A model generated the notes under the pieces. That model had not been told where the DNA came from, did no database searches, and saw nothing but the letters and a program-made list of their open reading frames with translations. DNA of 64,000 bases, taken from Armatimonadota bacterium. GTDB lineage: Bacteria > Armatimonadota > HRBIN16. This document shows positions 1 to 64,000 of this stretch, piece after piece; the first letter of the stretch is position 1, and every line of letters begins with the position of its first letter. A program made the translations under genes and the position numbers. The stretch spans positions 3,168,001 to 3,232,000 of the forward strand of contig OY781964.1 of NCBI GenBank assembly GCA_963677485.1, written 5' to 3'.

Positions 1-416
1 TGAAGCAGTTTCTGCTGCCGTATTATCAGCAGTTGATCCGCAACATCCGCTCACGGCAGATCGACAAGCGCCGGCACCTGTTCATCCAGGTCGATACCGA
101 TGGCGATGCCCGCGCGGCGATCCCAGTCTATCAGCAGCACATCGGAATGGACGCGATGGCCCCGTTTGAGGTGGCCAGCGGCTGCGACGTGGTGGAAATC
201 GGCAGGCAGTATCCTGAGCTGATCATGCTGGGTGGGATCGACAAGCGCGTGTTGGCCCAGGGCACAGAGCAGATCGATCGCATGGTTGACCGCATCATCC
301 CGGCGATGCGCGAGCGCGGTGGATACATCCCCACCTGCGACCACGGCGTGCCTGAGGAAGTCAGTTTGACGAACTACCTGCACTTTCGTAAACGCTGTTT
401 AGAGCTTGGCGGATAG
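1..416 (+). CDS. Uroporphyrinogen decarboxylase (UroD/MtaA-like) family protein, 5'-truncated by window edge
   Basis: Open frame from the window start; C-terminal motifs LGGIDK and GGYIPTCDHGVP; close paralogue of 526-1689. Confidence 0.8.
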   Translation, partial: KQFLLPYYQQLIRNIRSRQIDKRRHLFIQVDTDGDARAAIPVYQQHIGMDAMAPFEVASGCDVVEIGRQYPELIMLGGIDKRVLAQGTEQIDRMVDRIIPAMRERGGYIPTCDHGVPEEVSLTNYLHFRKRCLELGG

Positions 417-525
417 ACCACAGCCAGCTTGATCCGATTTAGATATGATTCGTGCGGAATAGTGCATGTATAATCACACTGAACATCCGTAATATGCATA
501 TCAGACCGTAAATCTGGAGGCCATA

Positions 526-1689
526 ATGGATCAGACATCTCAGCCCGATGGAATTCACCAGCTTTTACCACGAGAGCTGATGACCGAAGCCGCCCGTAAA
601 GAACGCGATATCTACGCCCGAACCCCTGGAGCACCCATCCACCAGCGCGAATTTGGATTCTACAGCCTGGAACGCTGGTATGAAGACGGACTTGACCGCA
701 ACACCGACCTGGGCAAGCTGTTCGGATTCGACCCGGCGGGGGAGTATAGCCTGGGTTCACTGGGATGGTGCGAGGCCGGTTTCTCGCCCTGCTTTGAGGA
801 TAAGGTGATTGAGGACCGCGGCGATTACGAGCTGGTGCAGGACTTCGCCGGACGCCACGTGCTCTATTTCAAGGGCCGACGCTCTGGATTCATGCCAGAA
901 TATGTCGACCACCCCGTTAAGGACATGCGCACCTGGGAAGAGCTGTGCGCCTGGCGCATGAACCCCGACGACCCCGCACGCTGGGTGGATTTCGATGACC
1001 GAATGGCGACCGCCAAAACGTGCGCTGGCCAGGGGCTGATGATCTTCCAGAACCTGGTGGGCGGGTATATGTATCTGCGTAGCCTGATCGGGCCTGAGGG
1101 CATCTTATACGCCTTCTACGATATGCCCGAGGTGGTTCACGCGTGTATGCAGCAATGGCTCAAGCTGGCTGACGCCGTCATAGCGCGGCATCAGCAGCAT
1201 GTCACCATCGATGTGTTCTATCTGGCGGAGGATATCTGCTACAACCACGGGCTGCTCTGCTCCCCTAACACCATGAAGGAGTTCCTGCTGCCTTATTACC
1301 AGCAGTTGATCCGCAACATTCGTAATCGGCAGATTGACAAGGACCGCCACCTGTATATCCAGGTCGATACCGATGGTGATGCCCGGGCCGCCTTGCCGGT
1401 CTACAAAGAACACATCGGCCTGGATGTGATGACCCCCTTCGAGGTGGCCAGCAACTGCGACGTGGTGGAGATCGGCAAGCAGCATCCAGATATCGCATTG
1501 TTAGGCGGTATCGACAAACGCGAACTGGCCAAAGGTCCTGAGGCCATTGACCGCATAGTCGACCGCATTATCCCAACCATGCGCGCCCGTGGCGGATACA
1601 TCCCCACCTGTGACCACGGTGTGCCTGAGGAAGTCAGCCTGGAGAACTACATGCACTATCGCAAGCGGTGCCTTGAACTCGGCGGGTAA
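526..1689 (+). CDS. UroD/MtaA-like family protein
   Basis: GGAGG RBS; motifs EDICYNHG..SP..MKEFLLPYY, DTDG, GGIDK, PTCDHGVP. Confidence 0.85.
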   Translation: MDQTSQPDGIHQLLPRELMTEAARKERDIYARTPGAPIHQREFGFYSLERWYEDGLDRNTDLGKLFGFDPAGEYSLGSLGWCEAGFSPCFEDKVIEDRGDYELVQDFAGRHVLYFKGRRSGFMPEYVDHPVKDMRTWEELCAWRMNPDDPARWVDFDDRMATAKTCAGQGLMIFQNLVGGYMYLRSLIGPEGILYAFYDMPEVVHACMQQWLKLADAVIARHQQHVTIDVFYLAEDICYNHGLLCSPNTMKEFLLPYYQQLIRNIRNRQIDKDRHLYIQVDTDGDARAALPVYKEHIGLDVMTPFEVASNCDVVEIGKQHPDIALLGGIDKRELAKGPEAIDRIVDRIIPTMRARGGYIPTCDHGVPEEVSLENYMHYRKRCLELGG

Positions 1690-1807
1690 GCCCTCGTATA
1701 GGTTAGAATAGATTCAGCCGGAGCCAATAGTCTGGCGTATAACCAGCCGAAGGTAGCCGGCTGACCGCTTTTTATGTTCACAATATCTCGCCGTATAGGA
1801 GTTTTCC

Positions 1808-3775
1808 ATGAGAAGATCGATCTTGGCTTTGCTTCTGGGTGCCATGCTGGCATCCTCTGCAACGCAAGCCGCCGTACGCGATATTTACCCAGATACCTGG
1901 GTAGCGACCGATGGGGTTGGGCGCAGCATGCCTTCTGTGAAGCAAGTCGGCCCCGTGAAGAAAGACCAGACCCGCGTGGTGGGCATCTTTTACATCACCT
2001 GGCACAGCGACAGTAATCATCAAAAACAAACCTACACCGCTGATGTGGCCTCCATCTACCGAAAGGACCCAAATGCACGGCTGGACGGCAAGAACCCCTT
2101 GTGGAAAGACGGCAGTTACCACTGGGGCGAGCCCGAAACGGGTTATTTCCTGAGCAAGGACGAATATGTGATCCGCAAAGATATGTCTATGCTGGCCGAT
2201 GCCGGTGTGGATGTGCTGATCATGGACGTGACAAATGCGGTGCGCTACTGGGATGAGTGGTCAGTGGTGTTCCCCGTGATGCAGAAAATGAAGGCCGAAG
2301 GCAACAAAGTGCCCAAGTTCTGCTTCTGGGCGTTCAACGGCCCCTGCATCACCGTGGTTCAAGACCTGTATGACAAAATCTACAAAGAAAACAAGTATAA
2401 AGACCTGTGGTTCTACTGGCAGGGCAAACCGCTGATTTTATGGAACGGCAGCCCCTCCGTGGATGCCAATGGAGCGGGGATTCAGAACCCGAACCTCTAC
2501 TATGATGCCAAGGCGAAGACAGACAAGAACCACCCGCACTACGGCGATCCTAAGTATACCACGGAGTTCCTCACCGACTACCCGGATGAGATCAAAAACT
2601 TCTTCACCTCACGCACGATGTGGTGGGGATACCACATGTGGGCAGGCAAGCGCTTTGTAGGCACCGAGGACAACTGGAGCTTCGGCTACCAGTTGCACGA
2701 CCCTGCAGTGCTGAACATGAACCCCAATGACCTGGTGTCCACACACAAGGGCAAGAAGGAAGAGGCGGCGGTCACCCCCTCGCAGCACCCTATGAGCATG
2801 GTAGGTAAAACCTGGAGCCGCGAAGCGGGTGAGCCCGAATTGAATGAGTACGATGTGCCCGGAAGAGCACTGGTGCCCTGGCTGGGCAAGACCGTGAAGA
2901 ACCCGATGGACTACGGCATCTACTTCCAGCAGCGATGGGATGAGGCGATAGCCGCCAACCCGCAGTTTATGTACATCAACGACTGGAACGAGTGGACCGC
3001 CGGAAAGTATCCCACTACCGGTGATTTCATGCGCCGCAAGAGCGACTACTTCTTTGTGGACCAGTATAACCCCGAATTCAACCGCTGTGTGCAGCCCATG
3101 AAGGGCGGTTACACCGACAACTACTACATGCAGATGGCGCAGAACATCCGCAAGTATAAGGGCATCCGGCCCATCCCCACCAACCGCGGCATCCATCCTG
3201 TGAGTATCAATGGCCGCTTCAACGACTGGAGCACCGTGCGTGTGGAGTATCGTGACACCATCGGCGATGTCTTCCACCGCAACTACCCAGGATACGGTGA
3301 GCCGGACTACACCAACGATTCTGGCCGTAACGACATCACCACCAGCAAAGTGGCGATGGATGAGAAGAACGTGTATTTCTATGCACAGACCGCTCAGCCG
3401 TTGACCGCCTGCACCGACCCCAACTGGATGCTGCTGATGATCGACGCCGACCAGAACCCCGATACTGGCTGGTATGGGTATGATTACATCATCAACAAGC
3501 AGGTTCTGAGCACCGGGAAGACGACGCTCAGTAAATACGTCCCCGGCAGCGACCAGCCTTGGCAGGTGGTTTCTGAGCTCAGCTACCGAGCCGAGTGGGA
3601 CAAGCTGGAGATCGCGGTACCCCGCGCTCTGCTTGGCCTGAAGGGCGATTCTGCCAGCTTGGACTTCAAGTGGGCCGACAACCCGGCCGACCTGAAGGAC
3701 CCCATTTCGCTCTGCCTCAACGGCGACACCGCCCCCAACCGGCGGTTCGCCTACCGGTATGTCTGGGCGAAGTAG
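1808..3775 (+). CDS. Secreted GH99/GH71-like glycoside hydrolase (paralogue 1 of 5)
   Basis: Signal peptide; AGGAG RBS; VGIFYITWH, WGEPExGY, LADAGVD and NDWNEW motifs of GH99/71-like TIM barrels; C-terminal beta-sandwich. Confidence 0.65.
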   Translation: MRRSILALLLGAMLASSATQAAVRDIYPDTWVATDGVGRSMPSVKQVGPVKKDQTRVVGIFYITWHSDSNHQKQTYTADVASIYRKDPNARLDGKNPLWKDGSYHWGEPETGYFLSKDEYVIRKDMSMLADAGVDVLIMDVTNAVRYWDEWSVVFPVMQKMKAEGNKVPKFCFWAFNGPCITVVQDLYDKIYKENKYKDLWFYWQGKPLILWNGSPSVDANGAGIQNPNLYYDAKAKTDKNHPHYGDPKYTTEFLTDYPDEIKNFFTSRTMWWGYHMWAGKRFVGTEDNWSFGYQLHDPAVLNMNPNDLVSTHKGKKEEAAVTPSQHPMSMVGKTWSREAGEPELNEYDVPGRALVPWLGKTVKNPMDYGIYFQQRWDEAIAANPQFMYINDWNEWTAGKYPTTGDFMRRKSDYFFVDQYNPEFNRCVQPMKGGYTDNYYMQMAQNIRKYKGIRPIPTNRGIHPVSINGRFNDWSTVRVEYRDTIGDVFHRNYPGYGEPDYTNDSGRNDITTSKVAMDEKNVYFYAQTAQPLTACTDPNWMLLMIDADQNPDTGWYGYDYIINKQVLSTGKTTLSKYVPGSDQPWQVVSELSYRAEWDKLEIAVPRALLGLKGDSASLDFKWADNPADLKDPISLCLNGDTAPNRRFAYRYVWAK

Positions 3776-3789
3776 GGAAAACTGCCAAA

Positions 3790-3823
3790 CAGTTGTGTCA
3801 CTTGCGGGCAAGTGACACAACTG
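3790..3823. terminator. Perfect 16-bp-arm hairpin after stop codon
   Basis: cagttgtgtcacttgc-gg-gcaagtgacacaactg, 14 nt after TAG; no U-tract. Confidence 0.5.
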
Positions 3824-3855
3824 CCGTGACTGCTGACAGGAAGGACACGTTTGAT

Positions 3856-4447
3856 ATGAGGCCAGTGCGGATATTTATCAGCAGTGTGCAGAAGGAATTT
3901 GCACAGGAGCGGATTACCCTGCGGAACTATCTGCGTGATGACCCGCTGATCGCAGACAAGTCACAGGTCAAGTCACAGGACAAGTCACAGGACAAGTCAC
4001 AGGACAAGTCACAGGACAAGTCACAGGACAAGTCACGGATCAAGTCACAGGTCAAGTCACAGGACAAGTCACAGGACAAGTCACAGGACAAGTCACAGGA
4101 CAAGTCACAGGACAAGTCACGGATCAAGTCACAGGTGAAGTCACAGGTCAAGTCACAGGACAAGTCACAGGACAAGTCACGGATCAAGTCACAGGTGAAG
4201 TCACAGGTGAAGTCACAGGTGAAGTCACTAAGCTGGTAATAGTCTACCATACTCCAATGACTCGGAAAAAATATCCAATTAGCACTTGCATTAAAAGGGG
4301 AAGCCAATTTCAGAGACTTGTACTTAACTCCTGCACTGGAAGCGGGATATATTGAGATGACCATTCCCAATAAGCCCAACAGTCGTTTGCAGAGATATCG
4401 GTTAACAGATAAAGGAATCGTGTTGCGGAAGAGGCTAACCAATCAAT
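3856..4447 (+). pseudogene. Remnant of a DUF4062-type gene with (QVTG)n linker and Fic-like C-terminal HTH
   Basis: MRPVRIFISSVQKEFAQER (DUF4062-like start) is joined out of frame to QVTG repeats. A frameshift at the A6 run (about 4266-4271) precedes NIQLALALKGEANFRDLYLTPALEAGYIEMTIPNKPNSRLQRYRLTDKG. Confidence 0.65.
3958..4229 (+). repeat. 12-bp tandem repeat (aagtcacaggac and variants), 22 full units plus a partial
   Basis: Directly visible; variant units end caggtc, caggac, cggatc or caggtg; the first 7-unit block is duplicated. Confidence 0.97.
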
Positions 4448-4544
4448 GATGACAGTTGGACATTCTGAGCGAGCCACGCAGGACCGTGTGATCAAGCTGT
4501 TTGGCGAGCAACTTGGCTTCCGCTATCTGGGTGACTGGACATTC

Positions 4545-4728
4545 TGAGCTGGCATCTTTGCTTTCAGATATGGATACTGAAATCGACGTGCTGGTGAGAA
4601 AGCGCGGCAAATCAATGGTGCTTCGCACCGCCCGCAGCGGCACCCACGCCGGATCACAGTTCTGGGGATGTACAAGCTACCCGTCATGCAAAGGTACAAG
4701 GCCGTTCGACGGCAGCAGTCCGCCATGA
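4545..4728 (+). pseudogene. Fused fragments: type I R-M HsdS-like C-terminal helix and topoisomerase C4 zinc-ribbon
   Basis: LASLLSDMDTEIDVL..KR.K resembles the HsdS coiled coil; MVLRTARSG..AGSQFWGCTSYPSCKGTR is a zf-C4_Topoisom motif lacking its first CxxC. Confidence 0.5.
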
Positions 4729-4827
4729 AAACTGGCGGTATTAGCCACCCCACCCCTCCCCAATTTGGCCCGAAAAGGGCATAATACAAGTGTTATTACT
4801 ATCTACCGCGGGTAAAGGAGCTTCCAA

Positions 4828-5826
4828 ATGATTGATGTAGCCATTTGCGGGTTTGGCGCACTGGGACACGTCCACGCTGACTCGTTAGCTGGGTTCGACG
4901 ATGTGTGCGTTAAGGCTGTTTGCGATATCGACCCCGATAAGCTGACCATGCAGCAGGTCGCTTTCAACATCGACGCTGGTGAGTGCAAGTTCGACATCTC
5001 CGGCAGCACCACCTACACCGACTATGCCACCATGCTGACTCACGAAAAGCTGGACGCGGTGGTGCTGGCGGTTCCTACCGATCTGCATGCCCCATTCGCC
5101 ATCATGGCCATGGAAAAGGGCATCAGCGCCTTCAGTGAAAAGCCGATGTCCATCACCGTGGAAAACTGCCACCACATGATCGCTGCCCGCGACAAGAACA
5201 ATGTGCAGTTGGTGGTGGGGCAGTGCCTGCGCTTCTGGGGCGAATATGAGTATCTGAAAGCTTCTATCGATGATGGCCGTTACGGCAAGCTCCGCTCGCT
5301 GCATATGGAGCGCATGGGCAATGCGCACAGTCTGTCGCCGTGGTTCCTTGACCATCACCGTTCTGGCGGCGCTCTGCTTGATCTGCATGTTCACGATGTG
5401 GACTGGGTGAACTCAGCCCTGGGCAAGCCCCAAAGAATTGATGCCGTGGGACACATCGGGATCACCGGTGGAGTGGATGATCTGCTGTCGGTGTGGGAAT
5501 ACGAGGACACGACGGTTTCGATCGTGGGCAGTTGGATGTATCATGGCGGGTTCCGGATGCAGTATCGGGCAAACTTCGATGATGCCACGCTGGAATACAG
5601 CATCCATACCAACCCAACCCTGTCAGAATGCAGACTCGGTGCAGAACCTAAGGCGATCGAAGTCGATACCGCTTCGGCTTACACGAAAGAGATGCGGTAT
5701 TTCCTTGACTGCGTGAGCAAGGGGCAGCAAAACGACAAAATCAAGGCCGAAAGCACATGTGAGAGCATCGCACTGGCCCTGGAAGAACAGCGTATCGTCA
5801 TCAGCAAAATGGGGAACAGCGACTAA
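4828..5826 (+). CDS. Gfo/Idh/MocA family oxidoreductase
   Basis: GFGALG Rossmann motif, EKP, GGALLDLHVHDVD; AGGAG RBS. Confidence 0.92.
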   Translation: MIDVAICGFGALGHVHADSLAGFDDVCVKAVCDIDPDKLTMQQVAFNIDAGECKFDISGSTTYTDYATMLTHEKLDAVVLAVPTDLHAPFAIMAMEKGISAFSEKPMSITVENCHHMIAARDKNNVQLVVGQCLRFWGEYEYLKASIDDGRYGKLRSLHMERMGNAHSLSPWFLDHHRSGGALLDLHVHDVDWVNSALGKPQRIDAVGHIGITGGVDDLLSVWEYEDTTVSIVGSWMYHGGFRMQYRANFDDATLEYSIHTNPTLSECRLGAEPKAIEVDTASAYTKEMRYFLDCVSKGQQNDKIKAESTCESIALALEEQRIVISKMGNSD

Positions 5827-6645
5827 ATGGACATTGGCGTGATCAACACACTTTCAGACGGCGGCCGTTGCTTCGATATGATGAAGCAGCTCGACCTGCA
5901 CGTCTGCCAGCTCTCCTGCTGGGATGGCCGCATGGCCACCAAGGAGATAGCGCAGACCGTGGTGAAGGAGGCTTCCGCCGCCAACGTGCGCATCTGTGCG
6001 GTGTGGGCTGGCTGGCCTCCGCCCGCCGAGTGGAACTTCACTGCAGGGCCGGTCACGCTGGGCATCGTGCCAGCGCAGTATCGGCAGGAGCGTCTGAAAG
6101 CGCTGAAGCAGTGGGCGGACTTCGCGGTATGGATCGGTGCTCCCGCCATCATCACACATTGCGGCTTCATCCCCGAGGACATGACCTCGCCGGAGTATCC
6201 GCCTGTGGTGGCGGCCATCAAGGATATCGCTGAATACTGTGAAGAGCGTGGTATCGGCTTCTGGTTTGAAACCGGTCAGGAGACCCCCGTCGTGCTGCTG
6301 CGCACCATCGAGAAGGTGGGCACCAACAACATGGGTATTAACCTGGACCCCGCCAACCTGATCATGTATGGCAAGGCAAACCCGATTGACGCGTTGGATG
6401 TGTTCGGCCGATATGTGCGAAACATCCATGTGAAAGACGGGATGTATCCCACCAATGGTGACCAACTGGGCATCGAGGTTCCGGCCGGTCAGGGCAAGGT
6501 TCGCTACCCGGAGTTCATCGCCAGCCTGCAGCGGATCGGCTTCGACGGTGACCTCATCATCGAACGCGAGATCTCAGGCGAAGAGCAGATCAGGGACATC
6601 AAAAAGACGATGGCCGATCTGGTCGCCTGGCAGAAATTGGGGTAG
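5827..6645 (+). CDS. Sugar phosphate isomerase/epimerase (xylose-isomerase-like TIM barrel)
   Basis: FETGQE, NLDPAN, IHVKD, GQGKV, IIERE motifs; abuts the upstream gene. Confidence 0.9.
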   Translation: MDIGVINTLSDGGRCFDMMKQLDLHVCQLSCWDGRMATKEIAQTVVKEASAANVRICAVWAGWPPPAEWNFTAGPVTLGIVPAQYRQERLKALKQWADFAVWIGAPAIITHCGFIPEDMTSPEYPPVVAAIKDIAEYCEERGIGFWFETGQETPVVLLRTIEKVGTNNMGINLDPANLIMYGKANPIDALDVFGRYVRNIHVKDGMYPTNGDQLGIEVPAGQGKVRYPEFIASLQRIGFDGDLIIEREISGEEQIRDIKKTMADLVAWQKLG

Positions 6646-6714
6646 GGGTTACCCGTATCTATACCGCGTCCTTTAGGGCGCGGGGGTTAGTATACGATTA
6701 ATAAATAACTAGCC

Positions 6715-6797
6715 GTAGGGGCGTCCCTTGTGGGCGCCCTAAAACAAAAACCATCGAATGAACAACATTTAGGGCCACCACAAGGGTGGCCCCTACG
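6715..6797. repeat. GTAG-family REP doublet (REPIN-like)
   Basis: gtaggggcgtcccttgtgggcgcccta ... tagggccaccacaagggtggcccctac in inverted orientation; homologous, including the spacer, to the reverse complement of 36648-36728. Confidence 0.8.
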
Positions 6798-6891
6798 ACA
6801 GTATCAGTTACAGCCTGGGCTGCCGTGTCAGCACGGGCAGATTCTAGGTAGTAACTAGCCGGTGCCGCAATAAGGGTGATTAAGGGTGGGG

Positions 6892-8877
6892 TTAATCCCC
6901 ACCCTCCAGCCAGGCCATCTGCTGACTGCTCAGACGCAGCCTCAGCGCCGCCAGTGACTCGTGCAATTGTCGGCTGCTGCTGGCACCGATCAGTGGCATC
7001 ATGGGGAACGGCCGTTGCAGACTCCAGGCCAGACCTACTGCTCCTGGGGTGACATCTAACTCCGCAGCCAGGCTCTCTACCCTCTTCTTCATCGCGCGGT
7101 TGGCCGCGTTGTTCCAGGTGTCGAGGAAATCCGGGTTCGCGAGCAGGCTGTCTGGCCGGTCGAAGAAGCCCCGAGCCTGTGCACTCCAGGCCACCAACGG
7201 CATCTGCCGGTCTGTGAACCAGGCGATCGATTCTTCATCATTGGCCCCAAGGCAGCCCATGCCGATGGGCTTGGCAAGCGGTGCCAGGCTGAAGTGGTTA
7301 CTCACCGCCACAATCGGGCGCAGACCGTGCTTCTGGCAATATTCGTTGGCTTCATCCACACGCTCCAGCGTCCAGTTACTCACGCCAAACGCCCGGATAC
7401 GCCCCTCATCGATGTGCTTATTGAGCGCCTCCATGAAGGCTGACACCGGGTAGTCCAAGTTGTCGCGGTGCATCATATAGAGATCGATGTAGCTGGTCTG
7501 CAGCCGTTCCAGACTCTCCAGTATCTGCGCGCCCATATCTTCAGGGTTGGTCCAGGGAGTATGCGCGCCTTTGCCCAGAATGCAAACCTGCTCGCGGATG
7601 CCGCGCATTTTTATCCACTGACCCAGCACCTGTTCACTCAAACCGTTCTGGTAGATGTGCGCGGTGTCATACAGGTTACCGCCATTTCGGAAGAAGGTGT
7701 CGTAGATCACCGCCATGCCGGGCAGGGGCAGCAGCCCGTAGCGCACATCGGTGCCCAATGCGATTTGGCTGACCGGTAACGGCAACCCTGGAATCTTCAT
7801 GTATGGCATCTTATGGTGGGGATTTCGGGTTAACGGCTCGCGGTCTGACGTTGGCCAGTCCGCGGTCATGCCTTCGTGCGGGTACAGCAGCCCGATCTGA
7901 TGCCGCCACATGTCCAAGGCGCGCAGGTTGCTCAAGGTATCGGCATTGGAAGGTGCCTGGCTCTCGTCGGTATCGCCAGCAATCCGGCGGGCCATCACCT
8001 CGGCCTCCAGCGTGTATGCGTTTAGCCCCTGAGGCACCGGCTGTGGAATGACATTCCCGTCGGCGTGTATTAGCTCAAAATGCGGGTAGCTGCAGAACCA
8101 GGGCGTGATGACGCGAATCTTACCCTTACTGCCACAGACGACCACCTCGTTTGGCAACTGCACATTCACTGCACAGCTCAACTCGGCCGTGATGCCATTC
8201 GGGAAGGAGGCTACGGCGCAGCTCCACTCGTCGGTGCCGGCATGGCCGATATGCCCCACGGCCTTCAGCTCCAACGGGTCGGCATAAGGCTGACCTATCG
8301 CTGCACCAGCAACCAACCTGGCCATGCTCATCGCATAACAGCCTACATCCAGAATGCCGCCACCGCCTAACTCTGCTGCGAGTAATCGGCTGTTCTCATC
8401 ACCGTTGCACTGAAAGCCGAAACTCGAGAAGATGAGCCGAACCTCACCGATGGCACCCGACTTGATCAGCTCCACCACCTGAGCGGTCTGCGGATGGCAG
8501 CGATACATGAACGCCTCCATCAGCACAACACCGGCTAGACGCGCTTCCTCCACCATTTCCTGCGCTTCCGGCAGGTTGATGCTGAGCGGCTTCTCGCACA
8601 GCACATGCTTGCCAGCCCTGGCTGCTTTGATGGCCCATTCGGCGTGCATCGGATGCGGTGTCGCGACATAGACAGCATCGACATCAGGGTCATTCAGAAT
8701 CGACTGATACCCTGCGCAGGGCTTTGCATCTGGATATTCCGTTACAAACCGATCAGCCGCTTCCTGTGTACGGCTGGCAACAGCGACCAGTGATCCAGAT
8801 TCGGTCAGGGTCAGCGATCTGGCAAACTGCTTAGCAATGCTTCCGGTGCCGATAATTCCCCAGCGTATTGGTTTCAT
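6892..8877 (-). CDS. Gfo/Idh/MocA oxidoreductase fused to aldo/keto reductase
   Basis: N-half: GTGSIA, EKP, GGGILDVGCY. C-half: DTAHIY, SLERLQTSYIDLYMMHRD, GVSNW. Probable start MKPIRW. Confidence 0.88.
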   Translation of the reverse strand: MKPIRWGIIGTGSIAKQFARSLTLTESGSLVAVASRTQEAADRFVTEYPDAKPCAGYQSILNDPDVDAVYVATPHPMHAEWAIKAARAGKHVLCEKPLSINLPEAQEMVEEARLAGVVLMEAFMYRCHPQTAQVVELIKSGAIGEVRLIFSSFGFQCNGDENSRLLAAELGGGGILDVGCYAMSMARLVAGAAIGQPYADPLELKAVGHIGHAGTDEWSCAVASFPNGITAELSCAVNVQLPNEVVVCGSKGKIRVITPWFCSYPHFELIHADGNVIPQPVPQGLNAYTLEAEVMARRIAGDTDESQAPSNADTLSNLRALDMWRHQIGLLYPHEGMTADWPTSDREPLTRNPHHKMPYMKIPGLPLPVSQIALGTDVRYGLLPLPGMAVIYDTFFRNGGNLYDTAHIYQNGLSEQVLGQWIKMRGIREQVCILGKGAHTPWTNPEDMGAQILESLERLQTSYIDLYMMHRDNLDYPVSAFMEALNKHIDEGRIRAFGVSNWTLERVDEANEYCQKHGLRPIVAVSNHFSLAPLAKPIGMGCLGANDEESIAWFTDRQMPLVAWSAQARGFFDRPDSLLANPDFLDTWNNAANRAMKKRVESLAAELDVTPGAVGLAWSLQRPFPMMPLIGASSSRQLHESLAALRLRLSSQQMAWLEGGD

Positions 8878-8919
8878 CTGTTTCTCCTGAGATTGTTGGT
8901 TCTTTACCATATCATAACC

Positions 8920-8961
8920 GAAGAAAGCGGATCAGCCCAAATGGTTGATCCGCCTTTCTTC
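8920..8961. terminator. Hairpin downstream of 9007-9948 (-)
   Basis: gaagaaagcggatcagcc-caaat-ggttgatccgcctttcttc. Confidence 0.55.
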
Positions 8962-9006
8962 ATGTGTGTCTTATTCGGTGAGTGTTTTCCGAAAACTCCA
9001 CACGCC

Positions 9007-9948
9007 TTACAGCTTGTTGCCGCGGGCTCCCTCACCACCAGCATTGTTGTTTCGCTGTTGACCTCCACCGCCCCGCGGGCCGCCCATTCCGGGGCCTCGA
9101 CCAGGCCCGCCCATGCGGATGCCGAGGTCTTTGGCAGTCTGGCGGTCGGTCCGGAAGGTGTTGCCCAGATTAGAGCGTTCTTCAGGGGTCATGTTACGGA
9201 AGCTTCCCATTAGCCCGCTGAAGAATTGTACACGCGTCTTGCTGTCCAAACTCACCATGGCATTCACGATGGATTTGCCCGCTGCAACCCTCTCGTCGGC
9301 ACTCATGTTGCCCAGGGAACTCATCAGCGATGCCGCGGCAGTGCCCACTAACTGGGGGCTAGCCTGACCGGCGTTGGTGCTGTTCATCTCAGAGACAACC
9401 TGGTTCAAGTCCTGCACCGTCGTGGGGTTAGTAAATATAACGTAGATAGGCCTTGCTTGGAAGGCTGGCGTCATCCTGGGCAGTTGAGCCTGATATCCCA
9501 CAGGAACATCGGCACCTTTGACGTAAGACGTGATTTTGGTGCCGCTCTCCTCTTGCATCATGATACCGCTGGCTTCCATGGTCATCATGGCACGTACCAT
9601 CGCCACCAGTTTCGGTGCATCAGGTATAGCCATCTTGTCGCGGAGATAAATCTTGCGCCATTTGACGTTCTCTAGCGGCTTCAGGGTAGTGGTCAAGGCC
9701 TCTTCGAAAGTCTTCGAGTCCATCGCAGGCTTAACGACGGCCTTCAGTTGAGGATCGAGCTTGATCGTGGCATTGAACTGCGATGCCATTTCGGTCAAGG
9801 CGGCGTTGATCTCTCGAACGTTAGTGACAGCCGGTGCAGCTTCAGTTGCTGCAGGGGCCGCAGGTGTAGCCGGAGCCTGCTGAGCAATGCCCGCCAGGGG
9901 CAGCATTACCATCAGAGCGGCAGGTAGTAGGAATCTGGTAGCTTTCAT
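9007..9948 (-). CDS. Secreted hypothetical protein, possible STN/secretin-N-like domain, Gly-rich tail
   Basis: Signal peptide, Pro/Ala linker, GGAGGG RBS; the LTEMASQ..I.LD....FEEAL pattern is STN-like (weak). Confidence 0.6.
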   Translation of the reverse strand: MKATRFLLPAALMVMLPLAGIAQQAPATPAAPAATEAAPAVTNVREINAALTEMASQFNATIKLDPQLKAVVKPAMDSKTFEEALTTTLKPLENVKWRKIYLRDKMAIPDAPKLVAMVRAMMTMEASGIMMQEESGTKITSYVKGADVPVGYQAQLPRMTPAFQARPIYVIFTNPTTVQDLNQVVSEMNSTNAGQASPQLVGTAAASLMSSLGNMSADERVAAGKSIVNAMVSLDSKTRVQFFSGLMGSFRNMTPEERSNLGNTFRTDRQTAKDLGIRMGGPGRGPGMGGPRGGGGQQRNNNAGGEGARGNKL

Positions 9949-10030
9949 GATGTCCCTCCCAAGGTGGTCAAGAAATTTGATGTATTTGCTAATTATTACA
10001 TTATTTGAAGGTAGATTGCTCTTCTACGCG

Positions 10031-12450
10031 CTATCTAGAGCTGGTACCCTCAAAGACGGTGACGCTGTGTTTTGGGAAACGATATTTGAATTCGCCGTTT
10101 TTGATATTTATCTGGTTATATACCGGCACGACTTGCCTGGGTTGTGCCAGGTTGTTCAGTGCTTCTACACTCTCTGATGCGATGGTCGTGATTTTAAGGT
10201 TACTGATACCTGTCAGTCCTCTTACAGTGGCCATCTCATCCGCCTTGTCGCTTCGATTGACTACCTTCAGCACAATACGCCCCTTGGCACTATCCGCAGT
10301 GGCCACCACTGAGAGTACGCCATACCGTCTACCGTTCTCCTCAAAGGCACTGCACTCGAAGTCCGATTTGACAAGCTCCGGTGCATACGCCTTTCGGAAA
10401 CTCTGGCACACCCAGTATAGCGGTGATACGAAATTGCTCTGCTTATCGAAGTTTATCAAGGCGTTATTCCACGCGGATGCATCCACGTTCCGCAGCCATA
10501 AAGCGGGGCACGCCAGCGCAACCTGTTCACCCGCCAGTTCGCTATTCACTAACATCGAAGCACCAGAGAGCGCACCCGCCATATCCACGTTGCCGTTGTT
10601 CCACTCGGTGATGGCCAGCCGTACCTTAGGGTGACCATTCTGGCGCAATTCCTGTAGCGACGTCAGCAACCCGGAAACATAGTCGTCAGCATATGCCATC
10701 TGCTGCTTCCACGTTCCACCCCAATAAGTGTGACATGATAACAAGCCCAATGGTTCATCGACCGCATCAGCTACTTTGCGGTTCCAATCAACAGTCAGTC
10801 CAGCCGATCCGCATGTTAATAACTGCAGGTCCGGGTACTTGGCATGGATCGCCTTTTTGAAGGCATTAACAGCCTCGGAGTATTTCGCGTCACCCATTGG
10901 CCAGGTTTCATTGCCAATCTCCCAGTATTTCACCTTGTATGGTTTAGGGTGCCCATTTGTTGCCCGCCGTTTGCCATATGGACTGGTGATCGGCCCGTTG
11001 CAATACTCAATCCAGTCGAGGGCTTCTTTAATGTAAAGGCTTTGGCTTTGCGGGGGATCATGATGACCGATGTTCAGGCACAGCAACGGCTCGGAGCCTA
11101 ACGCCTGACAAAGCTGCATCAACTCATCGGTGCCGAATCCGTTGGGATCCAGGCCACCCCACATATAGTTTGGTTTGGTCACACGCTGATGCTGAGGGCC
11201 AATTCCGTCTTTCCAGCGATAATATTCGGCGAAACATCCGCCTGGCCAGCGTATAAATGATGGCTGTAAGGCCTTGATGCGTTCGTAGAGGTCGGCTCTG
11301 ACCGGTAGTCCCTTGGCCGCATCCATGGGCATCAGTCTCACCTGGTCAATCCAGCATCGGCTGTTGCCGGATATTTTGATGATAAATCTCGCATCTCCGC
11401 TCTGTTTTGCCACCAGTGTGATGGGGTACTGAGTCCATTTTGGGCCGAGTATCGGCAGCCGCTGCACGCTGCTGCCGCCGCCACAGGTTAACAGAACCTG
11501 CACACTCATACCCGGCAGCGACTTCAACCACACCGAGCCGCTGTATTTCTGGCCCTGTTTTACATTCACTGGCTGTGATATGCTGACCCAGCTACTTTAC
11601 AGGTATCAACCTCACAACTCCGGCTGCCGTTCAGCTTTTCGGAGCTCAAGCCGACATAACTCACATCTACACTTTTAGCGATGCTCCAGACAGATGAAAG
11701 ACCGACTGTGCGTGTGGTCTTCAGGTCCGGAGCCATCATCAGCCGGCCATCAGGAGCCGTCACACGCAGATTTCGTGTCTTGACCCGCGTGGCAAAGACA
11801 CCTATCCCAACCTTACCCGCGGTGTGAGTGGAATTCTGCATCTGCCCAGCTTGAACTCCATCAAGGTAGAAGCTAAATTGGCTTCCGCGGCAGGATATCT
11901 TCACCTTATACCACTGGCCTGTGGCCACCGTCTTGCCGACGCTATCAAACTCCTTCACAACCTGCTTCACGCCTTTATCGTTGCACTCAACGGCACTTCT
12001 CAGGTTGCCCCACCCGCCGATATTCCACCAGTAGAAGTTGTCACGATTTGTGTATGTGAAGGGGATGAGGATGCCCTCAGCACCGCCCTCTTTTTGAAAC
12101 TCGAAGGTGTAGTCATAGTCCTGCCAACCCGCATCGCCAAACACAGAGATGCCGGGGGTATCACTGGTTTCGTTGCTCAATACGCCATCCGCCGCCACCC
12201 AGCTTCCGATGACAGAATCGATATCTGCGTTCACTTGTCCTCGAGGCATCATCTCAAAGCTGCGATCCTGCACCATTTCGGCCCATAGACCACCCACGAC
12301 TGAGCTGTAGATATGCTCAAGAAACTGCCCATAGAGCATCGGCGACAATTTACCTATCTGTTCGTCAGGATAGACCGTGATTTTCGCGCAATGACCCTTC
12401 ACACTGAATATGAGAATCATGACAATGCTCAATGCGGACGCGAACCATAT
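10031..12450 (-). pseudogene. GH51 alpha-L-arabinofuranosidase with DUF1080-like insert, split by a frameshift near 11570-11600
   Basis: ORF 11566-12549 has the signal peptide and GH51 start LSPMLYGQFLEH. ORF 10031-11569 has RWPGGC, GIGP, WEIGNE, TEWN. The downstream frame continues upstream as SISQPVNVKQGQKY. Confidence 0.7.
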
Positions 12451-12659
12451 AGTGGCCATCTTCACCCTCTTGATGTTGAATTCGCTGAATACCAGCTTCA
12501 TTTTACAGGGCAATATCACTAATATGGTTGCTTCCATACGGGCAACCAACAGCTACAAATATCGATGGGTTGATCGGCCAATCTGGTTCGGGCAGATGCA
12601 TAAAAAGGGGTGAAGCCACTGATGATGCAGGTTCGGCGAGGGGTGGGACGCGAAGCAGA

Positions 12660-12692
12660 TGACCGGCGCGGAGGCTTGCCCCGCGCCGGTCA
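12660..12692 (-). terminator. GC-rich hairpin after the GH36 gene
   Basis: tgaccggcgcgg-aggcttgcc-ccgcgccggtca. Confidence 0.5.
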
Positions 12693-12704
12693 GTGATTGT
12701 TTGG

Positions 12705-15230
12705 TTACATCCGCTTGATGCTGTACCAGGCGGTGCCGGGCATCTGCTTGATGTTCACAGGCAGACCTACGCCCATTAACACCTTGCCAGACTTGCGGAT
12801 CACGCGCCCTGTATCCACATTGCGGACAGCATATTGTGCCTCAGGCTCAAGCCCTTGGAGCTGCATGTTTGCGCTGATGTATGGTGACTGGCTGCGGCGG
12901 AATATCTGCACCAGGCCAGTGCCCTTCTCCGGGCTGTAGAATTGCCAGCCCATCCAGTCGCCCGAAGACAGCGAGTAGTTGGTGAGAGGGTAGTAGTCGC
13001 CCAGCATCTCACCGGCGACTTCACGCCACTGAGCCAACAGCTTGGCGATCATCTTCTTGTCGGTCTGCTCACTGCGGATGTCCCAGCAGCCAATGATATT
13101 CAAGGTCATCATACTGCGGATGCTGTAAGCGTCAGGTGATTTGGTACCTGTACCGAAGTATGGCAGCCACAGAGCCAGTCCGTATGTGTGCGCCTGCTGG
13201 GAGTTTGGCTCGAATAGGAAGTCGCTGCGAAGCAGTGGGACGGCCCGCCGCATCGTCTCCAGGTCATTTCGGTGACCACCCGAGGCGCATGAATCGATCC
13301 ACATCTTGGGATTGCGTCGGCGGAGCTCATCCCAATAAGCCAGGTAGCCTGTGACGTAGTGGTTCTCGGTGATGCCTTGCCGGTCGGCTGCGTCGTTACC
13401 ACGCCAGAAGCCCAGCGGCCCCACGTTGTAGTCCTGCCGGTAGAGGTCGATGCCCTCGCTCTTGATCAATCCGTCAATGTGGTTGGTCAGCCAGTTCCAG
13501 GCCTCTGGATTGCCCAGGTTGAACAACTGCGTCTGGGATTTAGACGGATGGCCATCGGTGGTTGGGTTAGGTGTGAGAAGCCACTCAGGATGATTGTCGG
13601 TCAGCCATGTGTCTTGATAAACACGCTCTGGTTCAAACCAGACGATGATCTTGACGCCTTTGGGGTGCGCATAGTCACTCACGGCGCGAAGTCCGTTGGG
13701 GAAGCGCTTCTTGTCGACCTCCCAGGTGCCTGTCTTGGGCCAGTTGCCATCGCAGGGATACCAGCCGGCGTCCATCCACCAGTAATCGGGCTTCATGCCA
13801 GCCTTGATGTAGCCGTCGATGAACAGCTTCTGGCTGGCCTCATCGGCTTGGGTCATCTCCGCAAATTGGTGGGAGCTGCAGGGCGTGAACTGCGGTGTGG
13901 GCAGCTTGCCTTCCACACGCGGCAGGTTGTGATCCAGCATCCAGCGGCGCCACAGGTTCTGCGAACGCAGCCATTCGCCGCGGTAGAACAGCATGGCGAT
14001 GAGTGGTGTGCGCACCGATTCGCCCGGCTGCAGCTTCAGGTGCGTGAGCTGTTGACCAGCGGTGATCTGCACCGCTCCGTCCTCACCACGCGTGAAGTCA
14101 GCTTGCCACTGACCAGGCCATCCGATGGCGAGTATGACGCCCCCTGATGAACTGTTGAGGTTGTAATACGGCCAAGCGGCGGCACAGGGACGGCCATCGG
14201 TCGGGGCATAGGTCTGTTTTGTACCCTTGGCCAGCGGGTTGACGATGGGCTGGAAGTCGGTGGCCTGCACCGTGGTGCCAGGTGTGCTGTGGACGGAGAC
14301 GGGAGCTGCTCCAAACCCACCCACAGGCAGGTTGATCGCCTGAATGTTTTCCAGGATGCCCGTGTCGCTGCTTCCGTCGTTGCGGAATTTGATCACCCAC
14401 TCAATGGCTGGGTAGTCAGTGTAACTGATACCCTCACACAGCACCCTCAAGCCGCTGTTCGGGTCAGCATACTCCACCGTGTGCTGGGTGCGCTGGCTGT
14501 CCAGCTTTTTGGTGCCACGTTTGGCCGGCCAAACCGCCAGAAGCTCCGATGAAGGCTTACCATTATATATAAAGGAGAACGGCGGTTCCGTGGTCATAAT
14601 CTGCTGCTGGTCATCCATTGGGATTTCGCCCAGCCAGATGGTCTGACCATCGGCCATCACGACCTTCGCGTCCGCCCAGTCGGCCTGGTCGCACGCGATG
14701 CCATCGCCACCGTCATCTACATCAAGGACGAAATCTGTAGCACCGTTCAGAGCAACACTCACAGGCAGGCCAGGCATACCTTCGCGCATGAGCGGGGACG
14801 AGTAGAGCTGCTTCTCTCCCACCGAGACGACGAAGTGGACAGAGCCTTTCACCGGCAGGGTCTGCTCGTTGCTGTCCACACCTACCACTGCGTTGAATGA
14901 TTTGGCGGGCTTGCCGAGGTATATAATCACCCTGCTGACGGCATGGCAGTATAGTCCTTTGGTGTATTTCACACCGCTCAGGTTCAGTGGCTTCCCGTGA
15001 CGACCGTTGAGCTGCACCGGGTCATTGTTTCGGATGACCTGGATGTGGGGCTGCACAGTTTTGACCGGCATCTGGCCCATCAACTTGGTCTGCGCCCATG
15101 TTTGTGCGATGTCCTGCTCTGCAGCAGTGGGCCGAATCCCTGGCTGTGCACTGGCCTGTTTTGGGATCATGCTCAGCAGCAATGGTAAGGCGAAGCATAC
15201 GATAAGCGTCTTCATTAGGATTAGTTCCAT
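12705..15230 (-). CDS. GH36 alpha-galactosidase with N-terminal NPCBM/NEW2 domain
   Basis: NPCBM: KGLYCHA..DGIACDQADWADA. GH36: WMDAGW, RFPNGL, WFEPE, RQDYN, DSCASGG. Confidence 0.88.
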   Translation of the reverse strand: MELILMKTLIVCFALPLLLSMIPKQASAQPGIRPTAAEQDIAQTWAQTKLMGQMPVKTVQPHIQVIRNNDPVQLNGRHGKPLNLSGVKYTKGLYCHAVSRVIIYLGKPAKSFNAVVGVDSNEQTLPVKGSVHFVVSVGEKQLYSSPLMREGMPGLPVSVALNGATDFVLDVDDGGDGIACDQADWADAKVVMADGQTIWLGEIPMDDQQQIMTTEPPFSFIYNGKPSSELLAVWPAKRGTKKLDSQRTQHTVEYADPNSGLRVLCEGISYTDYPAIEWVIKFRNDGSSDTGILENIQAINLPVGGFGAAPVSVHSTPGTTVQATDFQPIVNPLAKGTKQTYAPTDGRPCAAAWPYYNLNSSSGGVILAIGWPGQWQADFTRGEDGAVQITAGQQLTHLKLQPGESVRTPLIAMLFYRGEWLRSQNLWRRWMLDHNLPRVEGKLPTPQFTPCSSHQFAEMTQADEASQKLFIDGYIKAGMKPDYWWMDAGWYPCDGNWPKTGTWEVDKKRFPNGLRAVSDYAHPKGVKIIVWFEPERVYQDTWLTDNHPEWLLTPNPTTDGHPSKSQTQLFNLGNPEAWNWLTNHIDGLIKSEGIDLYRQDYNVGPLGFWRGNDAADRQGITENHYVTGYLAYWDELRRRNPKMWIDSCASGGHRNDLETMRRAVPLLRSDFLFEPNSQQAHTYGLALWLPYFGTGTKSPDAYSIRSMMTLNIIGCWDIRSEQTDKKMIAKLLAQWREVAGEMLGDYYPLTNYSLSSGDWMGWQFYSPEKGTGLVQIFRRSQSPYISANMQLQGLEPEAQYAVRNVDTGRVIRKSGKVLMGVGLPVNIKQMPGTAWYSIKRM

Positions 15231-15359
15231 GTTGTCTCCCCCTGTATCGGGTTTTATTACAAGCATTGTAGCACTAACAGACACCTATTGCGAACCGCGC
15301 GGAGGGAAAGGAAACATGAGAGCAGGGGACATCACGCGAAGACGCGAAGGCGCGAAGGG

Positions 15360-15631
15360 CCCGTAGCGGGACGGAGTCGCCGATGGGCCACGGAACCCAT
15401 CGCCAAATGCCGGTAGTGTTGATCGAAGCCACCAGCCACGCTGCCGCGGGTTTAGTCACCCCACGGGACTGGCGTCCCTTAACGGTGTTCCCTCACCGCG
15501 CGTCTAGGCATCTGCAGCCCGCAAGCGGCGCAGGGTATTCTCCCCCGGCGCCCGCAGGAGCGAAGCGACGCGGGCAGCCATATGATCAGCGACGGGTGAT
15601 GGAGCCCCTTGGGGCGATGGAACCCGTCGAC
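15360..15631 (+). repeat. Modular intergenic repeat family X, copy A
   Basis: Shares ctgccgcgggtttagtcacccc and a 37-bp identical block (15594-15630) with 19332-19474 and with reverse-complement 27315-27560. Confidence 0.85.
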
Positions 15632-15772
15632 ACGGAGCTGATCGCCCAAATCGAAGCAGCAAGCCCTACGCTGCCGAAGGTTCCTGCACCGCTCGGTTGA
15701 TCAGTCATTTCTCCCGCAAATCTCCATATAAAGGGGGTTTTGAAGCCCCAATATACCCAAAAATAAGATGCC

Positions 15773-15844
15773 ATTAAAGGCGGATTGAACTGCGATTAAG
15801 CTGCGATCAAACTCGGCTAACAGCGCACGGACCCCCCTGTCTAA
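15773..15844 (+). promoter_or_regulatory. Four 11-bp tandem direct repeats abutting an ECF-like promoter
   Basis: ATTAAAGGCGG/ATTGAACTGCG/ATTAAGCTGCG/ATCAAACTCGG, then AAC-N16-TGTCTAA. Confidence 0.45.
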
Positions 15845-15907
15845 GATATTAGAAGCAAACAAAAAGAGTAGCTTCAGCGATACCCTACTCTAAAGGAGAG
15901 AACCAAA

Positions 15908-16780
15908 ATGAAAAACACGAATTTCGCTACCGCGGTGGGAATGACCACTCTTCTCTGTGCCGGAATCACCGTATCTGGCTATGCCCAGCAGGGTACAGGC
16001 GGCGCCGGCGGAGCTGGCGGACGCGGTCATGGTGGCCAGCAAATACCTGGCGGTATCGGTGCTCCAGCAGCTGCGATACTCAAAGCCGGACCAGAAGGAG
16101 TCTTCTCGCTTCGAGGCGGCAGCCTGGTCAAGCTCGACCCGGAGAGCCTGAAGCAAATCAAGTCTGTTGTGTTGGTAGAGACTGCTGGTAATCGTGAAGA
16201 CCGTATGGGTAACGGACCACGGTATAATCGCCCTGAGCCCGCCACCATCAGCTTCAGCAAGGGCAAAGTGCTGGTGGTGATTGGCGGCCAGTTCTTCAGC
16301 GTCGATGCGAACTCTATGAAGCTGATCGCTAAGGCAGGTTTCCAGGCACCCAAGCGCAAGATGCATAATGGTCAGCCAGGCATGGGCCCGCAGGGTCGCC
16401 CAGGTGGACCGCAGGATGACCAGCAGATGAACGGCCGTCGCGGCCCTGGTGGACCGCAGGATGATCAGCAGATGAACGGTCGCCGTGGCCCAGGCGGTCC
16501 TGAAGGCGAACAGATGAATGGCCGTCGCGGCCAGGGTGGACCGCAGGATGATCAGCAGATGAACGGCCGCCGCGGTCCTGGTGGACCTCAGGACGATCAG
16601 CAGATGAACGGTCGGCGTGGCCCTGGTGGACCGCAATGCCAGATGGCACCTGCTCCAGCAACGATTGAGGTTCAGGGACAGATTGCCTACATCACGGCTG
16701 GCCCACAGGCCATAGCTGTAGATATCAATAGCGGAAAGGTGCTGAGCACCAGTGAGCTCCCAGAGCCTGAAGATAGGTAA
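15908..16780 (+). CDS. Secreted protein with three beta-propeller-like blades and a Gly/Pro/Gln repeat insert
   Basis: AAGGAG RBS, signal peptide; five PGGPQDDQQMNGRRG-type repeats (16400-16621); paralogue of 41327-42052. Confidence 0.75.
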   Translation: MKNTNFATAVGMTTLLCAGITVSGYAQQGTGGAGGAGGRGHGGQQIPGGIGAPAAAILKAGPEGVFSLRGGSLVKLDPESLKQIKSVVLVETAGNREDRMGNGPRYNRPEPATISFSKGKVLVVIGGQFFSVDANSMKLIAKAGFQAPKRKMHNGQPGMGPQGRPGGPQDDQQMNGRRGPGGPQDDQQMNGRRGPGGPEGEQMNGRRGQGGPQDDQQMNGRRGPGGPQDDQQMNGRRGPGGPQCQMAPAPATIEVQGQIAYITAGPQAIAVDINSGKVLSTSELPEPEDR

Positions 16781-16791
16781 CCCCGCATATA

Positions 16792-16824
16792 CAGGGGCAG
16801 ACGGAATCCCGTCTGCCCCTTTTT
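16792..16824 (+). terminator. Rho-independent terminator
   Basis: aggggcagacgg-aatc-ccgtctgcccct followed by a T-tract. Confidence 0.8.
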
Positions 16825-16964
16825 CGTGTTGGGTCGCGTCTTGTTCGCTGCATCGAGTTACGCTTGACGATTCCTCTTACCCCAGCACCACCGCAGTTTC
16901 TACATGTAGATGCTATACTACTCTCAGATACGAATTCACGAAACCAGCAAGGAGTACTCACACT

Positions 16965-18200
16965 ATGTTCATCCTGGCAGCGGCCGTGGCCGCAGCAGCC
17001 ATCGCTAGTCACCCCTTCCCCGGAGCACCAAAGGTTGACCTCTATATACTCGCAGGCCAAAGTAACATGCAGGGATCGGGTAGGGTAACTCAACACCCGA
17101 AACCGGACGCCCGCTTGACGATGTTCAACATGGACAACACCTGGATGCCTTGTGTGCCCCCTGATCACCGCGTGTGGGAAGGCGCATTACCGGCCTATAA
17201 ACTGATCAGCATTAAGAAGAATCCCGGTGTGGACGAGGCCAGATACGCGCAGATGGGTACCGACAGCCGCAAGAGCCCCATCGGCGGCGTCGGCCCTGGC
17301 TATTTCTTCGGCCTGAAGCTGGCCCAAGTGCTGAACAAGCCGATCGGCCTCATTCCGTGCAGCTACGGTGGTACCACTATGGACGATTGGGACCCTGCTA
17401 GCATGGCCACCGAGGGTGATGGCAGCCTCTACGGAGCTATGATCACCCGAAGCAAAATGGTGGGGCTGAGTAACATCAAGGGCATCGTGTGGTACCAAGG
17501 CGAGAGCGACGCCTTTGGTCAGAAGGAAGCAGATGCATACCTGGCGAAGTTCAAGGTATTCGTGAACCGCGTCCGTCAGGACGTGGGGAACCCCAACTTG
17601 CCGGTGTTCATGGTCCAGATAGGACGGGTCTTTACCTACCAGACCAACCCCTCCGCCATCGTACCCTGGGACCAGGTGAGGGAACTTCAGCGACAGATGA
17701 TGACTGCCCTGCCCAATGTCTATATGGTAGCCGCCAGTGACTGTCATATGGATGATGTGATCCATCTGGACTGGGCCGGACAGCAGCGTTTAGGCAATCG
17801 CCTGGCGGAGTTGGCTTTGAACCATGTCTACCTGAAGCCAAACACGGGTGTGGGCATAGATCTATACCAGGTGACGCCGGTATTCATCAATAACATGCCG
17901 TGCATACGGGTGAGCTTTCGAAATGTGGTGGGCAAGTTGACTGCGGAAGGGCTCTGCACTGGGTTCAGCCTGCTTGATCCCAGCGGGCAGGTGCCCAGTG
18001 CTATGATCCTCGACGCCACTGTGGCCGCCGACGGACGATCGGTGGTATTGAAACTGACCAACCCGATTCAAAAGCCCGAGATGCTTTACTACGGGCAAGG
18101 GGTGTATAACCACATCAACCTGGTGGATAGCCGCGATATGCCTGTGCCTTGCTTTGGGCCAGTGCCTGTGAAACCCGACGATTTCAAAGCCGAGAAGTAG
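16965..18200 (+). CDS. Sialate O-acetylesterase / CE6-like SGNH esterase
   Basis: AGQSNM, WYQGESD, DxxH (DVIH); AAGGAG RBS before ATG 16965. Confidence 0.88.
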   Translation: MFILAAAVAAAAIASHPFPGAPKVDLYILAGQSNMQGSGRVTQHPKPDARLTMFNMDNTWMPCVPPDHRVWEGALPAYKLISIKKNPGVDEARYAQMGTDSRKSPIGGVGPGYFFGLKLAQVLNKPIGLIPCSYGGTTMDDWDPASMATEGDGSLYGAMITRSKMVGLSNIKGIVWYQGESDAFGQKEADAYLAKFKVFVNRVRQDVGNPNLPVFMVQIGRVFTYQTNPSAIVPWDQVRELQRQMMTALPNVYMVAASDCHMDDVIHLDWAGQQRLGNRLAELALNHVYLKPNTGVGIDLYQVTPVFINNMPCIRVSFRNVVGKLTAEGLCTGFSLLDPSGQVPSAMILDATVAADGRSVVLKLTNPIQKPEMLYYGQGVYNHINLVDSRDMPVPCFGPVPVKPDDFKAEK

Positions 18201-18225
18201 GGACCTCACGTGCGATCGGAACGAG

Positions 18226-18253
18226 AGGGGCGTTCGGCGGACGCCCCTTTTTT
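18226..18253 (+). terminator. Rho-independent terminator between convergent genes
   Basis: aggggcgttc-ggc-ggacgcccc followed by a T-tract. Confidence 0.75.
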
Positions 18254-18265
18254 GCTGGTTGCCTG

Positions 18266-19144
18266 TTAGCTCTTCGTGATCTCGAAATAGTGATCCATGA
18301 ACCGGCGTGCATTGACAGATTTCGCCACTTTATGGCGTCCCTCGGCCTTTTCGGCGAAGTACGTCACACCGTCAATCGGATCGATGGTGACATCGCCGCT
18401 GACCAGCTCGCAAAGCGAGGGCTCAAACAACAGTGCCGCGGTGAGTGGGTCGTGGAACACCACGTGGTTGGCATTTTGCAGCCACACCGAGGCCATGTCG
18501 GCCACAGGTGCCAGGATGCCACCCTGGATGCTTTGACGCGCCTCATCGCCGGTGATCATGCACTGCATGGTCACATCCAACCCGATGGAGATGCTCTCTT
18601 TAACATCAGCACGGTAAACCACATCGGTGGCGATGTGGTCAACCACCGCATTACACTCACGACGGCGTGGGGTCTGGCCATCGAAAAAGCTACCGCACAT
18701 CAGCACCAGTCTTTTCAACAAACCAGGGATGTCTGGGTAGAGCGCAAACAGCACTCCAATGTTGGTCAGCGGTCCGATGGTGAGCAGCGTGATCTCGCCC
18801 GGGCGGCTCCGGATGGTGTCCCGCAGATATGGGATCGCACTGTTCTCCGCATACTCCAACCTGTGACTCCACTTTTCCAATGCGGTTGCTTGAGGCACTA
18901 TCGACTGCAACTGGGGACCGATGAAGGGCATCGGCGCACCTGGGAAGATGGGCATATCGTCACGGCCCACGCGCCGGCAGATACTGCTGGCCAGCTTCGC
19001 CCGGGCGATGGTGTCACCGCACTCCGTGGTTATGCCCAGCAGATCGCACTTGGGCTGCTTGAGTAGATACGATAGACAGAGCGCGTCGTCGATGTCTGTA
19101 CCTATATCGGTATCTAGAATGACGGGGATTTTGTCGGAATTCAT
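18266..19144 (-). CDS. Inosine/uridine-preferring nucleoside hydrolase family
   Basis: DTDIGTDIDD, IGPLTN, GLDVT, FHDPL. Confidence 0.93.
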   Translation of the reverse strand: MNSDKIPVILDTDIGTDIDDALCLSYLLKQPKCDLLGITTECGDTIARAKLASSICRRVGRDDMPIFPGAPMPFIGPQLQSIVPQATALEKWSHRLEYAENSAIPYLRDTIRSRPGEITLLTIGPLTNIGVLFALYPDIPGLLKRLVLMCGSFFDGQTPRRRECNAVVDHIATDVVYRADVKESISIGLDVTMQCMITGDEARQSIQGGILAPVADMASVWLQNANHVVFHDPLTAALLFEPSLCELVSGDVTIDPIDGVTYFAEKAEGRHKVAKSVNARRFMDHYFEITKS

Positions 19145-19331
19145 GAGGGCCTCCATGATTGATTTGTTATATGATGCGGCAATTCTTGAAAATATACCAG
19201 TAGGTTATTACATGGAGTGATCTGTGAATAACAGGAATAGGTCGACTGCACGCTCATAGACCATAAATAGTTCAATTTAAACATGTTGTATCCACTGAGC
19301 CGAACCCTTCGCACCAGGTCTGATCGCCCAC

Positions 19332-19474
19332 ATCGAAGCCGGTTAGCCACGCTGCCGCGGGTTTTGTCACCCCATGGGACTGCGTCCCGTGATGGGGTTC
19401 CCTCAGCGCGGTGTAGGGGCGAACGGCGTTCGCCCTGGGTGATGGAGCCCCTTGGGGCGATGGAACCCGTCGAC
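19332..19474 (+). repeat. Modular repeat family X, copy B, with a GTAG-REP (19413-19435) in place of the central module
   Basis: Direct comparison with 15421-15630. Confidence 0.8.
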
Positions 19475-19595
19475 TCGGGACGGTCAGCCCACAAAGCGGT
19501 TAGTCACGCCATGCCCGAGCCGCAAAAAACTCAGAGGCGGACCGGTCTGATACGACCGATCCGTCAAATGCGGTCTCTTCGCTGTTGTTGGCTAT

Positions 19596-20540
19596 CTAGT
19601 CAAACAACGCTGTGCTGAGGTAACGCTCAGCGGCATCGGGCAGGATGGCCACGATCTTCTTTCCTGCGAATTCGGGCAATCTGGCCAACCGGTCGGCGGC
19701 CGCCATCGCGGCACCGCAAGAGATGCCGGTGAGAATGCCATCCTCTTTGGCCAGGCGTTGAGCATACGTGAATGCATCCGCACTATTCACAAGCTCCACA
19801 CGGTCAAGCACGCTCATATCCAAGGTCGTGGGTATGAAACCTGCGCCGATTCCCTGTATCTTGTGCGGTCCTGGTTGGATGGGGGCACCTGCCAGGGTCT
19901 GCGTGATCACCGGGCTTTCCTCGGGCTCCACCGCGACCGCTATGAGGTTTGGATTTTTGGTCTTCAGATAGCGAGCGGTACCTGTGATGGTGCCTCCCGT
20001 GCCTACGGCTGAGATAAAAACATCCACATCTCCTCCGGTCTGCTCCCAGATCTCGGGTCCGGTGGTCTTGAAGTGGATTTCCGGGTTCGCCGGGTTCTCG
20101 AACTGCTGCGGCATGTAATAGCGGTCAGGGTCACTGGCCACGATCTCCTCAGCCTTGGCAATGGCGCCTTTCATACCCTTAGGGCCCTCGGTGAGAACTA
20201 GTGTCGCACCGAGATACTGCATCAATTTGCGCCGTTCGATAGACATCGTCTCCGGCATGACGATGGTGATGGGGTAGCCGCGGCTGGCGGCCACAAAGCA
20301 GAGGGCGATGCCGGTATTCCCGCTGGTGGGTTCTATGATCTCTTTACCCTCGCCCAGAAGTCTACGCTGCTCGGCATCCCACACCATGTTCGCGCCGATA
20401 CGACACTTCACGCTATATGCCGGGTTCCGACCTTCTATTTTAGCGAGCACCTGTGCGCCTGCGCCTTGTGTAATCCGATTGATTCGCACCAGCGGAGTGT
20501 TACCGATGCTCAATGAGTTGTCTTCGTACCAGTTTGACAT
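19596..20540 (-). CDS. cysK: Cysteine synthase A
   Basis: [16 protein letters not shown] (PLP Lys), [26 protein letters not shown]. Confidence 0.97.
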
Positions 20541-20842
20541 GAGCTTTCCCTCGTTCTATTGGCATTGTGGTTCAAATTCCGTGCTTTCCGATTGGAGCAC
20601 TACATTCTTTATACCTGTTTATTTCGGGTTTGTCACTAGTTATCTACACTATTCCGCCCGATTTACTATAGAATTTATACTATTTAAGGCGAATTACCGG
20701 AAAAGTGGGCTGCCGGCTGTTACCGGCTGATGATGGGCTCTGCATCTGGACAGCGACCGACCGGATGCGCGGTGATAGAATCCTATTACCAATAGACAAA
20801 AAACCGTGCCTCCAGCGTCTTAGTTAGTGGAGACCAAAACCA

Positions 20843-21400
20843 ATGACCACACGAGACATACAGATCAGCATCAAACAGGGAGCCGCAGAGTTGCACCAAC
20901 ACGAGCACACGGAAGAGGCGATCGTTGAGAACCTCTACGACGAGTATGCACATATGCTGTTTCGGTATGCGGTGACGCTGCTCGGAAATCCAGATGATGC
21001 TGAAGATGCGGTGCAGGAGGTGTTCACCCGGATCGCCCAACAGATCAACCGCGTTCGCAGGGTGGAAAACCCGAAACCCTATCTGTTCACCGCCACACGC
21101 AATGCCGCGTTCAGCCTGCTGCGCAGCCGGCAGCGCCAGACACTTTTAACCGAGGCCATCTGCGCCGATCTGCTCACATCTCCAATTACTAATACCAACC
21201 CCGATTCGCTGCTGGTCTGCCAGACGTTCACTGAACTCCCGGTGGAACAACGTGAGGTTCTGGTGCTGAAGGTGTTTGAGGAGATGACATTCAAACAGAT
21301 TGCGGATGTGGTGGGCAGCTCCCTGAACACGGTGGCCAGCCGATACCGATACGCCATCGACAAACTCCGGCAATCTATGGAGGCAGACGGTCATGGATGA
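20843..21400 (+). CDS. ECF RNA polymerase sigma factor
   Basis: DAEDAVQEVF (region 2); LPVEQREVL...TFKQIA...TVASR (region 4). Confidence 0.95.
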   Translation: MTTRDIQISIKQGAAELHQHEHTEEAIVENLYDEYAHMLFRYAVTLLGNPDDAEDAVQEVFTRIAQQINRVRRVENPKPYLFTATRNAAFSLLRSRQRQTLLTEAICADLLTSPITNTNPDSLLVCQTFTELPVEQREVLVLKVFEEMTFKQIADVVGSSLNTVASRYRYAIDKLRQSMEADGHG

Positions 21401-21773
21401 TATGAACATCGAAGAACTGCTCCGGCAGTCGATCAAACCGGAAGAACCGGACGGTATGCGCGAACGGGTGCTTCGCAACGCATGCATGCACTTGGTGCGG
21501 AAACCGAGATGGCGCGCTCTATGCGGCTGGAAGCCTGCGTTGGTCATCCTTGCGCTGCTGGTGCTCACGCTGACCAGCCTGGATGAACACGCCCGCAGTG
21601 TGCGGCTTTCGGCGATCATCGGCGATAAGGCAGGCATCAGTGTGTATAACCAGTGCGACGCCAACTTTTATGGCTATCGACGCTACGTGATGGCGATGAA
21701 TGACGCCGTGGACTTCAACAACTGGACATTCGAATCAATGGAGGCGAAGCTTGATGACCCCTGCAGCAACTGA
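21393..21773 (+). CDS. Putative single-TM anti-sigma factor
   Basis: Overlaps the sigma stop codon; short N-terminal helical region and one TM helix. Confidence 0.6.
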   Translation: MDDMNIEELLRQSIKPEEPDGMRERVLRNACMHLVRKPRWRALCGWKPALVILALLVLTLTSLDEHARSVRLSAIIGDKAGISVYNQCDANFYGYRRYVMAMNDAVDFNNWTFESMEAKLDDPCSN

Positions 21774-23187
21774 CATCAAACCCCGCGCGAGCAGGTTCTC
21801 TCGCTTCGCCAGACGCACATGGAAGCCGCTACTCGTCGTCATTGTGGTGCTGGCAACCATACACGGCATCGCCACAATGATCCTGGGACGGCGGTTTGAG
21901 GCGGATGTCCGTGCCTTGAAAGCAAAAGGGCAGCCGGTGACCATGGCGGAGCTCCTCCCTCAGCCAGTTCCAGACTACCTAAATGGTGCAGTTGTCTATG
22001 CTAGAGCGTTCGCGCTTTGTGCAAATCCTCCTTTGTCGCGGATTGAAAATGATGTGTATTATCAGCTCAGAAAAGTTAGATCACCTCGATTATCGGAACA
22101 GCAGAAATTGGCAGAATGGTCTAAAGCGATCAGAGCCGCCAAACTGTATGGAGAAGTCGTCCGGTTAACACAAGCAGCGCAAACTAAGCCGAAGTGTGTA
22201 TTTCCTGCGCACTTGAGTAGGTTCGGTGGCATCTCGCGTCCGCACTACTCGCAAGTTCGGGTGTTAACGAAAGCGATGGCCTCGCTTGCTATGGTGGACG
22301 CTCACGAGGGAAGACGGGATGATGCATTTAAGAAGTTAAGCATGGCATTTAAGGTCTCTAGTGCTTTGGATAATGAGCCGTCGATTTTAAGCACGATCGT
22401 GCGAATCAGCTGTTGTGACTTGGTCAATCGCCCAATCAGATCGGTGCTTAAATACGTGCAACCTAGTGATGCACAGGTAACACAGCTCAATAACATGCTG
22501 TCAGCTACCGACTTCCAGGATGAATGGGCGAGGTCGTATCGGTGCTTGACGGTAGAGCAACTAGGGTTGATTGACAATGTGATGCGCAGGGGATCATCAG
22601 GTTTCCGCAGTGTTTATTATTTTTACTTTTTGTCCGCCGAAGGGTCATTGATTTCTGGCCCTTCTTGGAAGGCGGCTGCTAAGAATTATGCAGCGAGCAT
22701 CATCTGGCGTCCTTTTACATACGCAGATGGGCACTATTATCTGCGAGCCATGGATGACTTCATGACTATCTCTAAACAGCCTTACTGGGTGATGACACAT
22801 TCAGAACAAGGCATATCGAGAATTGTAAACCGATTACCTAGGTATGCTCTCACCGCACGAGAAGCCGGAAGCACGTTCGTGTTGGGTGTCGAGAAGGCAG
22901 CTACACTCAGAGCAGAAACCGCCTTGACCCAGATACTGCTGGCTGCCAAGCAGTACAAAGCCCGCACCGGTCAGTATCCCGAATCGATGGCCCAGGTGCG
23001 ATCGGTGGGCTTGGCCGGTATCCCGATGGACCCGTTTAGCGGGAAGGAGTTCGGCTACCGCCGTACACCCAAAGGCTTCCTGGCCTACAGCATTGGTAAA
23101 GACCTCAAGGACGATGGTGGCAGACCGGTGAGGACCGGGAAGGACTACGATAAGGGCGGCGACATCGTGTTGGATTGGGAACAATAG
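21754..23187 (+). CDS. Membrane-anchored helical protein with GspG-like C-terminus (paralogue 1)
   Basis: N-terminal TM; C-terminal YPES...DPFSGK.F.Y....GF.AYSIG.D.KDDGG; GGAGG RBS. Confidence 0.7.
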   Translation: MTPAATDIKPRASRFSRFARRTWKPLLVVIVVLATIHGIATMILGRRFEADVRALKAKGQPVTMAELLPQPVPDYLNGAVVYARAFALCANPPLSRIENDVYYQLRKVRSPRLSEQQKLAEWSKAIRAAKLYGEVVRLTQAAQTKPKCVFPAHLSRFGGISRPHYSQVRVLTKAMASLAMVDAHEGRRDDAFKKLSMAFKVSSALDNEPSILSTIVRISCCDLVNRPIRSVLKYVQPSDAQVTQLNNMLSATDFQDEWARSYRCLTVEQLGLIDNVMRRGSSGFRSVYYFYFLSAEGSLISGPSWKAAAKNYAASIIWRPFTYADGHYYLRAMDDFMTISKQPYWVMTHSEQGISRIVNRLPRYALTAREAGSTFVLGVEKAATLRAETALTQILLAAKQYKARTGQYPESMAQVRSVGLAGIPMDPFSGKEFGYRRTPKGFLAYSIGKDLKDDGGRPVRTGKDYDKGGDIVLDWEQ

Positions 23188-23215
23188 GAAGTTGATCCGA
23201 AGGAGGATAAATCAG

Positions 23216-24628
23216 ATGACCCCTGCACAAACTGAAATCAACACCCGCGAGAGCAGGTTCTCTCGCTTCGTCAGACGCACATGGAAGCCGTTACTCGTCG
23301 TCATTGTGGTGCTGGTGGTTATCCACGGCATTGCCACAATGATTCTGGGGCGGCGGTTTGAAGCCGAGGTGCGGACCCTGAAAGCACAAGGTGAGCCGGT
23401 TTCGACAGCCGAGTTAGGTGGGCCGAAGGTGCCGGACGACCAAAACGCGGCGGTGGTCTACGCCAAGGTGTTTTATTTGCTAAAAGAGAAAGAAACACGC
23501 GAATCCTCTGCTACGATGGAAAATCTGTTGAAGTCTGTGGGAGCGATCCCGTCGAAGAAGAAAATCGATGTGGTGTGGACTGATGTAAACACAGCAGCCC
23601 AGGTATATAGGCAGGTTGTTCCCGTGGTTCAGGAAGCGCTCTCTCGTCCAAAGTGCCAATTTCCGGTGAATTGGCAAAGTGGTCCTGAGGCCACATTCCC
23701 ACACTATGCTTACTTCCGTAACCTTACACGGATGCTGTCAGCATTGGCTGTTGTTGACGCTCACGACGGCAAGCTTGACGATGCTTACACGAAGATCGAG
23801 CTGGCATTCCAAGTAGCGAAAGCAGCCAAGGATGAACCGATCTTGATCAGCGCATTGGTCACCATCTCATGCACCCAAACGGCAAATGGTGCTCTGCAGG
23901 CGGTACTGAAATATGGGCAACCCAGCAGTTTGGAGGCTCTGAAGCTGAACAATATGCTGTCGGATACGGACTTCAGGCGGGAATGGGCGAACGGCATCAA
24001 GGGTGAACGAGCCATGGGCCTGTGGATGTTTAACTACCTGCTTCAGCGTGGTGCTGCGGGATATGGCTCATTAATGCACCAAATGGATGGTCGTGAGGAG
24101 CCTTCAGCCGCTCAGCGAGTGCTGTTGCAGACGGTCAGCGCCTTGTGGCGACCCATGATCTATGCAGATGCAGGATACTACTTGCGATATATGGCCGCCA
24201 ATGTGGCATCGTCCGAAAAGCCCTATCGTACTGTCACCCTACAAGAGAAGAACACGGAGGGGATGTTGGCCAAACTACCCCGATATGCCATACTGACTCG
24301 CACATTGGCACCCATATTCACACAAGGTAGTGCCAAAGTGGATGAGGCTCGTGCTAACACTGGGCTGACTCAGCTCCTTCTGGCTGCTCTGCAGTATAAA
24401 TCGCATAATGGAGCCTATCCTGAGACGGTTTCGCAGTTGCGGTCGACGTCATCATGGGATATCCCTATGGACCCGTTCAGCGGCAAAGAGTTCGTCTACA
24501 AGCGCACATCCAAGGGCTTCGTGGCTTACAGCATCGGTACCGACCTGAAGGACGACGGCGGCAGACCGGTGAAGACCGGGAAGGACTACGATAAGGGCGG
24601 CGACATTGTGCTGGATTGGGAGCGGTAG
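23216..24628 (+). CDS. Membrane-anchored helical protein with GspG-like C-terminus (paralogue 2)
   Basis: AAGGAGG RBS; termini nearly identical to the upstream paralogue. Confidence 0.7.
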   Translation: MTPAQTEINTRESRFSRFVRRTWKPLLVVIVVLVVIHGIATMILGRRFEAEVRTLKAQGEPVSTAELGGPKVPDDQNAAVVYAKVFYLLKEKETRESSATMENLLKSVGAIPSKKKIDVVWTDVNTAAQVYRQVVPVVQEALSRPKCQFPVNWQSGPEATFPHYAYFRNLTRMLSALAVVDAHDGKLDDAYTKIELAFQVAKAAKDEPILISALVTISCTQTANGALQAVLKYGQPSSLEALKLNNMLSDTDFRREWANGIKGERAMGLWMFNYLLQRGAAGYGSLMHQMDGREEPSAAQRVLLQTVSALWRPMIYADAGYYLRYMAANVASSEKPYRTVTLQEKNTEGMLAKLPRYAILTRTLAPIFTQGSAKVDEARANTGLTQLLLAALQYKSHNGAYPETVSQLRSTSSWDIPMDPFSGKEFVYKRTSKGFVAYSIGTDLKDDGGRPVKTGKDYDKGGDIVLDWER

Positions 24629-24674
24629 GTGATTTCCAAATCGAGCTTCCATGGGTGAAAGGAAGGAGATACTG

Positions 24675-25112
24675 ATGAAGAAACATTTTTCATACGACCC
24701 AATAAAATACATGGCAGGACTGCTTCTCGCATGGCTACTATCGGTGGCAATATCATTACTGAGCACCTATTTTGATGGTAGTCTGATCACATCCAAGCGT
24801 ATAGGCTTTATGTTGGGTTTGGCATTTATCTGCGTTGTCCCCATTCTGGTCTGGTGTTCTCTTGTACGGCGGTACTGGATGCCATTATCGATCATGGTCA
24901 GTATTGTGATGGCATATTCACTATTTGTCGTGTTGGTATGGATGCCAAAACCAGCAGGCATTTCAGTCCTACAGCATGTATGGAATTCCATGAGTTCGTT
25001 TGTGGGAACAGTCATCGTCTATGTGATACCAGCTGCATTTTTCCAGCAATACTGCATATGGGTATGCAACGTCCGTTCAGATGAGTTGAATAGCGGTGGT
25101 AGTGATGGGTAG
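24675..25112 (+). CDS. Small 4-TM membrane protein
   Basis: AAGGAG RBS; four hydrophobic segments; AT-richer than the flanks. Confidence 0.65.
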   Translation: MKKHFSYDPIKYMAGLLLAWLLSVAISLLSTYFDGSLITSKRIGFMLGLAFICVVPILVWCSLVRRYWMPLSIMVSIVMAYSLFVVLVWMPKPAGISVLQHVWNSMSSFVGTVIVYVIPAAFFQQYCIWVCNVRSDELNSGGSDG

Positions 25113-25749
25113 TCACAGGGGCTTCACCATAATAGAGCTGTTGGTCGTCATCGGCATTATTGCTATTCTTGCCGTGATTATGTACCCAGTGTTTGCATCA
25201 GGTCGCAAAAGAGCCAATCAGGCCACATGCCTATCCAACTTGCATCAGTGTGCCGTGGCACTCCGCATATATATGGACGACTACGAGACGCATGTGCCAC
25301 CCGATGATGCTGTAGCATGCGATTTACTTAAGAAAATGCCGACCTGTTGTCCAAGCGACAAGGAATGGACAAATGGTTGTACTCAACCATTTGGTTTACC
25401 ACTCATCGGCTCATATGCCTATACACGGTCGGTGCCAGTTTGGATAGATGCACCATATGATCAGGTTCAACCATTCTACGAGTGTGAATGCCAAGCTTTC
25501 CTGGCCGATATTTTTCATGGCAGTGAAGGGGTGCCGGCTCCGCTGCATACCGAGGATCCGATGGAATACTACAGGAACCAAATGAAGCTAGGGGTTCCTT
25601 CGTGGAGATGTAGTATCCCTGACAAAACAATATTTGCATTTGCGGATGGGCACGCTGCTGTCACTAACCATGATGCTCCATCGGCAGATGGCAAACGAAG
25701 AACAATATTGTGCTGGGGCTCGGTTCTGGGTGTGCCGGATGCCAAGTGA
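25105..25749 (+). CDS. Prepilin-type N-terminal cleavage/methylation protein (DUF1559/H-X9-DG-like)
   Basis: RGFTIIELLVVIGIIAILA..YPVF..A....CLSNL.Q and C-terminal FADGHA. Confidence 0.9.
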   Translation: MGSHRGFTIIELLVVIGIIAILAVIMYPVFASGRKRANQATCLSNLHQCAVALRIYMDDYETHVPPDDAVACDLLKKMPTCCPSDKEWTNGCTQPFGLPLIGSYAYTRSVPVWIDAPYDQVQPFYECECQAFLADIFHGSEGVPAPLHTEDPMEYYRNQMKLGVPSWRCSIPDKTIFAFADGHAAVTNHDAPSADGKRRTILCWGSVLGVPDAK

Positions 25750-25872
25750 TTACCGCCGGTAGCCCAGGATAGACCGCCCGAGGGGTTGTCTGAACCTCGG
25801 ATTATGCGGATGAGGGGATGGCGGGATCTCATCACTTCGCGTCTTCGCGTGAGCCATTCATTAAGTAAAATA

Positions 25873-25900
25873 CCAAGGGCACGGATTGCCGTGCCCTTGG
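25873..25900. terminator. Perfect 12-bp hairpin downstream of the FGE-domain gene
   Basis: ccaagggcacgg-attg-ccgtgcccttgg, followed by tatttt on the minus strand. Confidence 0.6.
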
Positions 25901-25925
25901 CTGTGTGCATTCCGTGACTATCACA

Positions 25926-27137
25926 TTATGGTGTCTTAGCGCAGCGGAACCCGAATGAGTCATATCTGTAGTCAGGACCGTAGTAGTTCCGGTAGTCAAG
26001 ACTGAAGGCGTAGGCAAAGTCGAACAGCCACGACCCACCGCGCAGGATACGGCTATCGCCGGACGCTGGTCCGGTTGGATTGGTGGCAGGTGCTGTGGCA
26101 TAATACGCCGAATCATACCAGTCGGCGCACCACTCATATGCGTTGCCGGTCATATCCATGCAGCCATATGGGCTGATCCCAGATGGATAACTGCCCACCG
26201 GCATTGTGGTGGTGCTGTTAGAGGGGTTGGCACATTTCGTCGAATCCCACACGTTCCCCCATGGGTATAATCGGGCATCTGTTCCGCGGGCAGCCTTTTC
26301 CCACTCCGCTTCGGAGGGTAACCGTCCGCCAGCCCATGCGCAGTAGGCCGCGGCATCAGCCCAGGTCACATTGACCATCGGGTGGCTGTCGATCCAACCC
26401 CAGGATGGCGGATCGGGCATCAGTCGGCTTGTGTCCGTGCAAAACTTGCGGTATTGGGTCACAGTCACTTCGTATTTATAGATCCAGTAGCTGCTCAGGG
26501 TGACCTTACGCTGAGGTCTGGCGTCGCTTAACAGGTAGGATGAATCGGTCGAGCCCATGGTAAAATCACCAGCTCCCACCAACACCATCTCAGCTTCGTC
26601 TTTCGGATTGACCATCGCGTAGGCTGAGGCGTCGCCCTGCGCACCAAAGTTGGTGTCTATCAGCACATAGTCAAACAGGTTCACCTTGCCATCGCCATCC
26701 AGGTCAGCCATGGCATCACTGCTGTTGAACCTGGAATCCAGCACGACGATATCGAACAGGTTCACGCTGTTTCCGCCGTCTGCATCGCCGTTAGCCAGGG
26801 CGGTTTGGACCGTGTTGGTCCCGTTGATGACAACGCCGCTGATCACCCGTCGCACCCAATGGCTGCCGGTCAGGCTCAGTGTGTAGGTGCCCGGGATAAT
26901 ATCGGTGAGGGTGGCCTTTCCGGTGTTATCCAGTGCCAGAACGCCGGCATAGGGTTGTGTGCCGCTCAGCATGTAGTTCAATTTGATCCCGCTCAGTGCG
27001 CCGCGGTAACCGGCACCCAGGTCTACGGTCACTTGCAGGGATGTGGTGGATGGTTCCGCCGATACAGGCATCGTGAAAGTCAAGCAAACAAGCATGGCAA
27101 GCCATACGTACGTGAATAGCGCGATCACTCGAGACAT
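25926..27137 (-). CDS. Secreted FGE-sulfatase (SUMF1/C-type-lectin fold) protein with dockerin-like Ca-binding domain
   Basis: FTMGS, YEVT..QY, RLPSEAEWEKAARG, DMTGNAYEW, RGGSW, GFRC; NGDADG..VNLFD / DLDGDGKVNLFD; AGGAG RBS before MSRV. Confidence 0.9.
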   Translation of the reverse strand: MSRVIALFTYVWLAMLVCLTFTMPVSAEPSTTSLQVTVDLGAGYRGALSGIKLNYMLSGTQPYAGVLALDNTGKATLTDIIPGTYTLSLTGSHWVRRVISGVVINGTNTVQTALANGDADGGNSVNLFDIVVLDSRFNSSDAMADLDGDGKVNLFDYVLIDTNFGAQGDASAYAMVNPKDEAEMVLVGAGDFTMGSTDSSYLLSDARPQRKVTLSSYWIYKYEVTVTQYRKFCTDTSRLMPDPPSWGWIDSHPMVNVTWADAAAYCAWAGGRLPSEAEWEKAARGTDARLYPWGNVWDSTKCANPSNSTTTMPVGSYPSGISPYGCMDMTGNAYEWCADWYDSAYYATAPATNPTGPASGDSRILRGGSWLFDFAYAFSLDYRNYYGPDYRYDSFGFRCAKTP

Positions 27138-27314
27138 GGGTCGGCTCCTCTGTGCGGTGCGATAGGGAGAACTATACTGAGGGGTGATGATGAAACCTTC
27201 ACTCTCGTTGGCTATATGTTCAATATGATTGTGTTGCTGATCATTACCGGCCCGCGTTCCGGCGGGCGTAGAGACGGCCATCCGCCTCTTCGATAGGGGC
27301 TGAACGGCCCCGGT

Positions 27315-27560
27315 TCGACGGGTTCCATCGCCCCAAGGGGCTCCATCACCCGTCGCTAATCAGATGGCTGTCCGCTAAAGCGGACGCATTACGGACAGCC
27401 TGCGCCCGCTTGCGGGCTGCGATTTATTAGACGCGCGGTGAGGGAACCCCGTTTACGGGGTGACTAAACCCGCGGCAGGGGGGCCACCAGTCACCAAGGT
27501 TCTCTACTGGCCGTTGGCGACGGGTTCCGTGGCCCGTCCGTGACTTCGTCCCGGTACGGG
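27315..27560 (-). repeat. Modular repeat family X, copy C (inverted)
   Basis: The reverse complement matches 15360-15630 in blocks; a partial copy D is at 27738-27810. Confidence 0.85.
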
Positions 27561-28050
27561 CACTGTCACCCGCCGCTGATCAATACCGGCCCGCGTTCCG
27601 GCGGGCGTTGGGAAAGGCAACCCTCCCCGGCGCCGGCCGGAGCGAAGCGACGCCGACCGTTAATGATCAGCCGCGCGGTGCAGGAACCCGCACTAGACGC
27701 AGTTCCCGGAGCGCCAGCTCCCGGAACGTAGTCGTGTGGGTGACTAAACCCGCGGCAGGGTGGGCCACCAGTCACCAAGGTTCACCGGTGGCCTTTGGCG
27801 ATGGGTTCGGCTCGGACACAGCCATGCATGTGATTTTTTGAATTATACCCTATCCAATTCGAGTTTGTGTGTCCTCTACGCAAAGACGCAGAAAAGGCAT
27901 CGGTCGTCCTTCAACCAGCCTGTACGCTGCATAAACGCGTGACACCACCTGCCGTGCTTTGCAGCCCGTATCCTCACAGTGATAAGCTATGAGTGAGTAC
28001 TTATATATGTATAACACGGGCCTGACCGCCTGTTGGAGGATACGAACCCG

Positions 28051-29388
28051 ATGCTACTGCTAGGAACCCAGCGAATAAACGAACTAGGCCACCTTGAAGT
28101 GGGCGGCTGCGATACCGTCGATTTGGCACAGAAATTCGGAACACCCCTTTATGTGCTGGATGAGGCCGATTTCCGTGGGAAAATGCGCGCTTACCGCACT
28201 GCCTTCGAGCAGCGGTACCCCCGCAACGAGATCGCATATGCCAGCAAGGCGCTGCTTTGCATGGCAGTGGCCCGCCTGGTCGTGGAGGAGGGCTTCCATA
28301 TGGACGTCGCCTCTGCCGGTGAGCTCTACACCGCCGTGAAAAGCGGATTCCCAGGCGACCGCCTGGTGCTTCATGGAAACAACAAGTCCCAATTGGAAGT
28401 CAGCATGGCTTTAGAGATGGGCGTCGGCCGTGTGGTAGTGGACAACCTCAATGAGCTGAACATGTTGGAGGCCGAGGCCGCCGCTAAGGGCACCGTGGCA
28501 CCGATCCTGCTGAGGGTGACCCCGGGCATCGACCCACACACCCACAAGTTCATCAGCACCGGTCAGGAAGACACGAAGTTTGGTCTGAACATCACCACCG
28601 GTGCCGCCATGGAGGGCATCAAAAAGGCCCTGGAGTTTGAGCACATCAAGCTGATAGGTGTTCACTGCCATGTGGGCTCGCAGTTGCTGGACACCGAGGC
28701 GCACGAAGGTGCCATCAACCGCATGATCGGCTTCATGGACGATGTGCGCACCCAAACCGGTGTGGTGCTGGATGAGCTGAATATCGGCGGCGGACTCGGC
28801 ATCCGTTACCTGGAGGAGCACAATCCGCCAAGTATCGAGGACTATGCGGAGGTTATCTGCAACACTCTGAAGGCGGCTCTGGACAGTCACAACTTCCCGT
28901 ATCCCAAGCTGCTGCAGGAGCCGGGCCGGAGCATCATCGGTGAGGCTGGTCTGACCCTCTACACCATCGGGGCTATCAAAGAGGTGCCGATTGCGGAAGA
29001 GCCGGGCATCAAAGTTTACGCCACTACGAACGGCGGCTTGAGCGACAACCCGCGGCCACAGCTTTACGATGCGGTCTACACCCCGCTTTTGGCCAACCGC
29101 ATGAATGAGCCGTACGACCAGCAGGTCACCATTGCGGGTAAGCACTGCGAGACCGACACACTGATCAACAATACGCTGCTGCCGAAGCCGAACACTGGTG
29201 ACATTCTAGCCGTGTTAAGCACAGGCGCCTACAACTTCGCCATGGCCAGCAACTACAACCGCTTCCGCCGTCCTGCGATGGTGCTGGTGAACGAAGGCCA
29301 TGCCGACATCATTGTGGAGCGCCAGAACCTGGATGACCTGCTGTGGCAGGACCGCATCCCGGAGCGTTTGAAGCCGAATTACGAGTAG
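28051..29388 (+). CDS. lysA: Diaminopimelate decarboxylase
   Basis: GTPLY, YASKA, HGNNK, KFG, HCHVGSQ, GGG, EPGRS, CETD, GAY, SNYN. Confidence 0.97.
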   Translation: MLLLGTQRINELGHLEVGGCDTVDLAQKFGTPLYVLDEADFRGKMRAYRTAFEQRYPRNEIAYASKALLCMAVARLVVEEGFHMDVASAGELYTAVKSGFPGDRLVLHGNNKSQLEVSMALEMGVGRVVVDNLNELNMLEAEAAAKGTVAPILLRVTPGIDPHTHKFISTGQEDTKFGLNITTGAAMEGIKKALEFEHIKLIGVHCHVGSQLLDTEAHEGAINRMIGFMDDVRTQTGVVLDELNIGGGLGIRYLEEHNPPSIEDYAEVICNTLKAALDSHNFPYPKLLQEPGRSIIGEAGLTLYTIGAIKEVPIAEEPGIKVYATTNGGLSDNPRPQLYDAVYTPLLANRMNEPYDQQVTIAGKHCETDTLINNTLLPKPNTGDILAVLSTGAYNFAMASNYNRFRRPAMVLVNEGHADIIVERQNLDDLLWQDRIPERLKPNYE

Positions 29389-29456
29389 GGGCGAGGCGTG
29401 CCTCGCCCTTGGGGCACGACTCGACGGGAATAAGGCGCGGTTTCCGCGCCTTATTC
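29385..29456. repeat. GTAG-REP overlapping the lysA stop, plus a second hairpin
   Basis: gtaggggcgagg-cgtg-cctcgccc; gaataaggcgcgg-ttt-ccgcgccttattc. Confidence 0.6.
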
Positions 29457-29540
29457 AGTTTTTATCTCCGTCATATCTCGGTAATCAACAGGGCAGCTCA
29501 TCGTACTCACATAGACTGGGCTCCAGAAGGACGGTATGGT

Positions 29541-32471
29541 ATGAAACTGCAGTGGACATCTGTAGCAACTCTAGGGATCGCCCTCGCGATGCTATCAACC
29601 GGTGCATTCGGAGCCGCCAACGCACCGTCGAAAGCGAAACCCCTCGCAGCCACTACCGACCTGGAAACTGGATTTCGTAAGCCCACCTTAGCCACTGCCC
29701 CGTGGGTATACTGGCGCTGGCCTGGCAATGTGTCTGGCCCTATCACCAATGAGATGATCACCGCCGACCTTGAGGCCATGAAAGCGCAGGGGATTGGCGG
29801 TGTGATGATCGACAATGTGGGGCCAATTCAAGGGGCTCCATACTTGTCGGAAGCTTACCTGGCTTTGATCAGGCATGCCCGGATTGAGACCTTGCGGCTT
29901 GGTATAGGTTTCTACGTGCATAACTGCGCGGGATGGGCTACCAGTGGGGGCCCGTGGATAACAGCTGAAAACTCAATGAAGCAGTTGTGCTTCGCCCGGG
30001 TGGTCATCACTGGACCGCAATCCTGCACTACCAAACTGCCGGAGCCAGCATCGAATCTGGGGTTTTATCGAGACATCGCCGTGCTCGCTGTGCCAACCTC
30101 GAACCCAGCCGCCAAGCCTCTCAATTTAAGCCTCATGCTCGATTCGTCAGGCACTCTCAGGTGGGATGTTCCTGCGGGAGAATGGTCGGTGTTGCGTATC
30201 GGCTACACCACCACGGGCAGCAAGAACAGCGTAGGGGACCCGGCTGGCACAGGGTTGGAGAGCGACAAATTGAGTGCGCAGGGCATTGAAGCGCATTTCA
30301 TAGGGATCGCCCCACTGCTGCGTGCTATCGCGACGGATGATACCAACCATAAGTCATACATCGGTGCAGATAGCTGGGAGTGCGGCCCCCAAAACTGGAC
30401 CGAGTCCATTCCAGCAGAGTTCAAAGCCCGCATGGGATATGACATCATCCCCTGGATGCCTTACCTGGTCGGTCAGGCGGGAAGTGCCACTGAGCAGGGA
30501 TCCCGGTTTACCGAGGACCTTGTGGATCTGATGCAGGATATGAATCGCCGCAACTATATCGGCCGCATGACATCGCTGGCGCACGAGCAGGGGATGTTGA
30601 CGGAGTGCGAATCATCCCCTGAAGCGGCGGACGTGCCGATGGGCGAATTCTGGGCCGTCAGCCAGCCCGAAACGGTGTATGGCCCCTTTCCTACGTTCTT
30701 TAAAGATGACCCGCTTCGCTCCATCGCTATCTGTAATAATGTGGCTCCCTTGGCGCGAGGCACCGGGCACAATGTCATCGCCCAGGAGACTCTGACTTCG
30801 CGGTCTCAGAACTGGGAACGCACGCCGTCGGCACTCAAGTCTGGCATCGACTGGGCGTTGTGCGGCGGGTATAACAAGATGGTGTTCCATCTGTATGCGA
30901 TACAGGCTGATACCGAGCGTAAGCCTGGGTATATGGAACACGGCACGGCGGTGAACCGAAACCTGACCTGGTGGAATCAGGCCCATGCGTGGTTCAACTA
31001 TATCGCCCACTGCCAGTATATGCTCCGGCAAGGCGTTCACGTGTCGGATGTGTGCTACATTGGCGAATCCGATGCCGGGGAATCATGGAGGGACGGCCGC
31101 TTTCAAGAGGAGTTCCCGGCGAAATATCGCTACGATGTTGTGTTGCCTGATGGATTGACCACCCGAATGAAAGTAAAAGACGGCCATGTGGTTACCCCTG
31201 AAGGGGCCTCCTACCGGCTGATCGTGCTGCCGAACCGCACTGATATCAGCCTCACGGTGATGCGCCGGGTCAGGGAGCTGGTAAGCCAGGGAGCCGTTGT
31301 GCTGGGCAGTAAGCCTGTAAGAGCACGCGGGTTGGCAGACCATCCCAGTAGCGACATCGAGGTGCAGAAAATTGCGAAACAGCTCTGGGGTGAATCGAGC
31401 ACGCCGAAGGGAATCCATAAACTGGGCAAGGGGCGTGTGCTTTGGGGTATGTCGGTAACGGAGGCACTGGCATCGATTGGTGTGGCACGCGACTTCCGTT
31501 GTGAACCGCTTGACACTGCTGGCCCTGGCATTGACTGGGTGCATCGGCGAACCGGCGGCGCAGATATCTACTTTGTGGTGAACCGGGCGGGGCATACGGT
31601 CAACCTCGACGCCTTCTTCCGCGTTACCGGCAAAACGCCTGAGTTGTGGAACCCCGACTCGACCGAGATCGAACAGAGCGCGCTCTATGAAGTGAAGAAC
31701 GGTGAGACCAGACTGCCGTTGAGAATTAATCCTTATGAATCGCTGTTTGTGGTGTTTCGGAAGAAATCGGGTGGTCACTTTATCGACGCACAGCGTGTGG
31801 GTGCCCGCCGTGCCGAGTTCGGCCTTACAGCCAGCGATGTCGTCGCCACACCCGAAGGCGCAAGCCTGGTCACAACCGGACAAGCGGGCAGGTATCAGCT
31901 TACGACGGCGTCGGGTTCCAAGCTGATCGCCGAGGTGCCAAAGCCGGCGGAGCCCATCCACATCAACGGCCCATGGAGCGTGAGCTTCATCAATGGTCTG
32001 GGAGCCCCATCGGCCACTACCTTCAACCATTTGATATCGTGGACCGAGCATGACGACAAGGCGATCAAGTTATACTCCGGTTCTGCCGTATACTCCTGCG
32101 ATTTCAACTTACCAAAAAACTGGGCCTCGGCTGGCAGTGTTGCGGTGCTCGATCTGGGCGATCTCCGCGAGCTAGCTGATGTGACACTCGACGGGCAGTC
32201 TTTGGCCACACTGTGGCGACCGCCGTTCCGAGTAGACATCAGCAAGGCGGTGAAAACTGGGAGCAACCATCTGAAGGTGCTGGTGGTCAACACCTGGCTG
32301 AACCGGTATGTCGGTGACCGCGGTCTGCCGCCGGAGCAGCGGGTTACGGTGGAAGGGCCGGCGTGTAGTGCCTATACGGCGGCCACGCCTCTGCCCCAGT
32401 CCGGGTTGTTAGGTCCGGTCGTGATTTCCAGCGTGCCACGCGTCAAGGTTAATATGCATGAACACAAATAG
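29541..32471 (+). CDS. GH106 alpha-L-rhamnosidase-like protein
   Basis: PWVYW.W, ITADLEAM..GIGG, GW.TSGGPWI, DSWE, DVPMGEFW, LWRPPF, SGLLGPV. Confidence 0.88.
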   Translation: MKLQWTSVATLGIALAMLSTGAFGAANAPSKAKPLAATTDLETGFRKPTLATAPWVYWRWPGNVSGPITNEMITADLEAMKAQGIGGVMIDNVGPIQGAPYLSEAYLALIRHARIETLRLGIGFYVHNCAGWATSGGPWITAENSMKQLCFARVVITGPQSCTTKLPEPASNLGFYRDIAVLAVPTSNPAAKPLNLSLMLDSSGTLRWDVPAGEWSVLRIGYTTTGSKNSVGDPAGTGLESDKLSAQGIEAHFIGIAPLLRAIATDDTNHKSYIGADSWECGPQNWTESIPAEFKARMGYDIIPWMPYLVGQAGSATEQGSRFTEDLVDLMQDMNRRNYIGRMTSLAHEQGMLTECESSPEAADVPMGEFWAVSQPETVYGPFPTFFKDDPLRSIAICNNVAPLARGTGHNVIAQETLTSRSQNWERTPSALKSGIDWALCGGYNKMVFHLYAIQADTERKPGYMEHGTAVNRNLTWWNQAHAWFNYIAHCQYMLRQGVHVSDVCYIGESDAGESWRDGRFQEEFPAKYRYDVVLPDGLTTRMKVKDGHVVTPEGASYRLIVLPNRTDISLTVMRRVRELVSQGAVVLGSKPVRARGLADHPSSDIEVQKIAKQLWGESSTPKGIHKLGKGRVLWGMSVTEALASIGVARDFRCEPLDTAGPGIDWVHRRTGGADIYFVVNRAGHTVNLDAFFRVTGKTPELWNPDSTEIEQSALYEVKNGETRLPLRINPYESLFVVFRKKSGGHFIDAQRVGARRAEFGLTASDVVATPEGASLVTTGQAGRYQLTTASGSKLIAEVPKPAEPIHINGPWSVSFINGLGAPSATTFNHLISWTEHDDKAIKLYSGSAVYSCDFNLPKNWASAGSVAVLDLGDLRELADVTLDGQSLATLWRPPFRVDISKAVKTGSNHLKVLVVNTWLNRYVGDRGLPPEQRVTVEGPACSAYTAATPLPQSGLLGPVVISSVPRVKVNMHEHK

Positions 32472-32619
32472 GGTGGGTCAGAGTGGACTGTCGGCTTGGG
32501 TTTGCTTGTTCACCGGCTTCACATGGGATCACAGCGATGCCTGCCGGTGAAATAGGCTAGAATAATAACAATAAGTAAGTTATCCCCGATCAACATAGCG
32601 ACGCACACAGGAGTGTCTT

Positions 32620-34599
32620 ATGCGAACATCCGCCTTAGCCGCCCTTCTTGGTATGGCGTGCCTCACCGGCACGATAATCTCAGCACATGCCGCCGTCAGG
32701 GATATCTACCCTGATACATGGGTAGCCACCGATGGCATCGGACGCACGATGCCGAGTTATCAGCAGGCAGGCCCCGTGAAGAAGGACCAGCGGCGTGTGG
32801 TCGGGATGTTCTACATCACTTGGCATACGGATAATGTCCACCGTGAGCATCCTTACCTGTCGGATGTTGCCAAATTATACCAGGCTACGCCCGAAGCGCG
32901 TTTGGATGGCAAGAGCCCGCTGTGGAAAGATAGCGGATACCACTGGGGTGAGCCGGAGCTGGGATACTTCCTGAGCAAAGATGAGTATGTGATCCGCAAA
33001 GATATGTCCATGCTGGCCGATGCCGGCGTAGACGTGCTTGTGATGGATGTGACCAACGCGGTGCGATACTGGGATGAATGGAAAGTGCTGTTCACGGTGA
33101 TGCAGAAGATGAAGGCCGAAGGCAACAAGGTGCCTCAGTTCTGCTTCTGGGCATTCAACGGCCCATGCATCACGGTGGTGCAGGACTTATACGACAAGAT
33201 ATATAAACCGAGCAAGTATAAGAATCTTTGGTTCCACTGGGATGGCAAGCCGCTGATCTTATGGAACGGAAACCCCTCGCAGGACGCCAATGGTGCGAAC
33301 ATCCAAAATCCCAACCTCTATTACGATGCGAAAGCCAAGACAGACAAGAACCACCCGCACTACGGTGATCCCAAATACACCACGGAGTTTTTGACCGAAT
33401 ACCCCGCTGAGATCAAGCGGTTCTTTACCTCGCGCACGATGTGGTGGGGCTACCATGAGTGGGCAGGCAAACGCTTCATCGGCACAGAAGGCAACTGGTC
33501 CTTTGGCTATGACATGGGCGATAAGAAGGTCTCGGGCATGAACCCCGATGAGCTGGTATCGCGACACAACGGCAAGAAGGAAGAGGCGGCCGTCACTCCT
33601 GCACAGCATTCGCACACTCTGATCGGTAAGAGCTGGAGCCGTGAAACCGGCGAACCTGAACTGAACGACCAGGACTTGCCGATCAAGGCCTACGTGCCCT
33701 GGCTGAAGAAGACGGTGAAGAACCCCGAGGGCTATGGCATCTATTTCCAGCAGCGGTGGGACGAAGCACTCAAGGCGAACCCGCAGTTTATCTATATCAA
33801 TGACTGGAACGAATGGTCGGCCGGAAAATACCCAAATGACGCGGGGTTCATGCGACGCCAACACAGCAACTACGCCTTCATTGACCAGTACAACCCGGAG
33901 TTTAGCCGCACAGTGCAGCCGATGAAGGGTGGGTACACCGACAACTACTACATGCAGATGGCCCAGAACATCCGCAACTATAAAGGTATACGACCCATCC
34001 CCGTCAACCGCGGTATGAACACCGTGAGCATCAACGGCCGGTTTGACGACTGGGCATCGGTCAAGGTGGAATACCGTGACACCATTGGCGATGTGGTCCA
34101 CCGCGATTATCCCAGCTATGGCGAAGAACACTATGTCAACACATCGGGCCGCAATGACATCATCACCAGCAAGGCGGCGGTAGATGAGAAGAACCTCTAT
34201 TTCTACGTGCAGACCAACAAGCCCCTCACATCCTACACAGACCCCAACTGGATGCTGCTGTTCATCGATGCCGACCTGAACGCGAATACGGGCTGGTGCG
34301 GTTATGACTATGTGATCAACAAAACAGTCATTGATGGCAATACTACCACCATCAGCAAATACGCACCGGGCAGCGAGGGCTCTTGGCAGGTGGTCGGTGA
34401 GCTGAGCTACCGCCTCGACTGGGACAAGATGGAGATCGCAGTGCCCCGTGCGCTGCTGGGTCTGAAGGGCGATGCGCTGAGCTTTGACTTCAAGTGGGCC
34501 GATAACCCCGCGGATTTGAAGGATGCGATCTCGCTGTGCCTCGACGGCGACACCGCCCCCAACCGCCGATTCGCCTACCGCTTCATTTGGAAGCGGTAG
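32620..34599 (+). CDS. Secreted GH99/GH71-like glycoside hydrolase (paralogue 2)
   Basis: Same motifs as 1808-3775; AGGAG RBS; signal peptide. Confidence 0.65.
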   Translation: MRTSALAALLGMACLTGTIISAHAAVRDIYPDTWVATDGIGRTMPSYQQAGPVKKDQRRVVGMFYITWHTDNVHREHPYLSDVAKLYQATPEARLDGKSPLWKDSGYHWGEPELGYFLSKDEYVIRKDMSMLADAGVDVLVMDVTNAVRYWDEWKVLFTVMQKMKAEGNKVPQFCFWAFNGPCITVVQDLYDKIYKPSKYKNLWFHWDGKPLILWNGNPSQDANGANIQNPNLYYDAKAKTDKNHPHYGDPKYTTEFLTEYPAEIKRFFTSRTMWWGYHEWAGKRFIGTEGNWSFGYDMGDKKVSGMNPDELVSRHNGKKEEAAVTPAQHSHTLIGKSWSRETGEPELNDQDLPIKAYVPWLKKTVKNPEGYGIYFQQRWDEALKANPQFIYINDWNEWSAGKYPNDAGFMRRQHSNYAFIDQYNPEFSRTVQPMKGGYTDNYYMQMAQNIRNYKGIRPIPVNRGMNTVSINGRFDDWASVKVEYRDTIGDVVHRDYPSYGEEHYVNTSGRNDIITSKAAVDEKNLYFYVQTNKPLTSYTDPNWMLLFIDADLNANTGWCGYDYVINKTVIDGNTTTISKYAPGSEGSWQVVGELSYRLDWDKMEIAVPRALLGLKGDALSFDFKWADNPADLKDAISLCLDGDTAPNRRFAYRFIWKR

Positions 34600-34645
34600 A
34601 GGGTGCTGATATGAACTTATTTCGTAACCGTGTAAGGAGTTTTCG

Positions 34646-36631
34646 ATGAGAAGAGCGATCTTGGCACTGCTGCTTGGTGTGTTTTGCGCATCCGCCAGCG
34701 TGCAGTCGGCGGAGCCAAAATTCCGCGACATCTACCCCGATACCTGGGTGGGTTCGGATGCATTAGGACGAACCATGCCAACTATCGAGCAGGTTGGTCC
34801 TGTGAAGAAGGACCAGCGCCGCGTGGTGGGCATGTACTACATCACCTGGCACCGTGATGTGAACAAGAATCTGAAGAGCCCATACGGTGGCGATGTCTCT
34901 AAAATCCTCGCGCAAGACCCCTCGGCACGGCTCGATGCGAAGAACCCGTTGTGGAAGGAGTTCAGCTACCACTGGGGTGAGCCAGAGGATGGGTATTTCC
35001 TGAGCAAGGATGAGTATGTTATCCGTAAAGACATGTCGATGCTGGCCGATGCCGGGGTGGATGTGATTATCCTGGATGTCACCAATGCGGTCGAATACTG
35101 GGACGAGTGGAGCGTGCTGCTGCCCCTGATGCAGAAGATGAAGGCGGAAGGCATCAAGGTGCCCAAGTTCTGCTTCTGGGCCTTCAACGGGCCCGTGATC
35201 ACGGTGGTGCAGGACCTGTATGAGACCATCTACAAGCCCGGCTTGTATAAGGACATGTGGTTCTATTGGGATGGTAAGCCGCTGCTTCTGTATAACAACC
35301 TGGGCGTGAATGACGTCGGCGGTAAGCTGGTCAGTCCAAACCATCATTACGATCCCAAAGCCAAAACCGACCCAAATAATCCTCACTACGGTGACCCAGA
35401 CTTCGCAGAAGAGTTCTACCAGGACTACACCAAAGAGGTGAGGAGTTTCTTCACCACGCGCACTATGTGGTGGGGCTACCATATGTGGGCAGGCAAGCGG
35501 TTCCTCGGCACCGAAGATAACTGGGCATACGGATATGAGCTGCTTGACGCCAAAAACCGTGGGATGAACCCTGACGACCTGCTCTCTACCCATAAAGGAG
35601 TTAAGGAACAGGCGGCCGTCACCGCCGCCCAACACGCCATCTGGGGTGCCGGGAAAAGCTGGTCACGCAAAACATACGATCCCAAATTGAACGACCAAGA
35701 TCTTCCGGTGCCAACCTATGTGCCGTGGCTGGGCAAGACGGTGGAGCATCCTGAGGGTTACGGCATCTATTTCCAGGAACGCTGGGATGAGGCGATCAAG
35801 TCCAAGCCGCAGTTCCTGTATGTGAATGACTGGAACGAATGGACCGCCATCAAGTTCCCGACCCCCAATGAACCGCCGTCGATCACACCGTTCTTGGGCC
35901 GTCAGAACCCGTATTTCTTTGTCGACCAGTATAACGCGGAGTTCAACCGCACCATCCAGCCCATGAAGGGTGGGTATACGGACAACTACTACATGCAGCT
36001 CGCGCAGAACGTGAGGCGGTATAAGGGCGTCCGTCCGATTCCTGTGGTGCGTGGATTGGCCACGATGAATATCGACGGTAAATATACCGACTGGAACAAA
36101 GTGAAGGTGGAGTATCGCGATACATTGGGTGATGTGGCCCATCGTGACTATCCAGGCTACGCCGGCGCGCACTATGTGAACACATCGGGCCGCAACGACA
36201 TCATGACCAGCAAGGTGGCAGTCGATGGCAAGGTTGTCTACTTCTATGCTCAGACCAGCAAACCGCTGACACCCTCTAGCGGTAAAAACTGGATGCTGCT
36301 GTTGATCGACGCTGACAAGAACCCCAAAACCGGCTGGTACGGCTACGACTACCTGGTCAACCGCAGCGTGTTAGACAAGAATAAGACCATCATCATGAAG
36401 TACAAGGGCAAGAATTGGGTGAATGTGGCCAAGCTAGATTATCGCTACTCCGGCAAATCCCTGGAGCTGGCGATACCTCGCTCGCTGCTGGGTCTGAAGG
36501 GCAACTCCCTCAGCTTCGACTTCAAATGGGCGGATAACCCGGCGGATTTGAAGGACCCCATCTCGCTATGCATCAACGGTGACACCGCGCCGAACCGGCG
36601 GTTCAATTACCGCTGCATTTGGCAGAGGTAG
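34646..36631 (+). CDS. Secreted GH99/GH71-like glycoside hydrolase (paralogue 3)
   Basis: Same motifs; AAGGAG RBS. Confidence 0.65.
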   Translation: MRRAILALLLGVFCASASVQSAEPKFRDIYPDTWVGSDALGRTMPTIEQVGPVKKDQRRVVGMYYITWHRDVNKNLKSPYGGDVSKILAQDPSARLDAKNPLWKEFSYHWGEPEDGYFLSKDEYVIRKDMSMLADAGVDVIILDVTNAVEYWDEWSVLLPLMQKMKAEGIKVPKFCFWAFNGPVITVVQDLYETIYKPGLYKDMWFYWDGKPLLLYNNLGVNDVGGKLVSPNHHYDPKAKTDPNNPHYGDPDFAEEFYQDYTKEVRSFFTTRTMWWGYHMWAGKRFLGTEDNWAYGYELLDAKNRGMNPDDLLSTHKGVKEQAAVTAAQHAIWGAGKSWSRKTYDPKLNDQDLPVPTYVPWLGKTVEHPEGYGIYFQERWDEAIKSKPQFLYVNDWNEWTAIKFPTPNEPPSITPFLGRQNPYFFVDQYNAEFNRTIQPMKGGYTDNYYMQLAQNVRRYKGVRPIPVVRGLATMNIDGKYTDWNKVKVEYRDTLGDVAHRDYPGYAGAHYVNTSGRNDIMTSKVAVDGKVVYFYAQTSKPLTPSSGKNWMLLLIDADKNPKTGWYGYDYLVNRSVLDKNKTIIMKYKGKNWVNVAKLDYRYSGKSLELAIPRSLLGLKGNSLSFDFKWADNPADLKDPISLCINGDTAPNRRFNYRCIWQR

Positions 36632-36647
36632 CATCGGGACAGCTGTC

Positions 36648-36728
36648 GTAGGTGCGTCCCTTGTGGGCGCCCTAATCGTTGTTCATTCGATAGTTAATGT
36701 TTAGGGCGCCCACAAGGGACGCCCCTAC
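36648..36728. repeat. GTAG-family REP doublet
   Basis: gtaggtgcgtcccttgtgggcgcccta ... tagggcgcccacaagggacgcccctac; inverted homologue of 6715-6797. Confidence 0.8.
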
Positions 36729-36803
36729 GACTAGTTATTAATAAGCACCTGCCAGTGCTGACACGGCAGCCCGAAGGTAAATGATATAGCCCCGGCAATT
36801 GCC

Positions 36804-36961
36804 TATGTCCGGGGCGGTCTGTCCGTAGGCTTGCGGTTGCAGAAGGCTCGAGACCGCGCCGGTCTGGCGGTTAGCCTCCCAGGTGGGGTATCGGGAACAA
36901 GACCGGCGCGGTCCGCAAACAGTGGCCTCCGCAGGCGTACTGACAGACCGCCCCGGACATA
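36804..36961. mobile_element. 158-bp MITE-like element with perfect 20-bp terminal inverted repeats
   Basis: tatgtccggggcggtctgtc ... gacagaccgccccggacata; diverged inverted copy at 62584-62733. Confidence 0.7.
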
Positions 36962-36993
36962 ACCAATCTAGTTATTAACGAGGAGAGAATCTC

Positions 36994-38973
36994 ATGCGAA
37001 ATCTATGTGTCATGGCGATAAGCCTTCTATGCTTGTCTGCAGGGGTTCTCTCTGCCGCACCCGCCGTGCGTGACATCTACCCAGATACCTGGGTGGGTAG
37101 TGATGCTCTTGGCCGGGCAATGCCCACCCAGGAGCAGACGGGTCCGCTCAAGCGGGACCATCGGCGTGATGTCGGCATCTTCTATGTCACCTGGCACACG
37201 GAAAACTTCAAGGGGCTGCCCAGCCCATACACCGGTGATGTCACGGAGATATACCGTAAGGACCCCAGTGCGCGTCTTGATGGCAATAACCCGTTGTGGC
37301 AGCATGGCATGTATCACTGGGGGAAGCCTGAGATAGGCTATTTCCTGAGCCAGGATGAATATGTGATCCGTAAAGATATGTCCATGCTGGCTGATGCGGG
37401 CGTGGATGTGGTGATACTGGATGTCACCAATGCCGTGCGCTACTGGGAAGAGTGGGAGGTGCTCCTCCCCGTGATGCAGAAGATGAAGAACGAGGGCAAC
37501 AAGGTGCCGCGGTTCTGCTTCTGGGTGTTCAATGGAGATGCCATCCGGGTAGTGCAGGAACTGTATGACCGAATCTACAAAGACGCCAGGTTTAAGGATC
37601 TATGGTACTACTGGGACGGCAAGCCGCTGTTGCTTTACAATGCCAGCCCGGCCACAGATGCCACCGGCTCCGTTCCGGTCAACAAAAACCTGTATTATGA
37701 CGCGAAGGCCAAGACCGATCCCAGCAATCCCCATTTCGGCGACCCAAAGTACACCACAGAGATACTCACCGACTACCCAGATGATATCAAGAGCTTCTTC
37801 ACCACACGCAACATGTGGTGGGGGTATTACGAGTGGGCGGGCAAGCGGTTTGTGGGCACAGAGGGGAACTGGTCGCTTGGTTATGATCTTGGTGATAAGG
37901 CCGTGCAGAAGATGAACCCGGTCGATCTGGCTGCGACCTGGAAAGGCAAACGCGAGGAGGTCGCGGTCGCACCCGGGCAGCACTCGCATACGCTCATCGG
38001 CAAGAGCTGGAGCCGTGAGCAGGGGGAGCCGGAGCTGAACGAATACGACCTGCCGACAAAGGCGTTTGTGCCATGGCTGGGCAAGACGGTGAAGAACCCT
38101 GAAAACTACGGTATATACTTCCAACAGCGGTTTGACGAGGCGTTAGCGGCCGACCCTCAGTTTATGTATATCAACGACTGGAATGAATGGACCGCAGGCA
38201 AGTGGAAGTGGGAGAGCGGATTTATGCGACGCCCCATCAGCAACTTTGTGTTCATCGACCAGTATAACACCGAGTTCAACCGCACCATCCAGCCCATGGA
38301 GGGCGGATACACCGACAACTACTACATGCAGATGGCACAGAACATCCGTAAGTATAAGGGAGCCCGTCCGGTGCCGGTGAACAGAGGTATCAGCCCGATC
38401 CGTATCAACGGCCGGTTTGACGACTGGAATGCGGTCAAGGTCGAATATCGTGACACCATCGCCGATGTGTTTCATCGCGACCATCCGGGTTATGGGGAGC
38501 CGAAAATCACCAACAACTCCGGCCGGAATGATATCATCACCAGCAAGCTGGCGGTGGATGACCAGAACCTCTATTTCTACGTGCAAACAAGCAAGACGAT
38601 GAGTCCTCATAGCGACCCGAACTGGATGTTGTTGCTGATTGATGCAGATCAGAACCCCAACACCGGCTGGTATGGATATGACTATCTCATCAATAAGCAA
38701 GTTTTGGGAGACGATGTGACGACGATCTGCCGGTATCAACCCGGCCAGCCAGAGCCGTGGCAGGTGGTGGGTGAGTTGAAATACCGTGTCTATGGCGCGA
38801 AGATGGAGCTGGCGGTGCCTCGCGCCTTGCTGGGTCTGAAGGGCAGCAGCTTCACGTTTGACTTCAAGTGGGCGGATAACCCGGCGGACCTGAAAGACCC
38901 GATCTCGCTGTGCCTCAACGGCGACACCGCCCCCAACCGACGGTTCAACTACCGCTGTATTTGGCAGAGGTAG
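36994..38973 (+). CDS. Secreted GH99/GH71-like glycoside hydrolase (paralogue 4)
   Basis: Same motifs; GAGGAG RBS. Confidence 0.65.
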   Translation: MRNLCVMAISLLCLSAGVLSAAPAVRDIYPDTWVGSDALGRAMPTQEQTGPLKRDHRRDVGIFYVTWHTENFKGLPSPYTGDVTEIYRKDPSARLDGNNPLWQHGMYHWGKPEIGYFLSQDEYVIRKDMSMLADAGVDVVILDVTNAVRYWEEWEVLLPVMQKMKNEGNKVPRFCFWVFNGDAIRVVQELYDRIYKDARFKDLWYYWDGKPLLLYNASPATDATGSVPVNKNLYYDAKAKTDPSNPHFGDPKYTTEILTDYPDDIKSFFTTRNMWWGYYEWAGKRFVGTEGNWSLGYDLGDKAVQKMNPVDLAATWKGKREEVAVAPGQHSHTLIGKSWSREQGEPELNEYDLPTKAFVPWLGKTVKNPENYGIYFQQRFDEALAADPQFMYINDWNEWTAGKWKWESGFMRRPISNFVFIDQYNTEFNRTIQPMEGGYTDNYYMQMAQNIRKYKGARPVPVNRGISPIRINGRFDDWNAVKVEYRDTIADVFHRDHPGYGEPKITNNSGRNDIITSKLAVDDQNLYFYVQTSKTMSPHSDPNWMLLLIDADQNPNTGWYGYDYLINKQVLGDDVTTICRYQPGQPEPWQVVGELKYRVYGAKMELAVPRALLGLKGSSFTFDFKWADNPADLKDPISLCLNGDTAPNRRFNYRCIWQR

Positions 38974-39215
38974 GCAAGAACAGCAATCAACCTAAGCATC
39001 GGACGGATCGCGGACGACGAAACACCGTGGTTCTGCAACCCAGCGACTACCAATGGTTTTACGAAACCGCTGAGCTGTGGGGTTGTGTGGCGCAACTTAT
39101 CACTGCAGACATGGGTTAGAATGAATACAACAGCTGGATGGAAGCGATGTTTCGCATAGTCCAACTCACGCAACCTGTGAAACCACCTGACTAGCTAACT
39201 TGTAAGGAGTTTTCG

Positions 39216-41189
39216 ATGAGAAGAGCGATCTTGGCACTGCTGCTTGGTGTGTTCTGCACATCAGCAAGCGTGCAATCGGCGGAGCCGAAAATCCGTGACA
39301 TCTACCCTGACACCTGGGTGGGTATTGATGCCATTAACCGGACGATGCCTACCTATCAACAGGTTGGTCCCGTCAAAAAAGACCAGCGGCGTGTGGTGGG
39401 GATATTCTATATCACCTGGCATACCAATAACTACAAGGACATGAAAAGTCCATACCTGGCTGATGTGTCCAAGGTTCTGGCCAAAGACCCTAGTGCCCGC
39501 CTGGATGGCAACAACCCTGGCTGGACCGAAGGCAGCTACCACTGGGGTGAGCCTGAGATGGGCTATTTCCTCAGTCAGGATGAGTATGTGATTCGCAAAG
39601 ATATGTCGATGCTGGCCGATGCCGGTGTGGATGTGCTTGTGATGGACGTCACCAATGCTGTTCGGTATTGGGACGAGTGGAATGTGCTGTTTCCCATCAT
39701 GCAGAAGATGAAGGCCGAAGGCACGAAGGTACCGAAGTTCTGCTTCTGGGCTTTTAATGGTCCATGCATCACCGTGGTGCAGGACCTATACGAAAAAGTC
39801 TATAAAGTGAACAAGTATAAAGACCTGTGGTTTATGTGGGACGGAAAGCCGTTACTGTTATACAATGGTTCACCCGCTTCCGATGCCAATGGCGGCGGTG
39901 TGCAGAATCCAAACCCCAACTATGATGCCGCAGCGAAAACTGATCCGAACAACCCGCATTACGGAGACCCTGACTACACCGAGGAGTTCTACAAAGACTA
40001 CACCAAAGAGGTGAAAAACAGCTTCACCTTACGCTCAATGTGGTGGGGATATGACAGTTGGGCCGGTAAGAAGTATGTCGGCGGCGAAGACAACTGGAGC
40101 TTCGGATATGATCTAGGCGATGAGAAGAATAAGGTCAAGAACCCTATCGACCTGGTTTCAACTCACAAAGGCAAGAAAGAAGAAGCCGCAGTGACCCCTG
40201 GACAGCACCCTTCGAGTCTGATCGGCAAGAGCTGGACGCGCGAAAAGGGTGAGCCACAATTAAACGACCATGACCTCCCTGTGCCGACCTATGTGCCATG
40301 GCTGAAGAAGACTGTGAAGAACCCGGAAGCTTACGGCATCTACTTCCAGCAGCGATGGGATGAGGCGATCGCCGCTAATCCGCAGTTCCTGTACATCAAC
40401 GACTGGAACGAGTGGACGGCTGGGAAATACCCAACCACCGGCGAGTTCATGCGCCGCAAAAACCCCGGATATTTCTTTGTGGACCAGTATAACGCCGAGT
40501 TCAACCGCTGCGTCCAGCCCGTGAAGGGTGGTTATACTGACAATTACTACATGCAGATGGCTCAGAACATCCGACGATATAAGGGTGTTCGCCCGATCCC
40601 TGAATTGAAGGGACTGTCGAGCATCAAGCTGGACGGAAACTTCGCCGACTGGGTAAAGTCGAAAGTGGAATATCGAGATACCGCAGACGATGTATTCCAT
40701 CGTGACCATCTAGGTTACGGCGGTATCCGCTACACCAACGACTCCGGCCGCAATGACATCATCACCAGCAAAGTGGCTGTAGACAGCAAGATGGTCTACT
40801 TCAATGCTCAAACCAGCAAGCCATTGACGCCATCTTCAGATAAGAACTGGATGCTTCTGTTGATCGATGCTGACAAGAACCCCAAAACCGGCTGGTACGG
40901 ATATGACTACCTGATCAACCGCAGCGTGTTGAACTCCAACAAGACCACCATCATGAAGTATAAAGGCAAGAACTGGGTGACGGTGGGCAAGCTAGACTAC
41001 CGGTATGCAGGTAAGGCGCTTGAGCTGGCAGTGCCTCGTGAGCTGCTGGGTCTGAAGCGCAATAGCTTTGCGTTTGACTTCAAATGGGCAGACAATCCGG
41101 CTGATCTGAAGGATCCCATCTCGCTGTGCCTCAACGGTGACACCGCACCGAACCGACGGTTTAACTACCGCTGTATCTGGAGTAAGTAG
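39216..41189 (+). CDS. Secreted GH99/GH71-like glycoside hydrolase (paralogue 5)
   Basis: Same motifs; RBS and first codons identical to the 34646 gene. Confidence 0.65.
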   Translation: MRRAILALLLGVFCTSASVQSAEPKIRDIYPDTWVGIDAINRTMPTYQQVGPVKKDQRRVVGIFYITWHTNNYKDMKSPYLADVSKVLAKDPSARLDGNNPGWTEGSYHWGEPEMGYFLSQDEYVIRKDMSMLADAGVDVLVMDVTNAVRYWDEWNVLFPIMQKMKAEGTKVPKFCFWAFNGPCITVVQDLYEKVYKVNKYKDLWFMWDGKPLLLYNGSPASDANGGGVQNPNPNYDAAAKTDPNNPHYGDPDYTEEFYKDYTKEVKNSFTLRSMWWGYDSWAGKKYVGGEDNWSFGYDLGDEKNKVKNPIDLVSTHKGKKEEAAVTPGQHPSSLIGKSWTREKGEPQLNDHDLPVPTYVPWLKKTVKNPEAYGIYFQQRWDEAIAANPQFLYINDWNEWTAGKYPTTGEFMRRKNPGYFFVDQYNAEFNRCVQPVKGGYTDNYYMQMAQNIRRYKGVRPIPELKGLSSIKLDGNFADWVKSKVEYRDTADDVFHRDHLGYGGIRYTNDSGRNDIITSKVAVDSKMVYFNAQTSKPLTPSSDKNWMLLLIDADKNPKTGWYGYDYLINRSVLNSNKTTIMKYKGKNWVTVGKLDYRYAGKALELAVPRELLGLKRNSFAFDFKWADNPADLKDPISLCLNGDTAPNRRFNYRCIWSK

Positions 41190-41194
41190 CAAGG

Positions 41195-41238
41195 TGCTAG
41201 ATACTACCGGCAGTAAATCCCGCCGGTAGTATCTAGCA
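41195..41238. terminator. Long hairpin closing the GH array
   Basis: tgctagatactaccggc-agtaaatccc-gccggtagtatctagca (17-bp stem). Confidence 0.6.
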
Positions 41239-41248
41239 AGTAATGGAT

Positions 41249-41275
41249 TGAAACATTCTGAACGGTGCTACGTCT
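41249..41275 (+). promoter_or_regulatory. ECF sigma-type promoter
   Basis: TGAAAC-N16-CGTCT, matching the SigW/SigM-type consensus. Confidence 0.5.
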
Positions 41276-41326
41276 GTACTGATGTGACATACTGAATCAC
41301 ATCGCAAATTCTATGGAGGATGTCCC

Positions 41327-42052
41327 ATGAAAAAGAGTCTCACACTGTTTCTGGTATCATTAGCAACCGCGAGCTTGATCTCCATGGCAATGGCCCAGCA
41401 GCCAGATAATGGCGGACAGCAGCAAGGCGGTCAACAACAAGGCGGCCAACGCCAAGGTCAGGGCAACAGGAACCAGGGTCAGGGTATGAACCGCCAAATG
41501 GGTGGCATGAACCGTCAACCATCAGCACCAACCATCAAACTAGGTAACTCTGGCGTGTTTGTGGTGCAGGCCTCAGGCGTCATGAAACTTGACCCGACTA
41601 ACCTTACGCCGATGACTCAGGTGGCCCTTCTACCCGCGAATGCAACGGGAGCCGCAAGTTCTCAGCGCGTGCCCGGACCTGGTGATACACCAGCGGCCCC
41701 TGCAGGGGGCGGTATGGGCATGATGATGTCGGCCAGTTGTGAACTGGGAGCCGATGACGCACTTTACTGTGTGGTAGGCCCATATTATGTGCATATCGAC
41801 GGCAAGACGATGAAGGATGTCGCCCGGTTTGCTCTCTACGCTGTTCCTGCCATGCCCCAGCAGACTGCTGATCCACAGGATCCGCAAGCTCAAAGTCAGC
41901 AGATGATGCAGATGATGCAGATGATGCAGCCCTCACAGTTACAGCTAAAGGGTAATCGTCTGCTGGTTGCTACTGGCGGACGCGTGATATTAATAGACAC
42001 CGCCAGTGACACGATAATCGCAACCTTCCCCGCTGCCAAGCCGGAAAAGTAA
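41327..42052 (+). CDS. Secreted protein with three beta-propeller-like blades and Gln/Gly/Met-rich linkers
   Basis: GGAGG RBS, signal peptide; ordered segments align with 15908-16780. Confidence 0.75.
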   Translation: MKKSLTLFLVSLATASLISMAMAQQPDNGGQQQGGQQQGGQRQGQGNRNQGQGMNRQMGGMNRQPSAPTIKLGNSGVFVVQASGVMKLDPTNLTPMTQVALLPANATGAASSQRVPGPGDTPAAPAGGGMGMMMSASCELGADDALYCVVGPYYVHIDGKTMKDVARFALYAVPAMPQQTADPQDPQAQSQQMMQMMQMMQPSQLQLKGNRLLVATGGRVILIDTASDTIIATFPAAKPEK

Positions 42053-42069
42053 CTCGACCTGATGATACG

Positions 42070-42099
42070 AACAGGGGCTGAAAACATTCAGCCCCTGTT
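42070..42099 (+). terminator. Hairpin terminator
   Basis: aacaggggctgaa-aca-ttcagcccctgtt. Confidence 0.6.
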
Positions 42100-42176
42100 G
42101 ACCAGCGAACAAGCCACATTCCGCCTCCGTTTCCGATAAACTGCATTTGTAGACCACAGAGCAGGAGCCAGACCGC

Positions 42177-43067
42177 ATGACCACCACCGCACCCAGCGAA
42201 CAGACACTGACCCGACAAAGCGTGTTCCGACAGCACCGAGTCGCACTCGACTGTGTGCGGAGCAGTGTGCCCGATGGGAAGGGATACCCCAGGCATCAGC
42301 ACGACTTCAGCGAGCTTGTGATCGTGCTGGAGGGTGAGGCACAGCACGTCACGCAAACAGACCGCTTTCCTATCTCTGCAGGCAGTGTGTTCGTGCTGCA
42401 TCCGGGGGAACCGCACGCCTATCAGCAGTCACATCAGCTTCTGATGGCCAACATCATGTTCCGCCGGGAGGAGCTGCCGTTGTTGTGGTCAGATGTGTCT
42501 CAGATGCCCGGATTCCACACGCTTTTCACACTGGAACCCAACTACCGGCGCAACGCGGGCAATGAGGGGCAGTTGACGCTCGACACCGACCAACTCGCCC
42601 AGCTCAGCGTGATGCTTCAGCACTTGGATGATGAACTAAGTCAACGTGATCCGGGCTGGATCACCGCCGCAATGGCTCACTTCGCTTTGATCGTCACCAC
42701 GCTTTGCAGGGCCTATAGCCACACTCAGCATCCCATCGCACGCCAACTGCTGCGTGTGGGTGAGGTGGTGGGGCACATCGAGACAAACCTTGATGAGGAA
42801 TACAGCCTTCAGGCGATGGCTGATATGGCGAACCTGAGCCCGCGTGGATTCACGCGGTTATTTCGGCAGTTGATGGGAACTTCGCCCATCGACTACCTCA
42901 TCCGGAAGCGCATGGAACGCGCGGCTGAGTTGCTCATGGACCCCAAATTGGGCAACAACGAGGTGGCGCACATGGTGGGCCTCAGCGACGGCAACTACCT
43001 CGCCAGGCAGTTCCGCAGGATCTACGGATGCAGTCCCCGCGCTTACCAGCGCAATAGGCGAGGGTAG
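42177..43067 (+). CDS. AraC family regulator (RhaR/RhaS-like)
   Basis: Cupin H.HDFSELVIV..G...H; C-terminal double HTH ending F....GCSP..Y. Confidence 0.92.
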   Translation: MTTTAPSEQTLTRQSVFRQHRVALDCVRSSVPDGKGYPRHQHDFSELVIVLEGEAQHVTQTDRFPISAGSVFVLHPGEPHAYQQSHQLLMANIMFRREELPLLWSDVSQMPGFHTLFTLEPNYRRNAGNEGQLTLDTDQLAQLSVMLQHLDDELSQRDPGWITAAMAHFALIVTTLCRAYSHTQHPIARQLLRVGEVVGHIETNLDEEYSLQAMADMANLSPRGFTRLFRQLMGTSPIDYLIRKRMERAAELLMDPKLGNNEVAHMVGLSDGNYLARQFRRIYGCSPRAYQRNRRG

Positions 43068-43161
43068 GGCATCGTGTGTTTCGCGTTTGGAGCACCAGCC
43101 TCGCCTGATCAAAGCCTTGGGCCTATAGAGAGGGCCAACCTTTGTGGTGGTCCTGGATAGC

Positions 43162-43253
43162 GGATGTCTGTATGTGCATGGCGTGCCGTGCCCAAACCCC
43201 GCCATGCACATACGCAAATGCGGGCACGGCACGCCATGCCCCTACAGACATCC
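43162..43253. repeat. REP-like inverted doublet between convergent genes
   Basis: ggatgtctgtatgtgcatggcgtgccgtgccc ... gggcacggcacgccatgcccctacagacatcc. Confidence 0.7.
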
Positions 43254-43291
43254 ACCAACCAAAAAGGTTGTGTTTTGAACTCGACACTAGT

Positions 43292-44179
43292 TTATGGTTT
43301 TAGCAACGTGCGGCGGCGGATGACTGATTTCACATGTGATGCATAAATCCAACGCTGTCCCTTGGCATCAGTGATGATGCGGACATAGTTTGCACGCTGG
43401 TCGGTGGGGTTCGGTATCACTATCGGCGGAGCGTCCGCCGAGAGGATCTGCAGGCCGAGGGCAGTGCCCACGAGGAGCCGACCGTCAGCCAGGGGTGTCA
43501 TGCCGTCAAGCAGGCCCTTGCCGTCTTCAGGCACCTTCGCCTTGAAGGCAATACGCGACGGACCGAGGCGACCATCTGCCCGGATCGGGTAGGCTCGCAC
43601 GGTGTCGGTCATAAATTCGGCGACCCATAACTCGCGGCCGTCGTGGCTCAGGGTGATACCGTTGGGATCGGGTAACTCGGCTACTTTGACAGGCTTCGGG
43701 TCGGCGAGATCGAGTTGATACACGGCGTTTTCCGGCCCCCATGTACAATAGAGCTGGCCTTTCTTTGTGATGACGAGATCGTTGGCGGGACTGGGAAGCA
43801 AGATGCGGCTTGTTTTCCTTGTTTTAAGATCCCAGGCGAGTATGATTGGTTCCGCCATGCAAGCGGCATAAAGCTTGCCGTCAGGGCCGAAGGCGAGGCC
43901 GTTGGCTAGGGAGGTTTTTGCGTCATCCACAGATTCTTCACCAGAAGCGGTGATCTTGTGAAGCTTCGCTTCGGGTACATCCGTCAGGTAGATTGTGCCG
44001 TTGTCCGCTGCGACGATCCCCTCGACTATGTTGTAACCTTCACCAACAGTTTCCCATGCTGACCCCTTCACGAAAACGCCACTCCCCACGGCCTTCAAAC
44101 GTAAGATCATCGCTGTGGCTATAGCGATAGTGGTTACAGTTACCAAGGTGAATCTCATGATGAATATGTCGTTTACCAT
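43292..44179 (-). CDS. SMP-30/gluconolactonase/LRE family protein
   Basis: EG, NGLAFGPDG, PNGITLS.DG, DGM motifs; N-terminal hydrophobic segment. Confidence 0.88.
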   Translation of the reverse strand: MVNDIFIMRFTLVTVTTIAIATAMILRLKAVGSGVFVKGSAWETVGEGYNIVEGIVAADNGTIYLTDVPEAKLHKITASGEESVDDAKTSLANGLAFGPDGKLYAACMAEPIILAWDLKTRKTSRILLPSPANDLVITKKGQLYCTWGPENAVYQLDLADPKPVKVAELPDPNGITLSHDGRELWVAEFMTDTVRAYPIRADGRLGPSRIAFKAKVPEDGKGLLDGMTPLADGRLLVGTALGLQILSADAPPIVIPNPTDQRANYVRIITDAKGQRWIYASHVKSVIRRRTLLKP

Positions 44180-44429
44180 ACTGTATTACCACCTTTCAAG
44201 GGGCCTATCGCTATCATCATCATTCTCACTGCCTGCTTCGTCGCGCATTCCATCATGATCACCTCAAGATTGATCGAACTGTCGATTATTTTACTTGTAA
44301 GTCACTGACATAGGGGCACACCTTGTAAGTGATTGGCTGGGGGTTCCCTTGTGGGCACCCGAAACACGAACTATCGGATGCGCAAAGGTTAGGGCCGGCA
44401 CAAGGCACGGCCCATACGGCCAGCATCAA

Positions 44430-47009
44430 CTACAGCCTGGGTGCCTTGACCGCCACGGGCACGTGAGTAATGCTATCAACCTTCAGCACCGCACAACCGC
44501 CGGGTTTGATGCTGATCCGCTTCGAGTAGGGCTTGCCCTGTGCGTCTTTTCCCTTGAATTCCACGCTGCTGCGGGTGACACGCACACGCAGGCTCATCCC
44601 GCGCCAGTCGATGTTGCTGACCTCGGCATAACTCAGCTTCGCCGGTAGCTTTGGCGTGACCTGCAGGCTGTCTGGTGTGGCCTCGAGACCGATCACGCCA
44701 TACAAAAAGTATAACGGCACCAGACCGCTTTCGGGGAAGGGGTAGTCCACGCCCACCGAACCTGCATCCTCTTGCTGGGATGTTTCGCCTCGATAGAGCG
44801 GTGACCCACCGCAAAGCCGGTCGGGCATTCGGTACCGGGCCATGATCTCACTGAACCGCGTCCAGGCGTTCTCCACTCCCAGATACTTCACACGCGCCAT
44901 CAGGTCATAGAAGGAGGTGTAGAGGATCGCCCCGCCGTCCTGGCATTGGTCGCCAAACGGGGTGCCGGGCCACCAGTAGGTCCACCACGGCTTCACAGGT
45001 GAGCTTATTTCGGCGTTGGGGTTGTTCTCTCCCCACATTGGGTTGTGAATGGTGGTGGTTCGCGGCGCAAATATCCACTTGGAATACGTGTCGGCGGTGC
45101 CGCTGGAGGTCGGTTCGGTCTCCATCCAATGGTAGATGCGCTTCGCTTTGGCCTCATCACCCAGACCGCAATACATCGCCTCCAGGTTCACGAAGGTGAA
45201 TCCGTAGTCGTGCCGGGCACCATCGATGTCGACACATCCGATGTAACGGCCCTTGGCTTCATCCCAGAACACTTCGTCATACCGGCGGTGGGCCGTCTGG
45301 CGTAAAGTACTATAGTCGGCCAGAGGAGTTGAGCCGAGTGCCTCATCGATCTGCCTCATCGCGGTGAGCGAGTCGTAGAAGGCGATGTTGGCGTAGGCAT
45401 CGAGGTGGCCAAACGGCAGGATGTCCCAGTAGCTGTCGCCCAGGTCCTCATGCCAGCCGGTCTTGAAGTCTGGTGTCACGATCAGTCCCTCTTTGCCCTT
45501 CAGCACATCAAGCTGGTAGGCCATGGCCCGGCGCAGGCGGTCCTGCTGCTTGCGCAGGTAGTTGGCATCACCCGTGAAGAGGTAGTGGCGCCAGCAGCCG
45601 ATGATATATCGCGCGTTGGTGTCGAAGTGCCGAGTGTCGCGGTTTGGCACCAGAGGCCAGCCGATGGTCTGCCCGTAGGTGTAGACATACCCCTCGGCAG
45701 TAATGGGGTTGGTGGTCAGAAAATTCGCCTCGCCGTCATGCAATGGCCCCTTGAACCAGCCGCGCATGATGCCCATCCAGTCGGCCCATTCGATGGTGTG
45801 CTGTGCGGGCGCCGGGTAGGTGAAGCCGCGTTCCCACCAGAACCTGTTGAGCTCACTGGTGAGCCCCGGGTCGCCGCAGCCGAATCGTGGGAACTGGGCA
45901 GGGATGGTGTCATCGCGTTTCTGCACCTCCATGCGCCAGCCGCTTTTCCACTCGCCCTGATCTTTCCGCATGGGGGTGTCGAAGTTCATCGACATCACCG
46001 TGTCAGTCATCGTCCAGTTCATGCCCATGCCGTCACCCATCAGGCGCAGGTCGGCATCGGCATTGCCGTCCATCTCAATCCACTGGCAGCCGGTGAACTG
46101 GCAGCCCTGGCCAAAACCCATATGGGGGCGGCGCTTGAGCTGCTCCACGGGCATATACATCTGGTTGTCTGTGAACAGCCTGCTGAACACGATGCCCGCT
46201 TTTGGCGTGCAGTCGTAGCCCGATTTCGTCCACGTGGTGTTCCAACGCCAAGGAAGGCGCGTGAAGTCATCATCTCCGACGGGCTTCAGAGAGGCTTCGA
46301 CAGATATCACACGCTGGCGTAGCGAGACGCTGAGCGTGCCATGGCCCACCAGCCGCGAGCCGGATATACGGATCGCACGGTCACCGGCCACTGGCTTACC
46401 GTCCGCCAGCGCACCGCCTTGCGGATATACATCGCCGTCGCTGCACCACCAACCGACAGTACCCACCGGATCGGAGATCACGACGGTATACTCGCCGCCC
46501 ATGCGCGGCTTGTCGAGCTCTAGAATCTGCCAGGCGCTGTTGACCACCTTCTCGATCTTCTTGGTCACCAGAAGCACGTCCTGCTGGTAAAGGCTGATCG
46601 TGACGCCGGAGCTGTCGGAATTCCAGGTTGGCAGCTTCATCGACACTGCCTTGAAGGACACATCGTCGGGGATTCTGAAGCTCTGACCCAAGGTGTGTCC
46701 AGAGGTCAGCATGACGGGTGTATCGGTACCGCCTGTGGCACCATAAGTCTGCTCTCTCCACTCTTCGAGGGACGCAATCGATGCGGTATTGTCCTTCACA
46801 GTGATGCGAGTTTGAGGGGTATCACGCCAGTTGGACGGCTTGAGTTCCTTCACGAAGTCCAGCGTGCCAGATCCGGCTTTCAGCGATGTGATGCTCGTGC
46901 CGCTGATGGCGAGTTTGACATACCGGTTCTTGAGCACCGCGTCGGCTCGTGCCGAGTCTGTGGCGATCAATACGCCAATGGCGACCGTGATCATGATGAC
47001 TGGCTGCAT
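44430..47009 (-). CDS. Secreted (alpha/alpha)6-barrel glycoside hydrolase-like protein
   Basis: Signal peptide; HYLFTGD..YL, SYWD, AY.N..FY..L, FWDE.KGRY; family not assignable. Confidence 0.6.
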   Translation of the reverse strand: MQPVIMITVAIGVLIATDSARADAVLKNRYVKLAISGTSITSLKAGSGTLDFVKELKPSNWRDTPQTRITVKDNTASIASLEEWREQTYGATGGTDTPVMLTSGHTLGQSFRIPDDVSFKAVSMKLPTWNSDSSGVTISLYQQDVLLVTKKIEKVVNSAWQILELDKPRMGGEYTVVISDPVGTVGWWCSDGDVYPQGGALADGKPVAGDRAIRISGSRLVGHGTLSVSLRQRVISVEASLKPVGDDDFTRLPWRWNTTWTKSGYDCTPKAGIVFSRLFTDNQMYMPVEQLKRRPHMGFGQGCQFTGCQWIEMDGNADADLRLMGDGMGMNWTMTDTVMSMNFDTPMRKDQGEWKSGWRMEVQKRDDTIPAQFPRFGCGDPGLTSELNRFWWERGFTYPAPAQHTIEWADWMGIMRGWFKGPLHDGEANFLTTNPITAEGYVYTYGQTIGWPLVPNRDTRHFDTNARYIIGCWRHYLFTGDANYLRKQQDRLRRAMAYQLDVLKGKEGLIVTPDFKTGWHEDLGDSYWDILPFGHLDAYANIAFYDSLTAMRQIDEALGSTPLADYSTLRQTAHRRYDEVFWDEAKGRYIGCVDIDGARHDYGFTFVNLEAMYCGLGDEAKAKRIYHWMETEPTSSGTADTYSKWIFAPRTTTIHNPMWGENNPNAEISSPVKPWWTYWWPGTPFGDQCQDGGAILYTSFYDLMARVKYLGVENAWTRFSEIMARYRMPDRLCGGSPLYRGETSQQEDAGSVGVDYPFPESGLVPLYFLYGVIGLEATPDSLQVTPKLPAKLSYAEVSNIDWRGMSLRVRVTRSSVEFKGKDAQGKPYSKRISIKPGGCAVLKVDSITHVPVAVKAPRL

Positions 47010-47032
47010 GTGAATACCCCTCTTGTTGCTTG

Positions 47033-48784
47033 CTACCGCGAAGTGACGCTGAAGATACCCTTGGAAGCGCTGAGCGGCTCTTCGATCATGAACTTCGCCA
47101 GGAACCCCTCGAGATCGGATTCTAGAGCCACGATTGCCTGCTCCATTTCCGGCCAGTCGGGCACGGTTTGCCCGGCGGATGCCGCGGCCTGTTCCTCAAG
47201 GTGGTTCTGCTGGTCGGCGCGGAGCACCGCCAGAAGCTCATCCACCGAGTGCTGTGGCATGGGCAATTGCAGCTCCATGGCTTTGCGCAGGATGGTGGCC
47301 AGGTTGGTCTCGCGCAGATGATATGCGTATGCCAGTGCCCGTCGGCGGATGGCGGCGGTTTCCCGCATCGTCAATTGGAACGCCTCAGCCAGTGCTTCCG
47401 GCACCGATCCTTGGATGGAGGCTCCGATTCCGAGTGCTGCTCCCCATCGGTCGGCCGCTTTCTGGCAGCGGAGCTGCACATCTTCCAGCATCCAGGGGTG
47501 CGGTTGACGGCTGTCGGTCTTCATGAAGATGGCGGCGCGTGTGGAATCCCAGCTCGGTGTGTGGCACATCTCGCCTCGGATGGTGCCAGCGGACATGCTG
47601 TGGTCGGTGCGGCTGCGGCCGATCTCGCGGATCATCCAGGCGGTCTCCCATGGGAACAGCTCCATGCCCTCGCTGCAGAGCCGCCAGAACTGCTGCGTGG
47701 CCTCCGTGGCAGCTCCATATGGCGCCGCGAGTGCCTGTAGTGCCTCCTGCTCGGAGATACCTGGGTTGTTGAAAAACAGACCGGTCATGCGCAGGTTGGC
47801 GTCCTCGACGGTGGGGTTCAGGCCGAAATACTCCTTGATACCGCACACGCCAGGCACGTTGGCGATCGCATTGAGGCCGCGCAGGGTGACCAGCGGATGG
47901 GCCAAACTCTTGAACGACTCCAGCTCCTCACTGGGGCCACCCAGCCAGTACTCCACAATCGCTGGCATTCCGCGCCGTTCGGCGATGGTGATGGTGTTCT
48001 TCAGCCAGCGGTCGACGGGCAGCGTGGCCTGCACCTCGGCGATGTTGCAGTGCAGCGATAGGGCAAATCCCCTTGGGTTGATCTTCTCCACGCAGTTGTA
48101 GACCTGTCCCGCCGACAGCTCCCATGGCTCCCACCAGAGCAGGCCCTTCGGACTGATCTGCTGCCATTTGGCGGTCAGACCGTCCAAGAAGGGGACGACG
48201 CGCTCAGACAGCGGGATACCGAGGCAGCGCGGGCATGGCCCGAACTCGCTGCATAGCCAGGCATCTTGATCGTAGGTGTAGATCAGGATGTCGTCCACTC
48301 CTGGGAACTCCTCGGCGAACTTTTCCAGCAGCAGCTCGTAACGGCTCTGCACTTTGGGGTCCATCAGGCAGTTGGGTGGACCATCGCCGAACACCGCATG
48401 TGCGTTGTAGGGGGCACCGAAGTGGAAGATCGTGCGTAAGCCAGCCTCTTTACACAAGGCGATTCTGTGGCGCAGATCGGCACGGCGTTTCTCTCTGGCA
48501 TCGTCACCAGGACGGCAGTTCAGCTTCACCACCTGCGGATATTCCATGTTGAGCTCTGCATCCAGCTCCACGATGTCTTCCAGATTCAAGGGCTCATCGC
48601 CAGGGCGCGCGCCCCAGGCGACGTTCAACTGGATGGTGTTGAAGCCCAGGTTCTTCAGTTTTGCCAGGGTTTCGTGCGTCCAGGACACAGCGACCGGCAT
48701 GTCTACCAGCCGGTACAAAGACTCGGGGATACCAAGGAAACCGACCTTGTATTGCAGGAAGGCCGGGTCAAGTGATGAGGCCAT
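47033..48784 (-). CDS. Hypothetical TIM-barrel (glycoside hydrolase-like) protein with CxxC
   Basis: AGGAG RBS; LKNLGFNTIQL strand/helix pattern; CSEFGPCPRC. Confidence 0.55.
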   Translation of the reverse strand: MASSLDPAFLQYKVGFLGIPESLYRLVDMPVAVSWTHETLAKLKNLGFNTIQLNVAWGARPGDEPLNLEDIVELDAELNMEYPQVVKLNCRPGDDAREKRRADLRHRIALCKEAGLRTIFHFGAPYNAHAVFGDGPPNCLMDPKVQSRYELLLEKFAEEFPGVDDILIYTYDQDAWLCSEFGPCPRCLGIPLSERVVPFLDGLTAKWQQISPKGLLWWEPWELSAGQVYNCVEKINPRGFALSLHCNIAEVQATLPVDRWLKNTITIAERRGMPAIVEYWLGGPSEELESFKSLAHPLVTLRGLNAIANVPGVCGIKEYFGLNPTVEDANLRMTGLFFNNPGISEQEALQALAAPYGAATEATQQFWRLCSEGMELFPWETAWMIREIGRSRTDHSMSAGTIRGEMCHTPSWDSTRAAIFMKTDSRQPHPWMLEDVQLRCQKAADRWGAALGIGASIQGSVPEALAEAFQLTMRETAAIRRRALAYAYHLRETNLATILRKAMELQLPMPQHSVDELLAVLRADQQNHLEEQAAASAGQTVPDWPEMEQAIVALESDLEGFLAKFMIEEPLSASKGIFSVTSR

Positions 48785-49057
48785 ATTCGTTGCTCCTGTA
48801 TTGTTATGACGGCGTGGAATTACCGTCGGTGTTTGTTGCGTGCATTTTGTTGTTCATATTGTATCTGTTATTCCCTGTTATTAACAGGGCCGTTACCATC
48901 TCCAGAGGAGATGCTGTGCAGCATTCGTGTTATCGTGGAGTGTCACAGAGGCGAACCAGGGGGCTGACTTCACCTTCACTCGCGATCACCTGATAGCTTG
49001 TAGAATATAGGTGTGCTTTATGCATCGCACCAATCTTTCTCGTTCACTGGAGTTCAC

Positions 49058-49798
49058 ATGAAAATCGTCGGTATCATTCCCGCTCGTATGGCATCCACTC
49101 GACTGCCCAACAAACCGCTGGTGGATATCTGCGGCTTACCCATGATCGTGCGCGTCTGGAAGAACGCCTGTCAGGCCAAAACCCTCAGCGAAGTGATCGT
49201 CACAGCGCCTGACCAGCAGATCATCGACATCGTGCGCTCTTTCGGCGGCCGTGCGGAGCTGACCTCGGACAAGCACCGCAGCGGGACCGACCGTCTGGCG
49301 GAGCTGGCAGAACGCATTGAGTGCGACGCGGTGGTGAACATCCAGGGTGACGAGCCGCTTCTTCCCGCGGAGCTGATCAACGCGGCCGCCGCCCCCCTGT
49401 TGGAGGACTCCAGCGTGCAGATGGCTTCGCTGATGTGCCCCGCCACCCCCGAGGAGCTGAAGAACCCCAACAACGTGAAGGTGGTCACCGCGTTGAACGG
49501 GGATGCGCTCTATTTCACCCGCAGCGAGGTGCCTTATCGGCGCAACGAGAGCGGCGTGACCAGCTTCAAGCATATCGGAGTGTATGCCTACACCCGGCAG
49601 ACATTGTTGCAGCTCAGCCAGTGGGCTCCCACCCCGCTGGAGATGGCCGAATCGCTGGAGCAGTTACGCGCGCTGGAGAACGGCATCCGCATCCGCATGG
49701 CCCGCGTGGCGTTCAGCCTTGTGGGCGTGGATACCCCAGCGGACCTGGAGCGCGTGCGGCAGGTCTTTGCCCGGAAAGGCGAACGCGACCTGAGCTAG
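49058..49798 (+). CDS. kdsB: 3-deoxy-manno-octulosonate cytidylyltransferase
   Basis: IIPARMASTRLPNKPL, SGTDR, NIQGDEP, HIGVY, ESLEQLRALE, GVDT. Confidence 0.97.
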   Translation: MKIVGIIPARMASTRLPNKPLVDICGLPMIVRVWKNACQAKTLSEVIVTAPDQQIIDIVRSFGGRAELTSDKHRSGTDRLAELAERIECDAVVNIQGDEPLLPAELINAAAAPLLEDSSVQMASLMCPATPEELKNPNNVKVVTALNGDALYFTRSEVPYRRNESGVTSFKHIGVYAYTRQTLLQLSQWAPTPLEMAESLEQLRALENGIRIRMARVAFSLVGVDTPADLERVRQVFARKGERDLS

Positions 49799-51953
49799 TG
49801 AGGGTTCTTTTTAACGCAATGGCGCAAGGATGCAAAGGGGTTGTTGGTATTCAACCGTGTGTAGGGGCAACCCCCTGTGGTTGCCCTGTTCTATGGTGGG
49901 GCATCATGTGCGCTGCCCACGGGATGTGTGAACCGCGGATGAACGCGGATAAACGCGGATGGGGAGGGGTTCTGTCCGCTGTCGCCTCATCGGTCGGATT
50001 CGACCAATCCGTCCGATGAATCCTCACCAAAACAAGCGACGCCCCCATGGTAGCTATGCCCCCTAAGGGCGTCCGCTGGATACCTCTATGCTTGCCTGTT
50101 TGGGCGCCTTTAAGTTAAAAGCCCTTCTGGTCACAAAACGTCACAGACCATACCATCAGCTACAACCAGTAATTTTGGTAACAGTCCTTTATACCGATAT
50201 AACATGAATCACAAACTGCAGGTATACTGATGGTTGATATGTTTTTGTTGCCCTGGTGTATCTAGATAAAGGTAAAGGAGCCACTATCGTGTATTGGAAG
50301 ACCAACCGTGCTAATTGGATTTTTGTCCTAAGCTTCGTATTTGCGCTGATGCAGCTTATCACGTGCCAAATCGCGTTTGCACAAGGCGGCACTATCGACG
50401 GCTGGGGTGATAGGCGCATAGCCTCGGGTGATCTCACTGGCTTCAAAGCAGTATCGGCAGGCTATGCTCATACCGTTGGTCTGAAACGCGACGGCTCGGT
50501 GGTCTGCTGGGGATTGAACTCATCTAGCAAATGCAGTATACCTGCACCTAACCAGGACTTCACCGCCATAGATGCTGGAAACTACTATTCCGTCGGTTTG
50601 AAGCGCGACGGCTCGGTGGTTTGTTGGGGTGATAACTCATATGGTCAGTGCAGTGTGCCCGAACCCAACCAGGATTTCATCGCTATCGCAGCAGGAGATC
50701 AGCATACAGTCGGTTTGAAACGTGACGGTTCCGTAGTCTGTTGGGGCTTTAACAGCTACAGCCAGTGCAATGTGCCTGCTCCTAACCTGGATTTTATAGC
50801 CATCGCGGCAGGAGACTGCTATTCCGTCGGTTTGAAGCGCGACGGCTCGGTGGTTTGTTGGGGTGCTAACACATACAGTCAGTGTAGTGTGCCCGCACCC
50901 AACCAGGGGTTCACAGCCATCGCAGCAGGCGGGCAGCACTCTGTCGGCTTAAAGAGTGATGGTTCGGTGGTCTGCTGGGGTTACCAAGATTACCGCCAGT
51001 GCAATGTACCCGCACCCAACCAGGATTTTACTGCCATCGCTGCAGGCTGGCATCATACTGTCGGTATTAAGCGTGACGGTTCCGTGGTTTGCTGGGGTGA
51101 TAATGACGAAAATCAATGTAATGTGCCTGCACCCAACCAGGATTTCGCCGCCATCGAAGCAGGAGGGCGGCATACCGTCGGCTTAAAGCGCGATGGTTCT
51201 GTAGTTTGCTGGGGTGATAATGACGATTTCCAATGTAATGTGCCCGCACCCAACCGAGACTTCATCGCCATGGTCACGGGTGCAAAACATACCGTCGGAC
51301 TGAAGATTGATGGTTCGGTGGTTGGCTGGGGTGACAACTGGTATGGTGAGTGCGATGTGCCTGCACCCAACCGAGACTTCATCGCCATCTCTGCAGGTAA
51401 TAGTTACACCGTCGGCTTGAAGAGTGACGGTTCAGTGGTCTGCTGGTATGATAACTCATATGGTAAGTGCAGTGTGCCCGAACCCAACCAGGATTTCATC
51501 GCTATCGCAGCAGGAGATCAGCATACAGTCGGTTTGAAACGTGACGGTTCCGTAGTCTGCTGGGGCAGTAATTCTGAGGGTCAATGCAATGTACCCGCAC
51601 CTAACACGGATTTCGTCGCCATCGCGGCAGGATACAACTACAGCGTTGGGTTGAAGCGCAACGGATCAGTCGTCTGTTGGGGTTATAACTACAACGGCCA
51701 GTGTGATGTGCCCTCGCCTAACATGGATTTCACCTCCATCGCGGCTGGTCGGTTCCATACCGTAGGCCTGAAGAGCAACGGTTCGGTGGTCTGCTGGGGG
51801 CCTTCCTATCTCAGTCAATGCAAGGTGCCTGAGCCCAACCAGGATTTTACCGCAATTACGGCGGGTATTTGGCATACCGTCGGACTGAAGAGGGATGGCT
51901 CGTTGGTTAGTTGGGGTGATAACGAATGGGGCCAGTGCGATGTACCTTCACCT

Positions 51954-53609
51954 AAGGCGGCTTAGCCGCAACCAAAAAAGGAATGATTGCATTCGCCACG
52001 TAATATACATTCAAACACCCTTTCGTGAGGTTGCCCAGAATGACATCACTTCAAGAACGCTATGCAAAGCAGATAGCTGGGGTATATTCATGCTTCGACC
52101 GCATAGTTATCACCGGTACAATCCCAGGCTGGTGTCATAGCGACGGAATGGGCATCTATCTTCATCAACGCAACATCAGGCTATTTGACTTTCCTAAGGA
52201 ATTTGCCGAACCTCTACGAGATGAGATCAAAGCCAATGCGGAACGCCTTGCCGTTACCAACAGCATTGAAATTGAGTATATACGCCGTGCCTCTTCATTT
52301 CGAAAAGAAGACCGCATCAAAGAGATCATTAGTAGTCGAGGGTGTCACCCCGGTCTCGTCCACATATTCTCAGTGTTGGAAAAATGTCCTGCATACACCC
52401 CGTGGCACGACAAGATTACCCACAAAACCCGGCTGAATATCAAGGAGACCAAGTGTCTTCATTACTACTTCTATTTCATCGATGCAGAGTTTGGACTGTG
52501 CTATCTACGAGTTCCGACCTGGGTGCCCTTCCGTCTGCAATTCTATTGTAATGGACACAATTATCTCGCGCATTGCCTTCAATCCGAGGGAGTAGTTTTC
52601 ACTCCACTGGACAACGCCTTTGTAAAAATCGACGACTTTAGCTGTGCTCAGAGGCTGGCAGACGCTTTTCCTGCTGATAAGCTGCACCATGCGCTGGATG
52701 CATTTGCCAGAATGTATTGCCCCGTGATACGGCTTGCTGACAATTCATATCATTGGTCGCTAATGCAGGTGGAATATGCTACAGACATCGTGTTCAAACG
52801 CGCCGAAGACCTCAAAGCCATCTACGATAATCTAGTCAAAACAGCGATACATACGGTAACGCCAGAGTCTATCGCGATGTTTCTTGGTAAGAAACTTGAT
52901 GGGCGAACACTCGCTGAGATCGGCACTGACTACAAGTTCGATCGCCGCATACAAGGCACGCGCATCAAACACTACATGGGATGGGCTTCTATCAAAATGT
53001 ATGACAAGCAAGGGATAATCTTGCGTATCGAGACGACTGTGAATGACGTCTCTGAATTTAAACACTACCGTGAGGTAGAACATCATGATGGGACGACTGA
53101 GATTAAATACGCCCCTATGCAAAAGACCATCTACAGCCTTCCTCCATTGAGGGAACTGTTATTATCTGCAAACAACAGATATCTTGACTTTCTTTCCGCC
53201 CTTGATGACAACAGCGATGGTGAACATCAGATCATCAAAATCGCGACCTCGACCACCCGTGATCATCGCTCGTATCGAGGATTCAACCTTTTCCTCAAGA
53301 AGGATTTGGAATGTCTCATTGCACTTGCTCGCGGAGAGGGATGCATCAGCGGGATCACAAACCGTATGCTTCAAAAAGCCTTACCGCAGATGTCCAGCTC
53401 TCAGATATCATACTTCATCAAGCGATGCCGAGTATTCCGGCTCGTTAAAAAATGCGGTAAACGCTACAAATACTACCTCACTGCACTTGGCAAGCGTATC
53501 ATCATGGCAGCACTTGCTATTCGCCAGATCGTTGTGCCTAACGCTTTGTGTGGTGCGTAATATCAGAATATTCTATACACCGTGTTCAAAATATGGTTGG
53601 TAAGATACT
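51954..53609 (+). mobile_element. Unclassified insertion sequence, copy 1 (1656 bp; CTAA at both junctions; no TIR)
   Basis: Matches 56649-58304 at offset 4695; interrupts a gene precisely. Boundaries are drawn at CT^AA and are ambiguous within the 4-nt core. Confidence 0.95.
52040..53560 (+). CDS. Putative transposase: Rep_trans/MOBT-like nickase with C-terminal winged helix
   Basis: Sole long ORF of the element; QVEYATD, SIKMYDK, ILRIETT; wHTH ITNRML...SSSQISY.IKR....LVKK....YKYYLT.LG. Alternative GTG start at 52025. Confidence 0.75.
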   Translation: MTSLQERYAKQIAGVYSCFDRIVITGTIPGWCHSDGMGIYLHQRNIRLFDFPKEFAEPLRDEIKANAERLAVTNSIEIEYIRRASSFRKEDRIKEIISSRGCHPGLVHIFSVLEKCPAYTPWHDKITHKTRLNIKETKCLHYYFYFIDAEFGLCYLRVPTWVPFRLQFYCNGHNYLAHCLQSEGVVFTPLDNAFVKIDDFSCAQRLADAFPADKLHHALDAFARMYCPVIRLADNSYHWSLMQVEYATDIVFKRAEDLKAIYDNLVKTAIHTVTPESIAMFLGKKLDGRTLAEIGTDYKFDRRIQGTRIKHYMGWASIKMYDKQGIILRIETTVNDVSEFKHYREVEHHDGTTEIKYAPMQKTIYSLPPLRELLLSANNRYLDFLSALDDNSDGEHQIIKIATSTTRDHRSYRGFNLFLKKDLECLIALARGEGCISGITNRMLQKALPQMSSSQISYFIKRCRVFRLVKKCGKRYKYYLTALGKRIIMAALAIRQIVVPNALCGA

Positions 53610-54260
53610 AACAAGGGTTTCACCGCCATCTCCGCATCGGAATATCATACAGTTGGAATCCGCGGTGTTCAGTCAATCGACGGAAAGCTGCAACTAGGGC
53701 AATTCTTGGGCAGTATTACTGCGCGGCAGCTCACAGCTTCTATCAGCAATACAGCTGACTCCAGCAGTACTCAATGCCTCAGTATAAACCCTCAGGCTAA
53801 CGGTGAATACTCCCTCTCCACCTACCTTTTACCACCATATAGTCTTCGTGTCAGCAGCCCGCACTTCCTCACTGCGAAGGCGACCAATGTGGGCATCGGG
53901 CAACGCGTCAACATCATTCTCACTAACGGCGACGTGGATGGTGACGGCCAAATCAATCTGTTTGATATGGTGGCTCTAGATTCTAAATTCGGCTCCTCAG
54001 ATACCATTGCCGACCTTGATGGTGATGGTATAGTCAACCTGTTTGACTATGTAGTCATCGATCAGAACTTCGGTGCGCAGGGTGATTGATCACAAGCACT
54101 ATCTGATGCAAGCGAAGAGAAACCCGCTAGGGGTGACTCTATGACGGAGTGTCATATCACCCTCCAGCTTAGGAGTGAGGCCTGCTCTCCCTTGCCGTTG
54201 TTTAGTATTGGAGAGCTCATCATATATAGGTACTAAGTGCGTTTGCCGGACGCTCTACGC

Positions 54261-55439
54261 TCACGGCTGATTGACCACGCCCGTGAAGAGTATCTCGCCG
54301 GTGGGATCGTGCCGTATGAGAAACACGAACGGCCGGTTGAACTTGATTTTCGGTGGATTTGGAGAGATGCCCAACATCATGCCAATCCCGGAAGCCGCGG
54401 AAGCGACCGTGCCTCGCTCATTCACTTCAACCATGCATTTTTGTTTCGCTTCGCCAATCCAGAGGTCTTGAGACACTCTTGCCAGCATGCCGCTAAAATC
54501 GGCATGTGCCCCAAACGGCAACGGCATGCCCATTTTGGTAAGCGGTGGGATCAACTTGGTCTCTACATCCATCTTGAACCTGGGTAACGAGAGCTCCGCA
54601 TGACTGGTATCAAGGTTAGCCACCATATCGTGAAGTGCCTTGCCAGTCAGGATGCCCAAGAGCTTCTGGGGAGAGGAATTCGGAGCCGGCAATATAAGAT
54701 ACATCGCTAGCGTCTGCTGAAGTTGCATGATTTTTCGAAAGCCTTCGCTGCTAGTCGTGCTTCCTGGTTTGATTGCTGAGGCGAGGCGGCTAAGGTTGTA
54801 TGGCAGTCGGACCATGTCATACTTACTGGTCTGGGAAAACCCCATGTCCTCATCTTTACACATGTAGGTAGCAGTCGACCGCTTACCCTCGCTGCCATAC
54901 CAGACCGCTTTGACGTTTGCTTTCGGGTTGAACGGGTCTAGCCACTCGCCATGGAACAGCACCGTGTTGATGATGATCATCGCTATCTGTGAATCGATGC
55001 TGTCATACATCCGATTGATACGTCCATTAGTGTTTTTCGTCACCCACTGGTTAATCAAGTTCACAGTCTGGCGATCATGTAGATCAACCGTGTTCACCGG
55101 TGCGTGATACACGCTGTTCACTTTACGGGCATATCCTGGATCAAGACGATAGAGTTGGTGCAGCCACAATGAGTTTGCGACCAGCATTTCCGCTGGTGTC
55201 AGAGCACCACTGATTTGCCTGATAGTCTTCACGTTGCTTTGGTTCACTTGTTCGATAGAGCTGCTGCCGAAACCCAGCACCTTCGTCATCTGGCGGAGGG
55301 TTTCACCCCGGGCCCCGTTCAGCGTCATGCTGAGCGCGATGCGGGCGCTGTAGGGCGAGAGGCACAGGTTCTGACCGTCTTGGTTGCACTGCTGAGTGAG
55401 CCTCAGCGCGAAGTCGGACGATGCGTAATTAGGCTGCAT
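54261..55439 (-). CDS. Serpin (serine protease inhibitor), intact
   Basis: N.CLSPYS, GARGET, IN.WV...TNGRI, FHGEW..PF, LPRFK, hinge VNERGTVASAAS, FNRPFVFLI, ILFTG.V..P. Confidence 0.95.
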   Translation of the reverse strand: MQPNYASSDFALRLTQQCNQDGQNLCLSPYSARIALSMTLNGARGETLRQMTKVLGFGSSSIEQVNQSNVKTIRQISGALTPAEMLVANSLWLHQLYRLDPGYARKVNSVYHAPVNTVDLHDRQTVNLINQWVTKNTNGRINRMYDSIDSQIAMIIINTVLFHGEWLDPFNPKANVKAVWYGSEGKRSTATYMCKDEDMGFSQTSKYDMVRLPYNLSRLASAIKPGSTTSSEGFRKIMQLQQTLAMYLILPAPNSSPQKLLGILTGKALHDMVANLDTSHAELSLPRFKMDVETKLIPPLTKMGMPLPFGAHADFSGMLARVSQDLWIGEAKQKCMVEVNERGTVASAASGIGMMLGISPNPPKIKFNRPFVFLIRHDPTGEILFTGVVNQP

Positions 55440-56648
55440 ATTGAAACCCCTCTACTTTTCTATTAAAGCGTCCAGGCGCCCTACGCTTGCGGTTGGTTGA
55501 CCACGCCTGTGAAGAGAATCTCGCCGGTGGGATCGTGCCGTATGAGAAACACGAACGGCCGGTTGAACTCCAACTTCGGTGGATCTGGATTGATTCCCGC
55601 TATTGTCATCAGGCCGGAAGCCGCGGACGCGACCGTGCCTCGTTCATTTACTCCAAGCACGCATTTCTGTTTGGCTTGATCGATTTCGATCGGGCTGGCC
55701 ATTTTGGTAAACATGCCGCTAAAATCGGCATGCTTCTCAAACGGCAACGGCATACCCATTTTCGACAGCGGGGCGATAAGGTCAGTCTCCACTTCCATCT
55801 TGAACCTGGGCACTGACAGCACTACATGACCAATATTCAGGCCGTCGATCATCTGGTCTAACGAAGGACCGGTTAAGCTGTTCAGGAGCTTCTGGGGCGA
55901 GGATCCTGAAGCGGGCAATATCAAATACATCGCTAGCGTCCTGTTCAGCTGCATTGCTTGATGTAATGTTTCACCAGTTATACCGCCGGGTTTGATGGTA
56001 ACTGCGAGGCGGCTCAGGTTGTATGGAAGCCTCACCATGGCGTGCGTTTTGGCCTGTGAAAACTCCATATCCTTGTCTTTTTTCATAAAGTTGATGTTTT
56101 GCCGTTTGCCTTTAAAACCATGCCAGGTCGCCTTGACATTTTTCTTGGGATCAAATGGATCAATCCATCCTCCCTGGAACAGCACCGTGTTAAGGATGAT
56201 CAACATCGTCTGTGGGTCAAGGAGGTCATACATCCGTGTGACCCTTCCGTTGGTGCTTTTCGCCACCTACTGGTTGATCGTATTTACAGTACGGCTGTCA
56301 CTCATGCTGACCAAGTTGACAGGGGCATGGTACACGCTGTCGACTCTGCGGGCATAACCGGGATCCAAGCGATAGCGTTGTTCCAGCCACAACGCGTTTG
56401 CCATCAACAGCTCCTGTGGTGTCAGATGGTCACTAATCTGTTTCATGAGCTTCGTATTGCTCTGGTTGATCTGATCGATGGAGCTGCCGCCGAAACCCAG
56501 CACAATCGTCATTTGGCGGAGGGTTTCACCCCGGGCCCCGTTCAGCACCATGCTGAGCGCGATGCGTGCGCTGTAGGGCGAGAGGCACAGGTTCTTGCCG
56601 GTTTCGTAGCATTGCTGCGTGAGCCGTAGGGCGAAATCGGAACTACCT

Positions 56649-58304
56649 AAGGCGGCTTAGCCGCAACCAAAAAAGGAATGATTGCATTCGCCACGTAATA
56701 TACATTCAAACACCCTTTCGTGAGGTTGCCCAGAATGACATCACTTCAAGAACGCTATGCAAAGCAGATAGCTGGGGTATATTCATGCTTCGACCGCATA
56801 GTTATCACCGGTACAATCCCAGGCTGGTGTCATAGCGACGGAATGGGCATCTATCTTCATCAACGCAACATCAGGCTATTTGACTTTCCTAAGGAATTTG
56901 CCGAACCTCTACGAGATGAGATCAAAGCCAATGCGGAACGCCTTGCCGTTACCAACAGCATTGAAATTGAGTATATACGCCGTGCCTCTTCATTTCGAAA
57001 AGAAGACCGCATCAAAGAGATCATTAGTAGTCGAGGGTGTCACCCCGGTCTCGTCCACATATTCTCAGTGTTGGAAAAATGTCCTGCATACACCCCGTGG
57101 CACGACAAGATTACCCACAAAACCCGGCTGAATATCAAGGAGACCAAGTGTCTTCATTACTACTTCTATTTCATCGATGCAGAGTTTGGACTGTGCTATC
57201 TACGAGTTCCGACCTGGGTGCCCTTCCGTCTGCAATTCTATTGTAATGGACACAATTATCTCGCGCATTGCCTTCAATCCGAGGGAGTAGTTTTCACTCC
57301 ACTGGACAACGCCTTTGTAAAAATCGACGACTTTAGCTGTGCTCAGAGGCTGGCAGACGCTTTTCCTGCTGATAAGCTGCACCATGCGCTGGATGCATTT
57401 GCCAGAATGTATTGCCCCGTGATACGGCTTGCTGACAATTCATATCATTGGTCGCTAATGCAGGTGGAATATGCTACAGACATCGTGTTCAAACGCGCCG
57501 AAGACCTCAAAGCCATCTACGATAATCTAGTCAAAACAGCGATACATACGGTAACGCCAGAGTCTATCGCGATGTTTCTTGGTAAGAAACTTGATGGGCG
57601 AACACTCGCTGAGATCGGCACTGACTACAAGTTCGATCGCCGCATACAAGGCACGCGCATCAAACACTACATGGGATGGGCTTCTATCAAAATGTATGAC
57701 AAGCAAGGGATAATCTTGCGTATCGAGACGACTGTGAATGACGTCTCTGAATTTAAACACTACCGTGAGGTAGAACATCATGATGGGACGACTGAGATTA
57801 AATACGCCCCTATGCAAAAGACCATCTACAGCCTTCCTCCATTGAGGGAACTGTTATTATCTGCAAACAACAGATATCTTGACTTTCTTTCCGCCCTTGA
57901 TGACAACAGCGATGGTGAACATCAGATCATCAAAATCGCGACCTCGACCACCCGTGATCATCGCTCGTATCGAGGATTCAACCTTTTCCTCAAGAAGGAT
58001 TTGGAATGTCTCATTGCACTTGCTCGCGGAGAGGGATGCATCAGCGGGATCACAAACCGTATGCTTCAAAAAGCCTTACCGCAGATGTCCAGCTCTCAGA
58101 TATCATACTTCATCAAGCGATGCCGAGTATTCCGGCTCGTTAAAAAATGCGGTAAACGCTACAAATACTACCTCACTGCACTTGGCAAGCGTATCATCAT
58201 GGCAGCACTTGCTATTCGCCAGATCGTTGTGCCTAACGCTTTGTGTGGTGCGTAATATCAGAATATTCTATACACCGTGTTCAAAATATGGTTGGTAAGA
58301 TACT
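56649..58304 (+). mobile_element. Unclassified insertion sequence, copy 2
   Basis: All six-frame ORF translations are identical to copy 1; same ends; empty site tACCTAACg. Confidence 0.95.
56735..58255 (+). CDS. Putative transposase: Rep_trans/MOBT-like nickase with winged helix (identical to 52040-53560)
   Basis: Identical translation. Confidence 0.75.
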   Translation: MTSLQERYAKQIAGVYSCFDRIVITGTIPGWCHSDGMGIYLHQRNIRLFDFPKEFAEPLRDEIKANAERLAVTNSIEIEYIRRASSFRKEDRIKEIISSRGCHPGLVHIFSVLEKCPAYTPWHDKITHKTRLNIKETKCLHYYFYFIDAEFGLCYLRVPTWVPFRLQFYCNGHNYLAHCLQSEGVVFTPLDNAFVKIDDFSCAQRLADAFPADKLHHALDAFARMYCPVIRLADNSYHWSLMQVEYATDIVFKRAEDLKAIYDNLVKTAIHTVTPESIAMFLGKKLDGRTLAEIGTDYKFDRRIQGTRIKHYMGWASIKMYDKQGIILRIETTVNDVSEFKHYREVEHHDGTTEIKYAPMQKTIYSLPPLRELLLSANNRYLDFLSALDDNSDGEHQIIKIATSTTRDHRSYRGFNLFLKKDLECLIALARGEGCISGITNRMLQKALPQMSSSQISYFIKRCRVFRLVKKCGKRYKYYLTALGKRIIMAALAIRQIVVPNALCGA

Positions 58305-58432
58305 AACGCATTAGCCATTGTTCTTGATAACCTCCTGTGGGTAGTCGTAAAAAACGAGCTTTGCTATTATTGACGCCGGAGAGGGTGGGAATGTTTCCTG
58401 TTTACCATATTCCTATCTGAGATATATGGCCA

Positions 58433-59485
58433 CTACGGAATATACTGCGCGTTCTTCAGGCCGTGTTGGTCAATGTTGGTCATAATCTTCGCATCGTCGT
58501 TGGAAATGGCGTACGAATTATCGACACCCTTGACGGTCGCAGCTACCAAGTCCGAGCTGCCCACACGGTAGACATCAAATCCGGCCATGTAGGTGAGATT
58601 GTATAGGTATTTATGTATGATAAAGTCATCAACTATTGATACTTCGTTGAACATCGCCCCGATTTCTCCGTAACGAGGTCGAATCACCGATATCTTTTTG
58701 ACAGAATTACCCTCGTACCGGTACACAGTGCTGCCATTGATCAATATCTGCCCACTGGCCACAAAACTCCGAGCGTCCCGTTTCATACCCAAACTCCCGG
58801 TATCGTGCCTTTTCCATGTACCAAGATCGATACGCGTGATCGAGCCATCTCCAGAAACCAGCAATAAACTGTTGCCAGAGAACCAGCCATACGAATCCTG
58901 AAATTCCTTGTAGAGGTGCCTATGTTTGACATCAAACTTATACACCGTCGTGACGGTCCTACCATCGCCATATCGCCCGTTGATGCATATCCAGTTGCCG
59001 GAAATGTGATTGTCCACAGGCCAAGGCAGGAGCTCTACAGCACTTGGCGACAGGGTGTATATCTTGTGGTTTTTAATGGCGATGGAGGTAGACGGACCAT
59101 CGACGTCCTTCCATATGCCAGACTTCATCTTTTTGTCGGTGACAATAAACTCTTTGTTGCTGTGTCTGATGTTCACCCATATTTCATTCTTCGCACGGAT
59201 GGCGGTTTGCTGCCGTGTATCAGTTTTCAACGCTTTACTAAATGTGTAACTCTTGCGGGACTGTGGCCAGTATATGTAGTTATTCTCTACACCGGCCACC
59301 AGTATCGCGACCTCGTTGTCTGGCCAGGTTTGCGCAAGCCGCTTGCCGGTGAAGTAATACCACCAGGGCAGCGCACCACTCAGTGTGTAGATGATGAGCG
59401 AGACCGGGAGGGCAACTAACACAAGTGCGATGGTGATAACTACCCTTTGCTTCAGGGTGAGCTTCTTCCTGGGTGCATTATTCAT
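58433..59485 (-). CDS. Hypothetical membrane-anchored beta-rich protein
   Basis: 350-aa ORF; basic N-terminus then a TM helix; AT-richer than the host. Confidence 0.65.
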   Translation of the reverse strand: MNNAPRKKLTLKQRVVITIALVLVALPVSLIIYTLSGALPWWYYFTGKRLAQTWPDNEVAILVAGVENNYIYWPQSRKSYTFSKALKTDTRQQTAIRAKNEIWVNIRHSNKEFIVTDKKMKSGIWKDVDGPSTSIAIKNHKIYTLSPSAVELLPWPVDNHISGNWICINGRYGDGRTVTTVYKFDVKHRHLYKEFQDSYGWFSGNSLLLVSGDGSITRIDLGTWKRHDTGSLGMKRDARSFVASGQILINGSTVYRYEGNSVKKISVIRPRYGEIGAMFNEVSIVDDFIIHKYLYNLTYMAGFDVYRVGSSDLVAATVKGVDNSYAISNDDAKIMTNIDQHGLKNAQYIP

Positions 59486-59623
59486 ATGATTTGCCTTCCG
59501 TTAACAGCCGTGTATTGCTTCATCGCATTGGCTGCATTATGAACCGATTATTGTATTTTGTCAACAAGCCCGACCGGCACGTAAGGTCCAGGGTTTTCCC
59601 GTCCTGGGTGCAGGGACCGCACC

Positions 59624-59827
59624 CCTTGGCGTCTTTGCGTTCCTTGCGCCTTTGCGTTGGAAGCCCCTTTCCCATTTACGTTCATTCGTGGTTAGTGAGG
59701 ACAAGTAAGATGAGTAGGACGAGTAGGACAGCTGCCTCACCCGACCGCTGGCTATTCCCATTCGCGTTCATTGGTGTGCATTCGTGGTAAAATGACCCTT
59801 CGCGAACTTCGCGGCTTCGCGTGAGAC
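59624..59827. repeat. Cluster of short 8-10-bp-period triplet micro-repeats
   Basis: cttggcgt-ctttgcgttc-cttgcgc-ctttgcgtt; (gagtaggac)n; attcgcgttc-attggtgtgc-attcgtggt; cttcgcgaa-cttcgcgg-cttcgcgtga. Confidence 0.65.
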
Positions 59828-59929
59828 AGCACCAAGACCCCACATTGGCCTTCGGAGCAGCCTGGGCGTACAATGGTATCTAGCAGTGCCGTTCGTCAAG
59901 GCGCTGACTACGCAAAGAGGTAACAACTC

Positions 59930-61675
<1,746 letters not shown>

Positions 61676-61678
61676 GCT

Positions 61679-61720
61679 GCCGATGGTAGGGGCGACCGGC
61701 CGGTCGCCCCTACCATCGGC
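61679..61720. repeat. Perfect 42-bp palindrome made of a GTAG-REP; another REP half at 61734-61756
   Basis: gccgatggtaggggcgaccgg|ccggtcgcccctaccatcggc. Confidence 0.85.
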
Positions 61721-61795
61721 GTTCTGGCATCCAAGGGCGCCCACAAGGGACGCCCCGACCAGCTTACAAAGCAAGCCCAATCGGGCCTATGTAGA

Positions 61796-62179
61796 TCATT
61801 CCTCGGGCGTGTTCATCTGGCTGTCCAGGTTGGTGTTCGTCGTGAGGTTGGTCACAGGCGCGGTGATTTTGGTATATGAGTCACCTTCTACGTTATCGGC
61901 GTTCATCGTCACTATCACATTCTCACACTGCGATGCAACCATGCAGCTCATATCACCTTCTACGCTGTCCAAAAACATCTGAACGGCGGAGGAGCCCTGG
62001 CTGTTGAGCACAACGCCGTAGTCGCCCTCCACCACGTCGCTGTTCACGGTGACCGGGCCATTGGAGTTGACCGTGATCTGTATATCGCCCTCCACCTGCG
62101 AGATGCTGATCGCCTCTACGAGCTGGCGCAGCTGCTGCACTTCCGCCTCCAGGGCGATGATGCGTTCTTCAAGTGTCAT
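61796..62179 (-). CDS. Small hypothetical protein: coiled coil plus four VEGD repeats
   Basis: AAGGAG RBS; LEERIIALEAEVQQLR followed by beta-rich repeats. Confidence 0.7.
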   Translation of the reverse strand: MTLEERIIALEAEVQQLRQLVEAISISQVEGDIQITVNSNGPVTVNSDVVEGDYGVVLNSQGSSAVQMFLDSVEGDMSCMVASQCENVIVTMNADNVEGDSYTKITAPVTNLTTNTNLDSQMNTPEE

Positions 62180-62284
62180 ATGGTTCTCCTTGTTGATTTA
62201 TAGGTGGTCATGAGCCTGAGTACAGTTGCCTCACTAAAACATGGTTTTGAGTTTGACGGCTTGCTACCCATCGGTGCCTTCCGG

Positions 62285-62508
62285 TCACCCACGAAGTGGG
62301 TTCTTTCTTATAGCCACGGGTGAGCGGAGCGTAACCCGTGGTGCAGGCCCCTGAATCCCTACCCCGAAGTGGGTCATACCTATTCGTGGTTGCAGTTCAT
62401 AAGGGCACTGATGACGACCCCTGTTCAGGGGTAGAGATACTGGCTACTGTCCAGGGGTATCGCTTCGCTACCCCTGGCTGTAAGAATCATACCCACTCCG
62501 TGGGTGCC
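62285..62508. repeat. About 220-bp nested palindromic element (REP/MITE-like)
   Basis: cacccacgaagtgggt / acccactccgtgggtg ends; inner tcttatagccacgggtgagcggagcgtaacccgtgg versus ccaggggtatcgcttcgctacccctggctgtaaga. Confidence 0.7.
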
Positions 62509-62583
62509 GGAGGGATGTCAGTTACAACACTAGCTGTCTTGCATTCACGTTCGGCTGCTTGTCGGTAACCCGGCTTCCACTGA

Positions 62584-62733
62584 CCGGGGCGGTCTGTCAG
62601 TACGCCTGTGGAGGCCACTGACTATCAACCGTGTCGGTCTTGTTCTTGACACACATCTTTCATGGCTAACCGCCAGACCGGCGCGGTCTCGAGCTTTCAG
62701 CAACCGCTAGCCTATGCACAGACCGCCCCGGAC
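62584..62733. mobile_element. MITE-like element, diverged inverted copy of 36804-36961
   Basis: ccggggcggtctgt ... acagaccgccccgg ends; internal ggctaaccgccagaccggcgcggtctcgagc shared. Confidence 0.7.
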
Positions 62734-62783
62734 TTAGGCAATACGATCGACTGATACGTTACGGACTGGTCACGGCTTGTTGG

Positions 62784-64000
62784 TCACACGATGTATTCCT
62801 CGCCGACACGGTAGATGCGCACGGCGTTGTTGTGCAGCATATCGGCGGCGGCCTGAAGCATCTGCTGGTGGCTGTATCCCAGCTGGCTGGCCTGCTGGGA
62901 TAGGGCTTCACCCAGGATATTCCTTGTGATCACGCCGCTGCCCACCGCCATTTCGACCGTGGTGCTGTCGTGCGAGCACATCAGCTTGTGTAACGGCACA
63001 TAGTTCAGCCACTTCTGGAAGCTTTCCTGCAGGAAACCCGGGTTCAGCCCGGGCTGCCAGCAGGTGTCGATCGCCATGTTGGGCGTAGTCTGCGCTAGAT
63101 AGCCGCACTCATTTTGAAAAGGCCAGTTGTGCAGCATCACGATGGTCACTTTCGGGTAGCGTGCCGCCAGGTTCTTCAAGGGCAGCGGGTTGCTCTGCGG
63201 CATGTTGTGCGTGCCGGTGTGGCACTGCAACGGCCACCCCCGCTCACTAGCCAGCTTGCAGCACTCATTCACAATCCAGTTCTGGAAGGTGCGCACCTCT
63301 GTCGGGCTGAGCTCCCCACGGAACTTCACCTCCGCGTCGCTGACCGCTTCGAAGTCGAGGTCACGGGTGTAAGCCTGCAACTGCTTGATACCGGTGTTTC
63401 GGAACTTCGTGCTTTGCTGGAAGATGGATTGCAGGAATGCTTGCCAGCTTGCGGCATCGGCGGGATCGACGCCGGTTTGTGCTGCCAGCCAGTCACGTGA
63501 TTTGTCGTTAGTTTTCCACATCTCGCAGAAGGGGTCGATGCGTAGGATGGTATTGGTGATGGCCATCTCGGCCGTGGCCGATTCGACGGTGTGTTGTTTG
63601 TAATAGAAGTCGGGATGCACCGGGCGGATCAGATGGCTGAAGCTGGCTTTCTTCATCGCTTGCGCGTACCACCCGAATATCTGCAGGTAGTTGCGGCCGA
63701 TCTGCTCATCGAGCTTTTCGATCTGCTCGGGTTTGGCGTGTTCGATGTCTACGCCATACAGCCGTTGAATACCCAGCCGGGTGCATTGGAAGGCACCCTG
63801 CAGTCGATGGTAGCGCAGAACGGGTTGCAGCACCTCCATTTGCCGCGCTGGAGCCTTGCTGGCCACCTCCAGAACGTTGTCAAAGCCAAACGTCTTGGCC
63901 ACCAGATTGGGTTCCGAGCCGCTGCTCCACACAAACCCGCCAAAATAGGCGTCAAGAATCAAATGCATCAGGTGGACGGGTTGATTGGGCAGCATCCCGC
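62784..64000 (-). CDS. Amidohydrolase-superfamily (uronate isomerase-like) protein, 5'-truncated by window edge
   Basis: PLQCHTG, NP..L, MLH.WP, DTCW, VP.HKL...D, M...NA.RIY. Confidence 0.75.
   Translation of the reverse strand, partial: GMLPNQPVHLMHLILDAYFGGFVWSSGSEPNLVAKTFGFDNVLEVASKAPARQMEVLQPVLRYHRLQGAFQCTRLGIQRLYGVDIEHAKPEQIEKLDEQIGRNYLQIFGWYAQAMKKASFSHLIRPVHPDFYYKQHTVESATAEMAITNTILRIDPFCEMWKTNDKSRDWLAAQTGVDPADAASWQAFLQSIFQQSTKFRNTGIKQLQAYTRDLDFEAVSDAEVKFRGELSPTEVRTFQNWIVNECCKLASERGWPLQCHTGTHNMPQSNPLPLKNLAARYPKVTIVMLHNWPFQNECGYLAQTTPNMAIDTCWQPGLNPGFLQESFQKWLNYVPLHKLMCSHDSTTVEMAVGSGVITRNILGEALSQQASQLGYSHQQMLQAAADMLHNNAVRIYRVGEEYIV

Follow-up and report, generated by a model that had tools for sequence, protein, structure and literature searches.

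An active insertion sequence of an Armatimonadota bacterium belongs to a large family outside Pfam and NCBIfam and plausibly encodes a Rep_trans-like nick-and-join enzyme

The window analysed here, a stretch of 64,000 nucleotides from contig OY781964.1 of an Armatimonadota bacterium, contains two copies of one insertion sequence (IS), each of which splits a different gene. The features are listed below; carets in sequences mark junctions.

50256..54089, + strand: RCC1-repeat/dockerin gene, split by copy 1 (Pfam RCC1_2 1.3e-118, Dockerin_1 5.3e-06)
51951..51953, + strand: left target half-site CCT in the flank; C-CT precedes 22/22 copies
51954..53609, + strand: IS copy 1, 1656 bp, starting AAGG and ending GATACT (from identity limits and the flanks of 22 copies)
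51957..51969, + strand: left-end hairpin (GCGGC, loop TTA, GCCGC), beginning 3 nt past the junction
51970..51981, + strand: left-end box AACCAAA..AGG (columns 31-36 invariant in alignment A3)
52040..53560, + strand: single ORF of 506 aa (P0002), putative transposase
52766..52786, + strand: codons Q243-D249 (QVEYATD), proposed counterpart to motif I of Rep_trans
52994..53032, + strand: codons K319-E331 (KMYDK...LRIE), candidates for the strand with the catalytic Tyr and the strand with RxE
53312..53524 (approximate), + strand: C-terminal winged helix-turn-helix (PDB profile match)
53561..53609, + strand: right end; its last 9 nt, TAAGATACT (53601-53609), match the family consensus TAAGRNACT
53610..53611, + strand: right target half-site AA in the flank; first base A, second base A in 18 and T in 4 of the 22 copies
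55481..58318, - strand: serpin gene, split in codon 5 by copy 2 (Pfam Serpin; empty orthologous site in G141)
56649..58304, + strand: second IS copy, same sequence as copy 1 (hairpin 56652-56664, ORF 56735-58255)

The segments 51950-53612 and 56645-58307, of 1663 bp each, are 100% identical and lie 4695 bp apart, and the net gain of DNA per insertion is 1656 bp. The initial annotation had described this pair with the correct identity and spacing, but the genome as a whole holds 22 full-length, near-identical copies, in all of which the ORF is intact. The borders of copy 1 were set at CT^AA; the true cut may be at any one of three bonds, within CT or next to it. In the RCC1-repeat gene, which has a 117-bp periodicity, the repeat interval across copy 1 is 1773 bp, that is 117 + 1656, and deletion of the copy in silico brought the open frame of 575 aa to a length of 731 aa, so that it reached the dockerin-coding part. 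The frame of this gene is thus restored as had been proposed. Deletion of copy 2 lengthened the serpin frame from 129 to 146 aa, where it is ended by a separate in-frame TAG (56267-56269). The orthologous serpin site in G141, a genome of the same genus, is unoccupied and carries a single CTAA. The sequencing depth of the IS was ~23-24x that of its flanks in two of four runs (X5, X6). Together with the 1.66-kb identical copies and the empty site in G141, this shows that the insertions are not a matter of chance. None of the 17 same-family genomes searched contained the IS, and the 22 copies appear to result from a recent burst in this genome, which has inactivated at least two genes, the RCC1/dockerin gene and the serpin gene. 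Relative to replication, 15 of the 22 copies point in one direction, which is not significant, and the idea of a single-stranded target on the lagging strand therefore gains no support from orientation. A search for the circle junction, which had been suggested together with the initial annotation, detected neither this junction nor the empty site in the contigs of the four runs, it being noted that contigs drop rare forms.

All 22 genomic copies are inserted at C-CTA-W, where W is A in 18 cases and T in 4, and G is absent from the two positions beside this sequence across the 22 sites. Since only C-CTA-(A/T) is constant, the 7-mer ACCTAAC, previously taken as the general target, is particular to the two sites in the window. 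For the same reason the repeated core is CTA here and only CT in relatives. The view that a fixed core is present at both junctions is hence correct, but the proposed CTAA is too long. Indeed, the alignment of the flanks of copies and homologues, through which a fixed CTAA was to be sought, kept CT constant but not the full tetranucleotide. CCT was found in 42 of the 52 distinct left ends of relatives, and the right flank after ACT (n=61) read AA in 54 cases, AC in 3, AG in 2, AT in 1 and GA in 1. Six other multi-copy genomes have flank-CCT^AAC-hairpin on the left and ACT^AA on the right; two copies in such genomes read ACT^TA, so that only CT is shared. Target, left junction and right junction can all be written as (C/A)CT^AA, with CT as the only strictly common part. 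Even in a clade at ~22% protein identity (on an M. riyadhense plasmid), CTA is again present at both junctions, with a strong GC hairpin (z -3.3) immediately behind it. As in elements of the IS200/IS605 type, insertion occurs 3' of a fixed short sequence of 4-5 nt, without duplication and without inverted ends.

Terminal inverted repeats are absent, as had been stated before: none of the 13 listed inverted-repeat pairs joins the two element ends. The left end starts with AA. The GC hairpin behind it shows covariation across phyla, and its loop is TTA or another trinucleotide. Folded as single-stranded DNA, the hairpin of this IS has an energy of -5.9 kcal/mol. Among 52 distinct left ends, 93.5% of the cells were paired and 13 double-change cells were found in 2 of the 5 pairs; none of 500 shuffles scored as high. 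ACT is present in 58 of 61 right ends (alignment A4), for which RNAalifold gave no consensus structure, while a short palindrome can be seen by eye in many of them. A hairpin is thus supported only for the left end, and the two ends are asymmetric. The non-coding DNA of the IS amounts to 86 nt before the ORF and 49 nt after it. Exact ACT^AAC junctions were found in 40 metagenome loci, most of which consist of ORF-less LE-RE tandem units of 64-260 bp or of a full copy followed by the next unit; such head-to-tail tandems are common, since the right junction looks like a target site. The sequences directly show that the element inserts precisely, that its junctions are fixed and its two ends asymmetric, that the left-end hairpin covaries, and that miniature derivatives and exact head-to-tail tandems exist.

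The family comprises at least 6547 cluster representatives at 50% identity, and a scan with one genome for each GTDB species confirmed at least 573 relatives. It extends over many phyla and includes an archaeon, and ORF and ends remain together across many phyla at 50-77% identity. Its proteins are named hypothetical, MarR or ArsR in the sources, owing to the C-terminal winged helix, which is how the initial annotation had expected pipelines to label them. No Pfam or NCBIfam model names the protein as a transposase, which bears out the earlier suspicion of an unrecognised mobile family, and the family was absent from the full-text literature searched. We conclude that this is an active insertion sequence with a large family outside Pfam and NCBIfam, which is almost certainly a new IS family. 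The family is abundant and lies outside all profile models tried. If it is generally unrecognised, the IS content and the extent of gene disruption are under-counted in many environmental genomes and the family proteins are wrongly annotated as regulators.

The 506-aa protein has no sequence match in Pfam, NCBIfam or the PDB beyond the C-terminal winged helix, which was recognised in a PDB profile search as a MarR regulator (E 0.012, profile positions 434-501) and in a Pfam search as HVO_A0261_N in 28 of 67 family members. A Pfam search of P0001 gave no families at E <= 1, and the N-terminal ~230-232 residues match nothing. Models of DDE, DEDD, Ser- and Tyr-recombinase enzymes did not match the family protein, and the Pfam models DEDD_Tnp_IS110 and Transposase_20 (PF01548, PF02371) and Y1_Tnp were likewise without matches. 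In a set of 70 family members, down to ~22% identity, the columns D20, R21, G105, G152, P163, N171, N192, E245, K319, Y321, R329 and E331 are conserved in 70/70, and K323 (69/70), D249 (66/70) and Q243 (57/70) are nearly so, while no His, Ser or Cys column exceeds 58/70. The residues singled out in the initial annotation (E245, Y321, K323, R329 and E331) were therefore well chosen. Most likely, judged from its sequence, the protein is composed of an N-terminal part, a putative catalytic region and the C-terminal winged helix.

We asked how this protein relates to the Rep_trans enzymes, to which it had been likened. According to PMC5714925, Rep_trans proteins have the motifs RxD, YxK and LxRxE; their metal triad consists of D, D and E, and the Tyr lies on a beta strand. 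The motifs named earlier agree with an alignment of 9 Rep_trans ORFs, in which RxDxAxD, Y and RxE are invariant. The family motifs QxExAxD, KxYxK and LRxE occur in Rep_trans order, and QxExAxD, KxYxK and RxE share the i, i+2 spacing of RxDxAxD, YxK and RxE; motif N' would be D20 or E114. No counterpart of motif II was recognised. The relaxed pattern [DE]xAxD..Y[DN]K..RxE, which matches 6 of the 9 Rep_trans ORFs, was found among the 8922 six-frame ORFs of the genome only in the 22 IS ORFs, while the strict pattern with RxD matched none of 70 family members. With hhalign, residues 211-347 were placed on Rep_trans motifs I-IV at a probability of 36-37% (reversed decoys score 15), in a register that was consistent between two larger Rep_trans sets and that sets KMYDK...LRIE on RIYDK...WIRxE. 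However, the probability was 7-15% with the first Rep_trans set and 4%, in a different register, with alignment A5. Under equal column filtering, the real alignment scored 26.0; for 110 block-shuffled decoys the median was 22.0 and the maximum 32.8, so that the real score falls within their range. An HMM of the core region placed 15 of 31 Rep_trans ORFs in the top 459 of 8931 sequences, and the reverse test placed only 2 of 70 family members in the top 100. PF02486 had no match among 67 members at E <= 0.1 and no candidates in the whole genome (G000), and the 9-sequence Rep_trans HMM did not list the IS ORF among the 8922 ORFs at E <= 100. The proposed comparison with PF02486 thus yielded no Pfam match and a profile-profile probability of 4-37% that depends on the alignment.

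At the DNA level, the junction matches the conserved nick sequence CT'AA (correctly named before), which PMC9371924 places at a GC-rich hairpin for MOBT and Rep_trans; this is a match of sequences, since the cut may be at any of the three bonds around CT. Both Rep_trans (pT181 RepC/RepD, PF02486) and MOBT (ICEBs1 NicK, ICESt3 RelSt3) act beside or within such a hairpin, and the likeness to the IS would extend to the acidic triad with Tyr and to [R/Q]x[D/E]xAxD, YxK and RxE in the same order and spacing, as well as to an HTH domain attached to the nuclease, which in the IS is putative. Unlike these enzymes, the IS protein is longer, carries its HTH at the C-terminus instead of the N-terminus and has no Pfam match. 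Its putative nick site lies 3 nt 5' of the hairpin stem and not in the loop as at dso/oriT, and it would move a 1.66-kb chromosomal element, whereas the roles named for Rep_trans in passages of section 10 of PMC5714925 are plasmid, phage and ICE replication and transfer only. All in all, a Rep_trans-like nick-and-join enzyme seems to us a plausible and, on balance, the preferable reading of the sequences.

According to this reading, the protein would cut and rejoin one DNA strand at (C/A)CT^AA with the invariant Tyr321 as nucleophile and a metal held by E245, E331 and either D20 or E114, in a chemistry like that of Rep_trans rolling-circle initiators and MOBT relaxases at CT'AA. It would read the left-end hairpin and the right-end box, nick the top strand where the flank ending in CCT meets the AA of the element, and thereby be attached to the element strand through the 5' end of that strand. 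Peeling, or displacement by replication, would free this strand up to the right junction, where the element ends in ACT and the flank begins with AA. There, in a second transesterification, the other subunit of the dimeric protein would close a single-stranded circle with the junction ACT-AAC, the donor being resealed or left at circle closure. The reverse reaction at a CCT^AA target would give insertion without true duplication, and CT (often CTA or CTAA) would therefore be found at both junctions. What we infer in this scheme is the class of the enzyme, the existence of a dimer and of a single-stranded intermediate, and the choice among the three bonds around CT.

The same single-strand Tyr reaction at CT^AA might also be performed by a convergent enzyme, or by one of a wholly new fold, unrelated to Rep_trans. 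All evidence at the DNA level fits this equally well, and the sequence links to Rep_trans lie below any accepted threshold and vary with the alignment. Moreover, D20 and E331 are 311 residues apart, compared with a Pfam model of 201 positions, and the N-terminal 232 residues are without a match. On the other hand, the agreement with Rep_trans includes the order of the motifs, their i, i+2 spacing and the exact nick tetranucleotide of the literature, and hhalign gives 36-37% in a consistent register with the two larger sets; we regard an unrelated enzyme as possible but rather unlikely. A double-strand site-specific recombinase like those of IS110 or IS607, which would exchange strands between the junction of a circular donor and a CCTAA target over a CT core of 2 bp, is improbable. 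The missing inverted ends, the fixed target, the short core common to both junctions, the existence of exact RE-LE junctions and the lack of a replication-strand bias would suit such an enzyme, but DEDD, Ser- and Tyr-recombinase models do not match, no Ser column is conserved, a covarying end hairpin is what single-strand enzymes read, and 86 nt before and 49 nt after the ORF offer no long non-coding stretch for a guide RNA. The IS resembles IS110 (DEDD, bridge-RNA guided, 2-bp core) in lacking inverted ends and in having a fixed target with a CT core at both junctions, but differs in lacking DEDD_Tnp_IS110 and Transposase_20, in its very short non-coding ends and in a target that is the same across the whole family instead of programmable.

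A still smaller chance must be given to an atypical DDE transposase (RNase-H fold) that duplicates 2-3 bp of CT(A), comparable to some IS5/IS630 groups. This could account for three invariant acidic residues (D20, E245, E331) and for CTA on both sides of 22/22 copies. DDE insertion sequences, however, have a target duplication of fixed length and terminal inverted repeats, of which the latter are absent here, and DDE models do not match; the asymmetric ends, with a supported hairpin at only one of them, also argue against it. Furthermore, the two sides differ beyond CT, the left CTAA being constant and the right variable (CTAT in 4/22; in relatives ACT^TA, AC, AG and GA), so that a duplication would be of CT at most. 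Hardly credible, finally, is a reading in which the ORF is cargo, a regulator that binds DNA, and the element is mobilised by an enzyme encoded elsewhere, even though the winged helix is the only recognisable domain and ORF-less miniature elements with the same ends exist. The ORF is the sole gene of the element, intact in 22/22 copies and associated with the same ends in many phyla at 50-77% identity, and its invariant Tyr, acidic, Lys and Arg residues lie outside the winged helix. In addition, the absence of the element from the closest relatives (0/17 same-family genomes) means that a resident helper is not evident.

Transposases fall into a few chemical classes (DDE, DEDD, HUH, Ser, Tyr and Cas1-like). 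Should the IS enzyme be Rep_trans-like, it may represent a replication-initiator type not known from insertion sequences, and we see about equal chances for and against a further transposase class, in which a Rep_trans/MOBT-type nuclease (TBP-like fold, Tyr and acidic triad) would have been domesticated for transposition in a very large family with miniatures. A Rep_trans-like enzyme would connect transposition with ICE relaxases and with the rolling-circle initiators of plasmids and phages, in parallel to the HUH story (Rep, relaxase, IS91/IS200). It would also be compact, with a target fixed at 5 nt and cis sites that are simple, namely a hairpin of 13 nt and a right box of 9 nt.

Both groups of HUH elements share features with the IS. 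IS91/ISCR elements (HUH Y2, rolling-circle) have asymmetric ends and a fixed tetranucleotide target, make no duplication and are expected to give tandem or read-through products. The IS is similar in its asymmetric ends, fixed target, lack of duplication and tandems, but its target is different and its protein is without HUH/Y2 motifs and without a Pfam match. IS200/IS605 elements (HUH Y1 TnpA, peel-and-paste) insert 3' of a fixed short sequence without inverted ends or duplication, and they have an end hairpin and miniature derivatives. The IS has all of this in common with them; in contrast, its protein is ~3x longer and has neither the conserved His pair (HUH) nor a Y1_Tnp match. It also shows no strong lagging-strand bias, and it differs from IS200/IS605 in that its right junction mimics the target and head-to-tail tandems are common.

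Very probably, the element belongs to an IS family that is real, active and very widespread and that lies outside the known transposase models. Its two copies in the window were found to be free of differences over 1663 bp when the window was compared with itself (51950-53612 versus 56645-58307), as the initial annotation had claimed, and their genome, a single contig of 5.22 Mb in which the window occupies 3,168,001-3,232,000, contains 22 full-length copies in total. 16 of these are identical across the 1660 bp compared, 3 differ at the final base alone, which is a flank base, 2 have one substitution each, and 1 shows 99.2% identity with a 1-bp deletion. The ORF is open in all 22 copies. When the Logan contigs of four isolate-type sequencing runs were mapped over 54000-59500, the depth of the element was about 23-24 times that of the flanks in the two runs X5 (170.1 versus 7.3) and X6 (263.8 versus 10.9). 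The element was absent from the 2 same-genus and 15 other same-family genomes searched, and this absence from relatives points to a recent acquisition followed by a burst.

Genes of the window concerned by the two insertions.
50469-51938 and 53608-53629: RCC1-repeat gene interrupted by copy 1, with at least 13 tandem 117-bp (39-aa) units and a type I dockerin at its end
54261-55439: tandem serpin paralogue, intact
56551-56267, minus strand: frame of the serpin gene that copy 2 interrupts, with an in-frame TAG (56267-56269) after codon 94

Copy 1 is located inside the RCC1-repeat/dockerin gene, where the 117-bp repeat spacing is enlarged to 1773 (117 + 1656), and excision of 1656 bp in silico extended the open frame from 575 to 731 aa. 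Copy 2 interrupts a minus-strand serpin gene within codon 5. The orthologous serpin site in a same-genus genome (G141) is uninterrupted and contains one CTAA (...ggaactaC-CTAA-Cgcattagcc...). The proposal that removal of the elements restores both genes in frame is borne out for copy 1, and the serpin gene has, in addition to the insertion, its separate in-frame TAG. This gene and its paralogue share 72-88% identity in blocks. Where the RCC1 units correspond to the insertion site, CCTAA is present in 2 of 13 (50548 and 50782), and the other 11 differ, mostly beginning with CCAAC.

The left side of all 22 copies consists of a flank ending in C and then CTAAGG, and at the right end GATACTA, or GATATTA in a single copy (near 4.18 Mb), is followed by A in 18 copies and by T in 4. 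The junctions of all 22 copies therefore define the unoccupied site as C-CTA-W, of which G occupies neither neighbouring position in any copy (0/22 each); the genome contains 9118 CCTAW sites on both strands. The 7-mer ACCTAAC, which had been regarded as the target, consequently reflects a coincidence of the two window copies. Likewise, CTAA is present at both junctions of these two copies but not generally, the right side being CTAT in 4 of the 22 and CT alone being common in relatives. A fixed core is indeed found at both junctions, but it is CTA in this genome and only CT in relatives, rather than CTAA. At three copies with CTAT at the right junction (L017-L019), flank matches in G141 and a further genome, G093, stop short of the insertion points. 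The absence of terminal inverted repeats was confirmed, as none of the 13 inverted-repeat pairs found in the window joins the two element ends. Folding of the right end of the window copy as single-stranded DNA was no better than that of shuffles. The genome contains no solo ends: the left motif (22-mer) and the right motif (15-mer) occur 21 times each, plus one variant copy each. Two copies deviate from the others. The one near 4,184,647 has TT instead of CT at the right junction (GATATTAA), and the 99.2% identical one near 824,516 has its 1-bp deletion in the left non-coding part; this could reflect an exchanged-core mismatch or ordinary mutation. Repeats of 60-130 bp in the flank of one copy (L018, 3377-3950), which match at least 80 places in G141, are a separate short dispersed repeat family.

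Copies in six other genomes gave the consensus flank-CCT/AAC - CCGGC nnn GCCGG - AACCAAAC AGG for the left end and ...TAAG R N ACT/AA-flank for the right end, where the slash marks the border between element and flank. The left hairpin and the AACCA box were matched by script in 72 of the 80 relative-bearing loci kept. After one false match (L041) and duplicates had been dropped, and with L024 found by a different pattern, 52 distinct left ends were aligned, the window included. The left flank was CCT in 42 of them, CCC in 7 (a subgroup whose left end is longer) and different in 3, and 48 elements start with AAC. The 5-bp stem was paired in 93.5% of the cells, and in 13 sequences both partners of a pair, at two of its positions, were changed (C-G to G-C and C-G to U-A) with zero one-sided changes there. 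None of 500 shuffles reached such pairing and covariation, and pairing in slid controls did not exceed 38%. At one locus only (L100, Ca. Brocadia pituitae), the left-end hairpin region, about 100-200 nt 5' of the ORF, is followed about 100 nt further on by its reverse complement. The right-end pattern was matched in 76 of the 80 loci, which left 61 distinct right ends, again including the window, after L030, L063 and L081 had been judged false. ACT forms the terminus in 58 of these, and the two flank bases beyond it are AA in 54, AC in 3, AG in 2, AT in 1 and GA in 1; RNAalifold returned no consensus pairs for the 61 sequences. Two copies in one Acidobacteriaceae genome have ACT/TA on the right and CCT/AA on the left. 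Therefore, CT alone is shared by both junctions in every case, which confines the exchange to one of three bonds, around CT or inside it. On a Mycobacterium riyadhense plasmid, a relative with about 22% protein identity is present in two copies of 1818 bp, which are identical from CTAC, directly followed by a long GC hairpin (-17.9 kcal/mol, z -3.3), to GGCTAG. Thus, CTA at both junctions and the left hairpin have been kept across deep divergence.

A scan of metagenome contigs for direct junctions of a right end with a left end yielded 40 loci (L124-L163). Most of these are ORF-less units of 64-260 bp that join a left to a right end, arranged as head-to-tail dimers or trimers and bordered by cct/.../aa.

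Examples of miniature tandems.
83 bp, 142 bp and 168 bp: two units each
87 bp: three units
211 bp: two to three units
Loci, e.g.: L126, 2564-2730; L158, 949-1210; L125

In others, a full copy is directly followed by the next unit, for example a miniature (L162) or a second full copy (L135). The same junction was found in 2 of the 80 genome loci (L024 and L068). It was exact in every case (ACT/AAC), as would be expected if the right junction were itself a substrate.

The 506-aa product of the ORF, P0002, matched zero Pfam families at E ≤ 1 and gave no meaningful NCBIfam or PDB sequence match. Relatives are nevertheless plentiful. In a word-indexed protein search, 7998 of the 8000 candidates scored reached E ≤ 0.001, and the best 120 of these 8000 were 57-100% identical, 469-532 aa long and mostly encoded on contigs of 1.6-2.5 kb, a length that is typical of the assembly of repeats. 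At E ≤ 0.001, an exhaustive search of clusters built at 50% identity found at least 6547 representatives, 659 of those at E ≤ 1e-30, and with one genome per GTDB species at least 573 relatives were confirmed among the 588 pattern matches listed. By record title, the 80 loci kept belong to Acidobacteriota, Nitrospirota, Planctomycetota, Chloroflexota, Pseudomonadota, Desulfobacterota-type groups, Bacillota, Bacteroidota, Armatimonadota, Spirochaetota, Patescibacteria and others, and one is archaeal (Ca. Bathycorpusculum). A scan of 2.9 million viral contigs with family alignment A1 revealed just 2 partial relatives. No longer fused forms of the protein were found, and the ESM Atlas search returned its own family alone. 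The Rhodococcus copies lie within plasmid terminal repeats and the Burkholderia copies share one context, so that element ends were derivable from neither.

Where relatives carry a public name, it is hypothetical protein or MarR family regulator, and one plasmid copy is named an ArsR family regulator. This agrees with the anticipated MarR labelling, since no domain other than a winged helix at the C-terminus can be recognised (PDB MarR, E 0.012; HVO_A0261_N in 28 of the 67 members of family alignment A2). The PHROGs matches were to winged-helix regulators alone, and no Pfam, NCBIfam or PHROG model names the protein a transposase. PF13814 (Replic_Relax) matched 2 of the 67 A2 members faintly (best E 0.064), probably through its helix-turn-helix part. 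In the full-text paper library searched, no paper connected an IS transposase with Rep_trans, MOBT or the TBP-like fold, in line with the earlier remark that no established IS family is known to use an enzyme of this class. The left-end motif string was likewise not found in these full texts, and an earlier description elsewhere, in ISfinder or in subscription journals, may exist. The account of Rep_trans in PMC5714925 gives plasmid replication, phage replication and conjugative transfer alone as roles, and the discussion of a 2026 paper names the same bacterial roles (PMC13107129).

The 67 members of A2 and three plasmid relatives were examined for conserved residues. D20, R21, G105, G152, P163, N171, N192, E245, K319, Y321, R329 and E331 are invariant in all 70, and Y143, Y145 and K323 (69/70 each) and E114 (68/70) nearly so; no internal repeat was found. 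The strongest His, Ser or Cys column does not exceed 58/70, consistent with the reported lack of a recognisable HUH or serine motif. This argues against HUH and serine chemistry, which appear disfavoured for the family, and tyrosine and acidic residues remain. The Rep_trans signature has been described as a conserved D together with the motifs RxD, T/SxY/ExG, YxKxxE and W/LxRxE; the metal triad consists of D, D and E, and the Tyr lies on a beta strand (PMC5714925). The nine Rep_trans ORFs that we aligned share R-x-D-x-A-x-D, Y and R-x-E, and the IS family shows Q-x-E-x-A-x-D, K-x-Y-x-K and L-R-x-E, with both the order and the alternate-residue spacing preserved. The proposed equivalence of QVEYATD, KMYDK and LRIE to the Rep_trans motifs is in keeping with the invariance of E245, K319, Y321, R329 and E331, but the strict RxD pattern occurs in 0 of the 70 members. 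A pattern with loose spacers, [DE]xAxD..Y[DN]K..RxE, was found in the 22 IS ORFs alone among the 8922 six-frame ORFs of the genome, in 6 of the 9 Rep_trans ORFs and in 48 of the 70 family members; having been relaxed after P0002 was seen, it gauges rarity and is not an unbiased test.

Profile comparisons gave a mixed picture. PF02486, against which the proposed assignment was checked, matched neither P0002 nor family members nor the genome, a Rep_trans HMM found nothing among the genome's ORFs, and profile-profile values varied with the alignment from 4 to 37.4%. With the nine Rep_trans ORFs, hhalign gave 6.9-14.7%, and the real score in the block-shuffle control (34.5) exceeded the decoy maximum (30.0, n=60). 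A2 against the Rep_trans alignment A5 gave 4%, and the register differed. When 20 and 31 Rep_trans sequences were used, the values were 37.4% and 36.1% (E ~4e-4), residues 211-347 being placed on motifs I-IV and reversed decoys scoring 15. In the large-set block-shuffle control, with insert columns removed from real and shuffled alignments, the real score of 26.0 lay inside the decoys (median 22.0, maximum 32.8, n=110). An HMM of residues 233-350 placed 15 of the 31 Rep_trans ORFs among the 459 best of 8931 sequences and 5, all close kin, in the top 62, and the reverse test placed only 2 of the 70 family members in the top 100. This profile evidence for homology is suggestive, but weak and alignment-dependent, and most of the probability that we withhold from a Rep_trans-like enzyme goes to the same chemistry carried out by an unrelated fold.

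A conserved CT'AA forms part of the nic site of ICEBs1, where it is situated in the loop of a GC-rich hairpin (PMC9371924). The same tetranucleotide is found at the target (CCT/AA), at the left junction (CCT/AA-hairpin) and at the right junction (ACT/AA) of the element, where the exchange point is confined to CT and the GC hairpin begins 1 nt past AA. Together with the residue signature, these CT/AA junctions are best read as the work of a Rep_trans-like tyrosine nick-and-join enzyme, and we judge, with a modest preference, that P0002 is such an enzyme acting by a single-strand CT/AA mechanism. The enzyme would nick the left junction and join covalently to the 5' end of the element's strand, which would be displaced or peeled up to the right junction. 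A second transesterification would then produce a circle with an ACT-AAC junction, and the reverse reaction at a CCT/AA target would lead to insertion. Some observations do not fit neatly. Whereas the MOBT nic site of ICEBs1 lies in the hairpin loop, the presumed nick in the element lies beside it. There is also no marked strand bias, 15 of the 22 ORFs being head-on to the replication fork, which is not significant (origin at about 2.14 Mb and terminus at about 4.74 Mb by cumulative skew). Neither a circle junction nor an empty site was present in the Logan contigs of the four runs across 54000-59500, such contigs dropping rare forms. The nick-and-join model would nevertheless explain why the element has no inverted ends and no true target duplication, why a hairpin is present, and how miniatures could be mobilised in trans and exact tandems arise so frequently.
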